The position numbers and the translations under genes were made by a program. A stretch of 64,000 bases of DNA from Carcharhinus longimanus. Taxonomy: Eukaryota. Numbering within the stretch: the stretch's first letter is position 1; each line of letters starts with the position of its first letter. This document shows, piece after piece, positions 1 to 64,000 of the stretch. The notes below the pieces were generated by a model. It was not told the DNA's origin and ran no database searches. It was given only the letters and a program-made list of their open reading frames with translations. The stretch covers positions 98,565,776 to 98,629,775 of the forward strand of contig JASCQW010000027.1 in assembly GCA_030264375.1 (NCBI GenBank), read 5' to 3'.

Positions 1-235
1 GCACTCTCCTCATCCACTCTCTTTCACTTCAATGAAAAACTTAACCAAGTTCATTGAACATGGTTTTCCCTCAATAAATCCAAGTTGGCTTCCCTTTATT
101 ATACAATGCTTGTCCAAGTGGGTCTAAATTTTCTCCTGAATTATTGATCCTAAAAGTGTCACCCTATCCAAGTTAAATGGACTTATCTATGATTGTCAGG
201 TTTCCCCTCCCTCCACAGTTTTTGGGCAATGTAAT
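1..235 (-). mobile_element. decayed CR1 LINE RT fragment
   Basis: Reverse complement resembles the CR1 ORF2 QHGF..G.SCLTNL.EFFE segment (caacttggatttattgagggaaaaccatgttcaatgaacttggttaagtttttcattgaa). Confidence 0.55.
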
Positions 236-360
236 TATGGTTTTAGCATCCCACTTCTGAGTTCCCTGGCCAACCAAAGACCATGTGCTGGATCCATCAA
301 AGGAAGGATTTCTAATTAAAGGGACCACAGCAGAGTCAGAAAGGATGGACAGAACCTGGA

Positions 361-531
361 TTTTAAAGTTATTAGTATCACAAGTAAACTTACATTAATA
401 CTGCAACGAAATTACTATGAAACTCTCCTAGTTGCCACACTTCAACATCTGTTCATGTACACTGAGGGAGAATTTAGCATGGCCAATGCATCTAACCAGC
501 ATGTTTTTCAGACTGTGGGAAGAAACTGCAG
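361..531 (-). mobile_element. V-SINE with tail B, 3' part, runs into gap
   Basis: tacactgagggagaatttagcatggccaatgca and cacaagta..cttacattaa shared with copies at 11378, 39905, 45838, 52735. Confidence 0.85.
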
Positions 532-1030
532 NNNNNNNNNNNNNNNNNNNNNNNNNNNNNNNNNNNNNNNNNNNNNNNNNNNNNNNNNNNNNNNNNNNNN
601 NNNNNNNNNNNNNNNNNNNNNNNNNNNNNNNNNNNNNNNNNNNNNNNNNNNNNNNNNNNNNNNNNNNNNNNNNNNNNNNNNNNNNNNNNNNNNNNNNNNN
701 NNNNNNNNNNNNNNNNNNNNNNNNNNNNNNNNNNNNNNNNNNNNNNNNNNNNNNNNNNNNNNNNNNNNNNNNNNNNNNNNNNNNNNNNNNNNNNNNNNNN
801 NNNNNNNNNNNNNNNNNNNNNNNNNNNNNNNNNNNNNNNNNNNNNNNNNNNNNNNNNNNNNNNNNNNNNNNNNNNNNNNNNNNNNNNNNNNNNNNNNNNN
901 NNNNNNNNNNNNNNNNNNNNNNNNNNNNNNNNNNNNNNNNNNNNNNNNNNNNNNNNNNNNNNNNNNNNNNNNNNNNNNNNNNNNNNNNNNNNNNNNNNNN
1001 NNNNNNNNNNNNNNNNNNNNNNNNNNNNNA

Positions 1031-1101
1031 ACCCGAAAGCTTGTGAGAATATTATCAAATAAATAGGTTGGACTAAAACCTGGTGTTGTCAGACTTTTTA
1101 C
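1031..1101 (+). mobile_element. PLE family B terminal repeat end with the 3' half of a hammerhead
   Basis: cccGAAAGCTTGTGA...gttggactaaaacctggtgttgtcagactttttac matches the 3' terminus of the PLE at 52148-52232. The upstream part is hidden in the gap. Confidence 0.75.
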
Positions 1102-2515
1102 AATGAAGGCTGGCAGCTGCGATGTGAAGCTGAATGTAGAAGAAGTGCAAGAAAGTTGAAGTGACTTCAAAGAGGTCGGCGATCGCCTGTCAAATGTGGA
1201 AAGCTGCTTCGCTGATCGAAGGCTACCCTGCCTGTTAGTTAGTATGGAGAAGCACTCCCTGCTGTGCACTGGCCTGGCTGACCCTGGCCAATTGTTAACA
1301 ACTCTGCGAATAGGTTTACTGGCCGTAAAACTGGAACGCAGGGTGAATGAAACACGCTATTGCTTTTCTATAACTGAATTACCTTCCTGGCTTTTCAAGT
1401 GTGGTCCCATCAGCTTCCAACCTAGCTGGATAAAACCTGGAAAAGAGCGGGATGGCATTGCGATACAGACCCAGCATCAAGTTAAGGGGATTTGTCTGCA
1501 TGTACACGCCCAAACTCACCCCCCATTGCCAGTGAAAATGCCCATTGCTTCTTAACACCTAACAAACTGATTCTGTTTTCGACATCTCAAAGACGTTATA
1601 TCCTCCTTGATCAAAACCGTTGGCCCTCTTTTTTTTAATCCATTCCTTCTCTTTGCTGCATGACTTGTATCCAGGAATGTTAGACATCCACCCCCACTGC
1701 ACCCACTTTTTTGAACAAGATCTGTTATCTACATATTCCCGCGTGGATATTGGGTCTGCAGCTCACCAACCTTAAGAACCACACTTTCTGCATTTGCACA
1801 GATATAGACCGTGGCTAACATGGAACTCTTCATATTTAATACTTTCCCACCAGACATATAGATGGGTCCTCTGGGATGTGTGTCCCAGATAACCTCGCCT
1901 CTTGGAACTTGTTTAATTGGCTTCAAATGTTGGGCAGGAATTTACTAGCGGTTTCTTTTCTCTCAATCCTGGTGTCATTTTTTACTCCTGGGAGATTGCA
2001 AGGCTAATTTGATGGGTTGAGCTGGAGGAAGATCACTGTGTTCAGAAATGACACTGTGATAGTATAGAAGCAGCTGATTTTTACTGTCCTTTGCTTTCAT
2101 GTTGTGCCATATGCTGTGCGAGCTTGTAGAGAATTCAGATATGTTTCATTGCTATTCAACAATTCAAGCAAAGCAATAGATTGTAAGGACGCCAATGACA
2201 AATTACTTTCCCTTCCTTATTTCTTTTTTAAGTTTAGCAAGTTTATTGGAATTTGCATTAATCTGATTGTCATTGCAGACAACACCCAATAACTTTAAAC
2301 TAAAATATGACAAATATTTCAAAAAGCAGTTGAGTATCAAAAAGTAAGGTTAACTCAATTCCATCAATAATAATATCTTGTTCTTGCTTTTCTTTAACTC
2401 CTGTTGAATGTTCCATGGAGTTTTAGTTCTATTATATAGTCTTTCCACTGGCTAGCTGAAATGTTTTTACAATGTAGAAATTACAAATATCATGTTCTTC
2501 TGTTTTAACGAGCAG

Positions 2516-2704
2516 ATTGGAAGTTGTACCAATCAAATGGGACAGATCACAATAGTCACGCTTCATAATTCCAATCCTAAAGTTATTGAGTGTTTCAACG
2601 TTGAGTCTCGCATACTGGCTATGGTGTATGTCCCAGATGATGACAAACCAGAAGAATCTGAGGTCTTTCCTGACTTGGAATCTACAACTACAAAGACCAC
2701 TGAA
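2516..2704 (+). CDS. ARHGEF10: ARHGEF10 internal coding exon A (3' end lost in N gap)
   Basis: After ttttaacgagcag acceptor reads IGSCTNQMGQITIVTLHNSNPKVIECFNVESRILAMVYVPDDDKPEESEVFPDLESTTTKTTE, matching recalled vertebrate ARHGEF10 IGSCTHQMGQIAIVSFQNSTPKVIECFNVESRILCMLYVP. The donor and about 11 codons (expected PTICxGTEEG) fall in the gap 2705-2783. Confidence 0.93.
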
Positions 2705-2842
2705 NNNNNNNNNNNNNNNNNNNNNNNNNNNNNNNNNNNNNNNNNNNNNNNNNNNNNNNNNNNNNNNNNNNNNNNNNNNNNNNCAATATAAAATCAGTCA
2801 AATAAATAACAGTCAGGACATATTGGGCTCCTGCTGGTGTTT

Positions 2843-3011
2843 CATAGAATCTACAGTGCAGGAGAAGGCCATTTGGCCTATCGACTGTGCACTGACTGAC
2901 AATCCCACCCACATCCTGTCCTGGCCCTGTAACCCAACATATTTACTTTCCTAATCATTAAGGGGAAATTTATCAAGGCCAGTCAACCTAACCCACACAG
3001 ATTTGGACTGT
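2843..3011 (-). mobile_element. HE1-like V-SINE with tail A, partial
   Basis: catagaatctacagtgcaggagaaggccatttggcc tail followed by the ggccagtcaacctaacc...tttggactgt V-domain end. Confidence 0.8.
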
Positions 3012-5094
3012 CATTTTCAGTTATGCTCAACAACCAGAATGTAAATGACAAAATGATGAATTCCTTGTGGAAGCCGATTCTTCTATCAATGTCTCTGCAA
3101 TGAATGTCAATATGGTTTCTGCTCTAGAAAGACAAAGTACTCTAGTCATTCAGTAGCCTGTAGGTATTTAAAACCAAAGTTATTAATTAATACTGTCATT
3201 TACCCACACTTTTTCTAATAAAAATATGGCCAAAATGTACCTGTCTACCAGAGATGAGAGGAAAGGAAGGAGTGCCTCACAATGCGTGCTGATTTTTTTT
3301 TTAAATCCTTCAAGGAATGTGGGTACCCCTGGCAAGGCCAGCGATTATTGCACAGCCTTAACTTAACATTAATCTAATTTTAACTAATCAAACACTGTCG
3401 GTTTAAATAAATCATTCCTCAGTAGCACACTGTGTCATTGTGCTAGAGGGCAAGTTGTAATTCTAAAGCTGTTGAGGAACTAATCTCAGCTAAATAATTT
3501 GGAAAACATTCTGCTTCGTGCACCTTCAAATTCAGTAGATTAGTCAGTAGAATTGTCTCTGGGCTACTGTCCCATGTCTTCCAGGAGATACTTCACTGAT
3601 ATATTGGCAGATATCCAGAAGCTTGTTAGCCTCCCAGTGGTTTTGACTATTTGGAAAATCTGGGGGGGTTAGATGATGGAAAAATCCCTGGAATCCCTAC
3701 ATAGCAACAGAATAACCACTTGTGTTGATTTTTTTTTAACAATAGCACATGATCTCCTGTCCTTAAAGAGGTGTAAACACAGATGGTATAATTTTGGGAT
3801 GGATAGTATCTTGTCCCTGCTTTTTATTTGCTGCAGTGCTGGAGTCCTGTAGTCAGACGCCTTTAACCAAGATTAAAATACTCCTGGCCAATGTAACCTG
3901 AGAACTCCAAACTATGACACAAAAGGCTTTTGTACAAACAGTCCTTGAACACTGGAGCCTTGTTTTGACTAGATCCTTCCCAATTCATTTGAAGCTCTTT
4001 GACACAGCTTTGTGTAAATATGTGAGAGCATAGATACCATTTATTGTTAGGGTGATATATTCACACACTCCAGAATGGCTGATTTTCTAATCAAATATTT
4101 TTACTTTCTGTTCCAAATATTTATTTTGTTTAAACCAAACTCATATTTTACAGCATTAAGTTTCCATGTAGCATTTTTTTAAAACCTAAATATTGAATTT
4201 TCATCTTGTGTTGTGAGCTATTGGAAAATAATAAAGACAGAGCTTCATAGATTTAAGACACTTGTAAAGACTGTATGACACTATTACACAGCTTGTACAC
4301 AAATGCTTGCTGTTAAATTTCACCAGAATATAACTTATTCATGTTTTCGCCTATGCACTTTATCCTAAATATGCTTGTCATAATGTGTAATGGAAAGCTG
4401 CAGTCTAATATCAATCCTGCATCTAGTAAGCAATCACACCCCAAATATATCACACTGCAGCAATGAGCTCAAACATGACTCATTAAAAAGCAAAAAATTA
4501 CAATTGAACAGATGTTGAATTTAACAGATAACACACAAACTTTTGAAAAAAAAGTAATAAAAAATAGCTGAGCAGGAAAGCCACCTGTGCTGTGTCATAT
4601 TCTTCTGAATTCGGTATGCTAGTTTGAAGGTAATAGGTATTTACAAGCAGAGGCAGATTCCCATTTGCAACAATGATTAGCTCCTAATTGACTTCAGGAT
4701 TTTACTATTTATAGCATCCAGTTCATGTGGCCTTCACGACACAGGCACTGAAGTACAGTTCCACTTCAGTCACAGACAGCTTTTCTCCAGGTTACTTCAT
4801 GCCTCTGAGGAAAGGACCATCAGGATGCTATCATTCCTTTCAAATCCTGATATAATGCATTTTGTAGTTTGACGGTGCGTTGCTAGCCAGAACCCATTCA
4901 ACTGACCTCTTAATTGTAGCCACTGATCAAAGTGTCATCAAAGATATTGTACAGCAAAATAACTGACCTTTTAATTGGTCAATCGTTCTTCTCTCTTCAC
5001 CCCCATAGCCCAATTCTGCCAACACTAAAATATTTGTAGCTTTTTACTCCAGTAATGTAAATTGAACATCAACTGCAGTATTCCATGTCACATG

Positions 5095-5448
5095 GGGGAG
5101 GTGATGGCTGTGTGGTATCACAAGTCTATTAATCCAGAGGCTCAGCTAATGTTACAGGGACCCAGATTGGAATCCCGCCACAGAAGCTGGTGGAGTTTGA
5201 ATTAAATTTTAAAAAAATCTGGAACTAAGAATCTACTGATGACCATGAAATCATTGTTGAAAAAATCCATCTGGTTCACTAATGTCCTTTAGGGAAGGAA
5301 ATCTGCTGTCCTTACTTGGTCTGGCCAACATGTGACTCCAGAGCCACATCAATGTGGTTGACTCTCAACTGCCCTCGGGCAACGAGGGATAGGCAATAAA
5401 TGCTGACTAGCCAATGAAGCCCACGTCCCACAAATGAGTTAAAAAAAA
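5095..5448 (+). mobile_element. tRNA-derived SINE (second family), near full length
   Basis: tRNA-like head, body ccatctggttcactaatgtcctttagggaaggaaatctg, and 3' tail gggcaac.agggataggcaataaatgctg..tagcc shared with the LINE at 20575-21712. Partial copies near 10640-10740, 37143-37380, 45525-45715, 47240-47430. Confidence 0.8.
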
Positions 5449-6737
5449 CTTTGGTGTTGGGTGCTTTTCTTCCCTTTCAAGGCAAGGCATTTGAAATATG
5501 ACTTTTAAAACATCTTGGCCCATAACCTCCTGGCTCCCCACAGCAGATTTGGAAGGTTCCCCAAAGATGTGCTGCAGAATCCCTCTAGGAAGTTCTCAGA
5601 TAAGATTGTACATGGCAATTGTCCAGAAACACTAACTTCTCACCCAATTTTGCTGCACTGGGAACCATCCAACAAAGTGATTTAAATCGCTAACTTTGGA
5701 TGGTTCTGCCAGTGTTATAGTAACAGTTATTCTGAAAGAGGTTAGAAGAAATAAGAACACTTCCAACTTCAATGTGATTCTTTCAAAGACTCAGACCGGA
5801 CCCCGTATGGGGTGTCTAGGCCAACACATCATGCAGCAGAGCGGTTACACTGTGAATAGAAAGTCAGTCACAGCTACAAACTTCAAGGCCCTTGCCCCCT
5901 CAACCTCTCCCTACTTCTTATGTCAGGCTCAAAGCACTGTATAAATGAAGTCAAAAAAGATATAAAGTCTGCCACCTTTGCCAGTACACTCTGCTGAAAC
6001 ATGCAGCCATGGACTCATAGGAAGGCCTTTACCTCCCCCCCTTGCACCACCTCCTCATACCTGCTGTAAACCACTGCCAAACCTGACGCCTGAGAAATGA
6101 AGTGGACAAATAAAAACAACGTACAATTGGGTCTTTAACCAGCTCAATAGCTTATTAATCAATCATTAGGATGGAGCATAGACTTTAAATTTCTGCATCC
6201 GATCACCTTCTGTAATAATGGAGACAAGTGTGATCACGTTGGATTGCGGTTTGAAAAGTCTCCATTTCTGATGACAACATTCTAGCATTAGAGAACTGGA
6301 AAAAACTGTAAAACTACCTGACATACTTTATGGAGAAAAGTAAAATAATTTCATGAATTCCCTTGTTCTGACAGACACATTCCGATTCTTGGAAGGTCAG
6401 CTGTTAAAAGGAGCATGGCATGTGAATGGAAACCAATGTAGATAGCATGGGGTAATTCTTGACTTTGTATGATAATGTAAAATAGTTGCTGGAACCAGCT
6501 GCCTATTTTAAATTTCTCCATTTTTCATTGCTTTCAGTGCAGATAAAAACAGTTGTGATGGGCTGCTGATTTGTTAGTATCTGTTTTACAACATTGCACA
6601 AAGTCATGAAATAAGTTGCTTTGAATAAAACTGGAATCAAACATTTCATTAGATGCTCATGTTTTTATAGCATGAGATGCAACAGATCATACCACATTTG
6701 TGATAAGCTCATTCTTACTTTGTGTATCCTAATGCAG

Positions 6738-6895
6738 CATTTCAGTGTACAAGAGCAACCAAGCATCAAAAAAAGTGCGATTGCAGCATTTCTTTGCTCC
6801 AGATAAATCCACAGTGATGAGCCTGGGATACAAGTTACGGTGTCTGTATGCTGGTCTTGTTAATGGAAATATTGCCATATATACCAAGGCAGAAG
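6738..6895 (+). CDS. ARHGEF10: ARHGEF10 coding exon B (158 nt)
   Basis: aatgcag|C ... GAAG|gtggg. Encodes (S)ISVYKSNQASKKVRLQHFFAPDKSTVMSLGYKLRCLYAGLVNGNIAIYTKAE(D). KKVRLQHFF..KSTVMSL is ARHGEF10-like rather than ARHGEF10L-like. Ends in phase 1, matching exon C. Confidence 0.95.
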
Positions 6896-7964
6896 GTGGG
6901 TCAGTGTTATCTTTTGTTACGATCCAATCTGTGGATTTATTTGTGACCATTTTATTGCAATCTTTTAGTCTGTAAACATAGACTTCTCTTCCTGTTTCAC
7001 TTCTCCTCGGTAACATGTTTCATTAACATAGAAATGCAGCAGGACACAGTAGATCTTCCCTTTGACCCTCACGTAAATCACCTAGATTTATTTTTAAAAA
7101 ATACTTGGATAATTAAAATATGAATGTGGGTTGAAATGAATAGCCTTTGACTCAGCAGGTATAATCCATGTATATGAATTCTCTGGATTTCTTTGTTATT
7201 AAATGCTTCTATCTATAATGAATCAAATAGTCCCCATAGTTGGTACTCAGAAATAAAATAAACTGTATTCTTCCAAGATTTTACAAATACCTATTCAAAG
7301 CCCCAAAAAGAATGTCATTATCGTTTAATAACAGTTGCTGATAGTTCATGTACTCGAAGTTGAAAGTGTTGAGTATTCACTTGTTTTAAAAGGTGCTGAA
7401 AATATTAGCTAAAGTTAGACTTTATTTGAAGATTTTGCTGAAGAAATACATCAACTTACCAAGAAGTGTTTTTTTTTAATGATTAAAAAGCAATTACAAT
7501 AAAATATTCCAACTTGATTCTGGTAATTTAACCTGATGGGTTACAAACTAGACAAAGTCTCCTTTGCTCTTTCCACCTTATTTTTAATGAAAAATGCAAT
7601 GCTTAGAGTGGTGAGGCCAGTTTTCCCTCCAGTTACATCCTACTTTCCGGAGCAGTAGGAAGAGGAGATCTCGTCATCGCTCCCCTGGCCACTTCCCCCC
7701 AGTAACGAAGCAGATTGTAGAAACCACTTGGATTTTGTTTCAGCCAGCTAGCCACAAAATAACAAACACCTGGAATTTTCACTGCTGCAGGCCATGAGGT
7801 CTACAGTTAAACATAGCTTCCTTCCCCTGCATGGAGTGAGCACTGATTCCCAGGTGGTGGTTCCACCCACTCGACATCTATCAAACAGATGAATCTGCAA
7901 TAAGGACTAAATTCAAATCAAGGCTTGCATAGAACACAACATCCCAAGTACACTTTGTATCATA

Positions 7965-8190
7965 GTATCATTGCATTGTACAGAACAGAAGGCAGCCATT
8001 TGGCCCATTGTTCCTGTGCTGATTCTTTTGAATGATCTACCCAACAAGTCCCAGTCTTCTGCTCTTTTCTCATAGCCCTAACAAATGTTTCCTTTTTAAA
8101 TATTCATTCAGTTCCCTTTTTTTGAAAGTTACTGTAAAATTTGTTCCCAATACCTTCCTAGCACTGCATTCCAAATTACAATAACTAGGG
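7965..8190 (-). mobile_element. CR1 LINE 3' end
   Basis: cagaacagaaggcagccatttggccc tail and gcattccaaattacaataact (minus-strand V..WNAL motif). Confidence 0.65.
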
Positions 8191-9865
8191 TTCATTTCTT
8201 GGCCAGCAATTTGACAGAATCAGAAAAACTTAATGACTTCTAACATTTGAAGAAAGTTGGGTCCACGTTAAACAAGCATTCAGGTATAGTATGCATCCCA
8301 AAATATCTTCTCCATTCTTTGTTATCTCCTGTATTGTCTTTTGCTCAAAGGAGTAGGTGGTTGCTGGGGGAAGGTTTCTAATATTTTACTTTGTAATGGA
8401 TGTCCTCTTGATTCTTTGTACTAGTTTGAAGATTGACAGCTGAAACTTGACCTTTCAGTATTCAGTACTGCCCTTCTATGTCTCCCTCTGCCCCTCCCCA
8501 CTCACAGTGCTAAATGTTCTGCTGCTCAAGGGTGAAACTGCCTAATGATACCAATTAGTCACAAACTATGGCAGTTTTGTGCTAAGACTACTAATTACTG
8601 ATAGCCACACTAAGACTTCCTTAACAAATGTTCCTTGCTGCGTTCATGGTGAGCAAACTTGTGGCCCCTTTAGCAGCAATTGAACCAGTTAATATTTGTT
8701 GAAGGAACTTTCCATTCAGCCAAGTGCCTACACTTTCAGCTCTATTATTACCATTATTTAAGCCTCTGATTCAAAGTCCCAACTTGTTAATGGGCCTGCT
8801 TTGTCACAGTTACTATCTCGGCCAGGTGTTAGCGAATGCTCTGAACAGTTGCCAGAGCGGAGTTACACGACTTGACTAGGTGTTATTTTCTTCCCAGATA
8901 ACTATGTACTTGCTAGTTAGTTATATTAATGTGACGGAAGAACAGGCACGGAACATTCATTTTTTTCTTAATACCAGCATTTAAAATTGAAAATGTTCGT
9001 CTGACACAAAGGTCAGGTGGCAAACTTTCTGTGAACTTTTGAAATTTGGCTTTACGTCAGACTGGAGTTATACCATCTCTGGATGGACTCTTATGTTCCT
9101 TGTCTCAGTGCTGTCAAGAGTTAACCTGATCCCTGACTCTTACTTCCACCTTTACCAATATCTCTTTGTCAGTATAGAAAGATGGTAAAGAGTTGCATCC
9201 TTAGCTGATGTCTTTCTGTATTAGATAGATGCAATCATTTTACTCATTTAAACTACTGATCAGAGGATACCTGGGAGAAGATGGTTTGTGCAGAACTTCC
9301 TCTTTGCAAATCTCAACATCCGTGCTTCCCGTAACTGTTTATTCTACTCGGTGTTCCTCAAAAGGAATTTCTTCACAAACTATCTGTCCCAGATTTTCAT
9401 GGGGCTGTGATTTGAAAGCATTATATCATTTAACTCAGTCTGAGGCACACTGATAGTGTGCAAATTTTTCACCAGAACATAACTATGTTTAGGACTACCA
9501 CACACAAACAGTTCTGAAATCAACCAAGGCAAAATCCAATCCAGCATTTGATAAATAATCTCAATTAAGCCATCACGCCCAAAATAATAGCCAACCACAT
9601 TGTGACACCGCAGCTATTAGTTGTATTAGCGCATTCGATTGTCTACAGAGACCAATTGACGAGGAGAATTGAATAATGCAGACACTGGTTTAAATATACA
9701 TCAGCCACTTTAGTAATTTACTGTTTAAAAGTATTGCAGATTTTAATTTTACAGCCCTGGACTGGGAGTAACCGTTTTTTAGATCTATTACATTTGACTA
9801 TTAATAGCTTCTGTAACTCTGTGGAAGATAGAGTGTGCTGTGTTTTGTGTGTGTGGAAACATTGA

Positions 9866-10560
9866 GGCAATTCTCCCAGAAAATTCTGTTGCGTTCTTGT
9901 AAAAACTGGAATAAATCACACTGTTTTTTTCAGCTGGAGTTTCAAAATGAATCTCCCACACCCTGTGCACTGGCATGAATCACTCTAAAAATTAGTGGAT
10001 GGGGCCTATTCCCGCTGGAGAGGCCAGCATCTTAGCATTGAGCAGGCCACTGCGCATGTGCTAATCTGTTAGCGTTGGGATTGGCACATGCGCAGTGGCC
10101 CCTGCCTGCTGGCCTCCCGATTGCTGGCCAAATATGCCTGGGCCAGCCTTGACCTCCCTGCCCCCAGCCTGCCTCGATGTCCCATCCTATCACCACCACA
10201 CCGCACCACCACCCCCCCCCCCCACCACCTCCACCCCCAATGCCCAGCCTTGACCACTGGCCTCCCTCCCTCCATCCCCAACGCAGGGTCGCAGCGAGAC
10301 CTCCTACCCCTACCGACCGTCCTTCCCATTAGGCCCTCCCCATTGGCACTGCTCGATGCCTGATGGACAGTGCTAAGATGTCCACTGGGAATTGGCAATT
10401 TGCTTCGGCACTCCAGCAGAGCCGGGGATTGGAGTTGACGGTGTCGGAAATCCGGTGGCTCGGAGGCTGTGACATCCAGCGGGGAGCCCACGAAAGGGCC
10501 TCCGCTGGAATCTCCCAGCCCGCTGTGCTACAAAAGGTGTGGGATGGGAGAGTTTCCCCC
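9866..10560. mobile_element. non-autonomous DNA transposon (MITE, Harbinger-like TIRs)
   Basis: Termini gaggcaattctccc ... gggagagtttccccc are imperfect inverted repeats. The internal sequence is homologous to 29953-30890 and 63630-63710. No ORF. Confidence 0.7.
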
Positions 10561-11377
10561 ATTGAGTTGGATGTATTGAAGAGGTTGTGAAAATTATTTT
10601 TCATTTGATGTGGTCATTGCTGTATTTTATTTCAATCACTGAATGGCTTTCTAGGCCACTTGAGAGGGCAGTTAAAATTCAACCACATTACTGTGGATCT
10701 GGAGTCACTCATAAGTCAAACCAGGTAAGGATGGTAAGTTAGGCCCAATGACCTGACTGTAGTGCCAGAAATTTGATGATCTCACACGTCGTAAAGGTCA
10801 ATGAATCCATCTTCAATGTCACATCCAATCAACTAGACTATTTGTTTCAGCCACTGCTAATTCATCATGGGCACNNNNNNNNNNNNNNNNNNNNNNNNNN
10901 NNNNNNNNNNNNNNNNNNNNNNNNNNNNNNNNNNNNNNNNNNNNNNNNNNNNNNNNNNNNNNNNNNNNNNNNNNCCACTGCTAATTCATCATGGGCACGA
11001 TTTTACCACCTTGCCAGTGATCAGAGTTGGAAAAAGAGTGTATCCTGTTAAAAAATCCAATTTATGACTGCCCCATACCACCAGTAATCTCTATCAATCA
11101 GGTTTCTTACCCAGCATTCAAATACTTTATCTCATCCTTGCACACTTAGCATGATTGCATCTCACACCACATTTCACAGGTTGCATGGCAGCACTGAGAT
11201 AGATTGCAAATACTCACTTTCCTCTGTCTTCCAGAAGTTTGTGGTACACAATCATAGGCAGCAGAAGTTAACTGAGAGGATGGGCACACCTGTATGATTT
11301 GAGTACCATGGAGAGGATGATACTGGCCATTATAGAAATAGTCAGTGCTGAGTCCTTGGCCCCACACAGGACAGAAG

Positions 11378-11692
11378 CTTAAAGTTTTATTTTAAGTTTA
11401 TTTATTAGTGTCATAAGTAGGCTTATGTTATCACTGTAATGAAGTTACTGTGAAGATCCCCTAGTCGCCCCACTCCGGCATCTGTTTGGGTACACTGAGG
11501 GAGAATTTAGCATAGCCAAAGCAGCTAATCCGCACACCTTTCAGACTGCGGGAGGAAACCGGAGCACGTTCTCCCCACATAGACATGGAGAGAACGTGTC
11601 GACTCCGCACAGACAGTGATCCAAGCCAGGAATCGAACCCAGGTCCCTGGCGCTGTGAGGCAGCAGTGCTAACCGCTATGCCACCACACCAT
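11378..11692 (-). mobile_element. V-SINE with tail B, full length
   Basis: Minus strand: tRNA head ggtgtggtggcatagcggttagcactgctgcctcacagcgccagggacctgggttcgattcc (A and B boxes), V-domain, tail B ending aataaataaactt. Confidence 0.9.
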
Positions 11693-12226
11693 CCTAAGCT
11701 GTTGAAGATGAGGTTATCCTCTTATCTAATCCAACTTACCCACTTCATAGTTTCTCTGCTATGTAATTCTCTTCTAACTTACAAGTTGCAAGTAGTGTTA
11801 CTATTTTCTGCCCTCTCTTCACCAAATCATCTCTGGCGGCTTGTGCTCGGTTTCTACCACACCCGATAAGTAGTTGTGAAAACGCATATTTCCAAACACC
11901 AAGGTTACTATCTCCCTCTCAGTATTAGAGAAGTTGGGATTTTGAAACAGATGTGATAGATATGACCTTCTGTAAATGCATGCTCCTAAGTCATTTTGGA
12001 ATGCATCCACTTGAGAATGGTCACTTCTCTGCGATCATAGAATTGCAGTACCAATGCTTCTGACAAAGACCTCTTTAGTGCCTCAAAGTGTTGCTGATGG
12101 TCTGTGCTATAGAAAGGACACCTCCTTTTTCAATAATTCCAATAAAGCTGACAGTTTTTGCACAAAATTAGGAAAGTAAAGAGGCAAAAAGTAGAAGATT
12201 TCCTCTATAATGGTTTAAAAGATACT

Positions 12227-12641
12227 GGGCAATTCTCCGGCCCTGTCCAGAACCAGATTAGCATATTTAAATTCCATTTAAGGTACCAGGTTGGTGATTG
12301 CATAGCAGAGTTTCAACTTGGGAGTTGAGGCAGTTGTCACGCTTGCACACATGTGAGGTTGGTGCTCTTAGCCAACAAGTAGGGTGGAGGAGGGTGTGTA
12401 GGTTTGTCTGGAGATTGGGGCACCCTTTAAAAAGGAGCCAGCCTTGCTGGCATCGACAGGTCCCCACTCCAAAACAAATTTCCAAATGTCGGAGAATTCA
12501 GTGAGAATCTCCCCAGGCTCCAAAAAACACTTCTTTGTGCGGTAGAATTGTAAACTGTATTGCACTGACCCCACCAGCGGGATTCTCATTGGAATTCCCA
12601 CTGGGTACACAACTTAAAAGTTTTTGGAAGAATTCTGCCCA
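12227..12641. mobile_element. MITE inserted in Gypsy pol
   Basis: gggcaattctcc ... gaagaattctgccc inverted termini, interrupting the Gypsy RT-RNase H coding remnant. Confidence 0.6.
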
Positions 12642-12968
12642 CTGTATTGATAAGATATTGGCATCACATGGATAACCTCTAGTTTGCTTAGACAGGACGG
12701 ATACTAGCACTCAAAGAAATGGACCCACAAAATTAATTTGCTGTACATTGATGTTACATTTGTGACTCTTAACCACCAGCCCTCCTTTATGTGCTACTTG
12801 CATTAACAGATGTAAATTCCGACCATGTTCCTGATTTGTCTGACCAACAATGGCAAAATCATCTGCAATTCATTTGCATCCTGGTATTTTGTAGATAATG
12901 TGATCCATATGCACTTGAAAGAGATCCTGGTAACAGATGGCCCAAAAGGAAGTCATTAGAAGCGCTAA

Positions 12969-13149
12969 AATGAAGGTAAATTACTGTGGATGCTGGAATC
13001 TGAAACAAAACAGAAAGTGCTGGAGAAACTCAGCAGGTCTGACAGCATCTGTGTAGAAAGGATAGAGTCAATGTATCGAGACTGGATAACTCTTCGTAAG
13101 CTCTATTCTCTATCCCAGAGTTTCTCCAGCATTTTCTGTTTCTGTTTCA
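12969..13149. mobile_element. PLE family A palindromic non-autonomous insertion
   Basis: Arms tgaaacaaaacagaaagtgctggagaaact / agtttctccagcattttctgtttctgtttca. Decayed minus-strand hammerhead. Candidate TSD tcattagaagcgctaa (12953-12968) / tcatttgaagcactaa (13147-13162). Confidence 0.8.
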
Positions 13150-13167
13150 TTTGAAGCACTAATGTGT

Positions 13168-13430
13168 GAACATATGAGTTAGGAATAGACTACTTAGTCC
13201 TTATAGCCTGCTCCACCATTCAGTAAGATCATGGCTGATAGGACTTCAAACTTCCACCCACCCCTGATAATCTCTCAACCTCTGGTTTATCAAGAATCTG
13301 TTTACCTCTTCTTGAAAATTTTCAAGGATTCTGCCTTCATTACCTTCTGAGGAAGTGAGATTCAGTGACCTCTGAGAGGAATATTTCCTTCTCGTCTCTG
13401 TCTCAAATGGGCGACCCCTCATTTTATATA
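13168..13430 (-). mobile_element. CR1 LINE 3' end
   Basis: gaacatatgagttaggaatagactacttagtcc...ccattcagtaagatcatggctgat tail; ORF 13246-13434 reads KMRGRPFETETRRKYSSQR. Confidence 0.8.
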
Positions 13431-14086
13431 ACATCTAACTGGAGTATGAAACATTGTCAGCTCCTGGGACTTCCTTGCTGGATATACTGATCAATTCCCG
13501 TATTTAACATCAAGTTTTGAAAAGAAGTTTCTTCCTACAAATTTCAGATTGAGCTGTTCCAAAGTTAAGATTTGATGTGGACAATGCTTTAGAGCTTTAT
13601 TCAAAGGTTTTGGATTAAGGCAGACTCAGAGTGCCCATCCTTCTTGATGACACATGTGATTGAGCTGCACCAATTCATGTGCTTTTGGACCTTTTGAATC
13701 CTTCCATCCGTTCCAATTTTGACCAGCTTGATCTTCAACTTGGTCTACCCATGGATGCTGCCTCTGCATGGTATATCAAACAATGGTGTGGCTTCCTCTC
13801 TCAAGTATAATGTTGCATCGCTCATACTGCTGTTTTCATTGAAACATGAAGATATTGTGATGTCAAATTGCTAACTGAAGTGACGAGTTTATCTTTTAAT
13901 GCTGATCTGCCTTGAGGAATCTGCCTGATTCCATAAATAGCAAAAAATGAGAGATCTTGACATGCCAGTAGATCTGTAAAACTCAGGGTGACTGGTTACA
14001 GTCCAACACGATAAATCCTACACAGCAGTTATCAAGCCATTAAATGTTGAACGTTTTGCAGTAATGAGTTTTGCCATGGCCCCTTC

Positions 14087-14608
14087 TTTGATTTGATTTA
14101 TTACTGACACATATATCGGTATACAATGATATTGTTTCTTGCGCGCTATATAGACAAAGCATACCGTTCGCAGAGAAGGAAAGGAGAGGGTGTGGAATGT
14201 AGTGTTACAGTCATAGCTAGGGTATTGAGAAATTTAATATAAGGTAGGTCCATTCAAAAGTCCGATGGCAGCAGGGAAGAAGCTGTTCTTATGTCGGTTG
14301 GTACATGACTTCAGGCTATCTTTTTCCTGACGGAATAAGGTGGAAGAGAATATGTCCAGCATGGGTGGAAGCATTGATTATATTGGCTGCTTTTCTGAGG
14401 CAGCAGAAAGTATAGACAGAGTCAATGGATGGGAGGCTGGTTTGAGTGATGGACTGGGTTTCATTCGTGACCCTTTGTAGTTTCTTGTGGTCTTGGACAG
14501 AGCAGGAGTCATACCAAGCTGTGATACAACCGAAAAAGAAACTTTCTACGGTGCGTCTGTAAAAGATGGTGGGAGTCGTAGCAGACATACCAAATTTCCT
14601 TAGCCTGA
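14087..14608 (-). mobile_element. Rex1/Babar LINE 3' fragment
   Basis: RLRKFGMS...FYRRTVES...CITAWYDSCSVQDHKKLQRV...LPSIDSVY...KAANII...HAGHILFHLIPSGKR is the typical Rex-Babar C-terminus; aataaatcaaatcaaa tail at about 14087-14103. Confidence 0.88.
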
Positions 14609-15349
14609 GTTTGTTAATTCCAGAACCTCTCTGAGGCATCATGTTGGCTATTGCTTTGTGTCCAAGTTCACCAGTAACACGTTTACCGACTTTCAGTGGA
14701 CTGATGACCTGAATTATAACCAATACTTCTGACAATGTGATGGCATCTATGTACTCTACCACTTGGACAGTGTGAACTATGTGCTCACTGCACCTCACAG
14801 TGTCAGAAACATCATCATCATTGACTGTTTTGTCAGCCACCTCGCGTATGCTTTTCCCAAGGGTACTACGCATTTGTGCTGCTTGAAACACTAGTCCATT
14901 AATGGTTTGCTTCAGCCTTTGCACAACTTCTCACAGCTCATTTGGCCTTTGCTCATATACATAGTCAGTGACTGTGACCATTTTTGCCATGTGCCTTGCA
15001 GAAATCTTGGAATGCCCCAAAGCTCTTTGGTGCATGTAGAAATCCATATTTTCCACATGTCTTCCCGTGTTCAGTTATTCTTGTCACTGTATTGGCAGTT
15101 GAAGTTGCACAGATGCCATAAATATTGAACAACAGCCCCACTTTGTCAGCTTTGGATGTAATAATTGCCTTATACTTCTGTCTGTGTTTGACATCCACTG
15201 CACTTTGCATCAGAAGTGTGTGCAGATGCCATTTTGGAACATTAAGGATCTTCCCAAAGCCCAAAGATCAGGTGCTACTGAGCCCAACTTCACCTCTCTA
15301 TGTTAGATGTGTGCATGAATCATGCAGAGGCCTAGATTGATCTTGTCCA

Positions 15350-15518
15350 AAAGATGTGCTGGTTAGATGCAATGGCCTTGATAAATTCTCCCTCAGTATA
15401 CCCAAACAGGTGCTAGAGTGGGGCAACTGGGGGATAGTCACAGTAACTTCATTGCAGTGTTAATGTAAGTCTATCTGTGGCACTAATACATACTAATAAA
15501 CAAACTTTAAACTTTAAA
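15350..15518 (+). mobile_element. V-SINE tail B 3' fragment
   Basis: aaagatgtgctggttagatgca...aaattctccctcagtatacccaaacagg...cacagtaacttcattgcagtgttaatgtaag...aataaacaaactttaaacttt. Confidence 0.85.
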
Positions 15519-16412
15519 GAGGCAGATTCTGTCTGGGGAAGGGGTAAGGGTGCACTGGGGCTATTGAGCGGTATTTGTGGCATCTGGAAGAACAGTTATC
15601 TTTCATAACTGCAGTACTCCTTAAAGTGCGGTTCCTGACTAGAGGCAATTTGCTTGACAGGCTGGAGGTATTTCAGTTGGCAAGCCTGCTTCACAGGATC
15701 AGAGCCTTTCAGAGCAGCTATTGGAAGAGTGAGAGAGATCATGGGGATTGGCAAAGTTCAGGATTGCAGGGGAAGAGGGGTCCTAATCACAATGGTGAGG
15801 TGGGCAGGGGGGCCTTTGAATGATGGTTGACAAGTCTGAATGTGGTCGCAAGGGAATACACAAATTGTAGAGTGGGGTGAGGGTTGTGTCAGTATTTTAT
15901 TTGGTTAGCTTTTTGGGTTTGGAGGAAACACTTGGTCCACAAACAGTACTGTAAGGCTCTTACCTCATGGATTTAGCCTCCCATCTTCTTTAAGCTGATG
16001 AGTATCCCAAGGCCTGCTAAACCCAGCTTCTTTTGGTTAAAATAAAATGACTGCTAAAATGAAGGAATGCAGCCTCATTATAATAAAGAATCCAACCTGC
16101 TTCAACCTTCAACTGGAAATGGGCAGGTTCTAGATAGGTTCAGTTCTTGTTCAATATTTCTCTTCATTACATTTGATATGAACCAACCAAACCATTTTTG
16201 GGAATTAGCATACAGCTGAGAGTGTGCATACACATGCTCGTACACACACAGGGAGGTGGGTTGGGTGCATGAGCACAGTATGTGTGTCGGGCCTTTCATA
16301 GGGTCTTAATACTCAAGTACCTGAAAAAAAATCACAATGAATGTGCTGCAGAAAAATGCCTTGGCCTGTACCATAGGTACACCTCCCCTTGTCAAAATGC
16401 AACTTCATTAAT

Positions 16413-16594
16413 CAGGTCTGACAGTATCTATGGAGAGAGAACAGAGCTCATGTTTCGAATCTGGATAACCCTTCGTTAGAGCTCTGATCAAGAGTCATCC
16501 ATTGAAACATTGTTTTCTCTCTCTCAGACTTGCTGAGAATTTGCAGCATTTTCTGTATATGTTTCAGATTCCAACACCTGCAGTATTTTGCTTT
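16413..16594. mobile_element. PLE family A palindromic insertion with two antiparallel decayed hammerheads
   Basis: Centre AGAGCTCT (16478-16485). Plus strand CTGATCAagagtc..GAAAcatt; minus strand CTAACGAagggttatccagattcGAAAcatgagctct. Confidence 0.8.
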
Positions 16595-17656
16595 CATTTT
16601 TGTTAATCAAGAATTGTCTAACAGTTTTCACTGATGTGGACCCTGTGAAGCATTCACACCACCATAAAATTTGTTTCGGGTAAATGCAAGAAACTATTAA
16701 CCCCTGCTAGCAAAAAGTGTCAGTGTTGGTCTTTGATCTTTCTCTAAATTAATACAGCTTTTAAACTAGTTCAATAATGCCTGCAGGAAATCATTGTGAC
16801 GATTGCTTTATTCAAGGTGCGAAAGCGGTTGTTTTCTTCCAGTCATTATGAATTAGGATGCTTGTATTCAAAATGCATTAGCCTTTCTATGTGAGATTTC
16901 TTTCACAGGGGTATTGCTATAAATTTGCCTTGGAAGATGGTGCTAATGAATATTTAATTTCTGATTGTTCCAATGTATTAATGTTCCAATGGTTGAACTG
17001 CAGAAATGACCAGTTTGGTGAGTGCAGCATTCCCTGATATTGTTCCGCTGTGTATTAATGTTAAATAGTGCTAACATTTTCTTTTGCTCAGAAGTATAAA
17101 ATTAAGTCAGCTCACCTCAGTTTGTGAGCCACTTTTGTCCCAGAGGGAAAAGGTTGTCCGTTCAAGCCGTGCTCTAGAATGTGTGAGCAATCTAGCTTGG
17201 CACTCCAGTACAATCATGAGGCACTGTTGTGTTTGGAAGCTGACGTGTTCTGCAAGTAATATGTTCTTGTGCAAAATACACTTTGAGGCTGCCAAGGAAC
17301 AAAAGAAACCTCATTTTGACTCACCCAAACAGATACTTGCGTTTCACACATCTGAAGAACTGCTTGTTTTCCCCCCTATCCCTATGGATTCTCTCCAAAA
17401 ATGATACTATTTGTTAGTTTTCCTGACTTCTTTCCACTTTGTGAATCATTTTCAATTGGAAGCTATTTTCTTCAGTAATTTGGCTAGTACAAATTGGTTT
17501 TGTATTATTTGGAGAGATGTTTTTGGGTTGATGGCCAGTGCATGCAGTTAATGAAAAAATAGGCAGATGCTATCAAAAAAACTATCCAGTTTTGCTCCAA
17601 ATAGATGGTGGAGAAATCATGTGGACTTCTCAACAGGCATATGATTCAGCATAATG

Positions 17657-18155
17657 TAAAAGCAAAGTCCTGTGGATGCTGGAATCTGAAACAAAAACAG
17701 AAAATGCTAGAGAATCTCAGCAGACCCATCTCCAGAGCTCAATGCATATTGNNNNNNNNNNNNNNNNNNNNNNNNNNNNNNNNNNNNNNNNNNNNNNNNN
17801 NNNNNNNNNNNNNNNNNNNNNNNNNNNNNNNNNNNNNNNNNNNNNNNNNNNCCCGTGACTTAAATATATTTAGCGAGGTAGCCTCCACCACTTCAACAGG
17901 CAGAGAATTCCAGAGATTCACCACCCTTATAACAAGACCACTTAGAATTTCAATCTTGAAAACTTCAATTGTCCTATAGAATCCACATGCTCAGCTGCAG
18001 GAGAGGAGATGGTCCACATCACCACCATCCTTTGTGTGAAAAAGTGCTTTCTAATTTCACCCTGATCGGGTATCCAGACTCGAAATGTTGGCTCTGTTCT
18101 CTCTCCACAGATGCTGTCAGACCTGCTGAAATTTTCCAGCATTTTCTGTTTTTGT
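17657..18155. mobile_element. PLE family A arms separated by a gap and CR1 fragments
   Basis: Left arm 17657-17723, right arm 18062-18155 (atccagactcgaaatgttggctctgttctctctccacagatgctgtcagacc). Minus-strand CR1 pieces lie at 17852-18060. Confidence 0.7.
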
Positions 18156-18371
18156 GTGTGTGTGTGATATGATTCTGCCTGCCTGTTTATCTGATCTTTG
18201 CTATCCCAAGCGATCCCAAGTGCAGGCCCCCAGGAACATGTCCTCTGCAATGACCAGAATATTTTTCTCCCATAGGAAATCTTCTTAATAAGCCTACCTT
18301 GTTTGACCCAAAACGGTGTAGCAGAGAATAAATGGCAATGGTTTCAGTTCCTAAAGACCTGGCTTGTGGTC

Positions 18372-18560
18372 AACAGGGTAGCACAGTGGTTCGGACTGCT
18401 GCCTCACAGTGCAAGGTTTGATTCTGGGCTTGGGTGACTGTGCACATTTCTGCCATGCCTCTATGGATTTCCTCTGGGTGCTCCAGTTTCCTCTCACTCA
18501 AAGATGAGTATGTTAGATAGATTAGCCATGGTAGATGAGCAGGGTTCGGTGATGCCAGAG
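18372..18560 (+). mobile_element. decayed V-SINE 5' part
   Basis: ggtagcacagtggttcggactgctgcctcacag head; ggatttcctctgggtgctccagtttcctc V-domain. Confidence 0.75.
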
Positions 18561-20332
18561 TACTAGCAGTCAAAATGGTGGTAATAGGGTTAGGATTACT
18601 TCAGCACTTTAGCACTTGAGCTACCAGCCTCCACCCCTGGTTAAAAATTAGAGATTGACTCGCTAAGGGAAGTGATTGAGCTCAATACTCTGAGAAAAAT
18701 CAATGTCTGTTCTGAGTCATTTTTAAACTTGTGACTGAACCAACAGTAATATAAAAGCATTTAGTTCTTTGTTGGTCTTGGCACTCTGAACAAATCAGGA
18801 ACTCAAATTTGCCAAAGCATTAATTGTTCAGGTGAAAGTGCTTAAGCACAGAAGAAAGATAAACCTTTTTAAATTTTGCTGGCATTAATTATGAAATATG
18901 TATCTAATGGCTTGGCATTGGCATCCTCCGTTTGTAGATAATGTTTTCTCTCATGTTTCTCCTTTTCAGTTTTTCTCTGCTTTATCTTTTTTCACCAGGG
19001 ACTCTTGCTGTATTATCGTTCTGTAGGTGCACATTAACTCACCTGCCTCTGATCTACATAATCATTATACTTACCTGTGGGTATGCCTACATCTCCAGGA
19101 CTGTAACAATTTGAGGAGGCAGTTCACCACTACCTTCTCAAGGGCAACTTGGGACAGGCAATAAATGCTGGCCTAGCCAGCGATGCTCACATCCTGAAAA
19201 TTATTTTTTAAATATCTGTTTTAGTGGATTTGATTTTAAGAAGCATCATACCCAAGTCTGATTTTATCCATACTCAATGTCAGCTTACAATGTACTCAAT
19301 TAGGAGCCATTCAATTCGTCTCATGAGTAGATGCAAATTCAACAATATCTGAAGCCTTGGATGCTGTCATTGCCAGGTGCAGTAAAGTATGTTTCTTCCC
19401 TGCTGCCATACATAAATCTTTACTCATTCCTTGTGTGTTCATAGGAAAGAAGTCTTGGATTATCAAGCAGAACATGATTTTCTTTGAGGGATAAAATTTG
19501 TCATTTTCGTGAGCTTATTCCTTCTCACCTCAATTCTTAACAATTTGCCAGTAATCCCAGTCTCTGATTGCATTCTTGCCAATTTTGTCACTTCATCTGA
19601 TACAAGTTTTGTTCTGAGATGGCAGCAAATGTACCTGGATTATGAACCTGTCCACTGACATATTTGTCTTGTTGGCAGAAGGTTGCTCTCAACAGCCTGT
19701 CAACCTTTGAAAGGGAACTTTTTTGGTATCTTTCTTGCGTCCCTTGTTCATTCGCAAACTTCAGATAGAGGGAGGTTGCTTTGCAAAATTGTTGGTTTGC
19801 AGAGCAAAGTTCTTTCTGAAATCTTTTGACCTTCTGCATCAATCAGCATAGCTTGACCTATCTCAGTTATAGGTTGGATCTTCTGACTTATATGAACAAT
19901 TCACAGAATCCATTCAGTGGAATTGCTATTGAAAAGTTCCAACTATGAGTGATGACTTCTTAGTTAGCATTATCTGCATTTAAATACTTTATTCCCTTCT
20001 ATCAGGGGCAGATTTGTATGTACCGACTTATTGAAATTCTTCTCCAAAGTTTCTGAGAATCCATAATGCTGCTATTTTTTCCAATTGGAGCCAATATGTG
20101 GAGAGACCCCCACTATGCTCCAAATTATGTTTCCAAACGCTGGTCCTGAGAATCCTGCTGCTGATTTTAATGTTGCTTGGGCACATTCATACAATAATGG
20201 AAAGGTTACGTATAGAAAGAAGAAGAATGTTTTATTTTCTTCTGTAAATATATACTACTTCTGTCCTTGAAATAAACCCATTTGCATAGTTTGTTCTGTC
20301 AATTCTCTGTTTTCTCTCAGACTCAAAAGGAT

Positions 20333-20551
20333 TTAGAATCATAGAATCCCTACAACGAAGAAGGAGACCATTTGGCCCATTGAGAGTGCACTGACTCTCT
20401 GACAGAGTATTTTACCCAGGACCTCTACCCTGCCATAATGCCATTAATTTACCATGGCTAATTCATCTAAACTACACATTTGGAGACAGTAAGGAGCAAT
20501 TTAGCGTGGCCAGTCCAGCTAACCTGCACATCTTTGACTGTGGGAGGAAAG
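20333..20551 (-). mobile_element. HE1-like V-SINE 3' part (head displaced to 21712-21772 by a LINE insertion)
   Basis: agaatcatagaatccctaca tail to gactgtgggaggaaa; head remnant ggtccctgaagctgtgatgcagcagtgcaaaccact at about 21730-21767. Confidence 0.75.
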
Positions 20552-20574
20552 GAGAATTTTGTAGTCGTTCATGT

Positions 20575-21712
20575 GACATGGGCATTGCTGGTTGGCTAGC
20601 ATTTATTGTCCATCCCTAATTGCTCTTGAGAAGGTGGTGATGAGCTGCCTTCTTGAATCGTTGCAGTCCATATGCTATAGGTTGACTCACAATGCCATTG
20701 GAGAAGAAATTCCAGGATTTTGACTCAGCAACTATGAGGGAATGGCTGGTGAGTGGCTTGGAGGGGAACATGCAGGTATTAGTGGTCCCTTGTATCTGCT
20801 ACCTTGTCCCTCTAGATGAAGGTGGTCATGGGTTTGGAAGGTGCCACCTAAGGATGCTTGATGAACTCCTGCAGTGCATCTTGCAGATCGTACAGACTGC
20901 TGCTACTGAGCATCGGTGATGGAGGGAGTGGATGTTTTGAAATGTGGTGCCAATCAAGCAGACTGCTTTGTCCTGGGTCATGACAAGCTTCTTGAGAGTG
21001 TTATTGGAGCTGCACCCATACAGGCAAGTGGGGAATATTCCATCACACTCCTGACTTGTGCCCTGAAGCTGGTGTATAGGCTTTGGAGAGTCAGGAGATT
21101 AGTTACTTGCTACAGTCTTCCTAGCCTCTGACCTGCTCTTGTAGCCATTGTGCTTACATGGTGAGTCCAGTTGAGTTTTTGGTCAATGGTAATCCCAAGG
21201 ATGTTGACAGTGGGGGATTCAGTGATGGTAACACAATTGAATGTCAAGGGGTGATGGTTAGAGAGTCTCATATTCGTGATGATCATTGCCTGGCATTTGT
21301 GTGATGTGAGTTACTTGCCACTTGTCAGCTCAAACCTGGGTATTGTCCAGATCTTGTTGCTTCTGAACATGGACTGCTTAGTATCTGAAGAGTCGTGAAC
21401 AGTGTGAACATTAAGCAATCATTGGCGAACAACCCCACTCCTGACCTTATGAGGAAGCAAAGTTAATTAATGAAGCAGCTGAAGATTGTTTGGCCTAGGA
21501 AACTGCCTTAAGGAACTCCTGTAGGGATGTCCTGGAGCTGAAATGACTGACCCTCCACAACCACAGCCATCTTCCTATGTACCAGGTATGATTCCAACCA
21601 GTGGAGTGTTTGCCCCCGATATCCATTGATTCCAGTTTTGCTCAGACTCCTTGATGCCACACTTGGTTGAATGCGGCCTCGATGTCAAAGGCTGTCATTC
21701 TCACCTCACCCA
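20575..21712 (-). mobile_element. CR1-group LINE, 5'-truncated RT plus 3' tail
   Basis: Minus strand GEVRMTAFDIEAAFNQVWHQG, then degenerate GVPQGS and FADD regions. Tail agggatggacaataaatgctagccaaccagcaatgcccatgtc. Tail-only copies near 3300-3360, 19100-19200, 53345-53560, 62215-62420. Confidence 0.85.
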
Positions 21713-22735
21713 TGGCCAGAATTGAACATAGGTCCCTGAAGCTGTGATGCAGCAGTGCAAACCACTATGTCAATTTGGTGACACTATTTTCACAAATTAT
21801 TTTTAATGCTGCTGCCATTATTTGGAGTTTTAATTTTGTCTGTGTTGGACTGAAAACCTAGCACAAATCCACTCAGTAAGCCTTTAATACAGCAGTGTGA
21901 AAGAGGCTATAACTGTACTGCAAAATTTCACAAAATGGCAAAGTGGTGCCTTGCGTGTTTCTGCCTTGTGGTATTTTATGTGGAGGTTATTTCAAAGTAT
22001 GAGCTCGCCTGGGTCTGTGGTAGAGCTCTAACATGTGAAATCAGAATTCAGAGTGTTTTATAATTTGCAATAAATGATTTCCCAGAGCATCATAACACGA
22101 AGAAATAGGAGTTATTTTATCAGACACTCGAATGCTTCTCTACCTGTTTTTACGCTTGAATGATGAATAATGCTTTTTTCTGTTCCTGAATTCAATTTTT
22201 AACTTATGGAAACATAACTCAATCCACTCATAATTTCACATTGACTCAGTCAACCAACTCAGTGGCCAAACAATTGCTGACAGCTCCGTTGTAGTCTCTG
22301 TGTGAATCACTGACCTATTTGCCGCAGATTAATCTGCAGTCAGCAGAGACAAACAGTGACATGTAACCACCCTCGGATATATTTGTCAGTGCTGAGATTA
22401 GGATGGCACATGGAGAGGCATGAGTTGTACGAGGAAAGAGCAGACTGCCAGCCTGGCTCTGTTGATCTTTTTATTCTGTTCAGTACTAAAGAGGAGAAGC
22501 AGGGGGGGAAGCCTTGTTTTCAGTCTAGGAATGTAAAATGTTCTCTGCATTTTTCAGGTCCAAATTTGATGCAGATATTGGAGAAATATTTTTGAACGGT
22601 GACATTCTCCCTATAAAGCAGAGGAAAGAATGTTTAAAACATATTCCCCAAGTGGAGTAGAGCTCAAATTGGAGCTGGCTTTTTCTTGCTATGCAATTGG
22701 AATTAAACATTAAAATTCTTAACCCAGTCTTGGGG

Positions 22736-22860
22736 GGGTGGTATTTTCCCATCCCACCCACCACGGGAATTGTTGTGGGTGGGACAGGCCATCCAAAGGT
22801 TTGTTGATCTTGGGTGGAATTTTCAGTTCTTGGGGCGAATGTGGCTGGAAAATCCTGCCC
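22736..22860. mobile_element. short MITE
   Basis: gggtggtattttcc ... ggaaaatcctgccc inverted termini, about 125 bp. Confidence 0.6.
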
Positions 22861-22967
22861 TGAATCCATGTATCTTCAATAATTTGTTGATGCAGCTTAA
22901 TCAGCTGTTTATAAATTTCATAAACCCCTCATAATCTTAAATCAGTAAGGTTAACTTGTTCCATGTA

Positions 22968-23240
22968 ACTTGCGTTAAATTGAGGCCCCATCTGCCTGTT
23001 TGGTTGGATGTAAATATTCTGTGGCACTGTTTAGAAGAAGAACAGGGGTTTTGCTTAGAGCTCCAGTCGGTATTTATCCCTCGATCAAAATCATTAAAAA
23101 AAATTTATCTGGTCACTATCACATTGCCATTTGTGGGAGTTTGCTGTAGAGAAATTGGTTTCAATGAGTACTTCATTGGCTATAAAGTGATTTGAGATGC
23201 CTGATGGTCATGAAAGGGGTTTTGTAAACGTCAGACTTTC
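22968..23240 (+). mobile_element. DeuSINE (SacSINE1/AmnSINE1-like) Deu domain and tail
   Basis: gttaaattgaggccccatctgcc...tggcactgtttagaagaagaacagggg...tatttatccctc...tctggtcactatcacattgccatttgtgggagtttgctgt is the recalled Deu-domain consensus. Confidence 0.75.
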
Positions 23241-23458
23241 ATCCTTTATCTGTAAAATCAAAGTCAATGTTGAGTCTCCCTTGATAATTATGTGTAAATC
23301 TGAATTTGCTCATTGAAGAACTATAGTTAGCTTCTGTGTCCCCAGGTTGCTTCTAAAATTGTGTCAATGTTAAGGGAGAAAAATATTGTCTTCAGTTGTG
23401 CTGGTTCTCATAGTTTTAGTCTGCTAATTATGATGGAATCCTTGGTTGCAAAGCTTGT

Positions 23459-23594
23459 GGCTGGCATATTATCACCATTCACACTGGTGGGATTTTCCCA
23501 TCCCGCTGCAATAAATGGAGATTTAGCTAGGTGCCAAATTGGCTGACCTTGCTGCAGCGGGAGTGTGACATGAACGGCCAGTAATATCGCGCCC
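23459..23594. mobile_element. short MITE
   Basis: ggctggcatattat ... gtaatatcgcgccc imperfect inverted termini; internal gggattttcccatcccgc motif shared with the 22736 element. Confidence 0.5.
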
Positions 23595-25331
23595 TGTATC
23601 TTTTGAGACAGAATATAATCAAGAAGGGAAACAAAGAAAGGAAATGGGGCCTTTCAGTTTCTGAGGAAACTAAGATTGAAACTACAACCAGAAACTAAAA
23701 CTTCAAGGGAGGATAGAAGTGGTTTGGTTGAAATAACATAAAGGGGCTCGGAGTTCATTTGTTGATGCCAGTGTGCAGTACAGGCAGGTTGAAGAAAATG
23801 GTGACCAGATGGAGAAGATGGGAATCGATAAATATATAGTTACTGCAGCTGTTTCTGTTACATTAAGATAACATTGGTGGATCCGTTCCATCTAGACCAT
23901 TATAAGTAGAATTGAAGAGGTTTTTGCAGATGTGATGTCTGGCATTTTGGATGAAGACCATACTAATAAAACTCAGGTTGGTTGTGCACTGCTGCAGGCT
24001 GGGCATCAGTTAAGGCCGAGAAGAAGAGGAGCTGAAATTCTTTGTGAGGAAGACAGAATTTTGAAGGACTTTATGAATGCGATTTATATATATATAGAAT
24101 GGATTGCCGAGCCCATTTGTGAAATCTGTCTTAGTTGTATGTCATTTAATACATAATGTATAGTTTATAATCGACCACAATTTACCTATTAATTCATGTT
24201 TAACTTGTATTAATTTTAGGCTTTAGAGTAGAGGTGGTTACCTAAGATAGGATCTGGTATTTGCATAACAAAATATTGCTTCGTTTTAAGCCGTAAAATC
24301 TTGAGGTTTTGTTCTTCAAATGGGATTTTGTGCTTTTTTTGAAAGTTACTGGTCTTGACTGAGATTGTCACACATTGTAGTATTACCCACGGAAAATGGG
24401 CACGAAGCCACAAAATGGTTTGGGATAGTATCACAACATGAGACCTTATCTTCAGGAGCAGTGCACAGAAAGAAAACAGGGGGAAACTTAAAAAAGAAAT
24501 TACTTTTCTCTTCTACAATTTCCATGTGCAGGTTATTGATTCAATTTATTGCAATTAAGCAGTTGCAGGGGTAATAGTCTTTCTCTCGAAATACATGGCT
24601 TTCCGTGGCCAGCCTTTATGTCTTTGACTTTTTTCAATTCATACCCTTTCACTTGTCCACCACCCCTTTCTTGGATTTGCTTTCAGCTATTCTTTTGGAT
24701 TTCTGTGCAGCTATTTTTGGACATCCCAGAACATTGCGGATGCAAGGTTAATATTAAATGACCAGCTTCTTCTGTGTAAATTAAGTTCCTTCAGGCTGAA
24801 GGGCACGCTGTAATTGGAAACATGGCAGCAGCCTCAGCACTGAATAAAACTTCTGATTTAATTTTGGAGAAAATGTGCCAGACTAGTTCTTTAGAGAGAA
24901 CTTGTTTTCACATTTGAAGTGCATTTTACAGCCCATTAACTACTTTTGCAACGTAGCCCTGGTTGTTTTATGGGCAAAGTTAACAGCCAATTTAAGCACA
25001 GCAAGATCTCAGAGAGACTAATGACCATTTCATGTTTGTTGCGGGATAAGTGCATTCTGACTTGGAACTGAATGTGTTCCCACAGAGCCAACGTTGACCT
25101 TTAATCAGAAGTAATGGAGGAGAATTAAAGAAAGATTTTTAAGTTTCTATAAAATTTATTGAAGTTTTCCTTCTTTATGTTGCTGTGTGTGCCTGCAACA
25201 TTGTGTGTTACTTGCAGATCTCCATACTAGGAACTATCTATAGTTACATACCTTTAGGTAGCGCTGAATATTGAGCTTAAATGGACTCAGATTTAGCACG
25301 TGTGATGGTCGGGGATTTTGTTGGAAATATT

Positions 25332-26081
25332 GGATGGAATTTAATGCCCTCCCCTGTGGTGAGTTTGGAGGTGGGCAGCATTTAATCAGTTAGGACAGGG
25401 ATCCCATTTACATCCTGCCCCTGCCCTGTTTAAATTCAGAGCTGGCAGACACATGGAAGGCCTTCCCACCCCTCCACCAACTGAGGCTTTCATGCCTTCA
25501 TTTAATCGGGTGAATGATTCACCAAGTGAGAGGCCTTAAAGGCAAAATCCTGTTGGTTTTGTATATGGGTTCCAACATGGAGGAGAGGTGGAGGAGAGAT
25601 GTGGGGGGGGGGGTCTCCTTGTCAGGTGTTCAGTGTCTGCTATTGAAGGATCCAGTAAAGAGGGGAATGCCACCACCACCGCCACCATCTCCTTCCTCCT
25701 CCTCCNNNNNNNNNNNNNNNNNNNNNNNNNNNNNNNNNNNNNNNNNNNNNNNNNNNNNNNNNNNNNNNNNNNNNNNNNNNNNNNNNNNNNNNNNNNNNNN
25801 NNNNNCTTTGCAAGCTTCAGCTCCATCCTACTCTCACCTGTGGCCTAGATCCTTTGCTGAACTTGGACCTCAGGTGTTTGCATTGCAAGAAGATGCCACC
25901 GTTCTTCTTGTCGCTGTCTCCAATGAACAGCTGCTGGCCTCTGATCAGCAACTTTTGGGGGGGGTCTTGATTCCGGGGAAGGCCCACTGTTGGCTACTTA
26001 AGTGCCTGATTGGTGCACTAATATGGTCGGCCTTCCTCAGAAGGCGGGCAAGGTCCCTGTTGCCTGGATTGAATTCTGCCA
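25332..26081. mobile_element. non-autonomous DNA transposon (Harbinger-like)
   Basis: ggatggaatttaat ... attgaattctgcc inverted termini, GC-richer interior, no credible ORF. Confidence 0.55.
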
Positions 26082-26656
26082 ATTATGTCACTGTAGATTC
26101 TTCCTCATTGTTATTTAAATGAAAATAGTTTAAGATATTTGGGCATTGAAGTTATGTAGGGTTTACCTGTCTCCCAGCTGAACCCCTAATGGCACATTGC
26201 CTTTTATACTGGAAGTGAGCTGAGTATATTTTGCAGCTAAGGTTTCTTTGAGTCTTTCCCCAAAGGAGATGTAATTAATAGTTTAACACAGACAATATGA
26301 GTTACAGTCATTAAAATCAGTTCACCAAGATTCACCGTCTGTACCTTCTTGCCTTTCCTCATAACAACATAATCTTTGCTGTCTTTGTAATCATGGTGCT
26401 TTTCTATGTTGTCTGATGGCCTCTGATTCTTCAGGGTTTTTTTCTCTCTGAGCTGCTGACATTCCCATTATCTACAAAAAGACACCCCTGACGACTGGAC
26501 TCTGTTGATTTGAGCCTCTGTGTCCGGAGTTGATTTTCAGTCAGACACTTTCCGGTGTTGTCAGCGTTTTGAAGCTGCACTGGCTTTTTGAAATGCTTGG
26601 CTTTTCCCAGTTTTATTGGTTGCTGTTGCTTGAAGTTATGGAAAATTGTAACAACA

Positions 26657-26958
26657 GGGCAGTGCAGTGGAACAGTGGTTAGCACTGCTGCCTCATAGTG
26701 CCAAGAACCAGGAATCAATTCCAGCCTCAGATCGCTGTCTGTGAGGAGTTTGCACATTCTCCCCGTGTCTACATGAGTTTCCTCCAAGTGCTCTGGTTTC
26801 CTCCCACAGTCCAAAAATGTGTGGGTTGGGTTGATTGGCCATGCTAAATTGAGCCTTAGTGTCAGGGAATGAGCAGGGTAAATATGTGGGTGGAATAGTG
26901 ATCGGTGCAGATTTGATGGACTGAATGGCCTCATTCTGCACTGCAGGGATTCTATGAT
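26657..26958 (+). mobile_element. HE1-like V-SINE with tail A, full length
   Basis: gggcagtgcagtggaacagtggttagcactgctgcctca head, V-domain ggagtttgcacattctccccgtgtct, CR1-type tail gatggactgaatggcctcattctgcactgcagggattctatga. Confidence 0.9.
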
Positions 26959-28351
26959 AACAGGAAAAAGGTGGTGTCATTCAAATCTGTTATGTCTGGG
27001 TCCTGGGTGCCTTTCACATCTTATTATCTCAGGGTCTTGTTGGTTTGTATACGCGATCGCAGGTGCAGCTGGTCCTCTAAGTACACTAGCTAATCTTCAT
27101 CCCGCAAACCCATTTTTCTCTCATTTGCCACTTGTAGCACCAGGATTGTACCTGAATTGGCTATGATTGCCCAGGACATAAAAAACATGACTATGCTTTG
27201 CACATAATGCATTGGTTAAGTTTTAGGATAGCTTGACTATGTGAAAAGGCAGTGCTTAAGTGAAAGTTTGATCTTGCTTTTACAGGAGGAATGGCTTTCT
27301 AAAACGGCATTGCTCTTCATGTCTATTTCAGAAGCACAACTGTGAATATGGCTTGACCAATCTTGTATCTTGCGTATAAATCTTGTAATAGTACACATGC
27401 ATTCTTCCAATCCAAATCAGTTAAATGATTCAAATGTACTGTCAATTTCAAACTCGTTCATGAGTGATCAGAGGATTTGCTTGCAAGGAACTGAGCCTGA
27501 CAAAGGGAGTCCATCCCTAAGGCATTAGGAGACTTTGGACATAAGAATGTGGAGGCAACTAGCACTGAATGTTTCCAGATCAGTTTCCAGATGGATAACA
27601 AATGTTACTTTTCCAAATTAATGCTTACTGCTACTGGTGCATCCATCATGTGTGTGATCAAAATGACAGCTAACTGATAGGAAATTCCAGAACTTGGGCA
27701 TGAAACTAATTTTGTTTTATGGAATCATCTTAACATTATGTAAAACATTTATTTATATTGATTGTGAGGAATGTTTATGCTGAAAAATAATTTCGTCTAC
27801 CTCCGTTCCATTCTTAAGTTAAAACTTTTATACATTTGTCAATGAGTTTGAAATTGAGAGTGCGTTTTGATCATATATCTGATTTGGTTTGGAAGAATTT
27901 ATGTGCACTATTACAAGGCTAATTCCTTACAAAGTTCTACTTAATAAGAAGGCCAACCGTTGAATTTGATGGCATTTTGTGGGTTATTGATTTTTATCTC
28001 ATCCACTACACACATCATTTAGATCTGCAATACTTTCTGTTAACCTTTTAAATAGCAGAAGTTGCTAATAATGTTTCACTATTGAAAATATCGCTAGAGG
28101 ATCTGGGAAGGGCTATGTGCATGTGAAAGGAAATGCATTGTTATTTGTCAATTGATATAAATAGTAAAGCTCCAGAATTATTTATCACTAGCAGCTACCC
28201 AGCCAGCCATGTCAACACAGTAAAGATTACTTACTAGAATTGTATAGGATTGTAGGTTTGTAGCCTTTTGTAGGTTGTTGCATAAGGTTTATTTCTCATG
28301 GGATCCAGGGTGAGGTATCTAAATGGATGCAAAATTGGCTTCTTGACAGAA

Positions 28352-28496
28352 TAAGAAGTCTGACAACACCAGGTTTAAGGCCAACCGATTAATAGTAAAC
28401 TCACAAGCTTTCGAGGTTTCCCTCTTCGTCAGGTGACGAAACTGGTGTTGTCAGACTTCTTACTGTGTTTACCCCACTTCAACGCCGGCGTCCCCA
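28352..28496. mobile_element. PLE family B non-coding hairpin insertion nested in CR1
   Basis: Perfect 21-bp inverted repeat (28352-28372 / 28442-28462), 34-bp tail, perfect 13-bp TSD cttcttgacagaa (28339-28351, 28497-28509). Confidence 0.9.
28401..28436 (-). ncRNA. minimal type I hammerhead ribozyme motif, intact core
   Basis: Minus strand UCAC CUGACGA A GAGG GAAA CCUC GAAA GC UU^GUGA: stem I UCAC/GUGA, stem II GAGG/CCUC with a GAAA tetraloop, palindromic AAGCUU stem III. Activity untested. Confidence 0.8.
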
Positions 28497-29952
28497 CTTC
28501 TTGACAGAAGCCAGAGGGTGGTTGTAGAGGGTTGTTTTTCAAACTGGAAGCTTGTGGCCGGCGGTATGCCTCAGGGGTCAATGTTCACAGGTCCACAGTT
28601 ACTTGTCATTTATATTAATAATTTGGATGAGAATATAGGAGGCAAGGTTAGTAAGTTTGCAGATGACACCAAGATTGGTGGCAGAGTGGACAGTGAAGAA
28701 AGTTATCTCCAATTGCNNNNNNNNNNNNNNNNNNNNNNNNNNNNNNNNNNNNNNNNNNNNNNNNNNNNNNNNNNNNNNNNNNNNNNNNNNNNNNNNNNNN
28801 NNNNNNNNNNNNNNNNNNNNNNNNNNNNNNNNNNNNNNNNNNNNNNNNNNNNNNNNNNNNNNNNNNNNNNNNNNNNNNNNNNNNNNNNNNNNNNNNNNNN
28901 NNNNNNNNNNNNNNNNNNNNNNNNNNNNNNNNNNNNNNNNNNNNNNNNNNNNNNNNNNNNNNNNNNNNNNNNNNNNNNNNNNNNNNNNNNNNNNNNNNNN
29001 NNNNNNNNNNNNNNNNNNNNNNNNNNNNNNNNNNNNNNNNNNNNNNNNNNNNNNNNNNNNNNNNNNNNNNNNNNNNNNNNNNNNNNNNNNNNNNNNNNNN
29101 NNNNNNNNNNNNNNNNNNNNNNNNNNNNNNNNNNNNNNNNNNNNNNNNNNNNNNNNNNNNNNNNNNNNNNNNNNNNNNNNNNNNNNNNNNNNNNNNNNNN
29201 NNNNNNNNNNNNNNNNNNNNNNNNNNNNNNNNNNNNNNNNNNNNNNNNNNNNNNNNNNNNNNNNNNNNNNNNNNNNNNNNNNNNNNNNNNNNNNNNNNNN
29301 NNNNNNNNNNNNNNNNAAAAAAAGGCAGCATGGACAAATTGGGCCGAAGGGCCTGTTTCCATGCTGTAAACCTCTATAACTGTATGATTGAATATATTTG
29401 AAAATTATGAAGCTAAGGCTAATTACATTTTGTATGATATCCAGCAATTCCCTACAACTGGAATCTAGGCAAATTTTCAAGTCAGATTGGATGCAGTAAT
29501 GTTTTGTATATTGTAGTGTTTCAGACTGAATGTACTCTGCAGGGTTGGGTTTGCAGTGTTTGGAAAGGGTTGGGTAGTTTAATCATGGAAAACTAAATCT
29601 GATCGCAGTTGAAACATGAAAATGTTATCTCTATTTGCGTCTAGTCCAAACACAAAGTAATGAAATAACGATTGAAATTGGAGGCCTTTGTTACAGAATT
29701 ATTGGTGGAATTTTCCCATATTTTGTCTGAGTGTCAGGTTCTTACTGAAGCAGCATGTATTGATCCTGACATGCAGCTGGGTCTTCCAACCAGATATTCA
29801 GCCACTCTGACAAAACAAAATCAGGGAGCATGGTAAATGCTGTCAATCTGGAAGGGGCGCCATCTCTAAAGGTTAAACTCTCCCTGCGTGCCCACGCAAC
29901 TCGCCCTATGCTACCAGAAAGATTCTGGGGAGNNNNNNNNNNNNNNNNNNAC

Positions 29953-30890
29953 TGGGATTCTCCCAAAAAAATTCTAAGATCCAAATTTGCATAAAAACTG
30001 GAATAACTCCTGCTGTATTTTTCAACAGGATTTTCAAAATCAATCTCCCACACTCTGAGCATCGTAGAGTGCCCTAGCATGAATCTTAATAAAAATCTGT
30101 GGGCAGGCGTATTCCCGCTTGAGAGGTCGGCAGCGTAGCGCTGATCTGTCGTATTGGATATTGGTGTATGTGCAGTAGCGCCGCCCTGCTGGCCTCCCAA
30201 TGCTGGCCAAACTGATTGCTGACCAGAACAACAACACTGCCAATCTGACCCCACCTACCCACACCCCCCATCACTGGCCTCCTGGACATCTCCGGGCCAG
30301 CCCCAACCACTCCCCCCCCACCCCCCCCCAGGCCCAGCCTCCCTCAATCTCTCCCCCCAGCCCCATTTGTCACTGATCCCAACTGCAGAGTGGCATGGAG
30401 TCCTCCCACGGCCACCAATCTCTGTCCCATAGCCACCCCCCCCCCCCATCCTCTTGACACATGTCCAATGCCCAGAGGGCAGTGCAAAGGTGCATCCAGG
30501 GCATTGCCACTTTGCTCTTTGAGCAGCGCTATGGGGCCAGGCTGGCACTTCCAGGCTGGCAGTGCCCAGGGAGCAACCCCACTCCTTATCTCTGACCTCC
30601 ATGGCCTTCCTTCACTCCCAACGGGATCAAACTGCCAGGTCCCCGCAAATGGGGAGCTATTGTAAACCCTGCCAGAGTGAACCACTCCTGGGGGGGTGGG
30701 GGAGCAGGAACAGGAGACGAGCCGGGCTGCTAATCAGATTTCAATGAAGATTTTAAATATTTTAATTTAAAATAATTTTTGATGCTGCAGGACATCCGGG
30801 ACCCAGAGAAGTGCGGAGGCCATGGTGCCCAGCAAGAAGCCTGTTAAACGGCCTCCACTTATGTCTCACAACTGGGAGGATTGCCTCCAA
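29953..30890. mobile_element. non-autonomous DNA transposon, same family as 9866-10560
   Basis: tgggattctcccaaaaaaattct...aaaactggaataa...ttcaaaatcaatctcccacac; right end gggaggattgcctcc. Confidence 0.7.
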
Positions 30891-32317
30891 GATCTTGTGC
30901 TAGCATTGCCGTTTACAGTCATTAGTTCATTTACCTCCCTCCTGAAAGTTTCTTTTATGTATCTCCAAGTATTGACTGCTAAAACCTCTGTATAGCTACT
31001 CCATGTTCTTTTTGGTCCGGCAACCAAAAACAACTCAAAGGCAGTTATAGTATTGACAACTATCTAGAGCACTACTCCTAAGTACATTATCAAACTCATG
31101 AGCTTAATTTTAATACTCCTGCTGTATCTTGCCTCAAAGGATCATTATTGCACCTTGAGTATGGAAAAGAATTCTTTTAGTTTGAAAACAAGTTTGTTCT
31201 TTTACATGTCCAACAGAAATCTTACCAGAGCTGACGACTAATTCCCATCAGAATAAATGGCAACCCCAGTCATGTTGTTGAAAGTGAAAAATTAATTTAA
31301 GGATTCAGCAAAAGGGCTTAGAGCGTATTTCATCTGGGTTTGCTGAGTACAACGTTTGTAGTTTGAAAAAAGTTTAGATGTAGGACGTAATTATGTAGTT
31401 AATCATTTCTGCCAGCTGCTCTCCATAAAGCAGAATGTAAAGACATTTAAAACCACACAGTCCTTCAGTTCCTGTTGGGGTTGTACACCATGCACTGTGT
31501 GCCATCACACCCCTAATTTGAAAAGGGAATTTCAACCATGCCTTTCATAATTAGAGGTATAGATTTGTCGGATCATGTTAGGAAAGTAAAGATGGTATAA
31601 AGTACTTAAATTACAGTTTACAGGAGATTACAATTAAAGCTAAGATATGAAACGATGTGGACTTAATTTGAAACTTCCCTGGAAATGTGTAAAAATCCCT
31701 GAGTGACTGATGAGCCTCAGAATAAAAGTAAAATGAATACTCCTTGACTTTCAAAAAAAAACTCCATTTTGTTTCTTATTTGTAAAGATAGCTGGCCTAA
31801 TGGTTTTCAACAGCAATTACACTGCTGCATTATATTTACTCATCCCTATGGAAACATTTCTTTTGCTAAGTCAATGCAAGTCTGAATCAGACACAGTTCA
31901 GAAAGTTTGACGTGCAATTTGGCACAAACAGTCAGAGACATTAACCTTCGTTATCACCTTTCCCCGCGCTGGAGCAAAGCACTTTTAGTTTTGTACTAAT
32001 GGAAGAGAGGGGAGGAAAATCTGAGGGCAAATTTAGGTCAACAGTTCTTGTACCCTGTTTTTTCAACCATATTAGCAAAGGCAAGGAAATGTGCCACATT
32101 GTGAAACAGTGGAGAGAAAATAGTTTATTTGGGGCTTGGGGACAGTTTGTGGGGAAGAAGGATGATTTATGGATAATGGTGAATACTTTAATGTTTAAGA
32201 CTGTTCAGAGAAAATGCAGAAACGCAAAAGCAATAAAGCACAGAAAATGAATACTTTTAAACATATGACAAAGCATTTCCAAATGGTCATTTGGTAGTGC
32301 AGAATGTTTTTAAAAAT

Positions 32318-32810
32318 GTTGAAAAGAGAGACTTGTTGCCAAAGTTTTTCATCTTGCACTCATCAGGGCAAACACAAGAGACCCGAATTTCAAACTATCA
32401 CAAGTTATACTGCAGGAGAAAAGGCTGCAGGTTGGAAAGTAGACTCTGATTGGCTGAGTCATTGCCATGGAGCAAACAACAGGGAACGATAGGTTCCCCA
32501 AGCTCCCTGGTCAATGGAATGGGTCCCTGTCTGTTAATGCACATTGTTTCTGCCAAATGTAAGTAAACCATGTTACAAGCTTGACTGATTATCTTAAATT
32601 GCTTGTTAATGTAGCTATCAGCACACTCTGGATTATCTGCATACCCAGTTGCGGAGTCACATCTAACAGTAGCTGTTTTGTTTTGGGTTTTGCAAGAGCA
32701 AAGCGCAGGCTGGTTGAGCACGGTCTGTATTCTGTCTAGTGAGAACAACCAAATAAACAGTCTGTTTGATTCAGTCAACCAGTCGAGGAGCTATACAGTC
32801 AATGTACCTG
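32318..32810 (-). mobile_element. PLE family C: GIY-YIG C-terminal remnant plus 3' terminal repeat
   Basis: ORF 32398-32778 VRCDSATG..DNPECADSYINKQFKIISQACNMVYLHLAETMCINRQGP resembles PLE SAIGQHLL.NPECA..Y....FKII..A.....L..LE..YI....P. A hammerhead motif lies downstream. Confidence 0.75.
32336..32371 (-). ncRNA. minimal hammerhead motif, core intact, weak stems
   Basis: UUGCC CUGAUGA GU GCAAG AU GAAA AACUUU^GGCAA: 5-bp stem I, 2-bp stem II, near-palindromic stem III. Confidence 0.6.
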
Positions 32811-32949
32811 GTATTTTGCCGGAACTTAAACATTTAAGTATTTACGGCACAGAAATGGATTGATTTAGTCCAATAGGTCTGTGTTGATGTTTATGTTCCA
32901 CACAAATCCCTCTTACCAATCTTCATCTCATATTATCAACATATAATGT

Positions 32950-33966
32950 CACAGAAGGCAGAGAGTGGCTGTGGATGGGACTTTTTCTGCATGGAGGTCG
33001 GTCACCAGTGGAGTGCCCCAGGGATCTGTTTTGGGACCCTTGCTGTTGGTGATCTTTATAAATGACCTGGATGAGGAAGTGGAGGGATGGGTTGGTAAGT
33101 TTGCCGATGACACAAACGTTGGAGGTGTTGCGGATAGTTTGGAGGGATGTCAGAAGTTGCAGCGTGACATAGTTAGGCTGCAAGACTGGGCGGAGAAGTG
33201 GCAAATAGACTTCAACCCGGATAAGTGTGTGGTGGTTCATTTTGGCNNNNNNNNNNNNNNNNNNNNNNNNNNNNNNNNNNNNNNNNNNNNNNNNNNNNNN
33301 NNNNNNNNNNNNNNNNNNNNNNNNNNNNNNNNNNNNNNNNNNNNNNNNNNNNNNNNNNNNNNNNNNNNNNNNNNNNNNNNNNNNNNNNNNNNNNNNNNNN
33401 NNNNNNNNNNNNNNNNNNNNNNNNNNNNNNNNNNNNNNNNNNNNNNNNNNNNNNNNNNNNNNNNNNNNNNNNNNNNNNNNNNNNNNNNNNNNNNNNNNNN
33501 NNNNNNNNNNNNNNNNNNNNNNNNNNNNNNNNNNNNNNNNNNNNNNNNNNNNNNNNNNNNNNNNNNNNNNNNNNNNNNNNNNNNNNNNNNNNNNNNNNNN
33601 NNNNNNNNNNNNNNNNNNNNNNNNNNNNNNNNNNNNNNNNNNNNNNNNNNNNNNNNNNNNNNNNNNNNNNNNNNCAATGAGATCTCCCCTCATACTTCGA
33701 AACTCGAATGAGTACAAGCCTAATGATGTCAGGGATGTCAGAGATGTCAGGGATAAGTTTTTCACTCAGAGGGTGGTGGGTGCATGGAATCGGCTGCTGG
33801 TGGTGGTAGTGGAGGCAGATTCGATAGGGTCTTTTAAAAGACTTCTGGATGAGTACATGGGACTTAGTAGGATTGAGGGCTATAGGTGAGCCTAGTAGGT
33901 AGAGATATGTTTGGTGCAACTTGTGGCCGAAGGGCCCGTTTGTGCTGTAGTTTTTCTATGTTCTAT
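32950..33966 (+). mobile_element. CR1 LINE, 5'-truncated, with gap and short internal inversion
   Basis: VTSGVPQGSVLGPLLLVIFINDLDEEVEGWVGKFADDT...WQIDFNPDKCVVVHFG; end FFTQRVVGAWNRL; tail ggccgaagggcccgtttgtgctgtagtttttctatgttcta. Confidence 0.92.
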
Positions 33967-36065
33967 ATCCTTCTAACCCTATCAACATAGTTGGGTGGGC
34001 TGCTTTAAAAGCATGCAACCCTCCCCATCTAATTTTCCTCTGTGCTTATCTCCAGCCACACTGTCCCTTCCCACCCTCAGCAATACTTAAAACTTAGGCA
34101 TAAATCTCAGAAATCTGTGGAAACTGAGCCAAAAGTCATTTAATCTAAGAGATAATTAGCATTTGCTCTCTAGGCAAAGAGATAATTGTATTTGAAAATT
34201 GCAGTTAGCTCTAATACAAATATCCAGTATGATTAAGCCCATTGTCTCCACAGACCCGAGCAGATCTTCCACCTTTGTGATCTTTGCTTATCTTGTTCAA
34301 AGTTATGAAGATAGGCAGCCAACAAAGAAGNNNNNNNNNNNNNNNNNNNNNNNNNNNNNNNNNNNNNNNNNNNNNNNNNNNNNNNNNNNNNNNNNNNNNN
34401 NNNNNNNNNNNNNNNNNNNNNNNNNNNNNNNNNNNNNNNNNNNNNNNNNNNNNNNNNNNNNNNNNNNNNNNNNNNNNNNNNNNNNNNNNNNNNNNNNNNN
34501 NNNNNNNNNNNNNNNNNNNNNNNNNNNNNNNNNNNNNNNNNNNNNNNNNNNNNNNNNNNNNNNNNNNNNNNNNNNNNNNNNNNNNNNNNNNNNNNNNNNN
34601 NNNNNNNNNNNNNNNNNNNNNNNNNNNNNNNNNNNNNNNNNNNNNNNNNNNNNNNNNNNNNNNNNNNNNNNNNNNNNNNNNNNNNNNNNNNNNNNNNNNN
34701 NNNNNNNNNNNNNNNATGGTTTGGACATGGCAGCAGAGGGTCTAAAGCTGCTGAATGGAGAGGTGGGTGGTTACCTTTTAGAGAGGTAAGATCCTGTTCT
34801 GTGTCTAGTCCGAGGACACTTCTGGGAGAGATGACGTGCCCTTTGTGATTGTTAAAATTAGGCATGAACGTGCATAAAAAGTTCACTAATTGGAACTAGT
34901 AAGAGGACTGTCAAGCTTTCAATTAATTTAAACATCCTGCACTTTAAAACTTAAGGGAAAAACAGGGTGGAATGTAAAAAGATTGCTATTTCACCCTCTC
35001 TGTTGACATAAGTCTGAGGGATACCATTATATGATTAATTCTGCATGATCAACTTCACAATCTATAATTATCATAGCAGAGTACCTGCTGGTTCACAGTT
35101 TGATTGACACCTCCAAGTTATAAGAAACATTTTTAAGTGGGACTATGATTGCTTATTTTTATAAGGGGTTAAAGAAGTTACATTTTTTTAACAATGAGCC
35201 TTTTGTTTTGAAATAGTGGTATCAATCAATAGACACTTAAGAACTTTATTTAATCCTGGGCATGAGTCCTGAGGGTTTCCCTCTGGGTGAGTTGACATGG
35301 AAGTATAAGGGAAAAGAGAGGTGGGGGTATGAGATGGCAAGGAGGAGGGGCCTTGGAGGCGCACAGGTTGACATGGTGGGCATGAAGGGCCACAGGTAGG
35401 TGGGTGGATTGGAACAGGTTGGCAAGGAGGGTACAAGGTGCCATGGGGATGGCTGGGGATCTTGAGGCTGCATGAGTTAGTATGAATGGAGAGTGTGCGG
35501 GGGGAGGGGCTGTGACAGATGAGGGCTTACGGGCTTTTTGTTTTATTCATTTTCTGATGCCTTCAGCAAAGTGCCAGAACACTCAGTCCAGCCTTCCACC
35601 TTGCCCGTCTGCACACGCATCAACCTCTGAACTATTCCCACGGTCACCTGTCACCACCTCCACCAACCACCATCCCCCTCCCCCCCATTAACCCCAACCG
35701 AAAATCACAACTTTGAGCGGATTCATTCCCAGGTGACTTTGCAAAGATGGGAAGTATCCCGACTAAGATTGAGGCCTGTATTTCAGGTTATCCATATAAC
35801 CTTCTTTATCAAGAATGATCTTTGTTGACGCGGCTGGTTTCACTGGAATTCTTACTGTTGGACAAAGCTTCTTCAGTTCCCTGCATCAAACCTGAAGGTT
35901 ACTTGTTTCACATAAGCATAATTTACTCATGCAGTCACAGTCCTAGCTAAATAATCTTTTACCTTCACTACTATTGCTAAATATATATTTTCATTTAATT
36001 ATTCATCGCTTTTGTTTATATCTGAGTAGGTTTCATACCGTGTATGAGCATTTTATTTATTTTCA

Positions 36066-36640
36066 CAGAATCATATAATGGTTATCACACAGAAGGAGAT
36101 CATTTGGCCTNNNNNNNNNNNNNNNNNNNNNNNNNNNNNNNNNNNNNNNNNNNNNNNNNNNNNNNNNNNNNNNNNNNNNNNNNNNNNNNNNNNNNNNNNN
36201 NNNNNNNNNNGATCATTTGGCCTGTTGTGTCCTGCAGGCTCTCTGCAAGAGCAACTCAGCTCGTCGCACTGCCTAGCCCTTTCCCCATAGCATTGCAAAT
36301 TGTTTCCATCCCTGTCTTTATCCAGTTCCCTTCTTGAGACGCAATTGAAGCTGTCTTCACCACAGTCCCTAACAGTGCATCCAGATCCTTTCCCACTTGC
36401 TGTGTAAAATAGGTTTTCCTCATGTCGCTGTGGGTTCTTTTTGGTTTAGACCTGTTCTCTGCTTCTAAACTCTCCTGCCAATCTGAACAGTTTCTCTCTA
36501 TCTGCTCTGCCCAGACTCCTCATGATTTTGAACACCATTATTAAATCTCCTTTCACCCTTCTCTAAGAAAATAAAACGCTAGCTTCTCCACATAACTGAA
36601 GTCCCTCACAGTTTCCTCGGAATTCTTTACTGCACCTTAA
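36066..36640 (-). mobile_element. CR1 LINE 3' fragment
   Basis: cagaatcatataatggttatcacacagaaggagatcatttggcct tail; ORF2 end remnants (ctcatgattttgaacacc, agtttctctctatc). Confidence 0.75.
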
Positions 36641-37889
36641 AGAACTAAACTTGAAAGAGCCTAATTGTGTTCAACAATAAATCCCTGTTCCAAAATGTTA
36701 ATGTGCTGTCCCCAATTAATCTGTGAGCCCCATTTGTCATTTCCAGTATGTTCCTGTTCAGCCGTTCTATTACAGATCTGTTCAGGAAGCTGTTCTGCCT
36801 ATTTGGCTGCAGCTCTGAGTGCTGTAGGAAGCTGTCCATTGATAATGTTGGGTGGTTTCTCAAACATGAACTCACATTGAAACAAACTTCTTTTAAAGCC
36901 ATTGTCTGCAACTTTTGCTTGATGTGATGTGGAGTAGGTGCTACACAGGCCAGTATGAGCAAAATAATTTTTGCTGAGCTGGAACAGGAGTTCCAAATGT
37001 ATCGCTGCCCTGGTTGGACTTGGCTATATTAGCAAGCACCATCACCGTTGGCACTACTGTGGCCTTATTCACTTAACTGTGACCTCAGCTTGCAGTCCAG
37101 CCATACTGTAAATGTGTTACACTTTGAAGTATGGTAGGTAATATGGTGGCAGTCATGTTATTGGACCAGTAATTCATTTCCATCCAGAGCATACCAGTTC
37201 AAAACTACCTTGCCTGCTTGAGAACTTTGGATTCAGTTTTTGTTCAAGAATCCTGGAAATATACANNNNNNNNNNNNNNNNNNNNNNNNNNNTGATCCAC
37301 TCTGGCCTATCTGTGACTCCACCCCAGTTTCACTGACATTTGCTTGTTCCCTGAAGTGATTTAGTAAGCCACTCTGTTCAGAGGCTATCATTATGTTCCG
37401 AAATTACATAAATACGTTTTAAAAATTCTGGTAATGCTACTTCACATGAAAGTACGTATGTACTGTCTCTGGAAATGCTGACAGAAGCTCATGTTTTCTG
37501 CTGCTGCTCCGGAACAGTCCTATTTGTCAGTGACCCGAGGCTTAGCATTTATCCCTGCTGAGCTTGAAGTCTCCTTCACCCTTCAACGGGGATCCTAATA
37601 CCTACACCTAGCACCTGCCCACTTGACCAGACACCCCAACATATGGCCAGCAATCTGTCTTCTGTTGGAGTGCTCAGCGGGATGTGTATATCTGAGAGTA
37701 TGACCTCCTCTGCAAAATTCCTGGCCTCCTATTACAGCTCTCTGTCTCTAGACCTTTGGGAGATTAATGATGTGAATCAGAACTGACATAGAGAAAAGGT
37801 AAAGCATCACTGTTGTGCAGATGTTCACGTTTCATTTGATAATGATAGCAGATCGACATTAATGATTGTCTCGTGTGGTGTTTAATCTG

Positions 37890-38368
37890 TCCCCAGGTAT
37901 CTGGGATCTTCCATTCTCCATCACCCCATTTGGTGGTTATAATGTAGTGTCACTTCCCGTTCTTCTTCTCTCCCTGGAGTTGTGCACTCTCTCCTGAAAG
38001 GAGAGAAAGCAGAGTTACATGCATGAGAAATGGATTGTATGGAGATGGAGCAATGACATTGCTGGAGGGTGACTGCGAGGCATTGGTGTGAAATATGATG
38101 GTCACTGTCGGTGTTGGCTGTTAGAATGAGGATGTAAGGAGATGCTTTGAGAGAGAGAGAGAAATAGGTGTAGCTGCAAGATAGCTTGATCAGCAGAATG
38201 ATGTGCAGGTGGACGCTGCTGAAGTCAGAAGGTGATGGTTGGCAGCTGAAAATGGGATGTCACTCACCTTTCCTGCCTTTATGCAATTATTGAACCTCAT
38301 AGCACTATATACAGTTCAAAACTGGCACTCCTTTCTGCTCACTCCCTGGGCCACTTCTATCTATGCCT
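37890..38368 (-). pseudogene. Harbinger-type Myb/SANT-like DNA-binding gene remnant with intron
   Basis: Minus strand A*IEVAQGVSRK...RFNNCIKAGK|gtgagt (donor at 38267), then cctttcag|ERVHNSRERRRTGS (exon starts 37993), resembling W.EVA..VS...QC.K.FN.L...AK / EK..HN.RER..TGGG. Confidence 0.6.
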
Positions 38369-38369
38369 G

Positions 38370-38912
38370 TATGGTTTGAGATACTCTTTCCCTCCTCCAT
38401 CTATAGCAAGCAGCAGAACATGTTTACTCAGTCCACAAGTATGTCCCCAAACTTGCTTGCCACCATGCTCTCAAGTCCACATGTCCATCTTTGGCCTGCT
38501 GCAATGCTTCAATGCTCCACAAGCTGGAGGAGCAGCTTCTCATTTTCCAACGTTACAGCCCTCAAGACTCAACATTGAGGTCAACAACTTTAGACTGTGA
38601 CCTTTCTCTTCCATCTTAAAGTCTTTTTTTAAAAATCTCATACATTGTGCCACTGCAACAACTCTCCCTTCCAACAAATCTCACACCAGGCCATCTGTCT
38701 TTTGTTACTGAAGTTGTTACATCTTGTTGCAATCTTTCCTAACTACAGTTTAATATTTAACACATTCTCCCTCTCCTTAGTTCTGATGAAGAGTCAAACA
38801 GACTCAGAATGTTAATTCTGCTTTCTCCCCGTGCTAATGCTGCCAGCCCTGAAACTTTTCTGAGTTCTCTGTTCTTGTTTCAGAATCTGGCATCCACAAT
38901 ATTTTGCTTATC
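38370..38912 (+). mobile_element. PLE family A: GIY-YIG C-terminal remnant plus terminal repeat with decayed hammerhead
   Basis: HMSIFGLLQC..(KLEEQLLIF in a shifted frame)..LQPSRLNIEVNNFRL*; then agttCTGATGAAGAGTCaaacaGACTCagaatgttaattctg (about 38779-38820) and the same terminus as the palindromic family A copies. Confidence 0.78.
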
Positions 38913-39904
38913 TTAGCATTTCATTGTAGCCTCTCAGCATACATCAGGCTCTCCAGAGGAGAGTTAGAGAATGGGGCAAGGAGGGTATGGGGGCAGCCTT
39001 CTCACATCTCACTTAAGTTTCTATGGTTGCTGAAACCTCATGAATCGATGTAGTATTCAGTTGACCTGATCCGTGCCAAGGCTTCTTTAACTCAAAATCC
39101 TTCCAGTGACAGGCGCTGGTCATGAAGATGCCTGCATTCGGCTTAGGGAGAATTCCTTAAGCCATGAATGAGTTAAAAAGCACCTCAAAGCTGAATCAAT
39201 TGGGTTCCTGATGCCCCCCCACCCCCGCCACTGCCGCCCTCAGCTCTCACTATTGCAAGTGCCCCTGTTCCATTGAGGGTTTGCCCATTGTGTGTGCATC
39301 CACATCTATCTTCTGTTACAAACTTGCAACTCTACAGAATTAATAAGCATCACTTAGAGACCACCACATGGTACAACAGAATTTAGTCCTACATTGGATC
39401 TCAAGTACAATCACAACGAACTGGGGGAACAGTTGAATATGTGGAAGTTTTGTTTTACAAAGAAAGCAATATAAGAACATAATATTCACCACAGAGAATG
39501 CAAAATATTGAAAATTAGAAAATAGAAATGGTTTATGGTATACATTCTGCACTTTTGATGGACTATGACTATTACAAGGAAGAATAAGCTTTTTGTTAAA
39601 TCGACTTTCCATAACTTAGAAAATTTATGTGGATTTCATTGCGGTCTGAAATCTAAGTATGTAAAAGTTGCCATATTTAATTTGTGGTTTACAATGGATT
39701 GGAAAAAAATGTTATTCTGACAACTATCTGCACTGCCGTTCAATACTATTAACCCCTTCAAATGACTATGCATGTAGAGAATAAGCTGATATCACAAACA
39801 GAATCCTATTGCTACAACATCTAAACAGAAGCTAATGAACAAAGAAAATAATTCACCTGTTTACTCAACTGTCAACAATGTAGGATTTGATTTACAAAAG
39901 GAAT

Positions 39905-40200
39905 AAAAGCTTAACATTTACTTATTAGTCATAAGTAGGCTTACATTCACAGCAATGAAGTTATTGTGAAAATCCCCAAGTTGCCACACTCTGGCGCCTG
40001 TTCAGGTACACTGAGGGAGAATTTAGCATGGCCAGTGCACCTAACCTGCACATCTTTGGACTGTGGGAGGAAACCGGAACACCCGGAGGAAACTCACGCA
40101 GACATATGAAGAATGTGCAAACTCCACACAGACGGTGACCCAAGCCAAGAATCGAACTCAGATTCCTGGTGCTGTGAGGCAGTAGTGCTAACCAATTTGC
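39905..40200 (-). mobile_element. V-SINE with tail B, full length
   Basis: Same head, V-domain and tail as 11378-11692. Confidence 0.9.
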
Positions 40201-40509
40201 CGCTCTTCAAATAGTTTTTGAATGTAGTTTGTAATTCTTTCCATAGTTTTTAAAGCTTGCTCAGAACTGGCAACTTAAGTGTGTTACAAATATGAAGTTT
40301 GTGAGATTAACATGTTTTGGGATTGTCTCTTTAATTTACAGTAAAATGGAGCAATAAAGGGAATCAAGTAATTTGTTCTGCAAATCTGGGCTGGTTTTGT
40401 TGTTAAAAGATTAAAGGAGAAGCCAGATTGATTTACTGGGTAAAGGGTGCAAGATGTTTCCACTTGTAAACTGCAACCAGAGCAGCTATGCTGACAATGG
40501 ATAGACAGT

Positions 40510-41178
40510 TGGGCGTGTATTTTGCCCGCTGTGCGTGCACACTCGGCAGGCTCAGAAGTGGTCATGAAATGCGGTCCTAGCTGTGATTGGCTTCAGAGCG
40601 CAATTTCATGTTGACTGACCAATTAACAGCGATCCAGGGTGAAATGCACTGTGTGAGAAGCTGAGCGCTGCCATGGAGGGTTGGAAGAGGACAGGTGCCA
40701 ACTGGCGCTTCCAATGTGTCCCTCAAGGAGACAGCCACTGTGGAGTGTCTCAGGGAGCTGCAGACCAGTGAAAAGTAGCAGTGTCAAAACTATATCACAA
40801 GGTTTTTAGACAGCACAGTCACATGCAATCCCCAGATGCATTTGTTAATGTGATTTATTTAAGACTTAACCTTTTATCCTGCCCTGGATCAAGCTTGCAT
40901 CTTAAAACATAAAGGCTGCCTTGCTAGTCAACCTGCCCATCAACTGTAAAGGCCTCTCAATGCAGAGATGGGCAACATTATAACGTCAATTGCTGATTAA
41001 TTAATTTAAGTTGGTTTCTTGGTTGTCAGTGGGTGCACTTGTGACTTGAGCCTTCCCACTGCTGGAAATATTACATGAGGGTGGGATGAGTCAGGGCATG
41101 TGTTCAACATCTCCTCACATGATCTTTTGTGCTTCCAGATCTGGCATGTGCCTGAACTTAATATGTAAAATTCTGTCC
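40510..41178. mobile_element. non-autonomous DNA transposon
   Basis: gggcgtgtattttgc ... gtaaaattctgtcc imperfect inverted termini. Confidence 0.45.
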
Positions 41179-42007
41179 TTTGTTTCCAATTTCCAGGGAA
41201 ATGTTTGGTATGTCAGGTTTAGTTATACTTGTAACTGTCTATTTAATTACAATGTAGAATGGAATTGACGGTCTAGAATATGGCTAATTAGCATCTCTAC
41301 TTGGATACAAGGCTCATGTGATTCATGTTTACATGGAGATGGGCTTTGAGGGGGAAGAATTCATAGGAAGCCATTGTAGGATTGGATTACAAGTTTTCCT
41401 ATGAATTTTATACCTTTGTATTCATGATCAGTCTGCAAGAACCTGAGAGAGCGAGGCAGCAAATTTATATTATTCACCATGCAGAATGCAGGTGAGAACT
41501 CAGACTGAAGAGATCAAGGTTATGAGAGTTGAAACAAAGATTTGCCCAGCTTTGACTAGAGAGAAGAATCATCTCATTTATCCCTTATCGTCAAAGTGAG
41601 TTGTATGTTCAGGAGTTTCCCAACTCGGAAAGGGAAAGAAAGGAAGCTGACCCTTGGCTGTTAAAAATCACCATGGACTGATTCCTGGAAACAAAATATC
41701 CAATTAAGAGACAGAATAAACTGAAAGAGGATTTTGAGTTGTTTTAAAAGTTAATGGGAAACTTTTCTATCAGTTTACAGTATAGATTGCCTATAGAAAT
41801 AGTGTTTGGTCACTATTGTTTTAAGTTTCTTAGTTAGAGTAAAAGTCTTGCATGATCCTTTCAGTTAGTTGCTGGAAATTCAATTTTTTTTCGGTCTCTG
41901 TAATCGTAGCAAGTGCTATATTTTACATGTGCTGTTATTGGAGCTGTTATTAATTTGTATATTTTAGTTTTGAACAATTGCTTACAGGAAAATTAAAAGC
42001 TTTATAT

Positions 42008-42226
42008 AAAAACAAATTATTGCAAATTTCTGCTAGAATCTGAAACAACAACAAAAAATGCTGGAAAATCTCAGCTGGTCTGACAGCGAGAATAGAGCCA
42101 ACGTTTTGAATCTGGATGACCCTCTGAAGGTCACACTGACTCGAAACATTAGCTCCATTCTCTCTCCACAGATGCTGTCAGACATGCTGAGATTTTCCAG
42201 CATTTTCTGTCTTTTTTTTGTTTCTA
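42008..42226. mobile_element. PLE family A palindromic insertion
   Basis: aaaatgctggaaaatctcagctggtctgacagc / gctgtcagacatgctgagattttccagcatttt arms; hammerhead remnants (gactcGAAAcattagctc) at the centre; about 260 bp upstream of exon C. Confidence 0.82.
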
Positions 42227-42487
42227 ATACTAATGTAGCGAACAAAATGATTCTAACTTGAGGAAGATTTAAAATGAAAATGGTAATCAACTCAACTGCA
42301 AAGAAGCATGTGGCACTGAAGAGGACTGTAGAAAAATTCACAAAATGCTGTCTTACTGTGTCTTAGTCCAGGAAATTGCAAGAGAAAAAAAAATCAAAAG
42401 AAAGGTTGCTGTTCTGAACTGAACTAGTTTTAATGCAAACATAGAAACTTTTCTTGAAATTACTTGTTCTCAATTCCTCTGTTGAAG

Positions 42488-42630
42488 ATGGATCTTGGAA
42501 TGCTGATTCACCAACAGTTCTGAAGCTGAGTGACCTACCAGTGAAAATCATCCTGGTAATGGAAGACACACTGTGGACTGCATCTGGTGGACAGATTTTC
42601 ATCATCAGCACCAAGACGCACACTGTGGAG
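42488..42630 (+). CDS. ARHGEF10: ARHGEF10 coding exon C (143 nt)
   Basis: gttgaag|AT ... GAG|gtaggt. Encodes (D)GSWNADSPTVLKLSDLPVKIILVMEDTLWTASGGQIFIISTKTHTVE. Phase 1 start completes the G from exon B; phase 0 end. Confidence 0.95.
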
Positions 42631-43856
42631 GTAGGTGGAAAACTTTCGAATCAAATTTTATGAAAGGTTTTGCACTGTTCTGAAGCACTATTCCTACAAT
42701 GAATTGCAGCCCAATGAGCTGGAGGCCATCCTCTGAAAATCCCTACCCCAGCGTGTCGCCAACTTTGCAGAAATCAGGGTCAGAGTTCTGTGGCTGATGT
42801 AAGTTTTGCGTATCTACAGTGCACACACTGCTGCAGATTGATTTAGAGCTTGTGTGTTTTCCTTTAGGAGAACAGAGAAAGAAGTTATCACCCCACCCAA
42901 TGTCATTGGCAACTTAGGTGTGTAAATGATTAGCTGCCCATAAATGCAATCTGAAAATTGAACTGTTGGGTTTTCTTATATCTTTTGTGGGCTGTAAAGG
43001 TAAGAATAAAACATTTGGTTATCTAATTCCCTTGACATCAACGCTAAGTTTTGCAGATAATGTGTCATGCAACTTGTCTTGACAACACAACTTGGTAATC
43101 AGGACCTAGCTCTGATGGAGTTCATTTTGCACATCTTCTTTGAATGTTTATTTTAGTTTGCTGCAATTCGCTATGACCTGCTTGACTTTATATATTTTAT
43201 CCCAATTGTCTGTTACCGGGTAGAATAGTTTGCTGTTTCCTCTCCATTCTCATGGTTTGGTAGACAGTCATTCCATCTCTACTTAGTTTTTTCTCTCTCA
43301 TTGCTCTTGGAACGTGCAGTAAACTACAAGCAGTCTTTCCCAAGCTTGGAGCAATAGCAAGATCCAGCATGATCTTTCATTCTGGTCAAGTTCCTAAAGT
43401 CATCTCTCCCTTGTTGTTTCAATTCTGTGGATCCATTCGTTGGTAGGTCATTGAATTAAACTGCCTGCATTTTGGTTTTGGGGGTGGAGGAGTGTGCATT
43501 GTTTGCTACAGCCAAACTGAAATGGAAATCTGTGAGACAATATGAACTATAAAAGAGCAGGGATAATGAAATCCCCCCAGGACAGATATATGAAAGCATG
43601 TGTGTTTTCTAATGCACAGACAGCAGTTTTAGGGAGTGCTAAAGTTACCTACGGGCAGCCAAAAGCTGTTTCAGGTTTTATGTTTATTTTCCCATAAATG
43701 AAATGGGATATCTCCCTCCTGGCTCAGTTCTATCTCTATATCATTTTGGAATGATACAACACAGAGATTATTCAGCCCATCATGCTTGGTCTTTGATAGA
43801 GTTATCCAATTAACCCAATTCCTTTCTGCAACTGCTTCCTCTTCAAGTATCAATCC

Positions 43857-44421
43857 ACTAATAGGGACTAAATAGACTGGGTCTGTACTCGTTGGAGTTT
43901 AGAAGGCTGAGGGGGGATCTTATAGAGACATATAAGATAATAAAGGGGATGGATAGGGTAGAGGTAGAGAGATTGTTCCCGCTTAGAAAGGATAGCAGGA
44001 CTAGAGGGCACAGCCTCAAGATAAGGGGGTGGGGGGGCAGTTTAGATCGGAGTTGAGGAGGAACTTCTTCACTCAAAGATGGTGAATCTCTGGAATTCTC
44101 TGCCCGTTGAAGTGGTGGAGGCTACCTCGCTAAATATATTTAAGTCACGGGTAGNNNNNNNNNNNNNNNNNNNNNNNNNNNNNNNNNNNNNNNNNNNNNN
44201 NNNNNNNNNNNNNNNNNNNNNNNNNNNNNNNNNNNNNNNNNNNNNNNNNNNNNNNNNNNNNNNNNNNNNNNNNNNNNNNNNNNNNNNNNNNNNNNNNNNN
44301 NNNNNNNNNNNNNNNNNNNNNNNNNNNNNNNNNNNNNNNNNNNNTGATCTTATTGAATGGCGGGGCAGGCTCGAAGGGCCAGATGGCCTACTCCTGCTCC
44401 TGTTTCTTATGTTCTTATGTT
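43857..44421 (+). mobile_element. young CR1 LINE 3' fragment
   Basis: LNRLGLYSLEFRRLRGDLIETYKIIKG...FFTQ.MVNLWNSLP; tail ggcctactcctgctcctgtttcttatgttcttatg. Near-identical segments at 17852-17922 and 56143-56213. Confidence 0.9.
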
Positions 44422-44679
44422 GATTCAGAATGAATTTGAATTGGTGTTTGGAGCAAATAAGTTGCTGGAGTAAGGGCTTGCCCTGTCCATTCTGCGCAAT
44501 GGCTTTGCAACTGAGAAAGAAATAGAATTCTGTATGTGAGGTCCTTTTATAAAAAAAAATTATTCAAGTAAAGAATTACGGGCTTCACTGTTACAAACAT
44601 ATAAACAATGACAGACATGGAAAGACTCCCTAGTCGGACAGAAGTCTGATACCTTGTGAATCAACATGCATGGCATTGC

Positions 44680-45250
44680 ACTTATCCAAGAGCCCATTCT
44701 TCCATCTCATTAAGATTTACCTGAAGCAGTGAAACATTGTCTACAGATCCAACACCTACATTGATCTTCATATCACATACCATCCAGATCACTGGTAAAA
44801 ATAGTAAGGAGCTGGCAATCCCAATACTGATCCCTACTGGACACCGCTGTTGGCCAGTCTCCAGACAGGTCTGAATCCATTTATAACTTCTTTTTACTTG
44901 CATCCTGGCAATTCTTAATCCAGCTCAGTATATTACTACTAATTCCAGAGGCCTTGATCTTGTAGAGAAGCTTCTTGTGTAACAATTTATCAAAAGTTTT
45001 ATGGAAGCCTAAATAATCTTTCTTTATTTGGCATGTTCATAACCTCTTCAAGAAATTCAATTAGATCTTTTTCTAGACATAACCTTTTATTTGAGTCATA
45101 TTGGGCCCCCCCCCTGCCGAGATGGCCCTTTCTATCCAAGCAATTATATTGCATCCCTAACAATTGTCCCCAACTATCTTTCACACTAGTGACAAAAACA
45201 TCCCCTTAACCCAGGTCTGTCTTGTTACCCTTTTTAAAGATGGGGATGTG
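44680..45250 (-). mobile_element. old CR1 LINE RT fragment
   Basis: Minus-strand remnants KDLIEFLEEV, FHKTFDKLLHKKLL and LQVNLNEMEEWA. Confidence 0.6.
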
Positions 45251-45835
45251 AGAGATGTTTGAATACATACAAGGAAGGGAAAGGCTGGGTCCAAAAGTTG
45301 TGGATGTCAGAGTACGAAGAGGGCAATATTTTCATAGTAAAAGTGTTCTTTTTTGAGGCAATTATTTATTAATTCAGATGAAATTTTATCCAGAGGAGGT
45401 AGTAGCAGTGGGTTGGGCCACATGGAGTTTGGATTCCAGCTGCATGGTTAGGGAAGTACTTGCAGTTCAGGAGAAAGTTGAAGAAGAAACAGGGAGATGT
45501 CCCTGAAGCTTTAAAGGGCGCAACTTTGATTGTTGTTAAAAACCCATCTGGTTCACTCATCTGCCATCCTTACCTGGTCTGGTCTACATGTGTGACAACA
45601 GACCATTGCAATGTGATTGACTCTTATGAAATAGCCTAGCAAAACCAACTAGTTCAAGATCAGTTAAAGATGGGCAACAAATTCTGGTCTTGTCAGCAAC
45701 ACTCATATTGCATCAAAGTTATTTTTCATAATGTGCATCAATCTTCTAAGGCTACTAACCCAATTTCCACTTCTATCTGGAAGTACTGATGATTTCAGGG
45801 GAGAAACTATACCACATTATTTCAGCCTCAGGCAT

Positions 45836-46130
45836 GGTTTAAAGTTTACTTATTAGTATCACATTAATATTGCAGTAATAAGTTACTGTGAAAATCCCCT
45901 AGTCGCCATTCTCCGGCCCTATTCGGGTACACTGGGGGAGAATTTAGTGTGGCCAATCAACCTAACCAGCAGGTCTTTAAGACTGTGGGAGGAAGCCGGA
46001 GCAACCGGCGGAAACACATGTAGACACTGGGAAAACGTGCAAACTCCACACAGTTATCCTAACCAGGAATGGAAACTGGATGCCTGGCACTGTGAGGCAG
46101 CTGTGCTAGCCATTGTGCCACCGTGCCGCT
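45836..46130 (-). mobile_element. V-SINE with tail B, full length
   Basis: Head gcggcacggtggcacaatggctagcacagctgcctcacagtgccagg, tail ggcgactaggggattttcacagtaactt. Confidence 0.88.
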
Positions 46131-47123
46131 CTAGCTGATCCAGCAGGGAATGTCCTTCATTCACATCCACTCCCCTGGCCTTTTCTTGCACATTTACCAG
46201 AGTGAAAACTGCCTGAGGCCTCTGAGGAGCCACGAGAGAAGCCTGATTTCAGTCGTAGATTATAGCAACAAACTCCACGTGAAATAACTACGTGAATTGG
46301 CATTTCTTTTTAATGCAGCTTAACATTGCGATACCTCAAAAGTATTTTACAATCTATCCCCTGACCATTTAATTCAAATCAGTGTGCAAGTGCAGGTTGA
46401 TGCTTGACTACTCCATGGTAACTGTGTAGCTGTGAATTGCTCATGCTTTTACTTTAATTGACTGAAAACAAAGATAGCACTGTTTGCCTTTCAGTAAGAT
46501 GGTGTTGTGTAACTATCACTTCGTACGGTGTTTGTTCCTGTCAGATAATGAATTGTGAAAGCCCCACTGCCAATACTGAAGCAATGTTTTTGTTGGAATC
46601 CATCAAAGACCCCAGTAGAGAGACAGTCTCAAACTTTAAATCAGGAAACTGACTTTACTACTTCAAAAGCAGTAATTACATTTACATAGATGATGCAGCA
46701 CCACAGATTGTTCTCATTACTGGAACATATGGGGGTATCCAAGCAAATCTTGCAGTGGCTACAGTAAGTAACTGAAGATTGCTTGTCAGGGTTTTTGAAG
46801 TTGACCATAATTATATAAAGGGAGGAAGAGGTCAACTGCCAGTGTTTGGGGTGTTAGAAATGACACATTTTCTTTTTAAAAAGAAATACTCTCTTTATTA
46901 CAGTATAGAAGTTAAAAATCAAAATGGCTTTTTTAATGTGCATCAAGAAAGACATTATCAGAATACCGATATAATCTCAGGATATCTGTAGTGTAAGTGA
47001 GCCTTACGTCAGCATAATTTCCCACTCCCCTGCAGTGCAGCTTACTCTGAATTTTTTAAAAATGTATTCATAGGACATGAGCATCACATTTATTGTCTAT
47101 CCCTAGTTCAGGGAATTCTCCAC

Positions 47124-47235
47124 TCTGAAGTAAAAATAAATGCTGAAAATACCCAGCAGATCAGGCAGTATCCGTGGAGAGAAACAGAGTTTCAGGGCAA
47201 ATGACCTTTCTTCAGAACTGTTCCAGAAGTCATAT
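47124..47235 (-). mobile_element. diverged PLE family A-like terminal repeat
   Basis: aaatgctgaaaatacccagcagatcaggcagtatccgtggagagaaacagagtttcagggcaaatgacctttcttcagaact. Confidence 0.55.
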
Positions 47236-48499
47236 CTTGGCCGGACTGGGTAAAGACAGGAGGATTTCTTCCGCGAAGAACATTACTTCAGTAATTTTTA
47301 CAACATAGCTTCGTAGTTGCTTTATTGATACCAACTTTTTAAAACTTAATTCAAAATTTGCAAGCTGATCTGAATTCTTGTTCTCTAGATTATTATTCCA
47401 TCCCACTTGATAACCTGTGCAGTAGTGTAACCACTGATCTGTCGTATCCATGTTGGAATCTGCTCTAGTGCTCAAAACCAGTAACAGTGCTTACATAACA
47501 GTTAATATTTTGGAACCAGTTATGGTCCAAACTGAACCAAAAGTCGAATGCCCCAACCTAGTTTACTCAGTAATAATTAGCTGAAGATGAGCACATTCGT
47601 TCTGAGTAAGCTGTCTTGCTCGTGCTGTGGGAGTCTTGTCCACTGACGAAGGAGGCAGTCAAATTGAGCTTGTCAAGGTTGCAGTGTCTAATTGCTCACA
47701 AATGCAAGCTATTATCCTTTCTAATCTGGAGGAGGAGAGCTGATATCTGATGCTGATTGGCTGTCACAATTCTGGCAGATTTCATTTGGAGATGAAGAAC
47801 AGTTCTGTATATTTTCAATGCCACTTGGAATTTGGGAAAATTGAATAGAATTTACATTATGGTGCCATACATTTGTTTTACTGCCAAACTTTTCTAGTTG
47901 AAGAGTTTCCCCAGGAAGGGAATTGTTAAAACAGCAATAATAAACTGATGAACTGGAGATTGTAGTTAATGTGCTATTATTGCAGTCAGGTTATTTTTTA
48001 ACAGGTCAGCGTACAAGGACAACATTAAATTATCCATGTATAAATGCTACATAAATGCGTGACTTGGTTGACTCTCATATTTTCTTGGCAATGCTCCTTG
48101 AAGTGCTTAAGATACTTGAGGTTGAATCTCAAGCCTAGTTATGATTACCTCATGTAGCTAATATTTCACAAATGTAAGTTTTACTTAAGTACTAACCATA
48201 CAGTGAGTGTCTTCATTTATGAGCAGATACTGATTTCCAGAGGACCCCTCTATTTGTGACGGCCTCTATGTTTCACAGTAGTTTTGCCTAGGTTTTCAGA
48301 AACTAGTTGCTTGATGTGGCTGTTCTATTCCCCAAGAAAAAAAGTCAGAGCATGCTATTCTTCATTCCCTGTTCCAATCAAGGACTGGGCACACACCCAG
48401 TGGGCATGTCCAAGGAGTTCCAATTACAAATGCCAGCATTAGCTCCAGCATTCATAGACCTGCTTGCATCCCACAAGGCCCCATCCTAAATCTCTCCAT

Positions 48500-48790
48500 T
48501 TCAACAACAATAAATATTTGAATCTGTAAAAAATATTTGATGTTGTAAAGCATTCCAAGGCACCAGAGACTGAATCAGACTAAGATCTGACACTGAGCCA
48601 CATACAGAGATTCAGGCCAGGTAAATAAAAGTTTTAAGGAATGTGTTAAAAAGAGGAAAGGAAAATAGAGAAGCATTGAAGAACAAGAGGGAGAGAATTC
48701 CAGAACTTAGAACCTCCTGCCTGATTATAGTGATTAAAACTGGGGACGTGCGAGAGGCCAGAATTAAAAGAATTCAGGAAACCAGCTGGA
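48500..48790 (-). mobile_element. L2-like LINE 3' fragment
   Basis: gttgtaaagcattccaaggc...gacactgagccacata...gttttaaggaatgtgttaaa...gggagagaattccagaacttag (minus-strand PKFWNSLP). Confidence 0.55.
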
Positions 48791-48902
48791 GAATATTGCT
48801 TCACGTCCTTCATCTTCTTTAACAACATCCTTAAAAACCTCTTCTTTGACCAACCTTGTTGTCACCCTTCCTTGTATCTCCTGCCTTTTGCTTTCTTATC
48901 TT

Positions 48903-49212
48903 CATGGAATCCATAGAATCCCTACAGTGCAGAAGGAGACCATTTGGGCCCATCGAGTCTGCACCCACAATCCTACCCAGGCCCTACTCATGTATTTACC
49001 CTCCAAATCCCCCTGACACTAAGGGTCAATTTAGCACGATCAATCAACCGAACTCTCACATCTTTGGACTGTGGGAGGAAACAGGAGCACACAGAGGAAA
49101 CCCACGCAGACGTGGGGAGAATGTGCAAACTCCACATAGCGACCCAAGGCCTGAATTGGACCCAGGTCCCTGGCGCTGTGAGGCAGCAGCGCTAACCACT
49201 GTGCGCCTGTGT
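48903..49212 (-). mobile_element. HE1-like V-SINE with tail A, full length
   Basis: catagaatccctacagtgcagaaggagaccatttgggccc tail through ctgtgaggcagcagcgctaaccactgtgc head; about 180 bp upstream of exon D. Confidence 0.9.
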
Positions 49213-49393
49213 CATCCCTGTTTTTATTACACTGAGGATTTTAAGCTATATCAAAGGCAGTACAAAAATTCACGTTTTTGTTAGCCAGGCGTTGTTTTAG
49301 CACCAAGCTACTGGACCTGGGATTTAACTTCTTTTGACTGATTATTATTGAATTTGTTTTTATTTACAATCCTTGCTCCTTTCACATGTTCAG

Positions 49394-49568
49394 CATCAGT
49401 TTGAAGCCCATCAGGAAGAAGGGATGTTGATCTCGCACATGGCCGTGGCTGGTGTCGGAGTCTGGATCGCCTTCAGTTCTGGGTCGGCTCTTCGCTTGTT
49501 TCACACTGAGACTCTTGAGCATCTTCAAGATATCAACATCGCCACCCCTATCCATCACATGATAGCAG
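49394..49568 (+). CDS. ARHGEF10: ARHGEF10 coding exon D (175 nt)
   Basis: atgttcag|CAT ... GCAG|gtacgt. Encodes [58 protein letters not shown](G). The next expected exon (HQRLSVTSLLVCHG-like) was not found in the window. Confidence 0.96.
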
Positions 49569-50149
49569 GTACGTGATCGATCCATGTGAGTATGGCAGTC
49601 CTGTCAGCAATATGTCATAAACTTAGTTCCTTACAAGTGTGAGTTTAAGTGTTCCATACCATGGCCAAGACTTTACCAGACGGGCTGGGAGGCGGGAGAG
49701 TTTGTCAAATGGAAAAGGTGTCTAAAGTCTGAATGTCTTCCCACCGGTATGGAACATTCCCAGAATGGCAGCAACTTAGCCGTCCACTAACTGGAGGATG
49801 GCAGCCAGTCAATCCAATTAACTGACCCATTAAGGGTAATTTTACCTCCCTGCTGCCTGGATTGCCCTCTGCTGTGAGGGAAGATCGCCAGATACATCAA
49901 GGCAGTCTCTCAGTGATTGCCCAGAGGGTCTAGGTCTGCCTGCCTGACCTTGACACATTAAAAGAAAGCTTATGCAGCTTCTGAGGGTGCTGAACATGGA
50001 GGCACTCTTGCCACCTCTCTGCCACCTTGGCAGCAGCCACCTCTATCAGTGGTGCTGTTGAGCTGCCAACACTCCGATTTGCCAGTAGTTCAGAGAGGCA
50101 GGGCTGTGAACTTAATTGGTCAACAGTCCTGCCGCTGCTATCATGACGT

Positions 50150-52232
50150 TATGAGTTGGAGGTGCTGGCGTTGGACTGGGGTAAACACAGTAAGAAGTCT
50201 CACTACACCAGGTTAAAGTCCAACAGATTAATTTGGTAGCACAAACTTTCGGAGGGCTTGTCAGTCTACACTCTTCAACCAGACAAAATCGAAGTTCTCA
50301 GCCAAGGGCTCGACTTCTGTCCCACCACCAAAATGGACCCCATCAGTCTCACAGCAGACAGAGAGGAATTGATCAGGCGAATGAGGCGGTGGGAGTTCTT
50401 CCACAAACCCCAAGAGGCCAACAGCGAACCCAATGAGACAGCGAATGAACCAGAACAGCCGAGAGATCCACAGTGCAGCAACCAAAGAGGAAAGAGTCGA
50501 ATTGGACCCCTCCGGAAGGCCGCTGCCCTCGCCTCGACATGTATGCCCAAGCCATCAAGCGGTGCATCAATGCCAGATTCATTAGCCACACTCACAAGAC
50601 AGCCCGAAANNNNNNNNNNACTGAACAGAATGGATTACTGCAAGGAAGTGTACAAACAACTGAACAATGAGGAACACTGCAGACAGTTACCCGCAGATCC
50701 ACACCCAACTGAACAGACTGATCAAGACTTTGACCCGGACCTTCAGAGCACTCTGTGTGCTCTCATCCCACGTACTCCCCATATTGGAGATCTCTACTGC
50801 CTCCCAAAGATACACAAGGCCACCTGGCCATCCCATCGAATCAGGCAATGGGAACCTGTGTGAAAACCTCTCCTTCTACGTCGAGGACATCCTGAAACCC
50901 ATCGTGCCAAGAACCCTTTGCTTCTGTNNNNNNNNNNNNNNNNNNNNNNNNNNNNNNNNNNNNNNNNNNNNNNNNNNNNNNNNNNNNNNNNNNNNNNNNN
51001 NNNNNNNNNNNNNNNNNNNNNNNNNNNTGAAAACCTCTCCTTCTACGTCGAGGACATCCTGAAACCCATCATGCCAAGAACCCTTAGCTTCTGTTGCTAC
51101 ACTATGGACTTCCTACAGAACGGTAGCACACATGGAGCAGTTGAACCAGGAGCACTCCTTGTCACAATGGATGTCTTGGCACTCTAGATCAGCATCCCCC
51201 ACGACGATGGCATTGCTGCAGCTGCCTCAGTACTCAACGCCGACAACTGCCAAGTTCCAGAAGTAATTTACAACTCATCCGCTTCATCCTGGACCACAAC
51301 GTCTTCACCTTCAACAAACAGTTCTTCACCCAGACTCACGGAACAGCCATGGGGACCAAATTCACACCTCAATATGCCAACATCTTCATGCATCGGTTCA
51401 AACAAGACCACTTCACTGCACAGGACCTTCAGCCGATGCTGTACACGAGATACATCGATGACATTTTCTTTCTTTCATTTGGACTCACAGCAAACAATCA
51501 CTGAAACAACTACATAATGACATCAACAAGTTCCATCCCACCAACAGACTCACCATGTATTACTCTCCAGAAGTTTTGGACACAGGCATCTCCATCAAGG
51601 AGAACACCATCCACCAGGTATGCGGTACATACTCTTGCAACTCGGCCAACATTGTCTACCTGATACACTGCAGGAAAGGATGTCCCAAGGCGTGGTAAAT
51701 CAATGAGACCATGCAGATGCAACAATAACGGATGAATGGACACCACTAAACAATTACTAGGCAGGAGTTTTCCCTTCCTATATGAGAACACTTCAGCAGT
51801 CAAGGGCATTCAGCGTTCTCCAAGGCGGCCTTCAAGACACACGACAACACAGAATCAGTGAGCAGAAACTGATAGCCAAGTTCCGCACGCATGAGGACAG
51901 CCTCAACCGGGATCTTGGGTTCATGTCACGCCATCTGTAACCCCCATGANNNNNNNNNNNNNNNNAAAATCTCACTAACTGTCCTGTCTGGAGACAATTC
52001 ACACCTCTTTAACCTGTGCTTAACCCTCTCTCCACTCACATTATGTGTAGCTGTAAAGACTTGATTACCTGTAAAGACTCGCACTCCAACCGTTACCTTG
52101 TAACTAAGTCTGTGTCTGTAAATGCCCTGTTTGTGAACCCAACTCTCCACTCACCTGATAAAAGGGCAGTGCTCTGAAGGCTCACGCTAATAAACAAACC
52201 TGTTGGACTTTAACCAGGTGTTGTGGGACTTT
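50150..52232 (+). mobile_element. Penelope-like element family B: decayed RT + GIY-YIG with inverted 5' terminal repeat
   Basis: EVLSQGLDFCPT, LYCLPKIHK, LLVTMDVLAL, QTHGTAMG (51340), YIDDIF (51451), VYLIHCRKGCPKAW*INET (51654), EQKLIAKFRTHEDSLNRDLG. The 3' repeat 52148-52232 is present inverted, with an extra tail, at 50150-50253. Many frameshifts and deletions. Confidence 0.92.
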
Positions 52233-52732
52233 GTAGCAGTAAGTTAGCCATTGCTGTCGGCTGGCACAGTCATTTCATTCTGCTGGCAGAACTTCACTGT
52301 TGCTGCTAAAATCCTGTCCCACGTGGCTTCTGTCTTCCCTACTGAGCTACCACAGTTTCTATAAGCAGACCAAATTGCTGGTGCACAAAGATCTTCCTTC
52401 TCTCCTGAATCTGAATTAGCACACCCCAGTTTCAGAAGCAACTCTGTGTGATGCCAACTCCTTACTGCAGGATAAATTGCCTCTCCACCATGTGTCCCCA
52501 TCAGCACAGAAGCATAAAGAAACATTGAAATATAGAAAGTAGAAGCAGGAGGAGGCAATTCAGCAACTTGGTCCATCAGTCATTTTGAGCATGGCTGATC
52601 ATCAAATTCTCCCTCACTCCCATATCCCTTGATAGAAAGCTAATGCATGACTAGACTCTTGCGTCCAAACAAATCTGCTCCAAGATTTATTTATAGAAAT
52701 CTTAGAAACCAAAAGATAACACAAGGTACTAA

Positions 52733-52925
52733 AGTTTCCAGTTTATTTATTATTTTCACAAGTAGGCTTACATTAACACAGTAATGAAGTTACTGTGAAA
52801 ATCCCCTAGTCCCCACACTCCTGTTCGGTTACACTGAGGGAGAATTTGGCACGGCCAGTGCACCTCTTTTGGACTGTGGAAAGAAACCAGAGCATCTGGA
52901 GGGAAGCCATGCAGACACGGGGAAA
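52733..52925 (-). mobile_element. V-SINE tail B, partial
   Basis: cacaagtaggcttacattaacacagtaatgaagttactgtgaaaatcccctagtc...tacactgagggagaattt. Confidence 0.85.
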
Positions 52926-53847
52926 ACTACATGAGACCTCCGAGTGTAATAACCAAACCTAAAGAATTCAACAATTCCAAACAAGAATCAGGACCTAGAT
53001 TGTTTTGTTCTCTGCTGGGGCACTCACGCGCCTTTGATTTTCCTATCCACTCAAGTAAATGAGAAGATGACCGCAAGCTGGTGATTGGAAAAACAGAAAA
53101 TGTTGGTTCAAATCTCACATTGTTGTGGCTCTATCGAGCGTATTTTTAGCACTGAAATTTCTGTGGGACGATTGCTCAGTGATTTCTTATTCTGTGTTCC
53201 TCACAAAGGCTCATTAATAAGAGCTCTGGAGAGGTTTACAAGGTGTCTTTTGAAGGTAACACTCAATCAAGATGTTCACAGATTTAATGACTTTGTAGGC
53301 AAAGTGGGGAAAACTTGAATTGCTGACTTCCTTTGTTTATTTGTTCTGGGGATATGAGCATTCTTGGCAAGGTTAGCATTTATTGCCGATCCCTAGCGTG
53401 TTAGTGATGAGCCACCATTTCAAACCACTGCAGTTTGTGCAGTTGAAAGTACTTTGTAGTTCAGGCGGGAATACAGGAATTTTGGCCCAATGAAGAGGAA
53501 GTAACGATGGCATATAGGGTTGATGCGTGACTAGGAAGGTGATGATGTTCCCATACATCTGATACTACGGGCACAGCTTGTATTTATATAGAGCCTACAT
53601 GTACTATACCTTATTTGTAAGTTCAGGACTATGACTACCACTTACCAGACCAAAGACAACAATAACAGACCTGATTGTCGCATATTATCGGGAGCTCATA
53701 GGTTTCGGCAAAGTCTTTTATCATACCCTGTTACCCACAGTTACTGGACCATGGAATGGGAGTTGGAGAGTGCTGGGAGGAGGGAAGGGGCATGAGAATA
53801 GGCAGATGCTGCCTTAATGATAGGGAGAAAACTGCCATCAAAAACTA

Positions 53848-53986
53848 CAGTAAGAAGTCTCACAATACCAGGTTAAAGTCCAACAGATTTATTTGGTATC
53901 ACGAGCTTTTGGAGCGCTGCTCCTTCATCAGGTGAGTGGTATCTTGCTGTGCCAACCCTAGTCCATCACTGGCATCTCCATATCAT
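53848..53986. mobile_element. PLE family B short insertion (inverted terminal repeat plus tail), hammerhead with one core change
   Basis: Minus strand 53899-53935 UCAC CUGAUGA A GGAGC AGC GCUCC AAAA GC UC GUGA (G12 to A at 53910, a CpG-type change). Plus-strand tail ctgtgccaaccctagtccatcactggcatctcca follows. Confidence 0.85.
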
Positions 53987-56142
53987 CGTAAATTAAAGGG
54001 AGCAGCAAATAGTTAATGAACTTACGTGATCGCATCCACTCCTTGAAGTATACAGGATATTCACCAACCTATTGTGTATGATCCTTTATTACTGCGCACC
54101 AACGCAGCTGCAGATCTCTTTGCTACTGTATTGTGATTTCAGACCTTGAACTTTTCACTTCCTTAGCAATTGTTGAGCTTCTTTCTGATTTTGACCTTTC
54201 TTTGCCTTCTTTAGTCAGTCATTGTTTTAATCATTGTATGGCTTCTTTCTCCTGCCTTTCTGTAACTAGATGAAGCAAGGCTGTATAATTTTATAAAACC
54301 ATAATGTTTAAACATTTCATGTATTTTCAATTAATGAGTGGCTTTTAATATTTTCATTGGGAACACTGCACTAAATAAATGTAATTTCTTTATTGTTTTC
54401 ATTAATCTAGTTCATTTTTTGTCAATTATATTTTCATAAAAGTTTCATTGTTTAGAATCAAAATTACAAAAAAAAATGAAGCCTGCTTCATTTTTCCTCC
54501 CACCTTCCCAAAACGTTCTCAAGATTTGGTAACATTTTGATGACAAATTTCTTGCCAATTCATTGTTGTACCTGCTATCATTCCTCTGGCGATATTATTG
54601 TCTAATCAGCCTGCAGGAAATGGGGAAAGATGTGGCAGCATCGACTGGCCTTCCAGTCCTTGTTCCATTCTGATGAATTAGTTGAAATTGAGAACTTGTA
54701 TTATTGGGAGTCTGAGATTAAGCTTTCTTTCAGTACAGCGCATTGTACAGTGCAGTTTTGATATGTCACTGCAGTGAGTTAGAGTTACTTCGATTTTAAA
54801 AGGGTTTCTGATTATTGCAACAATATTTTTCTACTCGTCAATTTACTCTGTATGGTATGATTTTTAAATATGTCATTGAATAATGTATGGAATTTATTAA
54901 TTTTGTCATTTAAAATAAATGTAGTGCGCAAACTAGCAACTTTACTGTGCCTCAAACTTGATCGTTGTGAACAAATCTTTGTAGTTTTTATGTTCGGGTT
55001 AAACTAAACAAATGTATAGTGTCTAACAGGGACCTGTGATGAGCAGTATCCCCGAGTGACTTAAGATTAAGAGTTCTAGCATCCTACGTTATTTTCAGAT
55101 GTGATGCACATCCTTGCAGAGTAAAGCAACTCTATTGGGAGGCATTTCCTTTCTTAGCTTTTTGAAGTCTGCAGCAGTATTTTTGTAGCTTTTTAAAGAA
55201 ACTTACCGCACGGTTTTGGCTTCTTAAAGGAGCATCGAGTTTTCAGAAGATGCTCTGTCCTCCAGCAATTTGCATTAAAAACAATCCCTTCAAAACTACA
55301 TAAAGCACTCCTCAGTCAGATGTTCCATAATTAGGTAAAGATGTTTAACGTTCCCTTCCCCCTCTTGCCTGACGATACCTCTCATCCCCAACCGCAGAAG
55401 AACATCCCCCGCTGCTCCACAGATTCTCTCAAGGCCGTTTTGAAAGCCATTAGGGATTTTTAAAAGTTTACAGCATCAGATTATCTCTTAAATTGATCAC
55501 CGCTAATTAAGGAATCAGTAATGTAGGATGTGGCATTTAGTGGTTATTCTGGAGTCTTGACTGATTTATCTTTGCGGCACGGACGGGACGGAGAGAACCT
55601 TTGCAACAACCTTTGTTCAACATTAAATGGGTGGATTGGATAATAAAGAAATTTGCACACTTTCCATAGGAAAAAATTGATGATTTAAGTGGCACATTCA
55701 TGGTCTATTCATTTTCTTGTAGTTGTATAAACAACACGATTGTACAGAACGATTATACAGTATCAGGAACTCTGTTAGCCTCATTGAGCATTTGTGTTGA
55801 AATGCATGAGAATCTCTCATGTTCAGATCCTGGGTAAGTCTTCAGATGTGCAACATCCCTTCACATCTAATGAGGCTTGAGAAGAGACATGAAACCTAGT
55901 TCAATTCCCATATCATTCTGTTCATAATAAGATTATGTATTATGTCTCAGTGGAACCATATTTCATTTATGATAAGAAATCTCTGTTCATTACTTCAAAA
56001 GTTTTTTCCAACAGATTGTGGAGTAACAAAATGTTGATGCTTCAGTTGCAGATGTTTCCTGCCTCCAAAATTTCCTTCAATTTGTGAAGTATGTGCTGCT
56101 TCCTGTTGTTTTAAGCTAATTTCATCACCTAACACTACATTT

Positions 56143-56372
56143 CATAAGAACATAAGAAATAGGAGCAGGAGTAGGCCATCTGGCCCTTCGAGCCTGCCCC
56201 GCCATTCAATAAGNNNNNNNNNNNNNNNNNNNNNNNNNNNNNNNNNNNNNNNNNNNNNNNNNNNNNNNNNNNNNNNNNNNNNNNNNNNNNNNNNNNNNNN
56301 NNNNNNNNNNNNNCTTGGTGTCATCCGCAAATTTCGACACCCTACACTCGGTTCCCACCTCCAGATCATTTC
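56143..56372 (-). mobile_element. young CR1 LINE collapsed around a gap
   Basis: cataagaacataagaaataggagcaggagtaggccatctggcc tail; after the gap, minus-strand DLEVGTECRVSKFADDTK. Confidence 0.85.
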
Positions 56373-57011
56373 CATCCATGTGCTACTGCTAGTACTCTAT
56401 GTCTGGTTCTTATCTTTGGTGCATGGCTTGCTTTTGAAGATAAAACTTGAACATGTAAAGAGGGTGAGTTATGAGGAAAGATATTTGAAGTTCAAGCCAT
56501 ATTACTTGGTATCAATCCAACTAATGGATCAAAATTAGAATGGGCGGAGTGGATAATAGAGAAGTCTGCACACTTTCAATAAAGAAGATTTGATGATTTG
56601 AATGGCATATTCATGCTCTATTCATTCAGCTAGTGGAGAATTTCCTCTTGATTGCTATTGACATTAATGTTGGGCATCTTGATGCCGCACTGAGTCAAAT
56701 ACTTTTAGTCAGACAAGTAATGAAAGTTTGATATGATCCACCACAGAAATAGAGACAAAAGTATTAGAATGTTCAAACTGTGAATGGTTTGAACACTGTA
56801 GTTATGAGCTTTGATAAACCAAATGTCCATTTCCTTTCCTTATGTTCTTGTACATATCATTGATGAAAGCATAAGTGAAACAGTTCACAAAAGCAAATAG
56901 GTATAATACAGTGGATATGTTTTAATTTCAATTTTAAAACATAAGAATGCATACTAATCTGTAGATAATATACTACCAGCCTGGATGTCACCTGTGTTCA
57001 CATTCCAATTA

Positions 57012-57298
57012 GGGTGGCACGGTGGCAGTGGTTAGCACTGCTGTCTCATAGTGCCAGGGACCTGGGTTCGATTCCCAGCTTGGGTGACTGTGCAGAGGTT
57101 GTACTTTCTTCCCTTCTCTGCGTGTGTTTCCTCTGTGTGCTCTGGCTTCCACTGAATGGATTAAGTGGATTGTCAAGGGACTGGCTAGGGTTAATGCATG
57201 GGGTTATGCGGATAGGGTCTGGGTGGGATTGTAGTTGGTGTGGCCTCGATGGACCAAATGACCTCCTTCTGCACTGTAGGGATTCTATTATTCTATGA
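57012..57298 (+). mobile_element. HE1-like V-SINE with tail A
   Basis: gggtggcacggtggcagtggttagcactgctgtctca head; tail gatggaccaaatgacctccttctgcactgtagggattctattattctatga. Confidence 0.88.
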
Positions 57299-58977
57299 TC
57301 TTCAGCCTCTGCTTATGACCTTTATTCTCTGCTGAAATTAAACTATGCGCTACATTGCATTTACAGTATTAGTCAACCCTTTAGAATCTTTGCATAGCTT
57401 TGTATCAGTGACCTTTATTCAGTGCACTGCCTTCATTTTACTTGTTCAGCAGTTATCATAGATATTAGCCCTCCTATTTATGCAAGTTATAAATACAGGA
57501 GAGAGAGGATTGGTTGACAGAGCTGTAATGGGAGGAAGTCCCACAGACACACAGGTCCTCCCAATATTAATGGCAAGACCCCATTACTGTTCTCTCCATC
57601 AAGTTCCTGCCCAGCAGCCAGGTAAATTGACGGGGTGGTTGGCTGCCAGGCAGGGAAGCCAACAGCAGGAGAGAAGAGTCAGGGTCTGCTGGGGACTGTC
57701 CTTGGCAGTCAAGGGAGATTTGGCAAGTAGCAGGGGAGTTGCAGCAGGTTGGGGACTTGTTTGCCCCTTGGGAGGGGTGGGGTGCTTGAAACTGGAAGGA
57801 AGAGCAGCAAGGAGAAATCAAGTTGGGAAGATGGGAGGATGAGGGCTTTCTGAGGGTCCTGGGCGATAAACACTGCTGCCCGTCCTGTTTCACATTGAGT
57901 ACTCTTAAAGAAAAAGCATTGACATCGGGAGAGAGCAACTCTTGTCTTCAATTCACTGTCAGGTTTCCCCACTGTACAAACCTAATTGAAGTGTTCTGTC
58001 TCACTAAGGCAGGACTTGGGCACAATTTGCAATTTGCTGCTGTAAAAGTTGTGACAGACATTTAAAATGCAGCAGGTTGGGAACTTGTTTGCCATTTTTT
58101 AATTTTTATCTCCTGCCCATTGTGGGCTACTGGGTGGTGTAAATAGCAATCAAGTTCCAAGTGTCAAATTTAGCTCATGGCTTTGAGTAAGTAAACTAAA
58201 CATGTTTACAGATCTTGTGCAAAATATTTTGCTCTTTGAGTGGTGCCCTCTTGGCACTGTCAGCCTCAATTTGATTATATTAAATGGCTTGTGATGTTTA
58301 AGTCAACGTTATCTTCAATCTGCAGCAATAGAAGCAGGGCTAGGGATCAACGACAGGGAGCTAATAAAATGCAATCAATCAAGTAAGTAGAGCTTAACGT
58401 GTAAACCACAAAGATAATATTTCAAGTATGTTATATGCACTAACAGGATCCCGCTATCAATTTTCTGGTTATATGTTGAATATTAGCAGGCAGTTTCATT
58501 GTGGATCATTGTTTTGCCCATACCTGGTCCAGACCATTTTGGTCTAACTTATGGGACTTCTCAGAAAGGGTAAAGAGATAGCAATTTCTCTTCTTGTCTC
58601 CCCTCCTCAGCTCATGGGGTCTTGAATTCCTTTGTAGTATCCCACACTTCCCCGGTTCATAGTCCATTTACAGCACTGGGAAATTTCCTCAAATATCATT
58701 AGTGACATTTAACTTATTTCTGTACAGAAAAAATCTAAACCATTCTTCCAAGAACTACCATAGAAGACATTTGTTCAATTATTGATAAAGTATAAATCCA
58801 TACTATAATAATAAATGCCTTTGATGTACAGATTCTTTGGGCATGGCCTATAGACTCACAGCATTGTTGCATTAGATAAAGAGGTCCTTTGGCTTGTTGT
58901 ATCTATGCCAGCTCTCTATCAGAGTACTTTACCTTGTACCATTCCCCCACCTTCTTCCTGGAGTGCTGCATGTTCTT

Positions 58978-59298
58978 GATAGAAGCCATAGAAACCCTAC
59001 AGTACAGAAAAAGGCTATTTGGCCCATCAAGTCTGCACTGGCTACAATCCCACCCAAACCCTACCCCCACATATTTACCCACTAATCCACACATCTCAGG
59101 ACAATTTTAGCATGGCCAATCAACCTAACCTACACATCTTTGGACTAAGGAAGGAAACCAGAGCACCCGGAGGAAACCCACGCAGACACAAGGAGAATGT
59201 GCAAACTCCACACAGACAGTGACCCAAGCCAGGAATCGAACTCAGGTCCCTGGAGCTGTGAAGCAACAGTGCTAACCCACTGTGCTACCATGCCGCCC
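58978..59298 (-). mobile_element. HE1-like V-SINE with tail A, full length
   Basis: catagaaaccctacagtacagaaaaaggctatttggccc tail to gtgctaacccactgtgctaccatgccgccc head. Confidence 0.92.
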
Positions 59299-59834
59299 AT
59301 ACATATATGTAATATATGTACATATTAGATATATTATTTGTGGTCCTGTAATAAAATGTATTTTTTATGATTTCTAGTCTTTTAATATTGTACTGTCACT
59401 GTGCTACATATTTCCAATCATCACTTCCCTCAAACAATTATTAGTCTTTGCATTATCTTCCACAGATACCAATGGAGGTTGGGAAGTATATATATTCCAG
59501 GATGAGGTAGATAGGATTTCTAATGACAAGAGAGTCAAGTATCATGATAAACCGGTAGTAGATGGAGTGACTGGACTCCAGCTCCTATTTCTTCTGATCT
59601 CTGTATTCTGAACAGGAAATGGTTAGTTAGGAAATGTCAATCAGCCTGAATCAGCACCTTCAGAAGAATTGGGAGGGTGAATATTAGATATAGCAGAGTG
59701 AGAATGGAGGGAGAGTGTGTGAGATGGAGATTTACAGTTTTTAGAGAGGGAAGAATGTTTCATAGCAACTAGAATTGTCAGTTCTGAATTTCTATCTTGC
59801 ATTGACACTCATGAAGTTTGTAAACTCTTTACAG

Positions 59835-60256
<422 letters not shown>

Positions 60257-60356
60257 NNNNNNNNNNNNNNNNNNNNNNNNNNNNNNNNNNNNNNNNNNNN
60301 NNNNNNNNNNNNNNNNNNNNNNNNNNNNNNNNNNNNNNNNNNNNNNNNNNNNNNNN

Positions 60357-60740
60357 TCAACCTTCTCTTCAAAGAAAACAATGCCAACTCCTCCAATGTA
60401 TCTACATTATTAAAGTTTCTCATCCCTGGAACCATTCTCTTGAAAGTTTTCTCTCTCTAATGCCTTCATTTCTTTTAAATGTGTCCAGAACTGAATGCAG
60501 TACTCCAGTTGAGGCAAACCTATGTTTTGAACAAGTTTAACATAGCTTTCATGTTTTATATTTGCTTTTGTATATTACGAAAGCCTAGGACGCTGTATAC
60601 TCTCCTAACCTGTTCTACCACGCCCAATGATTTATGCACTTATGCATCTAAGTCCCTGTGCTTCTTCAGAATTGTACCTATTGTATTGTCTCTCTCAATT
60701 CTTCCTCCCAAAATGAATCAATTCTCATTTATAGAGGTCA
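60357..60740 (-). mobile_element. CR1 LINE fragment
   Basis: Minus strand MVPGMRNFNNVDTLEELALFSLKRRL, and PQLEYCIQFW (ccagaactgaatgcagtactccagttgagg). Confidence 0.8.
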
Positions 60741-62924
60741 TTTCTACAACACTAGCACATCAAAATTCCTGTTGTCCTGCTATAACTCCAGCAGGAAACT
60801 AATGGGGAAGCAAAGATCTGTCATCTGTGGAGACATGGCTTCATCAAAGTAAATCATGAGATGGAATAGACCAGAGGGTGACTCCCAACTCAGAAAATCT
60901 CCACTCTTTGAGCTGAATCGGAACCCTATTGATCAATGTTGTGGGGTAGTGCACTCAGCCTGATGATGCATGCTTACCTCCATATGAACTAAAATGGGTC
61001 CCACTGGCAAAAGCCAGGAATTCTTATCAAAGTTTCAAGGGCCTGAGGCAGGGAAGAAGGCAAAGGTGAGTGTGATCCCAGCAGTTACATTGAGATAGCT
61101 ACTTGAGGAACTTCAGTTTGCCAGCGTGGACTCCCAACCCCAAAACATTTTGCTTACCTTTGCACCCCACCTCATTCTCCCATTCCTCACAATTGTCTCC
61201 TCACTCAATATCATCTCTCCACCAAGAAGCAAATAAACTGGCACATGCCTACGTAGCTGGTGAAGAATAACTTCCATGTTTTATACTAACCACCCCAATT
61301 AGAAAGCAATGAGAAGAAATGATTTCACAAAGTCTGATCACATTCCACCTTTGCTGAGGAAAATATTCAATGTTAATTGTCCTCAATCTGCAGATATTTT
61401 ACATCCATTTGATTTTTATGAGAATGTTAACTTCATTGAAAGCTGAAGTATCTAAAAATTTTGTAAACAAACATTATGAATATAATTTGGCAAAACAAAA
61501 ACGAGCCTGAGAGTAAATTACATTTGATGAATATTGGAACATTCTCAAATATATTATGCAAAGCAATCTTGTATCTTGACACACCTTGCATAACTATACA
61601 ATATTGAGGACTTTCATTGCAAGCCAAATTTTTTTTTAATATTGCATTAATTTCTCACTAACTATGTAATCTTTCAGTATGTTTAAACAAGCTGTAAAAA
61701 TATTACACTATACAACTGGTACAAATACATAACAGACTACTCAGCATATACATAATAAATCTAGAGCACATAAAATTCTTGTTGACACAAATCAAATATT
61801 GTTCTTGCCTCATGTAGATGGGTACAATGGCAGGAGTACCGAATTGAATTCTATTCACCAGACATACAATTCTATATCAAAATGCTTATAACTCAAGTCC
61901 AAGCCAGTTTCTTATTGGGAAAACCTTGGATTAGATTTGGGGAAAAATTAAATATAATGCACAAATTTAATGCTTTTAGAAAGAATGTTTGCGAGTAGCG
62001 ATCATCGTGTCTCATGTTATTGATTCTGTCATAAGGTGCACATGAAAGCCTACTTTGTACACTCCTCCGTCTTGGGTGAAAACATCTAAAAGTACTTCAG
62101 TATTGTTGTCTGAGGTTCTAAGATTTATATAGGGTGCAGGATCCACTCTTCACAATGAGAAAATCTTGTACTTTTGGGGTGCAAGTTCCTTTAAGTCCCT
62201 TCCAAATCCCACACCACCTTGATTTGAAATTATATCGCTGTTCCTTCATGGTCACTGGATCAGAATCCTTGAACTCCCTCCTAACAATGCTGTGGATGTG
62301 CCTGCACCATACAGACTACAGCAGTTCAAGAAGAAAATTCACCACCACCTTCTCGAGAGCGTTTGAGATGTGCAATAAACGCGAGCCCCGACAATGATGC
62401 CCACATCCTGTAAACAAAGAAAGAAAAGTCTATCATTATCATCTTTGTGTCTGATCCCTGTACAAGTGTTGTTTGGCCTGCTATGTCTTCACTTACTACA
62501 AAATTTTTGTTTAAATAGCGTAGGCACGATATGCTGAATGGTTTCCATCTGTGTTTCAGTTATATGATTGATGACTTTCTTGTATGTCTCTTTGTCTATT
62601 TCCCACATCTTAAGGTCTTCAGGCCCTTTTTGTTTAATATCCTTCCGAATTTTGTGGGTTACTTTTCACACAGCATTGACCCTTTCAGCAACCACCACTG
62701 GTTTTAGAAATAACGGCTGTAAGAAGTATATCAATCCAACAGAAAAAGCTCCTCCACTCTCTATGCTGTAAGGCTTCTGGTACTTGATTATTGAACTATG
62801 CCTTCCAATCCTTTACCCTATATAAATCTTGGAACTTCAGGCAATAATATTGAAGCACTTCTGGGTGTTTTCTCCTAAGATGGAGGAGTGTACAACGTAG
62901 GCTTTCAACTGCACCTTACATCTT

Positions 62925-63355
62925 TAAAGAAAAAAGGATTAGCGTTAATGTAGCCTTTTTCATGACCACCAACCATTAGAGTGTATTGCAGTTAATGAAG
63001 TATGTTATTTTAGAAGTGCAGAGACTGTTGTAATGTAGGAAATGGCATCAGCCAACTTTGAGCACAGCAAGCTCCCATAGACAGTTAAGTGATAATGACC
63101 AGTTAATCTGCTTTTGTAATGTTGATTGAGGGATAAATATTAGCCAGGACACTGAGGACAAACTCCCATCCTCCTCTTCAAAATAGTACATGGGATATTT
63201 TGCGTCCAGCAGAGAGGGAAGACGGAGCCTTAGTTTAACATCTCATCCAGAAGAGGCATCCTCAGCAGTGTAACACACCCTCAGTGCTGCAAAAGATTGT
63301 CGGCCAAGATTTTTGAGCTCTGATCCTGTAGTGGGATTTGAATCTGGAAACACAG
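62925..63355 (-). mobile_element. DeuSINE (SacSINE1-like), near full length
   Basis: gcacagcaagctccca...gtgataatgaccag...gttgattgagggataaatattagccaggacac...cttcaaaatagtacatgggat...gtttaacatctcatcc, homologous to 22968-23240. Another fragment lies near 24915-25050. Confidence 0.8.
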
Positions 63356-64000
63356 AAACATAGCTGGATACACAGCTGTGTTTGGTTCCACTGTTTTTTT
63401 TTCATTGTATTGAATCGTTGCTTATTGTGCTTAATAACTGCAAGCACCATATTGATTGTGCTGTTACTTTGGAAAGACTGTGTAGAAATACAGTTTTATT
63501 GCAGCTCCTTAAGAAACAAAACTACATGCTTTGTGCTACTGAGCTTACACAGCATTCAGCTGAACTTCAATTAATACACCAGTCGTAATTTCTCTCCCTT
63601 GCCCAGCATTGCTGCATCCATAACTTAGATTGTCCCAAAAAAAATTCAAAGTGTGTAAAAACTGGAGTAACTCTAACCAATTTTTTTGCGGGATTTTCAA
63701 AATGAGCACTGCAAAGAGCCACTCCTGTGGCTGCCTCCAATCTGCATCCCAGGGAATTGGAGCTGCCCCACTCCTGGGATGAAAAATCGCACCATTCAGA
63801 AGAATTTCTTCTGAGACATATGCATCAAGCTAGTGAATTTCTGGACTCTCAACACCTGCCTCAAGAGCAAGAAATGCCCTTAGAATAGCATTCTGCATTT
63901 AGTTAAATTCTTTTTAATCAATTGCATTGTTTCATTGTTGCTCAGCATTTGACCTGTCTCCTATTTCTGTATTTAATACAATCCTGAATGTTTAGCCTGG

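Follow-up and report, generated by a model that had tools for sequence, protein, structure and literature searches.

An inverted, 5′-truncated copy together with a 30-40-bp tail is given as the usual layout of Penelope-like element (PLE) insertions in the available parts of PMC8557442 and PMC3846280. In the inverted-pLTR units of EN+ PLEs described there, an inverted truncated pLTR lies beside a direct copy within a TSD, the 30-40-bp tail is present at one end only, the pLTR carries a hammerhead and the junction shows microhomology. The 145-bp insertion studied here, from the shark Carcharhinus longimanus, is alike in these respects, with an inverted truncated pLTR and a 30-40-bp tail at one end, all inside a TSD. 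It differs from the described units in that both arms are shorter than 100 nt, no ORF is left and stumps of this kind are very common in the genome. A twin-primed, extremely 5′-truncated layout is already in print, and the 145-bp insertion is ordinary.

For PAc, a Poseidon element of Anolis carolinensis, PMC11167929 (as far as available) describes a protein that cuts both strands and extends each of them, with two start sites that flank the tail. It primes in vitro without homology and does not depend on hammerhead cleavage for insertion, the hammerhead being located upstream of the start sites. The shark family appears alike in its two RT starts bounding the tail, in the cutting and extension of both strands, and in a hammerhead that lies upstream of the start sites and would be dispensable for insertion. 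It differs from PAc, as described in that source, in that it has a CX2-5CxxC linker, in that the ORF begins where the tail ends instead of within the hammerhead, and in that genomic matches between TSD and element RNA are above chance, unlike the homology-free priming of PAc in vitro.

Animal non-LTR retrozymes are also non-coding and PLE-derived, with a type I hammerhead and a long TSD, according to the available parts of PMC7229834 and 10.64898/2026.07.22.740005. They are built of head-to-tail tandem units, most of them a few hundred bases long, and have circular RNAs. The 145-bp copy, in contrast, is a head-to-head hairpin with a single hammerhead and a unique junction.

Structure of the insertion and its hammerhead

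The window, a stretch of 64,000 nt from contig JASCQW010000027.1, holds the insertion inside a LINE (Table 1). Element positions with a minus sign are counted from the tail end. The preliminary description had listed perfect 13-bp TSDs, an inverted PLE terminal repeat, a perfect 21-bp inverted repeat and a 34-nt tail, all of which were read in the sequence. The TSD sequence CTTCTTGACAGAA is identical at 13/13 positions in its two copies. Other copies of the host LINE align across the empty site and carry a single copy of it, which indicates that the repeat at 28339 and 28497 is a true TSD. The host LINE, which from its motifs we take to be a CR1, matched Pfam RVT_1 at E 0.008, below the curated cut-off; two ORFs of the window and a short piece of the host gave no Pfam match.

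Table 1. Features of the insertion and its immediate surroundings in the window.
Feature	Positions	Strand	Remarks
TSD, left copy, 13 bp	28339-28351	+	12-13 bp is the family mode (44/66)
Inverted pLTR arm, tail-less, 85 nt	28352-28436	-	Spans element positions of roughly -39 to -129
Minimal type I hammerhead	28401-28436	-	Stems I and II of 4 bp each; core with an extra A after A9
Junction spacer CGAAA, 5 nt	28437-28441	+	Occurs with the unique junction
Short sense arm, 21 nt	28442-28462	+	Perfect inverted repeat of 28352-28372
PLE tail, 34 nt	28463-28496	+	Ends immediately upstream of the parent element's ORF
TSD, right copy	28497-28509	+	First 9 bases match element RNA beyond the tail end (7/9)
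Host LINE RT fragment	28497-28715	+	Continues the frame left of the insertion

The element sense of the inverted arm is on the minus strand. The changes in this arm are 1 substitution and a 5-nt deletion through which AATAAA is lost, and the tail carries 4 substitutions with respect to the family majority. The whole copy differs from the subfamily majority by about 5 substitutions and the 5-nt deletion. As this is near the subfamily mean of 3.6%, the copy is not specially young, and the earlier view of it as young is not supported. No ORF and no second hammerhead in tandem are present in it. The spacer and the TGA next to it mirror 28425-28431 (TTCGTCA/TGACGAA), and a fold-back or template switch is likely to have produced the spacer, judging from this match. 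Folding of the whole 145-nt strand gave z = -4.8, with 0/200 shuffles as good, a result that the inverted repeat alone would give.

The hammerhead string claimed in the preliminary description is present with every core letter. On the minus strand the order is UCAC (28436-28433), CUGACGA (28432-28426), A, GAGG-GAAA-CCUC (28424-28413), GAAA, GC, UU and GUGA (28404-28401). Cleavage is predicted to fall between 28405 and 28404, and an AAGCUU palindrome stands in place of helix III. C3-A9, G12-A14, U16.1-H17, the extra base before 10.1, G10.1-C11.1 and palindromic 15.2-16.2 were all found, and this core, extra base and palindrome support the earlier assignment to the minimal, dimer-type hammerheads as a sequence class.

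The extra A occurs in 133/134 cores of the family and the AGCU palindrome in 125/134. Stem II pairs over at least 3 bp in 39 of 47 distinct variants, which are related and not independent, compared with a mean of 1.7 and a maximum of 7 in shuffles. To judge from the sequences compared, the hammerhead fold is kept at family level. From one subfamily to another, stem II (L121-L210, L211-L300) varies much more than the pLTR on either side of it but stays paired. An Rfam scan of 27500-29500 at E up to 10 returned no hammerhead family. A mir-3923 match at E 9 in Rfam was taken as chance, arising from the inverted repeat.

Metazoan PLE pLTR hammerheads, as described in the available part of PMC4209133, are alike in their short helix I, the extra base between 9 and 10.1, G10.1-C11.1, the palindromic helix III region and a stem II that is very variable but paired. 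They also occur as singles scattered as truncated PLEs, and some are paired on opposite strands. The schistosome motif of that source has a stem II of 7-8 bp, compared with 4 bp here, and the 145-bp copy differs further in having lost 2 of the 6 bp of stem I. In vitro, such minimal PLE hammerheads were poor cleavers, active only when dimeric or when a helix III was added; sharks are not named among the PLE hammerhead hosts in the same part of PMC4209133.

The description of the motif as intact is correct for the core letters but not for the predicted structure. Truncation leaves 4/6 stem I pairs in the 145-bp copy, compared with 6 bp in uncut relatives. The spacer CGAAA forms a predicted 6-bp hairpin with the catalytic core, and 5/7 core bases are predicted to be more than 94% paired. 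The predicted gap between the active dimer and the best fold is 17.4 kcal/mol, compared with a median of 4.3 in 40 uncut relatives. In these predictions the active fold is not favoured in the 145-bp copy, and its hammerhead would be a misfolded passenger.

The parent family, its junctions and its arm lengths

A BLAST search of the 2.68-Gb genome with the 145 bp gave 65 matches from the 40 candidates scored out of 1784. Exact genomic copies numbered 1135 for a 46-nt tail pattern, 2851 for a 30-nt inner piece and 270 for the hammerhead 34-mer (28400-28433), with 0 matches to the reversed sequence of each of the three patterns. Tail and pLTR run into a PLE frame in L076 and L303, and in L303 the endonuclease end, a pLTR with hammerhead, the tail and the ORF start are found in partial tandem. 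L312 matched Pfam RVT_1 above the cut-off, while the two endonuclease fragments gave no Pfam match. By eye, a GIY-YIG-like YIGET motif was read in L303 and L319, with downstream H motifs as well. A C-X4-C-X2-C linker precedes the endonuclease, as CHSNLCKTC in L303 and L316 and as CHSNLCKAC in L319.

According to the available part of PMC8557442, Neptune and Nematis have a CX2-5CxxC linker between RT and EN, which Penelope/Poseidon lack. The presence of this linker in the RT/GIY-YIG frame points to a Neptune-type EN+ PLE as the parent, an assignment made from motifs read by eye and from the criterion of that source. A 'Poseidon' label for the parent was dropped once the linker motif was read. 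The Penelope origin given in the preliminary description agrees with the joining of pLTR and tail to an RT/GIY-YIG frame in L076 and L303, and the family sequences also support mobilisation by a PLE RT/GIY-YIG protein, as it had suggested. No intact ORF was found in the 21 ORF-bearing loci (from 151 matches) of this gappy assembly; long 'open frames' considered as intact parents ran through assembly gaps in the loci read. A search of the literature (subscription papers, Repbase/Dfam and bioRxiv supplements apart) found neither a shark-type family nor arm-end clustering.

Other PLE pieces were seen in the window. At 50164-50608 lies an older-subfamily PLE in which a minus-strand tailed pLTR arm is joined to a plus-strand PLE ORF fragment, and this is probably the 'family B' of the preliminary description. 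Related-subfamily pLTR stumps occur at 1030-1100, 52147-52231 and 53842-53939, two of them with decayed hammerheads. In another locus, L318, an open frame at 2171-2866 (minus strand) beside PLE fragments resembles, by a motif, the C-terminal exon of a prostanoid-receptor-type GPCR.

The junction 24-mer of the 145-bp copy had 1 match in the 2.68-Gb genome with up to 1 mismatch allowed. Among the best 30 BLAST loci the outer ends were common and the middles nearly all different, L003 and L004 having an identical junction. As an unselected sample we used the first 90 of the 1135 tail matches by position (L031-L120). Assembly gaps adjoin 44 of the 90. The assembly breaks at long PLE hairpins, so that short inserts are over-represented and the census is biased to short copies. 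The sample contained 32 gap-free two-arm inserts of 77-344 bp, and in 26 of these the inverted arm starts at -25 to -42. Within the 26, the inverted arm was the longer in 14 and the tail arm in 6, and a whole hammerhead was present in 8. The fact that either arm may be longer indicates that neither arm was copied from the other.

The first 91 of the 270 exact-hammerhead arms by position were also followed; 40 enter gaps or pass the ruler and 51 end, and among these last, which share the exact hammerhead, 49/51 junctions are distinct. Recurrent junctions amounted to 6/27 in one set, and 2 of those 6 were read. L212 and L266 have a common junction but belong to different subfamilies and show opposite arm roles, which indicates that shared junctions can arise independently through microhomology. 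The comparison of junctions between copies that had been proposed earlier thus gave a unique junction for this insertion and nearly all distinct junctions in its relatives, with some recurrence. L221 and L273 lie on different contigs but have the same arm end, followed by 20 nt or more of identical non-PLE flank. L221, which has a TSD of its own, also contains a gap at this place, and the shared flank may be a mis-assembly or mis-join or a captured flank.

In the 162 hammerhead-bearing loci of the 270, 8 same-strand hammerhead pairs less than 1 kb apart were found, none of them a tandem array, and 4/8 span assembly gaps. Tail-only and arm-only stumps with their own TSDs occur too. The 145-bp form is not a self-propagating unit but one of thousands of clipped PLE ends.

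Priming and the origin of the hairpin

In L1 twin priming, two cDNAs from opposite nicks are joined at microhomology and leave an inversion within the TSD. The second priming site varies in L1, whereas in the shark PLE family it is fixed near -38. We consider it highly probable that the 145-bp insertion is an extreme 5′-truncated Neptune-type PLE copy, likely twin-primed, in which the hammerhead is a passenger predicted to be misfolded. The element endonuclease would nick the two strands 13 bp apart inside the LINE. The top-strand end would prime RT at the inner start, about 38 nt before the tail end, and be extended by 85 nt through the hammerhead, and the bottom-strand end would prime at the tail end and be extended by 55 nt. 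The two cDNA ends would be joined via short matches, with a 5-nt fold-back patch, and repair would then yield the TSD. These steps are likely; they are drawn from finished insertions, among which no intermediates were seen. The truncation-inversion product that had been offered as one option is supported by the unique junction and by the free variation of both arms.

Priming was studied in 66 two-arm inserts with a TSD of at least 11 bp, the TSD being 12-13 bp long in 44 of them. The subfamily base was identical in both arms in 48/48 scorable inserts (18/66 were not scorable). TSD ends matched the element sequence immediately beyond the arm over at least 2 nt in 28/66 cases on the left and 37/66 on the right, with about 4 expected for each, in a set that includes query-selected loci and with a threshold that slightly favours matches. 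Arm-to-arm microhomology of at least 2 nt was found at 13/17 junctions. Together with the cutting of both strands and the two start sites in vitro (PMC11167929, as far as available), the genomic arm data make twin priming the simplest account.

The spacer, as a fold-back of the arm end (TTCGTCA/TGACGAA), and the constant agreement of both arms in subfamily would also be explained by a single priming followed by fold-back, in which one cDNA or antisense transcript self-primes the second arm and no two nicks are needed. For inverted junctions, self-priming on an antisense template is preferred in the available part of PMC3846280, which counts against twin priming. However, the tail arm here is too short to be the template for the inverted arm, and the inverted arm has no tail. 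Both length orders occur (14 against 6), and both outer ends are fixed, each with target-RNA matches. Self-priming of the second arm is in our view quite improbable here. Long inverted repeats are unstable and junction microhomology also marks deletions, and both points count for a longer inverted-pLTR insertion that later lost the middle between its arms and left a stump. Against such a loss, templated patches are often present at junctions, tail-only and arm-only stumps with TSDs exist, and ends cluster at one element position regardless of the partner, so that it must be judged extremely improbable.

The preliminary description had also offered a retrozyme-like family, in which the 145-bp hairpin would be transcribed, self-cleave as a dimer, circularise and be re-inserted whole by the PLE enzyme. 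Dozens of look-alikes of 134-159 bp have their own TSDs, a few junctions recur, and animal retrozymes are reported to derive from PLE pLTRs (10.64898/2026.07.22.740005, as far as available). The look-alikes were chosen by query similarity, however, and unselected samples form a continuum of arm lengths. The junction of the 145-bp copy is single genome-wide, and the one shared by L212 and L266 joins copies of different subfamily and arm role. The predicted cost of the active dimer argues in the same direction. Retrozymes are defined by tandem hammerhead units in the available part of PMC7229834, and the 162 loci held no array. With a unique junction, distinct arm junctions and no arrays, the retrozyme reading is largely refuted, and we hold it to be very unlikely.

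Arm ends and a candidate transcription start

The positions where arms stop were counted in 94 arms anchored at -62 to -91. At -124 to -136 there were 15 ends over 449 nt at risk, compared with 35 over 3221 nt, an excess of about threefold (p 0.006 after scanning), 2 of the 15 being internal deletions. No end excess was detected at the cleavage site, where 8 events were counted over 487 nt at risk (p 0.34), which agrees with an uncleaved RNA template. A second arm set gave p 0.053 in the broad window; at -129 to -131 it gave 11 ends in 230 nt compared with 0.019 per nt elsewhere (p 0.009), with the 145-bp copy of the window left out and L231 moved to -129. Since 67/83 arms read through, the end excess is modest. 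Genome-wide, arm ends of this stem II variant numbered 24 at -130, 16 at -131 and 5 at control position -134, with 3 and 6 read-through substitutions removed from the end counts and with a control that has 3 more fixed bases and fewer arms at risk.

The supply of microhomology was rejected as a cause of the ends at -130, as a crude score gave p 0.71 alone and the peak was kept (p 0.016). A spliced template was rejected as well, because the letters beyond the ends differ between copies. An extra C after -131, which would be a cap signature, was present at 8/16 true ends, not significant against one third, and at 3/5 control ends. Stem I begins with the A at -131, which lies in TCCATT and follows TATAT at -161 by exactly 30 nt. 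By the promoter consensus, TATAT is weakly TATA-like and TCCATT is initiator-like. With the A in an initiator-like site 30 nt past a TATA-like one, run-off at the mRNA 5′ end is possible. Fold-back of the near-palindrome TCAGGTGA is an equally good explanation of the ends at -130 and -131.

A tentative and rather doubtful proposal is that the stumps record the PLE cycle. Both target ends would anneal to the RNA at fixed RT starts, part of the arms would be run-off cDNAs from a capped mRNA 5′ end at -131, and RT would often start in the 5′ pLTR and pass the uncleaved hammerhead. If so, the closeness of these starts to the mRNA end (95-130 nt) would account for the abundance of tiny hairpins.

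Two further observations concern the same region. In L097 the 5′ half of the hammerhead occurs in three short tandem repeats before the tail, each from about -130, which look as if RT had jumped back near -130. At -157 to -163 of the pLTR (for example in L202), the TATA-like box is nearer the consensus in antisense (TATAAAG). An antisense TATA reading was noted for rotifer pLTRs in the available part of PMC3846280, and antisense transcription of the shark pLTR from TATAAAG is possible.

The single 145-bp insertion matters little, being a dead stump of known layout. The family, on the other hand, offers useful natural data on a PLE step that is poorly understood, and its stumps support, at the genomic level, priming from two ends at the start sites known from in vitro work. 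Beyond the PLE literature cited here, they add short matches between target and RNA at each priming end, and a 2-3-fold excess of arms that stop at the first bases of stem I, next to a TATA/initiator-like spacing. The arm-end data point to a testable transcription start at the first base of the ribozyme.
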